From: Magallana gigas
Taxonomy: Eukaryota
Direction: 5' to 3'
NCBI RefSeq assembly: GCF_963853765.1
Contig: NC_088858.1
Location: forward strand, 1,488,001-1,552,000
DNA length: 64,000 nucleotides
Shown: piece after piece, positions 1 through 64,000 of the stretch
How the letters are laid out: every line of letters starts with the position of its first letter
Position numbering within the stretch: position 1 is the first letter of the stretch
Made by a program: the position numbers and the translations under genes
The notes under the pieces: model-generated
The model's input: only the letters and a program-made list of their open reading frames with translations
Database searches by the model: none
Told to the model about the DNA's origin: nothing

Positions 1-29
1 AACTCCTATAGTATATCTTACGAATACAT

Positions 30-350
30 GTAACTTTAATATCCCATTACTGATACAGGTAACTTCTATATCTCACTACAAGTAACATCTTACCTCGCTT
101 ATACATATAACTTCTATATCTCAGCACTGATACAGGTAACTTTAATATCTCAGACATGATACAGGTAACTTTTTTATATCACTAATACGGGTAACTTCTA
201 CATCTCACAAATACAGGTAACTTTAATATCTCAAACCTGATACGGGTAACTTCCTTATCTCACTAATACACGTGACTTTAATATCTTAGCACTGATGCAC
301 GTAACCTTTTTATCTCATTAAAACAGGTAACTTAAATACCTCGGCACTCT
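30..350 (+). repeat. Degenerate tandem repeat, ~26-29 bp unit (TACAGGTAACTTTAATATCTCAGCACTGA-like)
   Basis: Repeated core TACAGGTAACTT/TACGGGTAACTT at about 54, 131, 161, 186, 212, 241 and 322. Confidence 0.8.
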
Positions 351-419
351 AGTCATGCTACACCTTATAAAGTATTTGCTTTCCGTCAATCACTAATTTC
401 GTACAGAAATTAACATTCA

Positions 420-506
420 CAAAATGTGTTAACTGCATTGCCCTGTATATCAAAAGATTCGTCAAAATGTGTTAACTGCATTGCCCTGTATATCAAAAGA
501 TTCGTC
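420..506. repeat. Direct tandem duplication of 43 bp
   Basis: CAAAATGTGTTAACTGCATTGCCCTGTATATCAAAAGATTCGT starts at 420 and again at 463. Confidence 0.9.
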
Positions 507-3500
507 CTTACAATGGCGCGTTATTTGATTTAAGAAGCCTGGGAAGCCGTGACCATTTCCAGACTCATTTGATTTAATAATACTGAAACGGTTTTGAACC
601 TCGAACCTCGAACGGTCATTGCACGTAACCACTGCACCATAGCACCATAAATAATAAAATCTCCTGTCTGGAGCAAGGAAGTCTCTATCAGCTCTAACTT
701 TCCTCACAGCTGACTGTTTATTGTTCTTCATAGCCAAATAATATCATATAAATGGTACTTTCGTGTCTCCAAGGAACATTTAATATTTATATTCCAAAAA
801 CAATTCTAATTGAAAGCGGTTCAGGGTTTATCCAATACTAATGCTCATTTTCCTGCAATTCTCTTACAAATACATTTCATGAATTACCATATTTTATATG
901 AGTTAGCAGTCCAGACCCTCAGCTATTACCCAACATCTACATGTTTACAATTACTTTTTAACTCTCCCCGACAGAGTTTGTTCTTCTGATTGATTTACGA
1001 TGGGCCAATCACGAATTTAGCGCAGTCTATGAAAATGGAGAACTTCCAGAAAAAAGATTAAGAGTGTTTGAAAATGTAATGAAGAATTGTCAGGGGAGAG
1101 GCAAGAATGACAAAAATGACTCGTCAAATTTTTCATTCCAAAAACAACTTTCACAAAAAGAGACACATTTCATCTATCACTTTTCTAACTACTTCATTAC
1201 CGACAAGGAAAGCCATACAGCAGCGTTTATGAAAACTTTGATATTACCTAAATTAGTCGATTCTAGATGGAAGTGTTAAATCGTTACGAGGAAGAGAGGG
1301 GAAATTTCAGGCAATAAGAGACGGTGAGCCCCCGTCACTCCTGACGTGATCCGAACAACTGGGGATTTCTGCTTCTTGTTTTGCCGGTTTAAAGGAGTTA
1401 ATTTCAGGTCGTGTGACCGCAGAATCGACCGTTGTTTTTTGACATTTCACAGAAATAAAGTTTGTAAGCTGCTTCATACTTTCTCTCCGAGACTTGGGTA
1501 ACAATGGTCGGCCGGGGAGGTAATTTGCTCCTTGCTGTGCCCTTGATGTCGTATTATAGACAGACAAAGCACGGGGCATCGATCACAGGTCGATAAGTTT
1601 ACCTACAACAGCATGCCCGCCAGAATATATGCACGTGGACTATTGAAATTAACACCAGGTTCATTCCGACATTCTTTTATCATATTAATTTTTTACCTTG
1701 GAATTCGAGGACTTCGGCTAATATTAAGCGGAAGTCAAATAAAATGCACATTAAAATAAATTTGTTTTTAAAGACAAAAAATAAATACTTTACACCCATT
1801 TAAACAACGCAAAAGATCAATGAATGGCTTTTCAGAAAGAAAAAATAAATCGAATTATGTTTAGGTTTGAAAAGAAATTCATTCAATAAGTAGAGTTTTA
1901 AGAGTTAATGAATTGACATTATTTTAGAGAGGTTATCAATGGGAACTGCTTATATCATCGCACCTGCAAACATTATATACAAAATGTACTTTCAAGTATT
2001 TTGTTTAATCTAAAGCAATTAAACCCAATAAATGTAGGCTTTAATTGGCAAGATTTAATCCATCTCTTTTTTTTAGTATTTTACATGAAACTTGATGCAA
2101 GGCAAGTTTAAATACAGAACAACGCAATAAATTTCATGTACTTGTAAATCAATTAACAGACAGATAAACGTGCAATTAACCTGTCCCCCCCCCCCCCCGA
2201 CCAGACTGGGGGGGGGGGGGGGTATCCTCCCTGGACCTACCTTTACGTAACAGGGTCAGAAAGACCAGAATGTAGCCCACGAGATCCTGGGCCATCACTG
2301 CTGTACCCACGGTCACAGCTATTCCATCCCCTGTCCACTCTTAATCCGGCCAGATTGGGACTTTATTCGGAGTTTATGCTTCAGATTTGTTAACATTCCG
2401 GATCACAACAGTTTTACATTCTGACAATTACAGAAAAAAGCACAGTGAGAGCGCGGAGCGCGCGCCCCGCCCCCGTACCTACTGTGAAGGTTCTCACGGC
2501 GAAGGACCAATGAACGGACACCTGCTGCTGAGCTCGGCTTACACAGGGCCAATCGTCTTTTGTCGGTCTCTGTGGAAGTACTATCTGATCCAAACATTTC
2601 AGCGCTACAGTTACAAAAATATATATGCTCACTTCTTTGGAAGTGTAAATATTTTGATTTTTCGCTCAATACCAAAACCTATTTTTGAATCTTTATCACA
2701 CAAAAATTTAACTTAATGGCAAGAAATGGGTTTATAAATAATCTCTTTACATAAATAACTTTTTAACTTTCTCAAGAAATTATGTGCTTTAACCAGTTCC
2801 ATTGATTTCGGTCTGAATTATATATACAGTCAATGAAAGAGCATTGATATTAACAGCTACATTTAAACCAAAAAATTCTAAACAAATCTTGAAAAGGTTA
2901 ATTAGAATATTAGGAATTCTTCGATTTTAAACTTTAACTGTAAAACTACTGCCGGGCCACAGAAAGGATAGAAACATAGAAAGTACTAGTGTAGGGTTTT
3001 ACTGGGTGCCTTCTCACCGTCTTCCTATACAACGTTTTGTTTTATATACCAAACGTGTGTTTTCATGCACCTAGTGTTTTGACCAAAGCTTTCTTTCTAA
3101 ATACTCTTTCTCTATTTTCTTCTTTATATAAACCATATTAGCTGGATAATATATCACTCGAATTTCCTCTTTAAATAATACTTTATTTCATGAAAATGAG
3201 TATAATAAATTTGAAAATATTAAATCAGAAGTTACGTCATCACACGTTGATTGGCTTTTATTATGATGTAATCTCTGGTTGATTTAGCCAGATTTTATCA
3301 AGAACAGTGTAACATCATCCATTAATCTTCCAATATTCTAAATATTTACAAATTCCGTAATTTTGATACAAACATATCGGTAACATTTTTATCATCTGAG
3401 CTTACACCAGAAATTGTCGAGGTCTCGTCCTTCGGCAAACAGCACGCGAGAGGTCCCGTATCGTATGCCGCATCAGTGGCGGGAAGGCACGCCACACAAA

Positions 3501-4504
3501 CACTGCAACTGTGTCCTAGAGTTTTCACAAATATTTGTATCTTCGTTTTTGCCCTGTCATCTGAGAGACCTGAAAAGAGGCTTATGAGTCGTTAAAGTCT
3601 TGGAATGACACTGTGATGGGGATGAGAGAAGGAATCGTCTGAAAGATGATTGACGGGGGCCCCTTAGATCCCGTGAAGTGGGAATGATACAGACACCGGG
3701 TAATGGAAACTGTTGCTTTTACAGCTCAGCGACCAAGTCAACCAGAAACATCGGATATTGATGTAAAATTAAAAAATATGAGGGGCTACTTCAATTCAGA
3801 GGGTCAATGTGCGTAAGTTGATTTTGAACCACCAGGCGATACAGCGATCAACGTAATAAAATTGTTAATTTTGGAAGACTATAAAATCTACGTATCACGT
3901 GTGTTGGGAGTTATTGTCTTAAACTACAAATTGCCCGTAGAGGCACGGCTTGCGATTTTCATTGATTTCAAAGAATGCTTAAAATTTCTTCTTGTCATAA
4001 AACTAACAGAGGATGTTCCATGAAGTAAACATGGCGAGCTTGGCAAACGTTTCCTCGACTTGATTTAATGAGGCTGAGTTATTTCAATGAGCAAAGGGAC
4101 TCCCCTTCCCCTCTGTGTCTACCCCAAGTCTGTACTGTCTTTATTCCAATTTTGACGACCAAGTAAGTTTGTGTACACTATCTATGTATAAGTACGCCAA
4201 GCTACAGGAGTCCATTGATTGGCAGCCTCTAGACGTCATAGATCACGGGGCGTTGGTGTCACTATTTGTATACATGCTCGCTCAATTAACAGCATGTTAA
4301 CCCGGTAAGGGATTGTTCTCAGGGCCATGATGTACTGCAGGAGCAGTAATTGACAGGGACTCTCACGGAAGCTCGGGTCATGATGCAAGGTCTCAATTTC
4401 TCGGATGTTAGTGACAGCGGACTGAGGTGGTCAACTGACTCAGATCTGTCACCTCTCATAGGCTGAATATATATAGTGAGTGATGACGTCATCAATTTAT
4501 AAAT

Positions 4505-5250
4505 GATACTACACTAGTACTTAGAAAGTCACTTAATCAACTAAAAAATAGTTATATACAAGTACTTAGTAGTAACTATGGCAGCTACTAAAAAGTAATA
4601 CACTAGTACTTGGCAACTAATGATGATAATACACTTGTACTAAGACAGTCACCATGGCAACTAATAAAAAATAATTGACTAGTACTTAAACAGTCACTTT
4701 AGAATCTAATAAAACTTAATACAGTGGTACTTAGACAGTCACTATGGACAAGCAACTAATGGTAGTAATACACTAGTACTTAGGCAGTCATTCATTATGT
4801 CAACTAATGATAGTGATACACTAGTACTTAGGCAGTCATTATGCCAACTAAGGATAGTAATAAACTAGTACTTAGACATTCACTATGGCAACTAATGACA
4901 GTAATACACTAGCACTTAGACAGTCACTAAGGCCACTAATAATAGCAATACATAAATACTTAGACAGTCACAATGGCAAATAGCAGCTAATAACTAGTAC
5001 AAAAACTACAACACTAGTAAGACAGGGTTAGGGTTAGGGTTAGCAATTGCAATTGCAATTGATGAATTGTACTACACTAACAATGAGACAGTCGTCATAG
5101 CAACTAATAAATAACTTTACATTAATAATGGGACAGTCACAATGGCAACTGATTCCCGTATTAGCTGTAATTATAAGTACATTTAGCAACTGATAGATAG
5201 TACTACACTATAGTTATGATATATAGTCGCCATGGCAACTGATAAAAGGG
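4505..5250. repeat. Degenerate ~43-45 bp minisatellite with an embedded short (TTAGGG)n tract
   Basis: Recurring ACACTAGTACTTAGACAGTCACTATGGCAACTAAT units; AGGGTTAGGGTTAGGGTTAG at about 5024-5043. Confidence 0.8.
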
Positions 5251-7989
5251 ACAACACTTTTACCGCGATAGTCTCTTTACATTTTGCAATCAAGAGACAA
5301 AAAAAGTTTTCCTTTCCTTTAGTTCTCTTTGAATCGATCTTGTCTGTTTATATAACAACACTATTTTTAACTTTGAAATTAAAATGAACGTTGTATTCAA
5401 ATAATTAACAAAGGGAAAATGAAGGGCGTGGAGATCTGAATTAATTAAAGATTACGAGTTCTCTTCAGAGTTCATTGCATATTATGTCGAAAAATACAAA
5501 TAAAAACATTGTGACATCTGAGTGAATTAAAATAACTTGCGAGTCAAACTTTTAGGATCTATGAATACGGTAAGCTTCAGAGTGGTTCTGGCACTGACGT
5601 TTAGGGGTCTTATCTCCGAAACAAACAGGGGGTCAGTGTTTGCTGAATTTATTCCTGTAAAAACCGTAAGGTGTTTTAAGTCACGCAGTCAGTAGTCATG
5701 CAAAACCGTCAACAGTTGTGCGGGAAGCAGATTTACGAGATGCAACGTAAAAGTTGACAAGACAACGTTGCATGACAATCGGGAGTTCTCGGGAGTTATT
5801 TTAACGGGACTGTAGAGAACCCTAGCGGCCGATTGTGATGTGAATTGACAGGGGAGATAATCGAACACGACAGGCGCCACTTGTTCACATTGACCAATCG
5901 ATTTTGGGCATACATCTGAGACTTTCACATGCTCTCAGGAGCCCGTATTGCAAATATTTATGTATCGAGCATGCCATCCTACTGGCGACCGTAAATGAAG
6001 TATTGTGAAACACGAGAACATTGTTGGTCATCCGGCGAAATCGGCTTCATTAACGAACAAATCTGTTGTGATTTCTGCTATGACTAATACGTACGTCTGA
6101 AACACAACAGACAAAGTAAAAACAAAACTACAATGAAATATACAAACAATACATCGGGTCCCTCGGCCCTGAGGGGGAACTCAATACCTCGTAACGGCTC
6201 TAATCATCCAGGTGTTCGCCAGGTAATGATCGATGTTGGAGAAAGGAATCGAGTCTTTACACAGAATCCGTAATGTCGGCTATTGTTCCAAGACATTTGA
6301 TCCCAAAACAGCTAATAACTAATTATATCCGGCTTTATAACATGCAAACTGCAATTAACCGAGGCAGGATATTCAAATTCAACTGAATATTAAAATAAGA
6401 TTTTCTGATAAAAAGTTACTCATAGCAGGCTGAAAATAGTACTAAAGAGCCCATGATATTATTAACGGTGCCTTGTAAGTTGAAGGTTTTCTTTGAATAA
6501 TTCAAATTGTGTTTTAGAGACATTTGATTTATTCAAATTCAGTTTTTGATTATTTTTCAACTCCTACATGCTTTAACGATATCCGCATTTATCCCGATAA
6601 AATTAATATGAATGATCTTTGAATTGATTCTACGAAGGTTTGATATACGATTGAATGAAAAAGCCCAAATTGTGTTAATGGAATAGTGTGAAAGAATTAG
6701 AATTTTGAAACATGAAACAACTTAGAAAAAAAACCCCAAAACAAACTTCGATATGGTCGGGAATAAATCAAAATCAATCCGTTTCATTGCTTTGATATAA
6801 ACGTCGACCATAAAAAAATCGGCTTGATTTTACAGCGTAAAGCAGATGTTTTGGGATAAACTATAATTCAGGAAGAGATAGATCACTTATGGCGCAATGC
6901 TATTTCATCTTATATTCAACAAAATAATTACAAAAATAATTCAACCATTTTTAGATTTACTTTTGATTCATTACGTGATGTGTAACGTTATTTAATTGTA
7001 ACGTTATTTAATTGTAAACGTTTGTACTTGACAGTTCTTGAGCAGAAAATGGTGGTGTTATGTGTGACATTTCTTGTGGATTTTTTTAGAGAAAATTAAT
7101 AAAATATAACTATGACGTCCGTAGTCCGTACAAATGAATTGCCAAGCATCCATGATAAAGAATTCCAGGCATAATTGAGTACATGGGAGTTATATTTCAC
7201 AATGTCGCAGAATTTAACTAAAAACTTAATATCCCTCAGGATATCAGAAGTTGTCTTGTCGTTCCGAAACTCGATGTGTAAGATTACGCGACTTGGAATT
7301 AAAATGATGTATTAGGGATGTCCTCGCTGTAGCACTGATTAATCTATTCCTATTGCTCTAGCCTCGTTCTGTTAGGCCTAGTAAAAGGTTCCTCAAGATC
7401 TGCAGATGAACTGTTCATTACCTCTGCTACTGAGGGTATTTGGCGAATTAAAATTATAGCCCGAGTCCACATGGAATCTTTGGATTTGTGGACTGAAATG
7501 AAATAATAGTCGCGAGGTGTCGCTCTCCGCAGGCGCGCTGTTTTTATTTCTGTTGGAGAAATCCGGTGATTACAATTTTCATCTAATCGCTTTGAATACC
7601 GGGGGCTAGGGTAGCATCACTATGTATAATAACAGAACTTGAAAGTAGGATTTGTTCTGGTAAAGTAATTTAAATGAACTGTTGTTGGTCGGAGGTTGGG
7701 CATTTATAAGGTTTGGAAAAACACCCACCTCATTGAAAATCATCTGGATAGATAATTACAAGTCTAAAGCTTTCAGAGACGTAGAAATAGTTCTTTGGAT
7801 AAGTTTACTATAGAAACTGCCTCCTGAGGAAACTGGAGCCGGAACGTAGCTAGAGCACCAATTCTCTCACACCATGCAGTTACCGACTTAATAAAGTTAC
7901 AAACGTATACCAATACTGTAGACCAGTTAGTTAGAAAACGTATCGATTTGCTGTGGGCATACATGTGGTATGACATTATATAAATAGTA

Positions 7990-8345
7990 CCTGTTTGGGA
8001 GAAAAAAAAGTTGAAATTGACACCCCGAGGAAACCATTGTCAACCGACGCGAAGAAGAGGTTGACAATGGTTTTTGAGGGGTGTCAATTTCAACTGTTAT
8101 GCTCCCAAACAGGCAATATTTATTTTATTATACTGAATGTCTTAATTTTAGAGAATTTTAACTGCTTTTATATAGAAATGACGTGAATTTTACGGCGAAC
8201 AGTACGCGCATAATTTACGCGCATGTAACAATTTGTTGTGTTACCCGTTGCTAAGTGTGTTGCTAACGCTGAGGGTAATAAAACGAATTATCAACTGCTG
8301 CTAAACCAATCAGACTTCAGTATTTAACATGAAAGTATAATAAAC
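7990..8345. mobile_element. Palindrome-bearing non-autonomous DNA element (family unassigned; Crypton-like is a guess)
   Basis: 7990-8113 is a long imperfect inverted repeat: CCTGTTTGGG..GTTGAAATTGACACCCC..AAACCATTGTCAACC / loop / GGTTGACAATGGTTT..GGGGTGTCAATTTCAAC..CCCAAACAGG. A left-arm copy lies at 50281-50350, so it is dispersed. The right boundary is approximate. Confidence 0.65.
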
Positions 8346-11300
8346 CTGCCTGTCATGTAGATGTCTCTCCCATGTGCAATGTAATGAAACATGGCTAGAC
8401 AGTGTATCCAACCGTGGGGGAGGGGGTGAGACTGGGCGTCTTTAGGCAGTTTGAACTGTTGATTCAATCCATATTAGATCAAGCTTTGACAAAGATTATA
8501 AAATTTGTAAAATCAACAAACTTAATACATCTTGAACATAATACACTTTATAAGGTCATAGCTTTCCGGCTTTTAATTATCAAAGATTTCGAGTATGTGA
8601 CTCTATAGTGTAATTATAGTTACCTACCAGAAGCTATTACAATTTGCATTGATATCGACGCAAAATGTAATAACGGGAGTTAATTACATTTAGATTTGTT
8701 TATTACATTTCGCGTTGCCCCCCCCCCCCCCCCCCCCGGCTCCATTCTAGTGGTTGCAAAAAGACAGAAAAGACTAGTACAATCTCGACCATTGTGCAAG
8801 GTAGCTTTTACAGACACCTAGGATCCTGAATACTGATTATAGTCTGTCCTTACTAAATTGATTTACAACAAATTAATATCTTTTTCGGGCGATTACTTCA
8901 GCTCATGGTCAGAGAAAACTGCTCTAGTACAGCAGAGTAGATTAATATTTCTCCACTCAACACGGGCCGAGATTCATTACTAGGGTGCTACAATAGGCCT
9001 TAAGACCTTCTCCTGCAGCCTTTAATCGGTCGCTGAATTGAATTTCCAGGGAAAGAAACACCGGACGAAGCAACGCGGCAATTTTCTGTCGGATGAACAA
9101 ACTAAAATGATGAAGTTCATTCATATGCCGAGAAAACCATCGTATTAGTCTAACGGAAGACTGGGATGGGGGTAAGGGAATAACGGCGACCAGAGCGGGG
9201 GTGAGCCATTCATGTCCACCATACAAATTGCAAACAGTGCCCGGATGTTACTTTTATAGAACAATGACTAATTCTTTCTCAGCTCTCCTATCTTTTTCAT
9301 CTCTCCTTGAGATTCTGAATTTTCCCGTCGAATTGTTTCGTAATTGAATCTTAGATCTTCTACAATTATCTTGACGGATAAATGGTTGCAAGTAAACACC
9401 AAGGTTTTTTTCGCTAATGATTCTATTTTTTTTTTGTTAATTTTTGAATTATACCGATAGACATGCAACACAATCTTGCAGGCTGGATAGTTTGCAGATC
9501 ATCTCAAAAATATTAACTACTTGAGTTTTTATTTTTCATAATTGAAGAAATGCGATCTTTGTAAATGCACAGCTTGTGAATAAAGTATAAAAAACGAAAT
9601 TCTTGCATGCTGACGATTTCACGCCGCACGTGTCCCGGTGTCAGTAACAATGCATGGTATTTTTGTCCAAGTCGTTTCTTCTTTTTACAGTATTGACTGC
9701 ATTACAATCATTTCATTGTTGAATTGCGTGAACAATCGAATCCTCTTTCTAAAAAAATTAAAATGAATTCCCTTCGTTCTTTCTTTGACTTTGGGGATTT
9801 TTTTTTTAATGTTTATTACGTCTTTATAAAACGGACTTCATAACACGAAACTCAAAAGTCTACAAAACCTGATAAAAATGCCGAATGTTCAGGAAAATTT
9901 TGTTATTTGTAATCTGATTAAGAATTAATTTAAAAAGTGTAAAATTAAAAAAAAACATTTTGGGGATGGTTAAGAAGATTGTGTAGTTAACAATTGGTAC
10001 ACACCATAGACATTCCACATCTTAATCCACCAGGAAGGGATATTCCCGGCTTTAAAGCTAACGGACATAAAGGTCGCTTACAAGACGCCAAAGTAATATC
10101 CAAGGGAAAGTTGTAAAGTAAATATCAGATATTGGTATAAGCTATAAAACTGAATTTAAGGGAAAAAATTCTCAGTTTATGGTGTTAATATTGTCTAGTG
10201 GCTCTTAAAATCAAAGTAAGTACATGTACTAGTATCTCTTAGTCTTCAAGAAATTTAAATGTTTATTAAAACCATTGTCGGCACTCCTAGTCAAACTTTC
10301 TAAAATTTCCTAACATGCAGTGGGTCAATTTGCTGAATTCTTCTAGTTCTCGTGAATAATTCATGTTATATTCCGATTGGCTCCTTCACATTTTCGTGAT
10401 GGAAATCTCACTAATCGCGTTAATACTTATGCATGGATTTATAATCAACTGCATTTTTCCATACAATCATCGTTTTCAGGCCTCCTAAAACTAAAATAAA
10501 ATCTGCTTTCTCGTTTGCTGATTGAGATGAATTATTATTCATGGAAAAATAAAAACAAATCGTGTAAACCAACTGTTTGTAAACATATACAAGACTGGCC
10601 GTGGGTGTCCGACTATGAATAAACATGTGACAGATTGCTTCTAGAATCATTAAGCAATTCAACAGACGGGGAGGGGGGGGGGGGGAAGGGGGTGAGCTAT
10701 TTTACGTTTTATGTTGTGCGCTTTACAAGAATAATGATAATTATAAATGCACAGTTTTTAGCTTGATGTTAAAGTTAAATGTTCGTGAGTTCAACAAAGT
10801 AAAATTAGTTTCAATATACCAAAAAAGAAGAATCATGGTCGTAGCATTGACTAATATTGAATATTTCATATTGTATTGACATTAGCCAGCAAAATATGTA
10901 TTCCGATAAAAAGATACATATGTATATTGATAATTTGACTTTTCTCTCTTCTTATAATTTGTGTATCTCAAACCATATTAAAGGCACATAGGGTACCAAA
11001 CAACATTCACAAACAAAAAACAAACAACTCCAAGATCTAAAATTTAAAACGAAAATCATTTACCTGTTGTAGTTTATTTTTCTGGGTGTTTTTTTTTTAG
11101 TTTGAAATGTTTTTTCTTTTTTTGTTGTTTTTTTGGGGGGGTGGGGGGTGGGGGGTTGTCATCTGTATATTATATACATGTATTTGCTATCACTACCCTT
11201 CCATCTTCTCTCTATCGCACTCGCCATGACAGAAAGTGGGACGAGGCGTAATTGAATTCTATGCCGCTTTGGTGTTCTTTAAAGGAAGCGAAGGTGGTTG

Positions 11301-12120
11301 GTGGGTGCTCTTGTCAATATGATTATCTAATAAGGCGTCGATGACTTGTAAAATTTGTTTTGTGGTGTCTGCAATATAGTAAAAATAGCAAAAAGTGTAC
11401 GTGAACAGAATGCCTACTGCTATTTTCTTCTTTTTTGAGCTGATTGAGGCATTGTGCATATCAATTATATGTTTGACTGTTCAATAACATAAATATACAT
11501 GTTTGTACACCGAATCTACGCCAAATGTACGATTCTTATATGTATAGTCACCAACTGTGTTTAATCCCAATAAAATGCTTTCTTTTTGGTTTATGCAGGT
11601 ATGATGGTAGCTAACATTAAAAAAAGAAGTACAAAACCTGAGTTGACAGTTTACGTACATATTTTCTGAAATGCTTGCTAACATCATTGCATGTGCGTAT
11701 GAAACACATATTCACATTTACCTCTGATCCATTTTATGAATTATTAATAAAAAGTAAGTTACTTGCTACATGTATTACTGTTAAAACGTTACTGGCACAA
11801 AAGGAACAGTCCATTTTCCTTATGCATGAACGTTACCATGATATTTACGAGACTCTGACCACTGACCAACATCAAGTCTGACCATCGCTGTCTTCGTGTG
11901 GTATATACTGTATTTTTGGGGAAATAGTTGTTATAAATTCCTACAAAAGCCATGACCTAAGTTTCCCCCGTCTACGAAGTGGAGAATATCGACTCCCTCA
12001 TACGTTGGAGTCGACCCCCCCCCCCCCCCCATTCCTTTACTTTTTGGCGACTCCCACGCGTTAGCATGGTTATGAATTGTATACCATGTACAGTCTGTAT
12101 ACGGTGATAAAAAGACAAAC

Positions 12121-12781
12121 ATGGCCTGAAATTAGTCCTGACTTTGACCCCTTTCTCTTTGTAACCAGTAACATTGGTTATACATTACTTGACTATGAAT
12201 GATTTACAAACTTGGATGTACTTATGACAGGTTACAGTGGTTACTGGTAACGTTGGTTACAAATTAGATAGGTTAGGTTTGGGGATAGGGTTAGGAATAA
12301 TTAGGATAAGGGGTAGGTTAGGGTTAGTTTAGGGTTAGGATTAGGGTTTAGGGTTAGGGACTGGGTAACCAAATAAAATAAGACCCCCTATAAATCATGA
12401 AAATGACTGTCACCACTCGTGACCACTGTTACCGTATGTCACCAAGAGAATTAATATAGTAACAATTGTAACCAAATAAAATAAGACTTCCTGCTAAACA
12501 GAAAATAGCTTGTTACCTTTTGTCACCCACAGAATATAGCTGTAACTATTGTAACTAAATGAAATAAGACCCCCTTGCTAAAAAGTTGTGTCACTCTGGT
12601 ACCCTTTGTCATCAAGAAAATATAGCTGTAACCATTTTTACTGGATGAAATTAAACCATCCAGCGGAAAGAAAATAAACAGTTTTGTCACAGATTATGTT
12701 ACTTTTGTCATCAAAAAACAGTGCCTTAATTGTTACTGGTTACAAATGAAATGGGATAAGGACCATGTAATTTCTGGCCAT
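12121..12781. mobile_element. MITE-like element with ATGGCC(T/A)GAAATTA termini, internal GTAACC/GGTTAC repeats and a degenerate TTAGGG tract
   Basis: Left end ATGGCCTGAAATTAG (12121); right end TAATTTCTGGCCAT (to 12781) is its reverse complement with 1 mismatch. TTAGGG-like run at about 12265-12360. Confidence 0.55.
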
Positions 12782-12989
12782 ATCTAAAGTCGTGCTTGAA
12801 ACCGTACCATTTAATAATCAATATAATCATTATTTTTAAAAAAAATAAAAACCACAATTTATCTTACTGAATATTAATTCAACGCAACAGTGACTGCATA
12901 TGCATAACTCAGACAGTGAAAGAGGGTGAGTTTTCCCATGTTTACCCAGTTCCCACACTCAATTTACCCAACTCCAATTTTCGAGACGC

Positions 12990-13023
12990 AACTTCCTTTC
13001 AAAACAACATGGTGGTGGTGTAA
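12990..13023 (+). promoter_or_regulatory. Candidate pyrimidine-rich (TCT/5'TOP-like) start site and a 4-codon uORF upstream of RSL24D1
   Basis: CTTCCTTTC at 12992-13000; ATG GTG GTG GTG TAA at 13009-13023, 14 nt before the main ATG. The TSS position is inferred. Confidence 0.35.
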
Positions 13024-13037
13024 GACGAAACAACAAA

Positions 13038-13483
13038 ATGCGGTTAGAAAAGTGTTATTTCTGTTCCTCCACCGTCTACCCGGGTCACGGGATACAGTTT
13101 GTTCGTAACGACTGTAAGGTTAGTTGTCGTTTCTTCCTTTTTAAGACTTTCCAGAGTTTGTTTACAGCGCATGTTGCCAGATGATGTTTTTCGGAAGCAC
13201 GTGTTTTCGACAGGGAACCGTTTTTGACAGTGTTTATTTATGGCGTTTTGTCGTTAATTTCCTTTTTACACAAAGAAACACATCAATGGAAATATATAAT
13301 TTATAACAAAACCTTAATTTGACTAACGTTAAGATCTTGTCAAAGTTTGACAACACGACAATTGTTCCCACTTGTATATGATATCACAGGCCTCTGAATT
13401 TCTATCAATAAACCGTTAAATGTATAGGTAGAGAGAAAAATACACCCTATTTTGATATAAATGTATTTTTATTTAAATTGGTG

Positions 13484-13559
<76 letters not shown>

Positions 13560-24476: not shown

Positions 24477-27400
24477 ATGTCGACGGAAGATAAAGAACAG
24501 ATAGAAAATGACACGCCAGGGTAAATGCAAAACTCAGTTAATTATAAATGTCTTGGTCAAGCTTTAAGAAAACCAAATATTTAAGAATCATTCATTTTGA
24601 TATAAGTGCAGATATTTCTAATTCTTGTATGTTATATTTTAATGGATGATTGACCATGCAATTATCCAAATTCAACAGAAGATTTCAGGCTTTATCATAA
24701 CAATATTTTTATTACAGCTGTGACAATGAGTATAGCTTCTGAGTGAATAAAGATTAACAAAAGATATATACAAATTCATTCTTGAAACTTTCTTTCCTTC
24801 TCACTATATCTATCTTGTACACACATATAAAACACACAGTAGAGCTAAGCAGGACTGAGACACAATGACGTTATAGCATAGTACGTAAAAAATATTTAAA
24901 TGATGATATTTGTATTCATAAAAGGATTGACTATATCGATATTCAGTAAGATGAAACATTAATGCTACCATTATGTGTCTAAAATATTTATAGAAGCGTG
25001 TTAATATTCAACTACATATCAATGTGCTTAAGCAAATACATATCAACACTATTATTTAGCAAACAACAGATATTATTGTTTGCAGCGAAATGTTTGCTTG
25101 CTCGATTGATATGGTACATAACTTAGTCTGTTGTATAGTACCGGTTGCACTTTTATTTCAGCAAATACTTGATTAAAAATGGGGGGTGAGTACTACACAA
25201 AAGAAAAAATGTTGACGAGTCTTTTTGGAGAGTGTTTCTCACTGCAGGTTATACAAAAGAATGACCACCATGCAATATCACGTTTGTTGTGGATTATTTT
25301 ATTGTTTATTTAGTAACCATGCTTTTGAATATTCATCCACTGTTCCTTGCATCAAAAGAATCTCGTTAGTGTAATTGCCATTAAAAAATCAGCCGCCTGT
25401 TGACTTGCTACAAATTTGGTCAGTTTTTATTTAGCAATTTCCAGTGAAGCATGCACTTATATATTATTTTAATTGTCTCATGTCAGACCTTATAGTTTAA
25501 TCAAGTGCAGAAAGATTTTGAAAACTTTTAATCTACTTCTTGTATCCTGTTATGAATTTAATGTTTTAACTTAGAAACTTTTTGAATAGAACCATCATTC
25601 AATAGATCTGGACTAGAGTCACTAAAGACATGTTTCTTGTGAAATCAAAGAAGGAAACATTTATTAATGATATTAATGATATTCTCTAAATGTATTATTA
25701 AAACATTATGAACACGTGCACATTGAAGAAAAAAATTTGATTGATAAAATGGTGTTTTTGAGGGGGTTTGCACTTTCCATAGAAATAGTTTTTTCAGTAT
25801 TTTTCACCAAAATTTGGTTGATGTGTATTATACACGAATGTATACCTTACACGATTCATTAAAATTTATCACATTTTTCTGTCCTGTATACAGTCAATTG
25901 GTCCAAGTTACAGATGAGGGAAATTGATACATGTAGTTTATCTTTCTTTGTGTAGGATGGTTGGGAACGACAAGTGGTTGGAAGCTTACAAGGACCCAGT
26001 GGCCTCCCTTTACACGCTGACTCAGTGTATATGTCTGTCTGACGTCCAGGCTGATGGAGACTGGAAACTCATCATCGCTGATCTAGGGACTGGCTCCTTC
26101 AACATGAAATTAAAAGTTTACAAAGGTGAGGGTTAAGTACACTATTGTGTGTTGATTGCTGCTTGTTAGCTACACATTGCTCAGCTAAGCAGAAATATTT
26201 GAGGAGGATGGCAGGTATCTGAGAATCTGCATAAACATATATTCAATTCTACAAAATTATTTTCCTACCCCAGAACAGCAATCCTTTCAACTTTTTTTGA
26301 TAAACTTTACATCAAATTATACATGTGTATTACAGTTGAGGTAAAATCAGACTTGACATTTTGACAAGTGTTTATATGTTTAAGGCTTTGATTTGTCCTG
26401 GTCTGACTTTCAGGGACTAACCTGATGAGTGAGCACACCATCATCGACCTCCCCACTGGTGTCGTGTCGTTCTACATGGACACACACGAGCCACGCACTC
26501 CAGGTATACACAAAGTTTGCGTTAATATTGTCCAATTAAATAATCTCATTGTCAGGTGAATTTTCAGTTTATACTGAAACCTAGTTTAAATTGTCAAGAG
26601 TTATTTTAGTGTCAGATGAATATTTTTGTTAAATCGGAAAATAAAGCAATAAATGAGTAAAGAATTTTTATCACTATAAATGAAAAATAAAAATATTTTA
26701 ATTCAGTTTTTCATCGAAGTGTCTAAATCAAAAATTAAAAATTTATTATGATAATGGTTATCTTTTAAGAGTTTTCGCCTATGTGGTTTTATTTTATTTA
26801 CAGCCATAGCTGTTGCCTCAGGACCCTACATTTATGTGTATAAAAACCTCAGACCATATTTCAAGTTCACCTTGCCAACGTTAGAGGTCAACCCGGTGGA
26901 AGCTGACCTCTGGAACCAGGTCAAGGAGGTATAAAACATGGGTGTTAAGGCCTCTGTTACAGTTAAACCTGGTTATAATGAAGGTGTTAGGGTCTCTATT
27001 AAAGGCTTACATATTTTGGTTGATATATTTACATGTAAATTTATACTCTTTGTGTTATTTTGTTATTTCCATTGAATCTCTCATTTCAGGAGAAAATAAA
27101 TATCTTTGTTCTGAGGGAGATGCTGGAAGGAATGAGGTAAGGTTGCTAAGACCACATTATAAATTCTGTCATACATCCCTCTGTTAACAATAAACACTGA
27201 TGAAATGATAACAGTTTAGCAAAAGAAATCTAAGTTGTCAGTAAAAGGTAGGGCAAAATTTAATAAATTCACTAAATGTATTTGACAATTTCTTAAAGAG
27301 GAAGCAGTGATTTATCCCAGTCAAAAACAAGTGTCTTATCATGAAGTCATAGTGCCTAAAGAAAAGATTACTGAAACTCTGTTAAACTTCAATTAACCTC

Positions 27401-27932
27401 TTCATATAATTGCTAACATTCAGGGCGGAGGGGACGGTGTTGACAGTAAGGTCACTGAGATTTCTACAGCTACAAGACGTAGGGGACTGCGAGACCTTCG
27501 CCAACATGTATAAGTACACTCCTCTTAAAAGACAGGTAAGTAATGAATGCATACACACAACAGGTAAATAACAGTATATACATATACAACATGTATAAAT
27601 ACACTGCTCTTAAAAGACAGGTAAGTAATGAATGCATACACACAACAGGTAGATAACAATATATATAATATACATATATAACGTGTAAATACAACCCTTC
27701 AAAAGACAGGTAAATAACAATATATACATATACAACATGTATAAATACACTGCTCTCAAAAGACAGGTAAATAATGAATGTATACACACAACAGGTAGAT
27801 AACAATATATACACATACAACATGAAACATATACAACATGTATAAATACACTCCTCTCAAAAGACAGGTAAGTAATGAATGAATACACACAACAGGTAAA
27901 TAACAATATATACACACGACAGGTAAATAACA

Positions 27933-27982
<50 letters not shown>

Positions 27983-30900
27983 ATATGTATGAATACACCC
28001 CCTCAAAAGACAGGTAAATAAATATATATATATATATACATTTACAACCTTAAATTCCCCAGTTTGTGACATGACGTTTAAAAAGCTGTACATCATCCAC
28101 TCAGATCTATCATTCTGTAGAATGTTAACTGTTGTATATTTCAGACTGTGATTACCTGCCTGAGTACTATATTCTATATAGTGTTAACACCTGTTGTATA
28201 TTTCAGACTGTGATTACCTGCCTGAGTGTAGTGTTAATACCTGTTGTATATTTAAGACTGTGATTACCTGCCTGAGTACTATATTCTATATAGTGTTAGC
28301 ACCTGTTATATATTACAGACTGTGATTACCTGCCTGAGTGTAGTGTTAATACCTGTTATATATTTCAGACTGTGATTACCTGCCCGAGTACTATATTCTA
28401 TATAGTGTTAACACCTGTTATATATTACAGACTGTGATTACCTGCCTGAGTATAGTGTTAACACCTGTTGTATATTTCAGACTGTCATTACCTGAATGAA
28501 TACTATATTCTGTATAGTGTTAACACCTGTGGTATATTTCAGACTGTGATTACCTGCCTGAGTATAGTGTTAACACCTGTGGTATATTTCAGACTATGAT
28601 TACCTGCCTGAGTGTAGTTTTAACACCTGTTGTATATTTCAGACTGTGATTACCTGCCTGAGTATAGTGTTAACACATGTTGTATATTTCAGACTGTGAT
28701 TACCTGCCTGAGTATAGTGTTAACACCTGTTGTATATTTCAGACTGTGATTACCTGCCTGAGTATAGTGTTAACTCCTGTTGTATATTTCAGACTGTGAT
28801 AACCTGCTTGAGTACAATGAAGAAGTCGATGGCGGAGGAGGACGCTATCAGCTGTCTGGTGCTGGGGACAGAGAGTAAGTCCATCTATGTCCTTGACCCT
28901 GAAGCCTTCACCGTTCTGACCACGGTAAGTTTATGTTTTTCTTACAGTGTAGGTAACACCACTAACTTGATAAGTTAATTTCTCATTGTCATCAATATGC
29001 TGACCATGGTGTAAAGTTAAATTTTTTATTAAAACCCCCCTTGGCTAAAATTTTGACAGTTCCAGATATTTTGTTTGAATTAAAGAAATTATGCAAACAA
29101 TAATCAAGGAAATAGAGAGTTTGATAGATTCATTGAGCAGCGGAGATATTACCCAACAAGTGGTCCAAACCAAAACTGAGGAACTATGTAAAGCTCAGGT
29201 GTGATGAAAGTCTCATTTTCACAAAAACAATGTACATGTACATTAAGATGAGACTGAGATCAACTTGAGCATGTCTGTCATGGCCCATGAATTCATTGAA
29301 TTCTTGAATCTGAGTGGTTTGTCTGGTTACAGCTGGACCTGCCGGCGGTGCCTGTGTTCCTGAGTGTGACGGGACTGTTTGATGTGGAGTACCGCATTGT
29401 GGTGGCCTGTCGTAACGGATGTATATACACCCTGAAGAGGTCAGTCAGAGTATCCATGGTAATGGATGTCAACTAATTCAGGATTTAAAACATGGCAGTC
29501 ATATTCATCAAATGAAGTAAAACAATATTACAGTGCACTGCGGGGGATAAGCATTTCCTTAAACATATTTTGTAATGTCCAATAAATTTATACACTGCAA
29601 ATGAAATAAAACCCTTTTATAGTGCATTGCAGGGGATAAGCAATTCCTTAGAAACCTATTTTCTAATGTCTAATAAATTTGTACACTGCAATACATTTTT
29701 TCAGATGAGAAAATGTAATAATTATTGTTTTACTGTAAACAGGGGAACAACAGATCCTTTGAAGAACTGTATAGAGTTGAACTCTCAGCCCGTTGGGCTA
29801 GAGAGAATCAACAAAACCATCTACGTTGGAACAATGGACGAATCTCTGCACTGTTACACGTCCAAGGTCAGGCATCTTTTTTTATATAGTGGGTTTCTGT
29901 CTCCTCTGGCGTGATACTAGTAATTTGCCAATGATGTAATTTTCATTGTAAGGCCCCTCTCTTATCCTACTTGCAACTCTATCTCTTTCAGTGCAAATAA
30001 ACCACTATTTTACTCTTTCGTATGCTTACCACTTTTGTTTGAAAATCTTCTGCTCTTCTGCAAAATCTAATTTGTTTTGTTTTGATAGCCATTTTAAAAG
30101 CCATTGTGGTTAAAAATTCTCACTGATTTAGAAACTAGTGACATGAATGTACAACACTGGAGTTTACTATTTGTTAAGAATGATGTAGTTGATTTATGCT
30201 GTGAACTCTGAGTAAATAAGAGATGTATAGCTGTTAATACATGTACAGTAAAACATGTTATAGTGAACACGCTTATAATGAATTGACGCTAACATCAAAC
30301 TGATTTTCACTCCCTGTGACTTTATTACATGTTGTGAACTTGACAGATATATCGAATTAAGCTTATAATGAAGCAGAATCGCCCATCCCTGGCACTTTGT
30401 TATAACTGTGTTTTACTGTATATTAAGTCTGTGTCTAAAGCTGTAAATAAATCACGTCTGTGTCTAACAGTACCCCCTTTACCGTGTGGCTGACCCTCTA
30501 GTGGCATTCGTTTTTCAGGGTAAGAAGCTGTGGACGGTGAAGCTGCCGGGCAGTATGACGACGATGGAGGTGATTGACTACAAGAGTAAGGGCTTCAAGG
30601 CGGTGATCGTGGCCCTCAATAACTGTCAGGTCCACATTTACAAGGAGAAGTACCTCGTCAACGTCATCAAAACCGACGCCATCGTCACCGGACTCAAATT
30701 CGGACAGTTTGGTCGGGAGGAGGGGACCCTCATCATGACCCTCAAAGGTAAACCTCCTCTCCTCAAGACAGAAGTTTTTTTATGTAATACATTAAAAAGA
30801 CAGATAATGTGAAGCATCTTTTATTTGAATGTAATGCAGGAGACTTATAGTCATGAGTACTGTAGAAGCACATATATTCATTTGGTTAATATTTCATTGT

Positions 30901-33900
30901 TTTTAAACCAAAACATTTCATTGGGATTTAATTTAGCCATGTCTTGATCTCTCAAATGTACCACTTATCAACACTGTATTTATGAATACTTAGGTTAAAA
31001 ATTCATCATGGATTTTATTTCATTGATTAATACTGCCAACAAAAATAACAAAATGAAATCCTCAAAGAATATTTGTGCTTAATCTATTTTCGCAAACCTG
31101 TCCTTCAATCTGTCAGGGTTAAATAACTATAATATAATAAGTATACAATATTTGGTACTTTGCTGTGACTGATTATTTAGGTGTTACAATGTACTACATA
31201 TACCTCAATGTATCTTTTTGTAATGGCATTGTACATAACCTGTCTTTGTGTGACAGGGGGAGGACTGGTCATAAAGATTCTGAAGAGGAACGCCACATTT
31301 GAGGAGAAGGATTTGTCGGGGGGTCCGCCCTCAGCCCAGAACACACGACTGAACGTCCCAAAGAAGACAAAGCTCTTCGTGGACCAGACCATGAGGGAGA
31401 GAGAAAACGCCATCAGTATGTATCTGTAGAAGGAAGACAATTCCGTATGCTATGTAGTTAAAGAAGATACTTCTCTGTATTATGTGGTTATTTAACAAAG
31501 AAAATACTATCGTATACAGGGTTATTTTCACCCTGTGTTTTTCCCCCCTTATACACTTGCAAATGGTTTTGCTCGTCTTGAACTCACCCAGACACAGTTT
31601 TGCGTTAGATACTCTTCGTACTTAACACAGTGATTTAAAATTGTTTTGAATTTACCAAGTCTTAAAATTTGCCTGCTGACAACAAGGGCAATAATGGTGA
31701 AAATAAAACAGGGACAAATATTTCCCTGTGTACAGTATTTGATTTTGTTAATTATGCCTTTCAGGTAAACATAGATTAAACATATATGCTGTACATGTAT
31801 TTCAGAGATGTTTAAAAAATACATTCCATATTGAAGCCTTTCTGACTTTGCTGAAAGGTTTTTTAACCGGGTTTTCCAACGGAAAAATCCGGTTATTAAA
31901 ATGGTGAAAATGGCGGGCGGGTGGGCGGGCGGGCGGGCGGCTGCCAAAAGGGTACCCTCATTGTACGGATAACTCCTCCTACAGTTTTCAAGATAGGAAG
32001 TTGTTCTTTTGCAGATCAATTGTTCATATATCAGAGGTGTGCATATTGCTAGGATTTTGATTTCTGATAATTTATGAAAAAAATACCAGCTTTTGAACTT
32101 AGTCATTTTTTGGCAAAATATTGCATATAGGGTACCCTCATTGTACGGATAACTCCTCCTACAGTTCTCAAGATAGGAAGTTGTGCTTTTGCAGATCAAT
32201 TGTACATATATCAGAGGTGTGCATATTGCTAGGATTTTGATTTCAAATAATTCATGAAAAAAAATACTAGCTTTTGAAAATGTTGCATATAGAGTACTCC
32301 ATTTCACTGGATACGTGTTGATAGGATTATGGATACAGTTCACATAAAAGAAAACCCGGTTTGCTGTCACATTGACAGCTTTTCTCTTGTCTAGTATTGA
32401 TAGTCAGTGAATTATTTTTTGTTTGTCAGCAATGCACAGGACATTCCAGCGAGACCTGTATCTGTTGAGATTGAACACACTGAGAGAGTACGCCAAATCT
32501 CTGGACAACAGCATGAATCCAATCTCGTCAGATCCGTCGGAGCCGCTGAAACTAAACGCCCAGGTATGCAAGCTTATAATGGTTTGTTTTAGATACAGCT
32601 ACCGGTATCTTATATTCCATCTTAAAAAGCTTATAATGGATTACATTGGATACAATTATTTAAAATTCTTTTGCACCTTCATTTGGTATAATGCTTAATG
32701 TTAGATTAGTAGAGAACTATTTATCAGGTCAAAGAATTGGTTTGAGCTAGCTCACAATGTTTATCTTATTTATTTATCTGTGTCAGGTCCAAGGAATCGG
32801 CCCGACCTTCAAGCTGACGGTCAACCTCCAGAATACGTCTCTCAGCCAGCCCTCTACCAGTTTACTGATCACATTTCTGTATGACGAAAAACTCTACAAC
32901 TTCAAAAAGTCTTTCATTGAGGTATATATCTCTTTAATTTAGAATTAACTCTGAAATTGACACTATTGATTGTTTTTTAAAATCATTTTAATTTTAACAA
33001 TATCAGCATCATTATGTTCTACCATAAAGTTCAGTATTGGAAGAAATACCTGTATTATTTATCTACATTTATTTACCTTTATATTCACCTGTTAATGGTT
33101 TTCAGGTCCCTATGCTGGTTCCAGGTCTGAACTATGCTTTTGAGACGTTTCTGGAATGTCTGAGTGACAAAGGAGTCTCGGACAACATCAAGGTAAAATG
33201 TTATCATCTATACTTCCCTCCCAAATTTCCTCTGACCTGTGGGTTCCAATGTATTACCATACACCAAACAATCTGGTTTCTTTGTACTGTTCATGTTTAA
33301 TTTGAATCATATCATAAGTTCAGAATTTTCTACATTGGTTATTTGGGTTGTCAATCAGGATGAAAATGAACCCTTCTAGAATTCTGATCAGTTATCAATT
33401 TATTGATCCTATTCTCTGTTTTGTCAGGCCTTTGTTTTAAAGGAGGGATCTCAGGTACCTCTGATAACTGGGGTAATTAGTATGCCCTGCACTGACATCG
33501 AACCAGTATCCCAAGTGTCGACCAAGAACAAGGACCTCTTTGAATAATTAAGCAGTAAATCTAAACATTAACACAGCAGCATGGTAGAACGAAATCTGAA
33601 CTCAATGATTAAGCAGTAAATCTAAATATTAACATGTCAGCATGGTAGAACGTAATCTGAACTCAATGCATGTTGGCTAGTCCAGTAATATATGATAGGT
33701 CATGTTATCTGCTGTTTGATAACTAGCAACCCCATGGCCACAAAAATCCACTTGAATGTCAGTAGCTTAAGTTGGGCCGATTCCAGCATCCTGTTTTTAC
33801 TATTAGTATAAACTTTAATGTGTAAGGCATACTTTTATCAGTGTTCCTATTTACAAGCTCAAATTTGGCCTGGCCTTAAAATCATAGCCTGGCAATAGAA

Positions 33901-34703
33901 TGAAGTCAAAAAAGTTTTATTTTAGTTTTGTATGCCATAATTTTCCACCATTACTCCTTAGTATTAATAGTGATCACAACTACAAACAAACAGCAGAAAC
34001 TTTATACAATTATTCTTAAAAAATTGTCAATTTCAAATTCTGCCAGAGTTGTTCTCAGGTTATGGTCTTGGTATGTGAACTTGAACTGCCTTTTAAGGAT
34101 CAAATATTTTTTCGAGGTATTTGTGCATGCAGTTTCAGATTACCTGAAAGAATACAAGAGTTATTGCCATTGGTATTTAATGAAGAATGCTTATGATAAT
34201 TACATTAAGAATTGACTTATTTAATTAAATGTGTATTAATTCAACTACCATTAATTAGTATGCTTTGTTGACCTGTAACAGTTGTTTGGTGTGTTAATAT
34301 AAGCATGTACCTTACTACTTATAGAAGAATAATAAAGGTGTACTAGCTCCTTAACAAATATAATGTTGATCATGTAATCATGAATTTGTAAAAAGAAAAG
34401 TTTAGATAAATATCAGCTGTATACAGGTATGTTCATTTCAAATAATGCTAATACTGGTAGTTGTAATATAAAAATATATACATGTAAATAGGTGAATTGA
34501 ATTTCAGCCTATGTATGGACAGAAAGAGGAGAGTATGATATGGGGGTGTGTAACTCCTGATGTTGAGCTGTGACAGGGTGACATTGCTGTTGATGTTTGA
34601 TCTTTTTCTGTGACAGGTGTTCGTTCTGAAGGATGGAAAGAGTGTCCCTATCATCACCGGGGTCATCAGCATGCCTGTCAGCGAGGGATTGGTTGTTGTG
34701 TGA
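24477..34703 (+). CDS. BBS1: Bardet-Biedl syndrome 1 protein (BBSome subunit), 593 aa with canonical last exon
   Basis: Exons 24477-24520, 25956-26125, 26414-26503, 26804-26928, 27090-27136, 27424-27535, 28793-28924, 29333-29439, 29743-29866, 30519-30747, 31257-31415, 32430-32563, 32787-32921, 33106-33192, 34617-34703. All GT-AG, 1782 nt in frame. Motifs: [113 protein letters not shown]. Exon 1 is the least certain. Confidence 0.95.
27560..28025 (+). repeat. Tandem copies of the BBS1 exon 6 donor junction plus a (TA)n tract
   Basis: AAAAGACAG|GTAA copies end at 27620, 27709, 27766, 27867 and 28013 (real site 27535). Confidence 0.9.
28130..28812 (+). repeat. 50/62-bp tandem copies of the BBS1 exon 7 acceptor junction
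   Basis: TGTATATTTCAG|ACTGTGATTACCTGCCTGAGT; AG ends at 28145, 28206, 28256, 28318, 28368, 28430, 28480, 28542, 28592, 28642, 28692, 28742, and the real site at 28792. Confidence 0.92.
30244..30420. mobile_element. MITE, TA-flanked CAGTAAAAC termini (Tc1/mariner-pogo type inferred)
   Basis: TACAGTAAAACATGTTATA ... TATAACTGTGTTTTACTGTA. Confidence 0.75.
31505..31737. mobile_element. Degenerate MITE with TACTGT/ACAGTA-type termini
   Basis: Left TACTATCGTATACAGGGTTATTTTCACCCTGTGTTTT; right AAAATAAAACAGGGACAAATATTTCCCTGTGTACAGTA; imperfect inverted arms. Confidence 0.55.
31860..32390 (-). mobile_element. Helentron-associated non-autonomous element (HINE-like) in BBS1 intron 11
   Basis: On minus: 5' ACAAGAG..AAACCGGGTTTTC; two 180-bp units (plus GGGTACCCTC at 31950 and 32130); (CCGC)n microsatellite; 3' hairpin TAACCGGATTTTTCCGTTGGAAAACCCGGTTA; T-rich target. 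This matches the established HINE layout. Confidence 0.8.
33428..33547 (+). CDS. BBS1: Alternative terminal exon (15a) of BBS1, homologous to canonical exon 15b
   Basis: TTTTTGTCAG|GCC, phase 0, matches the exon 14 donor; encodes [39 protein letters not shown]. Usage is inferred. Confidence 0.75.
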   Translation, partial: AFVLKEGSQVPLITGVISMPCTDIEPVSQVSTKNKDLFE

Positions 34704-35519
34704 GGTCCCCCTGGGTCATCAGCATGTCTGGCAGCGAGGGATTAGTTGTTGTGTGAGGTCATTGGGGTCAAGCTAGGGTCATTTGAGGTCATATTTGAAG
34801 ACATCTTAAAAGCATGCAAAGAACAATGGTGACAGGATTTGGGATCATTCTGGTAGTGAATCCGTACAGCCAGAAATTGAATTGTTTTAATTTATTTAAT
34901 TATTTTCTGCCTGTGATTCAAGTGACTGTTCATGACGAAAAGAACTATTACATATTTTTTTATTTTGTGTCTTATGAGGTTAAAGAATTGTTAACATATC
35001 TCTCCAACACAACACAGTATGCCTGGTTTGATAAATTCATGTTTGAAGATAATAGAAACACTTCTATTCTTTCCTGATCTGTGTGCATGTCCACTATTTC
35101 CATTGCTTCTATATAGTTGTATACATACCTCTGGTGTCATTTCAATTATAATTCATTTAAAGAACAATAAATAATCAGTCATGTTCCTTTTCTGTTGGAT
35201 GAATCATTTCCCTAGATTTGGAGTGCATTGCTATGTTACATGAATCACTACATGAAGTATCGGATGGCACATCCAATATGTATGATCCTCAACCAGGTTG
35301 CATGAGAAGAGAATATTTTATAGCTCTTTTTGAAAGCTATGTGTTAAACCTTCCTAAAAGATTAGACATGATTTTTCAGCAATAAACTGTTATTAAGTAA
35401 AGAGCTATTTCGCATATTTAGAAACTGATTGATGTCACACATATCATTAAATTCAGATGCTGCTATGATGTCACACATATTACATTCAAATCATGCTTTA
35501 TATCACTAAAATGAGATAT

Positions 35520-50280: not shown

Positions 50281-50350
50281 ATAGTGCCTGTTTGGGGGGT
50301 AACAGTTGAAATTGACACCCCTCGAAAACCATTGTCAACCGACGCGAAGC
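50281..50350. mobile_element. Truncated left-arm copy of the palindromic element at 7990
   Basis: GCCTGTTTGGG..GTTGAAATTGACACCCCTCGAAAACCATTGTCAACCGACGCGAAG, then unrelated sequence. Confidence 0.75.
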
Positions 50351-50834
50351 ATAAAATATGTTCAAATCTGCAGGCAATCATGGCCCTATTCTACCACTGC
50401 TCTGCCTGCGTTGTATGTGATACGATGTCTGCCTTGCAATCGAAGTCCGTAAGGAAAATATACAAGGGCAATAATAAACGCACTGATTATATTTATAGTT
50501 AAAGACTGTTTTATGTTCACGAAATTGTTTGGTGCTAAATAAGTCGGTAATGACGAAGACACGGAACTTCAGGACCCGGATGTTTAATCAATTGTCTATC
50601 AGACCCACCTTAAGATTTAAGATAGACTTCTAGCCTTACACTTCGTATCTTAGTAGAGAAAAGATTCAAATATTTAGGTTTTTATTTTAACATATTCTAT
50701 TAAATAAATTCAAAAAGGATTGGACAACAGGCATAGCCAATGTTAAAAGATCTGCTCTCCAGGTCTTTCCTGATATCAAAAACACGTCCTTGCATTATGC
50801 CGTTGCATTACTCGACATAAAATAACAAGACACC

Positions 50835-52885
50835 TTTCTTTTTTTTAGGTTGTTATAGTGCTATACATGTGTATATCTTTGTATTATTTCTTTGTTTTCT
50901 TCAGGTTGTAATAGTGCTATACATGTGTATACCTTTGTATTATTTCTTTGTTTTCTTCAGGTTGTAATAGTGCTTTACATGTGAATACCTTTGTATGATT
51001 TCTTTGTTTTCTTTAGGTTGTAATAGTGCTATACATGTGTATATCTTTGTATGATTTCTTTGTTTTCTTCAGGTTGTAATAGTGCTATACATGTGTATAC
51101 CTTTGTATTATTTCTTTGTTTTCTTCAGGTTGTAATAGTGCTTTACATGTGAATACCTTTGTATGATTTCTTTGTTTTCTTCAGGTTGTAATAGTGCTAT
51201 ACATGTGTATATCTTTGTATGATTTCTTTGTTTTCTTCAGGTTGTAATAGTGCTATACATGTGTATATCTTTGTATTATTTCTTTGTTTTCTTCAGGTTG
51301 TAATAGTGCTATACATGTGTATATCTTTGTATGATTTCTTTGTTTTCTTCAGGTTGTAATAGTGCTATACATGTGTATATCTTTGTATGATTTCTTTGTT
51401 TTCTTCAGGTTGTAATAGTGCTATACATGTGTATATCTTTGTATTATTTCTTTGTTTTCTTCAGGTTGTAATAGTGCTATACATGTGTATACCTTTGTAT
51501 GATTTCTTTGTTTTCTTCTTTCTTTGTTTTCTTCAGGTTGTAATAGTGCTATACATGTGTATACCTTTGTATGATTTCTTTGTTTTCTTCAGGTTGTAAT
51601 AGTGCTATACATGTGTATATCTTTGTATGATTTCTTTGTTTTCTTCAGGTTGTAATAGTGCTATACATGTGTATATCTTTGTATTATTTCTTTGTTTTCT
51701 TCAGGTTGTAATAGTGCTATACATGTGTATATCTTTGTATGATTTCTTTGTTTTCTTCAGGTTGTAATAGTGCTATACATGTGTATATCTTTGTATTATT
51801 TCTTTGTTTTCTTCAGGTTGTAATAGTGCTATACATGTGTATATCTTTGTATGATTTCTTTGTTTTCTTCAGGTTGTAATAGTGCTATACATGTGTATAT
51901 CTTTGTATTATTTCTTTGTTTTCTTCAGGTTGTAATAGTGCTATACATGTGTATATCTTTGTATGATTTCTTTGTTTTCTTCAGGTTGTAATAGTGCTAT
52001 ACATGTGTATATCTTTGTATGATTTCTTTGTTTTCTTCAGGTTGTAATAGTGCTATACATGTGTATATCTTTGTATTATTTCTTTGTTTTCTTCAGGTTG
52101 TAATAGTGCTATACATGTGTATACCTTTGTATGATTTCTTTGTTTTCTTCTTTCTTTGTTTTCTTCAGGTTGTAATAGTGCTATACATGTGTATACCTTT
52201 GTATGATTTCTTTGTTTTCTTCAGGTTGTAATAGTGCTATACATGTGTATATCTTTGTATGATTTCTTTGTTTTCTTCAGGTTGTAATAGTGCTATACAT
52301 GTGTATATCTTTGTATTATTTCTTTGTTTTCTTCAGGTTGTAATAGTGCTATACATGTGTATATCTTTGTATGATTTCTTTGTTTTCTTCAGGTTGTAAT
52401 AGTGCTATACATGTGTATATCTTTGTATTATTTCTTTGTTTTCTTCAGGTTGTAATAGTGCTATACATGTGTATATCTTTGTATGATTTCTTTGTTTTCT
52501 TCAGGTTGTTATAGTGCTATACATGTGTATATCTTTGTATTATTTCTTTGTTTTCTTCAGGTTGTTATAGTGCTATACATGTGTATATCTTTGTATTATT
52601 TCTTTGTTTTCTTCAGGTTGTAATAGTGCTATACATGTGTATATCTTTGTATGATTTCTTTGTTTTCTTCAGGTTGTAATAGTGCTATACATGTGTATAT
52701 CTTTGTATTATTTCTTTGTTTTCTTCAGGTTGTAATAGTGCTATACATGTGTATATCTTTGTATGATTTCTTTGTTTTCTTCAGGTTGTTATAGTGCTAT
52801 ACATGTGTATATCTTTGTATTATTTCTTTGTTTTCTTCAGGTTGTTATAGTGCTATACATGTGTATATCTTTGTATTATTTCTTA
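50835..52885 (+). repeat. 56-bp satellite (CAGGTTGTAATAGTGCTATACATGTGTATATCTTTGTATGATTTCTTTGTTTTCTT)n, ~36 copies
   Basis: Direct reading; contains a 632-bp higher-order duplication (identical ORFs at 51387 and 52019). Confidence 0.96.
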
Positions 52886-54439
52886 AATTCTCAATTTTCT
52901 ACTTCATTGGTGAGAAAAAGGAAGATGGGAGTTTGCGACTTATTTATTGTAAGTTCAAATCATTTAAGGTAAGTTGTTGGATCATTATTTATAAATATAC
53001 GCTAAGTCCAATCCCACCCCAGTCCGCCAGTGTTTGATAATTTGGAATACCTTACGAAGGCTCTACAAGGCAACAAAGAAAAAAGAACGTATAATTGATA
53101 TTAGGTCAATGTTGTAATCAAAATTCTGCATTCCGTTTCCGATATTTCATTGGTATTGCAAAACATTGGAGGAGATAATGCCAGTCTGTATAAAAAATAT
53201 CGATTTAGATTTGGTGTATTCTGACAGACCTAGCACCTATTGTGCCAATATTTGAATGTAAATTAAAAACAAATAATAATCAATATATGTTGTAATTGAT
53301 GAACAGTAAAATTGGACATAAATAAAACAGAGGGTTTGATGAATTGAACATAGGAAATTTCACAACTTCTCCTTGCTCATCTAAATTATTAAAATGTTCT
53401 GATTCGTCACACAACATTCGTTAAACATCTGTTTAAAAAGTGAAATGCTGATTTTCAAAAACATGAGTATTAGCAAACAAGTACATAGTCCGTTTGAATA
53501 CCGAATTTTCGCTTAACCTTACGAGAGCGAAGTAGACCTAAAGCCCTTTATGGTAAGCCAATATATTTTCAATGATACCAATTTTCTGCAAAGAACCCGC
53601 ACCATTCAAAACGATTCATGCAAAATAAATCAAAGGAATTTATGATTATTGGAGCGCTGGCATGTACGTATAATGTAAGTAATTTGGATCAATCAAACCT
53701 AGCGATGATGACTCTTGGGCCACACCATAGTCATTCCACGACTTGTTAAGGTTTTTATTTAAGAAAGTAACTGACCACAAAACAAAACAAGAATGCTCTG
53801 CATTGTAAGGAAATAGAATTCAATATTGACATTCTGCAATAAATCGATATCTAGATTAATATAAAACAGAACCCTCCACAAAAACAGGACCCAGGGCCGC
53901 GGGTTTGCGTCACGTCCTTTTAATTACGCGGTTTATAGCTAATGAAATATTCAGACTAATTGATCGATACATACCCTTTACCAATAATTGTATATCAAAG
54001 GCACGCGGTTATCTATATTTTAATTTGATATATCAACATTTCACTAAAAATTCATCATCGGTTTTAGATGAAATTTGATCATATTGTTACACGGTAGTAG
54101 GTACGATTCCCAGAACATTGCCATTATAATCATCAACAGGCAAAAGGTTTTATCGATTATCGATATATCGGTGCATTATCGATGATATGGTTATCTTTAT
54201 CAAACATCGATAGTTAAAACGAAGAATCAAATTTTCCATACTAGTTGAGAGAAGATTTTTTGGGTTTTTTTTTTTTTTTGGGGGGGGGGTGCATTTACCT
54301 ACATGTATGTAAATTATATTACATTAACGTTTCTTAAAAAACATTTTTCTATAAAATCTTCGAAATGTGTACTTCTTCTTCGTGTAATTTGAGGAAATTG
54401 CATAATGGTAAAACTTTCCTTGGTTGACGTGCTGTCCAA

Positions 54440-54900
54440 CGCAAAGGGAATAATTTATTAGTAATATAATTCAATGATTCAAACAAAGGGAGTAATTTAT
54501 TAGTAATATAATTCAATGATTCAAACAAAGGGAGTAATTTATTAGTAATATAATTCAATGATTCAAACAGAGGGAGTAATTTATTAGTAATATAATTCAA
54601 TGATTCAAACAAAGGGAGTAATTCATTAGTAATATAATTCAATGATTCTACAAAGGGAGTAATTTACTAGTAATATAATTCAATGATTCAAACAAAGGGA
54701 GTAATTTATTAGTAATATAATTCAATGATTCAAACAAAAGGAGTAATTTATTAGTAATATAATTCAATGATTCAAACAAAGGGAGTAATTTATTAGTAAT
54801 ATAATTCAATGATTCAAACAAAGGGAGTAATTTATTAGTAATATAATTCAATGATTCTACAAAGGGAGTCATTTACTAGTAATATAATTCAATGATTCTA
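54440..54900. repeat. 42-bp minisatellite (AAACAAAGGGAGTAATTTATTAGTAATATAATTCAATGATTC)n, ~11 copies
   Basis: Direct reading. Confidence 0.95.
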
Positions 54901-55146
54901 ACAAATATCTTCTTCTTAAAAAGGTGAAATCCACCATTTACAACACAACTGCAATGATAAAATCTAAATTCTTAAAACCACTTTTTTTTCTTTTTTTTAC
55001 TACAGCGATTTCATTTTTCAATGGTTTCACAAAATATGTTTTGTTTTTCCCGCAAGAAAACGTTTTAAAGAATGAGAAAACGGGTCAGTTTTTTTTTTAA
55101 CAAGTTAAGGTAACAATTGGCAAAATAGAATTCAGGACTAATAAAC

Positions 55147-55149
<3 letters not shown>

Positions 55150-55222
<73 letters not shown>
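55150..55222. repeat. (TC)n microsatellite
   Basis: Direct reading. Confidence 0.97.
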
Positions 55223-55230
<8 letters not shown>

Positions 55231-56617
55231 ATTTGAAAATTCAATTTCATAAAATATCCCTCTAATTTTTTAGCAATATCTCATTAGATGATTTCTAAGT
55301 TACTCAATACAGATTTCCCCGAATAGGATTCAACATTACGAAAAAGAAAAAAGAACATTTCGTATCTTTTTAAAGAGGTTCGTTCCTTTGCCTTTGAACA
55401 GACTGTTTAGAACATCCCTAATTTGTATATTTTGCATTATTTATCAATTTGTATTATATATCTATATTAAACAATGCCAAATGTACAACATTTTGCGAAT
55501 TAATAAGGATAACCAGTCCAAAACACGCGCACACTGTCCGAAATAAATACTTATTTTTTTCAGTGGGTGGCACTCTAGCTCCCTGTCGTCCATCCGAATT
55601 TTTTCAGACCGGGAGCAACAGACCTGCAGCTAGAAAAATTTAATGCTTGCCTAAAATTAGCTTATTTCGTACAATGTCTAACCTTTCACCTCATTGATCC
55701 ATACATTTGATTCTAGATCTGAATTCATAAGATTTTTCTGACAAGTCTGTTATTATTTGAGTAAAAGTTTGACACTTTTTCTCAGCGTAAAAATGTCGTT
55801 AACTTATCTAGATGATAATTTTCTTAATGATTATTTAAATTTATTTCTTTTGAAAGATATAATGAGTTTATGTTTGAAGCCACAGTTCATTTCCGATAAA
55901 AAAAATAATAGGGCGATTTATATATAACTTGTTTTTTTCAGTGCACAAATACACCGTAGCGCCGAAAGAAACATATTAACCCCAATTTTTGTTTTGAAAT
56001 TTGGCTAAGCTGTGTGTGTATATATTAATAAAGATACTTTAAACTGAAAACTTTAAAAACTTCTTATTGTAGTATCCCATCCTTTTTAAAATAAAAAAAA
56101 GGGGGGAGTGTCAGAGCAGCTATAAAATGCAAGCCAGAGAGGTTTTGTTTACCTTTGAAGACATTGGTTCAATAATGTAATATATACCATTCTTACAAAA
56201 CAAATTTGAACAAAGAAGTTTTGCTCTACATTACATAAAGTGATGTATACACAGTGGGCCGGATCTGAAGCCTTCCTGAAGATTCCCTTCCTGTCCTCGA
56301 ACTATGTCAGTTGTTAATAAAGAATTTTTGTCAATATCCAGTATAAACAGTTTGTTTGGAAACTTTCTACGGGCTGAAATCGATAGGCGATATTAAAGGA
56401 TCTGTTTTATTTTTAAACATATTTAAAATGCATCCCAAGATCATCAATAAGAGTAGCAGAATACATGTACTGTCAATTCCTTATTTTATCCAAGTACTTA
56501 ATTCCGCGATTCCACTTTTTTTTGTTATCAAATCGCGAGAGTATTAATAAACAAGTTGTTTTTCTGCATTTCATAAGTCAACTTGATAAAGGAATAAAAT
56601 ACTTATAAAAATATATA

Positions 56618-56620
<3 letters not shown>

Positions 56621-56655
<35 letters not shown>

Positions 56656-58236
56656 GAACAATAGGTATGATAAAATCAGCTTAATGGAGTCATAATACAA
56701 ACTATCTGGACAATGTACAATAATACATGTAGATCCTGTATAAATAAAATCCATTTTCCCCTGGATATTCTTATGTTTATAATCATTAGTCCCTTTTCTA
56801 ACAAGATGATTTTATAGTCTTATCATATGTTGAGTATTGCAGTTCTCAAAATGATCCTTAACAATAGTTTATATATTAGATATAAACGTACATCAAACTA
56901 TGAACCTTCTCGGGAGGCCAAAGAATTGTCCTGGGGCCAAAGTCTTAACAATTATAAAGAAACATCTGGCTGATTAGTTTCTGAGAAGATTTTTAAAGAT
57001 TTACCCTATATATTCCTTTGTTAAATTTTGACCCCCCCCCCCCCCATTGTGGCCCCACCCTACCCCTGGGGATCATGATTTTCACAACCATGAATCTACA
57101 CTACCTGAGGATGCTTTCACACACGTTTAAGCTTTCCTGGCTGATTAGTTTCTGAGAAGAAGATTTTTAAAGATTTACTCTGTTTATTCCTATCTAAAAC
57201 ATCGACCTCCCATTGTGGCCCAAACCTACCCCCAGGGTTATGATTTTCACAAATTTGAATCTACACTACCTGAGGATGCTTCCACACAAGTTTCAGCTTT
57301 CCTGGCTAATTAGTTTCTGAGAAGAAGATTTTTAAAGATTTACTCTATTTAATCATATGTTAAACTTCGACCCCCCATTGTGGCCCCATTCTACCCCAAG
57401 GGGTTATTATTTTCACAACTTTGAATCAACACTTCCTGAGGATGCTTCCAAAGAAGTTTCAGCATTGCCGGCTGATTAGTTTCTGAGAAGAAGATTTTTA
57501 AAGATTTACTCTATATATTCCTATGTTTAACTTCGATTCCCCATTGTGGCCCCACCCTTCCCCCGGGGGTCATGATTTTCACAACTATGAATTTACACTA
57601 CCTGAGGATGCATCCACAAAAGTGTCAGCTTTCCTGGCTGATTAGTTTCTAAGAAGAAGATTTTTAAAGATTTACTCTATATATTCCTATTTTAAACTTC
57701 GATCCCCCATTGTGGCCCCACCCTACCCCCGGGGGCCATGATTTTCACAACTATGAATCTACACTACCTGAGGATGCTTTCACACAAGTTTCAGCTTTCC
57801 TGGCTGATTAGTTTCTGAGAAGAAGATTTTTAAAGATTTACTCTATATATTCCTATGTTAAACTTCGATCCCCCATTGTGGCCTCACCGTACCCCGGGGG
57901 TCATGATTTTCACAACTTTGAATCTACACTACCTGAGGATCCTTCCACACAAGTGTCAGCTTTCCTGGCCGATTAGTTTCTGAGAAGAAGATTTTTAAAG
58001 ATTTATTCTATATATTCCTATGTAAAACTTCGATCCTTCATTGTGGCCCAACCCTACCTCCGGGGATCATGATTTTCACAAATTTGTATCTACATTACCT
58101 GATGATGCTTTCACACAAGTTTCAGCTTTCCTGGCTGATTAGTTTCTGAGGAGAAGATTTTTAAAGATTTACTCTATATATTCATTTGTTAAACTTCGAC
58201 CCCCCATTGTGGCCCCACCCTCAGGTGAGCTAAAAA
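56621..58236 (+). mobile_element. Helentron-associated element (HINE) carrying ~7.5 copies of a 165-166 bp satellite (Cg170-like)
   Basis: 5' AACAAGAGGCCCATGGGCCACATCGCTCACCTGAG; AGATTTTTAAAG anchors at 57161, 57326, 57492, 57658, 57824, 57989 and 58155; ends TCAGGTGAGCTAAAAA. The Cg170 link is from recall of unit length and motif, not a search. Confidence 0.85.
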
Positions 58237-59189
58237 GGTTAAGTTTACAATACAATAAGTTGTTAAAGTTGGTTTCTGGAAGAACAGACTTTGAAAATTT
58301 TCTTAATAAATATTGACAAATATTTTACTTTTTTAAGCTTTAGTTTTTAAGATCTGTGTACAAACATAGAATTGTGAGCAAATCGCTGTATCTTGCTTAT
58401 AATTCGAAGCTTAACACTCAAATATGGTTAGTAAATAGAAATTGTAAACAATTAAACACAAGAAACATGCACTACATGTATAACAAATAAAGAACACAAT
58501 TTATTTTTTCGAAATGAATCATATATATATACATGTATATACCTACATATTTCCGTCAGCGATATCAAACTCTATTTAAACTGAATAAACTCGAAAAAAT
58601 GCCGAGCATCTCAACAAAACCTATTGCATTAATCTACATGTACCATTACGCAAAAGATAATGCCGAATTACCGATAGAATGAATTGTATTTCAGTACCCG
58701 TCCCCTACATCCGATTTTGCTTAATTTGCGCAGGTAAACAGTTAACTGTTTGATTTACCGAAGTCTCTGTTTGATTTGATACGTAAAAATCACGAAATAC
58801 AGACGATAGTTTCCAGGTTACAAAGCATAATGAGAACGAAACGAAAATCAGAACAAGCTAACACCAACGTCATGTGTGAAAACTGTCAACGCATTGAAAT
58901 ATTTAGCCTCAATTTACTTCACAAAATCGGCACCAATATATTTTGTATGTTTCAAAATTTCCCTTCATACGCGAACTGTTGCACAACAAGCAAATTCATC
59001 ATAGTCAGATCGACCCTTTTTCGTATAATGTCATGGCTGCTTTAAACAAAGAACCTCGTTTTAGAAGTATGGAATCATTTTACCGGATGCCGAACCCGAA
59101 GCTATTAAACTGATTGAAACACGCATTTCCTTTATTATTATTTTCGTAATAACTCAGATTTGAAACAAAATTTCCACTTAATTTTTGCA

Positions 59190-59506
59190 ATTTATATTTT
59201 CCTTCCCATAAGGATAATTTATGCTAAACTATGTTGAATTTGCCTCGGTAGTTCTTGAGAAGAAGATTTTTAAAAATGCACCCCCCTTTTTCTACAGTTT
59301 CAAGGTTTTCTCCGCTTTGAATACAGATCAAACTTTTATTTCTGCAATTTATATTCGCCCTCCCATAAGGATGATTTGTGCCAAATTTGGTTGAAATTGG
59401 ATAAGCGGTTTTAGAGAAGAAGTTCAAAATGTAAAAAGTTTACAGACGGACAGACGGACGGACAGACGGACGGACGGACGGACGACGGACAAAATGTGAT
59501 CAGAAT

Positions 59507-59542
<36 letters not shown>
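59190..59542 (+). mobile_element. 3' part of a second HINE: diverged repeat units, (GACG/GACA)n microsatellite, hairpin and subterminal IR
   Basis: ..AAAAGTTTACAGACGGACAGACGGACGG..GATCAGAATAGCTCACTTGAGCTTTCAGCTCAGGTGAGCTAAAAA. The left boundary is uncertain. Confidence 0.8.
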
Positions 59543-62500
59543 TTAAACTTAATTAATCTCCAAAATATTAAATTTTCATTCCAAAAATACTTGCATACCG
59601 AAACAATACAAGGTCACAATTATCGAACATGATGTACAAAGGGGGATAATTAGGAGACAAAGGTAATGTATCATTCACGGATTACGCAACGATGACGGGC
59701 CGGGGATACTTTATCTTATAAATTACCGGAATCACTGATGGGTTATAATGAGTCCGCCACTGTTATGTGCTAAGAGCTGTGTGAGGAGATCCTTAGTTAA
59801 ACTGACATGAGTAGAGACCATCTCGTCAACCGTACTTAGGGCCGGTGAACAAGCTTTGTTCTCAGCAAGACATGGATTGTACAAGCACTCACAGAATCGT
59901 CACATAATGGAGGGTTAATCAGGCCGATCTTCAACAATTGCAATTGTCAGAAATACCCATCGAACGCCACTCCAAACATACAGCAAATATTTGTCTGCAG
60001 AGTACAATTGTTAGTGATCCTGATGGAGGAGATGATACTGTTTAGTGTGGGTATTTGTTTTACGGGGATCATAAGCCTCTTATGTTTTGGTTCTATTTAT
60101 CCCGATATATTTATCATCACACAGACAAGAACAACGATCAATACAACTATTCCTTTTTAAAAGTACATAGACAACATCTAATCAAAAGTTTCAAAATGAA
60201 ATGAATATTTAAGACATCATCGGTTATATCCAATCAAGCTTTTCCCCTGATTGTAAGCAAATGAATGCACACAAAACTGATGCAATCAACAATTTTTCTA
60301 GAGAAAAAAAACCGCTGCCTTAGAAAACGGGAACGAAAACGGAAATTCCGAAATCTTACTCTGCAGAATGCCCCAATTTATGTTCTGTAGGATAACACAG
60401 GGCCCTGTTACAGTGATCAATAGTTAAGGTAGCACGAAATAGCCGTGAAATTAAAGATATGTATTTTAAATATTTTCTCAAAAACACAATCGCCGATCCT
60501 CAGCAATCTTCGATAACTTTGAATTATCCGGAGTTTTTTTTTACTCGTACCATAAATCTGCCTTTTATACAGAGAAATTTAATTGGTCTTGAAATGTTAA
60601 TAATTTAATTCTGGTTGGAACGCGCTTTCTGATTGGCTAAAAAATTATTTTATATCGTATGAAGAATGTTGCCTACGTCATAGTAAGACTAACGTCAAAA
60701 ACGTATCAACGTCTTGATCATTTAGGATTTTTATCAATTTTCACACCCGTCAAATATACTAACACCTCAATTGATCTAAAACCCATGGTCAAAATTTTAT
60801 TATTATAATATATTTTAATTGCGGGGTCATGGCAATCATAGTGCTAGGTTTTAGTCAAATTTGAACTATACAATTTCTTTTAAGAGACCGTTAAGTATTG
60901 CAATGAAAAATGATTATTTACGAGTGCTATTTTTACATTATATTGCATCAGAAATTACCTCAAGTTACCAGTTAGAGTTAATTCAATGTCCATAAGTAAC
61001 AAAAAGGTCTCCTGTACAAATAGCAGTACAAATATTAATTTTGTAAGATCTTAAAAAGTAAGTTATTCGCACAACAAATTCAAACAATGACTATTTCATT
61101 TTGCAATCTATTGAAAGGAGATTCAGATCGATGTTGGCAAAAAATGTCAGTTTGGATTTTTTTTTAAATTCTACGTATTTATAAATTTCACTCCGAATAA
61201 CAAATTATCAAAATTTCAGAAAAACTGAGCCATAGGAACATTTTAGCTTATCTGTTTTATACTACCTTAATATCGTTTACTGAATTTTTAAATAATCAAA
61301 TCAATAAACAATTGTCTACTTAATTAAATTGATTGGGGAAAAAATGCATACAACTTTGATGCATGTGTCCAGATGACGAAGCCATTACGACCAGAAAGTA
61401 AATCCATCGAAGGATAAAATTCTCCACCCAACCACTGAGCCCGTCAGTACTCTTCGTCACAAATACAATTTGTGTCTTAAAGATGGTCGACTTGGGTTTA
61501 CAAAACATATTATTTACGCACAGTTACACATGTTTTTACAATTTGAAAGATGTTTTTATATACTATCTAACAAGCTTACATCAATTAATGTACACTGAAC
61601 GCAAAGCATAAAAAATAAAAAAAAATCTATGTTTACTTTTACATGAAAAAAAGCCCCGAAGATACATTCCAAGATTTTAATAGAATATCTAAAAAAAAAA
61701 CCCCACACACACACACACACATCTTACATATACTGAGGAACAGGTAACTCTAAAATTTAAATTCTGTTTATATTTACATATAAATAAAAAATAAATTGAT
61801 GATATATTTAAACTATTCAATGAATATTTTGGTTAATGACAAAAATATATCCCTTTTATGTAAATGAATAAAGTATATCGAAATGCTGGTATACTAGTAC
61901 ATGTATATGTATATACGGTTATTGTATGTTCAACCTTTGTGAATGGTCATTAAGATTGCTACCAAAAGCTAGATTAAACATGTACTTCAGTAAACGTGCA
62001 TAAACAAGTAATTCTACGTCAATTGTTCTCATTTACCTTTCAGCAGATAGTTTTTCAAGACTAGGGTATAGACACGCAATCTGAATAACCTGGGACACTA
62101 ATATTTGTCAAATGATTCATCATTTCTGTTAATTATTTGTATGTTAATCATTTGTATGTTAATTATTTATCACGAAGTCTCTCCCTAGTCGTCCTTATTG
62201 TAACAGAATTTGCGTATCTAATCCTTTATAATTACATGTATATTGAATTTCCATCCGAAAACATGATATTTAAATCCTTCAAAGTTAACTTACTTTAAAT
62301 TTAGCAGAGAAGAAATAAATTTCTCAACTTAAACATACAAGAGTTTTCAATATATACCCAGTTTCTCCGTATTTTACCTATCCTGTGACCTTAATTCAAT
62401 TTGTCAAGTTTTCTTGCTGTGATATGGAAAGTGAGCAGTAGCTTTTAATATTCCGGCTCTGACGGTAGAAAGAATGTCTTACCTCGGTGTCGGGGTTTTG

Positions 62501-63282
62501 AGGTTGGTTCTGGTCCTCTGGTGTCTTATGGTATTGTCGTCTGCCTGTACGCGATGCGCTCCGTTCGGACCCTTATTGATCAGTCAGCCACCGGAACTTG
62601 TCACCTTGGTTTCAAGCGACAGGTAAAAACTCGTGAATCAATAGCAGGCTATAGCCGTGTTGATGTTTAAATTTTATAACACTGTTGATTTTTTAATCAT
62701 TGTACAGAAATTCAATACGCTGTTCAAGTAGAAAGAGATGAAGAACAAACGGTTAAGAGGACAATCAAAGGACGACGCAGGAACAAGGGCAAAGTAGATT
62801 CCCTCCAGCGGAAGTCGTGCTTTGACTTCTTTTATTGTTTCCGGTTTACATTTTTGAAATATTACATAATAAAATATTATATAAAACGTTAAAGATATTG
62901 ATTGCCTCCTATAAGACGTCATCTTGAGTTGCTATTAACTAACTGACCAAGATCAAAAATTGTGAACGTAAAATTTCAAATATGTCCAACTTTTGAAATA
63001 ATTTTGCATAACGTGTTTGCATTTAAAAATCATAAAAATAGCAACTTTTAAAAGATCTTTTATAATTGTAAATAGAAAAAGATGTTTAAAAGTTGTCTGA
63101 AGTTCTATCTAAGTCAATGGTTTGCCGATTTTAAAAACCAGATTTATTATTTATCAAATGAGTAGGCGGCATGTTGATATTTCACATTCTAAGATAACCG
63201 TTGCATGTTCAAGTTATAGAAAAAGAAGCCCTATATGAGGTTGGATGGATTCATTATATTCAATAAAGTAGACTATATTATT

Positions 63283-64000
63283 TCAGTGTTTATAACTAGT
63301 TTCACAGGTAATAAGATCGACCATCATGATGGGAGCCGAGGCCCATTTCTCGGGGTATATTCGGATTGCCTTGGCTGTTACCGGGACGTCCAGTCTAAAC
63401 ACCGATGGAGCATGCGCATTTCCTTTTTCTCTGGTGCCAACATCAAATACCTGTCAATTGATAAAAAAGTATATGAATAGAAATGTTTTTAAAAATTAAC
63501 CTTGTGTACCTGGTGCTGTATTATGGCGCAAACGCATTACAATAATGATGATTAATGAAGATGCTAAGAAATTTGTCACTTGTTAATCACTTGTTAATCA
63601 GCCAGTCGCCAGTGTTTAATATCATTACAGATTAAAAGTATTTATTATTTTATACAGTATCAAACAGGCAAGTATACATACTGCAATAAAGGTAAAAAAA
63701 AATGTAAAAATAAACAAAAATTCCGACCTATCGACCGTACTTTTTTCAGCATGACATCGGAATCAAACCATTATTATTTTAGGCCTTAGGAGTCTGTGTG
63801 TGTGTTGTCTTACCCGTGGCTGATTCAGTCTATCCACATAACCCTGCCACGGCTCCGAGTCCTTCCTCTTGTGGTAGAGAGAGAACCTGGTCACGGCACC
63901 CCACTGGAGCTGGGAGCTGCTTCCCGCCACTTTTAGCCCAAACACGTTTGTGATTTTTCGGAACTCTATTTCTAGATAGTATTTCTGGTTCCTGAACTTT
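63283..64000 (-). CDS. 3' end of a gene with a C-terminal F5/8 type C (discoidin) domain; 5' part outside the window
   Basis: Exon 64000-63814 (KFRNQKYYLEIEFRKITNVFGLKVAGSSSQLQWGAVTRFSLYHKRKDSEPWQGYVDRLNQPR, donor GTAAGA) joined in phase 0 to exon 63450-63283 (VFDVGTREKGNAHAPSVFRLDVPVTAKAIRIYPEKWASAPIMMVDLITCETSYKH*). The VF..P...IRI.P..W...L..C pattern fits FA58C. Confidence 0.8.

Follow-up and report, generated by a model that had tools for sequence, protein, structure and literature searches.

The last coding exon of BBS1, a cilia gene of the Pacific oyster Magallana (Crassostrea) gigas, is very probably duplicated in tandem and provides two alternative protein ends, the upstream copy likely being a minor choice, with putative control elements of its own and a possible effect on the BBSome. 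The substitution patterns of both copies, exons 15a and 15b, show purifying selection on the coding sequence. They appear to derive from a single old duplication, which occurred before the sampled oyster genera split. Positions below refer to the window, the whole stretch of 64,000 nucleotides that was analysed.

Two last coding exons of BBS1

The gene in the window was identified by domain matches, transcripts and public proteins. Exons were searched one at a time, and full-length work was based on public proteins. In Pfam, three exons match PF14779, BBS1's beta-propeller domain at the N-terminus (E 1.5e-18 to 2e-10). The C-terminal domain GAE_BBS1 (PF23304) is matched by exon 14 at positions 52-80, and by 15a and 15b each at positions 82-103 of 105. 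Ten public RNA contigs give a structure of 15 exons, and the M. gigas RefSeq proteins place onto the window exon by exon. The features that define the two gene ends are as follows.

33106-33192, + strand: exon 14 of BBS1, the upstream exon common to both forms, ending on a full codon with the donor GT at 33193 (Pfam and ten RNA contigs)
33408-33427, + strand: exon 15a acceptor region, where a pyrimidine-rich tract runs up to a final CAG (tract and AG kept in all five oysters)
33428-33547, + strand: coding part of exon 15a, 39 codons and TAA, the derived copy (identity with RefSeq X1/X2, conservation in five oysters)
34617-34703, + strand: coding part of exon 15b, 28 codons and TGA, the ancestral last coding exon (ten RNA contigs, animal-wide tail)
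34660-34760, + strand: 53-base tandem repeat that copies the coding end of 15b into the 3' UTR (seen in the sequence)
34704-35186, + strand: 3' UTR of transcripts ending in 15b, in which AATAAA occupies 35166-35171 (RNA contig ends)

Both candidate exons are in phase 0, since the last codon of exon 14 is complete and an AG precedes each of them. The coordinates and translations given for 15a and 15b in the first-pass annotation were exact on re-translation. Its description of good acceptors in phase 0 also held, with an AG after a pyrimidine-rich tract and a GT after the full codon at 33192. Within the first 20 codons, 6 are identical, 9 differ synonymously and 5 non-synonymously, with neither an indel nor a stop, and the recount returned the same 9 and 5 as had been claimed. 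Third positions hold 14 of the 21 base differences (pS 0.84, pN 0.19). The similarity begins at the acceptor, the preceding 60 bases being only 32% identical without gaps, and weaker homology reaches codon 23 (MPCTD versus MPVSE). Exon 15a is single-copy in the M. gigas genome, and 15a and 15b find each other by tblastn in every oyster locus (E about 1e-7).

The two gene ends correspond to proteins already present in RefSeq. For M. gigas, X1 (612 aa, XP_034325135) and X2 (604 aa, XP_034325136) end in 15a, the peptide of which is identical to their C-terminus, and X3 (601 aa, XP_011417321) and X4 (593 aa, XP_019919802) end in 15b. The isoforms of 604 and 593 aa predicted in the first-pass annotation are thus X2 and X4. 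Ostrea edulis carries the matching forms of 604 and 593 aa as its BBS1 X1 and X2, annotated from its own genome and with the same two C-termini, and X1 of C. angulata also matches the M. gigas forms. Each RefSeq BBS1 protein bears one tail or the other, and UniProt K1RU52 combines parts of both. For C. virginica, S. echinata and S. cucullata, none of the named cluster members that were listed bears a 15a tail. The RefSeq entries are automatic models and are silent on the exon duplication, the oyster-specificity of 15a, selection and the mode of choice. A literature search found no paper on the 15a/15b duplication of BBS1.

Conservation of exon 15a and its protein tail

Exon 15a was compared among five oyster genomes in four genera, which form ten species pairs. 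In M. gigas, C. virginica, O. edulis, S. cucullata and S. echinata alike it is intact, with 39 codons, TAA and an AG acceptor. Pairwise dN/dS ranges from 0.04 to 0.11, and neutrality has a probability of at most 0.007 in all ten pairs. Exon 15b is more constrained, with dN/dS of 0-0.025 and dN near zero among the same oysters, and 15a evolves faster than either 15b or exon 14. Even in the new part of the tail (codons 21-39), 13 of the 18 variable sites are third positions. The introns flanking 15a no longer align between oysters, except for the acceptor tract and its AG. When M. gigas is compared with S. cucullata, the match at 15a begins 12 bases ahead of the acceptor and extends to the stop codon. 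Copies of 15a are 77-92% identical to one another and 60-70% identical to the 15b copies, and the two kinds fall into separate groups. The first-pass annotation had spoken of an old duplication under purifying selection and had proposed tblastn and dN/dS in other bivalves as a check, and the intact, constrained and separately grouping 15a of these five species bears it out. Exon 15a is absent from two non-oyster bivalve contigs, and the locus of one more distant bivalve (L008) stops short of the terminal exons of BBS1. The split of Crassostrea and Magallana has been dated to about 63 million years (PMC12021676).

Which copy kept the older sequence is indicated by the protein ends. The 15b tail consists of MPVSE and four or five hydrophobic residues, and a tail of this type is common to about 110 animal BBS1 proteins. 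Across 52 sequences that span cnidarians and vertebrates, M121, P122, S124 and E125 at the BBS1 C-terminus do not vary. We take 15b to be ancestral because the MPVSE-plus-hydrophobic tail runs from cnidarians to vertebrates. Exon 15a has MPCTD in place of MPVSE, followed by a new polar stretch of 16 residues that ends in DLFE. AlphaFold models of the two isoforms (n=2) place the last two beta strands at identical positions and differ only in the tails. The GAE domain is a beta sandwich with pLDDT 81-83 in both models, and the 15a tail has pLDDT below 50. Pfam and the two models thus agree with the earlier proposal that the domain-completing residues are common to both isoforms and that the tails differ.

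Very probably, a tandem duplication of the last coding exon took place within the last intron, before the sampled oyster genera separated. The downstream copy, 15b, retained the animal-wide tail. The upstream copy retained 20 residues, those of the final strand and a half in the GAE beta sandwich, but changed MPVSE to MPCTD and acquired its polar tail. Splicing of exon 14 to 15b yields the main protein of 593/601 aa, and splicing to 15a would yield the protein of 604/612 aa, probably as a minor choice restricted to certain cell types. In the BBSome, the GAE domain of BBS1 is paired with BBS9 and in contact with BBS8 and BBS18 (PMC7018512, PMC7018513). Mutations found in patients at these interfaces lead to Bardet-Biedl syndrome (PMC7018512). 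The new tail may alter how the domain meets BBS9, BBS8 or BBS18.

Candidate control elements and the predicted use of exon 15a

Transcripts document the 15b end. The junction 33192 to 34617, which joins exon 14 to 15b, occurs in all ten public RNA contigs read, and a junction of exon 14 to 15a occurs in none of them. The 593 aa protein of the 15b form is indexed in 360 blocks of the collection. Six of the ten contigs stop at 35177-35186, and one reaches 35387 beside a second AATAAA. A search with the last 65 residues of RefSeq X2 matched only unspliced genomic ORFs bearing 15a (P0292, P0294) and did not find the 14-15a junction, a blank weakened by a length filter and clustering. The sole Logan contig with 15a (L014) represents a second haplotype and is colinear with the genome, and therefore carries no information on splicing. 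Metagenome scans returned zero matches for the 14-15a junction pattern and likewise zero for the 14-15b control pattern, and so they are uninformative. Splicing of exon 14 to 15a is a prediction known only from the RefSeq protein models.

The mode by which 15a would be used may depend on elements within and downstream of the exon.

33473-33478, + strand: candidate internal donor GGG/GTAATT within 15a, used in the old UniProt model K1RU52 (608 aa)
33543-33668, + strand: 61-base tandem repeat of 2.1 copies that doubles the AGTAAA and GCATG module, also present in haplotype L014
33554-33560, + strand: conserved AGTAAAT just 3' of the 15a stop, a possible weak donor (GCA/GTAAAT) or AGUAAA-type poly(A) signal
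33579-33672, + strand: three GCATG motifs (33579, 33640, 33668) downstream of 15a, resembling the Rbfox type
34331-34336, + strand: AATAAA proposed in the first-pass annotation as the 15a poly(A) signal; the motif is present

The 3' boundary of 15a is probably weak, and its use may be governed by the downstream GTAAA and the repeated GCATG in an Rbfox-like manner. Two or three copies of GCATG lie within 130 bases downstream of 15a in each oyster (11 in total against 0.59 expected, about 19-fold) and it is the sole word among 1024 five-letter words to occur at least twice in all five species, with P values that are optimistic because the motif was chosen after viewing the alignment and the species are related. 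An Rbfox gene was not confirmed in the M. gigas genome, where the Fox-1_C profile had zero matches, but it had zero in the control genomes too and is uninformative.

Two readings of how 15a ends deserve the most weight. To the first we give close to an even chance: 15a would be a cassette exon from 33428 to about 33554, spliced on to 15b through the weak donor GCA/GTAAAT. The 15b 3' UTR would be kept and the GCATG motifs would act as intronic enhancers. The 15a stop would lie a few bases before the last junction and would therefore be spared nonsense-mediated decay by the usual 50-base rule. GTAAA is the sole element kept 2-8 bases past the stop in all five species, O. edulis included. GTAAAT is the real donor of BBS1 intron 1, and GTAAAC and GTAAAA also serve as real donors in the gene. 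The GCATG cluster has the classic Rbfox-enhanced layout. However, the candidate donor has A at -1, a position taken by G in each of the 12 donors resolved for BBS1, and no junction of 33554 to 34617 was seen. The other reading, the model of the first-pass annotation, is a serious but somewhat doubtful possibility. It holds that 15a is a true alternative last exon, with cleavage and polyadenylation before 15b, either right after the stop or near the AATAAA at 34331. In C. virginica and both Saccostrea, AATAAA overlaps the 15a stop and is followed by AGTAAA, and M. gigas has AGTAAA eight bases past the stop. Conservation extends over a block of about 45 bases past the stop, which would suit a short 3' UTR with its cleavage region. 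Yet O. edulis, in which the 15a isoform is annotated, has no common poly(A) hexamer within about 60 bases of the stop. The AATAAA motifs reported after each exon are indeed present (34331-34336 and 35166-35171), but the position of the former has no conserved counterpart in the other oysters, and in S. cucullata neither AATAAA nor ATTAAA occurs anywhere from the 15a stop up to 15b. Transcript 3' ends were not observed between the two exons.

A shorter use of 15a is improbable. In K1RU52, exactly 15 codons from the start of 15a are joined to 15b, as an in-frame cassette of 45 bases (33428-33472) that adds 15 residues. The donor GGG/GTAATT and its surroundings, the 11 bases ACTGGGGTAAT, are invariant in all five oysters, three synonymous sites included. 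Such a cassette would leave the coding constraint on codons 21-39 and the stop unexplained, and would duplicate a beta strand in tandem. K1RU52 is moreover an old automatic model, and its form is absent among the named RefSeq isoforms. The notion that 15a is an unused, decaying copy and that the RefSeq isoforms are prediction artefacts is hardly credible. Such a copy would fit with RNA contigs that all use 15b and with the failure to find a spliced 15a fragment, but not with a frame, stop and acceptor that remain whole in five genomes in which the introns have ceased to align, nor with the rejection of neutrality in every pair. O. edulis carries the same isoform as an independent annotation, and the pseudo-exon reading was rejected on these grounds.

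Relation to known systems and significance

Tandem exon duplication followed by either/or use is reportedly a familiar pattern, said to have been described by Kondrashov and Koonin in 2001 and by Letunic et al. in 2002. As in such systems, 15a and 15b are adjacent, homologous, in the same phase and both constrained as coding sequence, with one per RefSeq protein. The oyster pair differs in being last coding exons with their own stops and unequal lengths, in homology limited to the first 20-23 codons, and in an either/or use known from protein models. Tissue-specific splice forms of BBSome-related genes exist in vertebrates, namely ARL6/BBS3L, TTC8/BBS8 exon 2A and BBS5L. There too, splicing changes part of a BBSome-pathway protein, probably for particular ciliated cells. 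Those cases concern other subunits in other lineages and did not arise from exon duplication, and in oysters the tissue specificity is presumed. Exons enhanced by Rbfox classically have a cluster of (U)GCAUG shortly downstream. The oyster arrangement is similar in that GCATG recurs within some 130 bases downstream of 15a and is kept across deep divergence. It differs in that these are candidate sites, which could sit in a short 3' UTR or past the cleavage site.

A bolder reading, which we regard as unlikely but worth stating, is a second, switchable oyster BBSome. A GCAUG-gated exon would swap the conserved tail for the longer acidic DLFE tail in particular ciliated cells (e.g. sensory neurons, larval ciliary bands or gill), and would change GAE docking on BBS9/BBS8/BBS18 or add a docking site. 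If true, one class of cilia would handle cargo differently.

The duplicate-exon finding in oyster BBS1 is well supported but modest. The gain is modest because RefSeq already lists the isoforms and mechanisms of this kind are familiar. The locus provides a clean, datable case of a protein that acquired a new end through exon duplication, with candidate control elements adjoining. Within BBS1, the C-terminus belongs to the most conserved parts. A natural variant that keeps the fold, swaps the tail and has been selected across four oyster genera is a ready-made experiment on the role of that tail.

Paired last coding exons of oyster BBS1

The window contains the Pacific oyster BBS1 gene, as the RefSeq BBS1 proteins of Magallana gigas map onto it exon by exon. 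The oyster protein cluster was reached through a one-exon search and a subsequent word search based on P0015, a BBS1 fragment that has long exact stretches in common with the oyster exons. Exon 14 corresponds to positions 52-80 of the 105-position Pfam profile GAE_BBS1, and exons further upstream match the BBS1 propeller family. The exons discussed here are as follows.

25161-25184, micro-exon between BBS1 exons 1 and 2 (24 bases, encoding GKYLIKNG; acceptor TTTCAG, donor GTGAGT)
33106-33192, + strand, exon 14, the shared upstream exon
33428-33547, + strand, alternative last coding exon 15a
34617-34703, + strand, alternative last coding exon 15b

The first-pass annotation had proposed two BBS1 isoforms through these last exons, and re-translation reproduced both of its peptides exactly. 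Exon 14 ends at 33192 with a full codon followed by GT, and an AG with an upstream pyrimidine-rich tract precedes both 15a and 15b. Likeness between the two exons starts at the acceptor, as the 60 bases upstream are only 32% identical. Over the first 20 codons, the earlier count of nine synonymous and five non-synonymous differences was recovered, with six codons identical. Third positions hold 14 of the 21 base differences, and pS reaches 0.84 (saturated) with a pN of 0.19. Exon 15a occurs once in the 564 Mb genome.

Among the four RefSeq isoforms of M. gigas BBS1, the 15a peptide terminates X1 (612 aa) and X2 (604 aa), and the 15b peptide terminates X3 (601 aa) and X4 (593 aa). The predicted isoforms of 604 and 593 aa thus match RefSeq lengths exactly. 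The eight additional residues of X1 and X3 over X2 and X4 stem from the micro-exon, which was absent from all ten RNA contigs mapped. Ostrea edulis BBS1 has the same pair (X1, 604 aa; X2, 593 aa), and 15a is present in C. angulata BBS1 X1. A literature search on oyster BBS1 isoforms found no paper.

Repeats and partial copies also occur at the locus. Tandem repeats immediately follow each alternative exon and copy its own end, with 61 bases after 15a (33543-33668) and 53 bases after 15b (34660-34760). Comparable repeats follow BBS1 exon 10 in related haplotypes or species (P0154 and P0155). About 523 bases (31864-32386) are missing from a contig of a second haplotype (L014) that is 97.7% identical elsewhere. 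This segment sits within a 273-codon minus-strand open frame (31549-32370) with an internal repeat, so a polymorphic insertion of a mobile element into BBS1 intron 11 is its probable origin. On the Saccostrea cucullata contig L002, BBS1 exons 10-11 recur ~4.7 kb downstream of BBS1 as an incomplete copy that contains an in-frame stop (10258-10486) and is annotated as 'BBS1-like' (P0004), and intron 14 holds a degenerate duplicate of the end of exon 14 (3735-3785). In O. edulis, C. virginica and S. echinata, BBS1 has a MUS81-type endonuclease gene as its head-to-head neighbor (contigs L011-L013, first 300-2200 bases). Minus-strand open frames upstream of BBS1 in the window (~21200-23200) may be part of such a gene.

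Ancestry and conservation of exon 15a

A C-terminus of MP-V-S-E followed by 4-5 mostly hydrophobic residues is common to about 110 BBS1 proteins, ranging from cnidarians to vertebrates, and 15b has the same. In an alignment of 52 such proteins, V103, P113, M121, P122, S124 and E125 are invariant. Relative to this C-terminus, 15a carries A for V103, MPCTD for MPVSE, and 16 new residues ending in DLFE. Retention of the animal-wide tail in 15b and its alteration in 15a mark 15b as the original last exon and 15a as a derived copy.

The first-pass annotation had favored an old duplication under purifying selection, and the comparison with other bivalves that it suggested bears this out. The M. gigas locus was compared with its counterparts in C. 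virginica, O. edulis, S. echinata and S. cucullata, and all four of these hold an intact 15a between exon 14 and 15b, with 39 codons, an AG acceptor and TAA in the same place. Alignment between M. gigas and S. cucullata is limited to exons, with the 15a match starting 12 bases before the acceptor and stopping at the stop codon. Among the five oysters, 15a has pairwise dN/dS values of 0.04-0.11, and a neutral model fails in 10 of 10 pairs (P 1e-7 to 0.007); 15b and exon 14 show 0-0.03 in the same species pairs. Third positions account for 13 of 18 variable sites in the new tail (codons 21-39; P = 0.0009), which indicates that the entire 39-codon frame is read.

Identity is 77-92% among 15a copies and 60-70% between 15a and 15b, a pattern that points to a single duplication predating the divergence of these genera and to no homogenisation afterwards. 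The duplication predates the split of Asian Crassostrea from C. virginica ~63 million years ago (PMC12021676). In two contigs from bivalves further removed from oysters (one mussel-like), exon 14 and an exon of the 15b type are present, and the intron is devoid of 15a-like sequence even at very loose thresholds. The published date for the split between oysters and pearl oysters is ~294 million years.

Transcripts and exon choice

A public assembly collection lists the 593 aa protein in 360 of its blocks, and ten RNA contigs were mapped from the 24 of these with the longest contigs. All ten are spliced 15-exon transcripts with the expected junction from 33192 to 34617; the junction from 33192 to 33428 and exon 15a itself occurred in none of these ten. 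A search for short fragments spanning the 14-15a junction retrieved unspliced sequence only. In the assembled bulk RNA, 15a can be no more than a minor form, and its use is suggested by the RefSeq models together with the selection signal. Six of the ten contigs terminate at 35177-35186, shortly past the AATAAA at 35166, as anticipated for 15b; the AATAAA at 34331, proposed as the 15a signal, is not conserved. Contig L016 extends ~200 bases beyond the main poly(A) site and stops at 35381-35387 next to a second AATAAA, which gives the 15b transcript two or more 3' ends.

The old 608 aa UniProt model (K1RU52) takes an internal 15a donor at 33472/33473 (GGG followed by GTAATT). Constraint on codons 21-39 shows that splicing at this donor cannot be the sole use of 15a. 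GTAAA lies 2-8 bases past the 15a stop in all five species, as CAGTAAA in four, with surroundings otherwise unalignable. The motif could be a weak donor, as real BBS1 donors include GTAAAT, GTAAAC and GTAAAA, although position -1 is G in 12 of 12 resolved BBS1 donors and A in this candidate. Alternatively, it could belong to a poly(A) signal of the AGUAAA type. AATAAA overlaps the 15a stop in three species, and O. edulis is without a clear poly(A) signal.

GCATG occurs 2-3 times within 130 bases after the 15a stop in each of the five species (11 observed vs 0.59 expected). An unbiased tally across the 1024 five-letter words leaves GCATG as the only one with two or more copies in each species. 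GCAUG is the binding element of Rbfox, and clusters downstream typically promote the use of alternative exons. The cluster downstream of 15a might place exon choice under Rbfox-type control.

Consequences for the BBS1 protein

The two isoforms were expected to share the domain-completing residues and differ in their tails. Both last-exon peptides cover GAE_BBS1 positions 82-103, and AlphaFold models covering the C-terminal 130 and 141 residues (~52 aligned homologues each) agree. The beta sandwich is the same in both, and its strands occupy identical positions (100-107, 115-120), which implies that both isoforms complete the domain and that the tail is the only difference. Past the last strand, the 15b model continues for 10 residues, predicted with moderate to low confidence, and the 15a model for 21 residues, mostly with pLDDT <50.

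In solved BBSome structures, the BBS1 GAE domain pairs with that of BBS9, whose C-terminus embraces it, and it also binds the TPR of BBS8 and holds the helix of BBS18 (PMC7018512, PMC7018513). The observation in the first-pass annotation and most of its interpretation stand. The 15a/15b system is real, old and selected, with both isoforms already publicly annotated and a mechanism of a known kind. We infer that the altered 15a tail may change one of the contacts with BBS9, BBS8 or BBS18.
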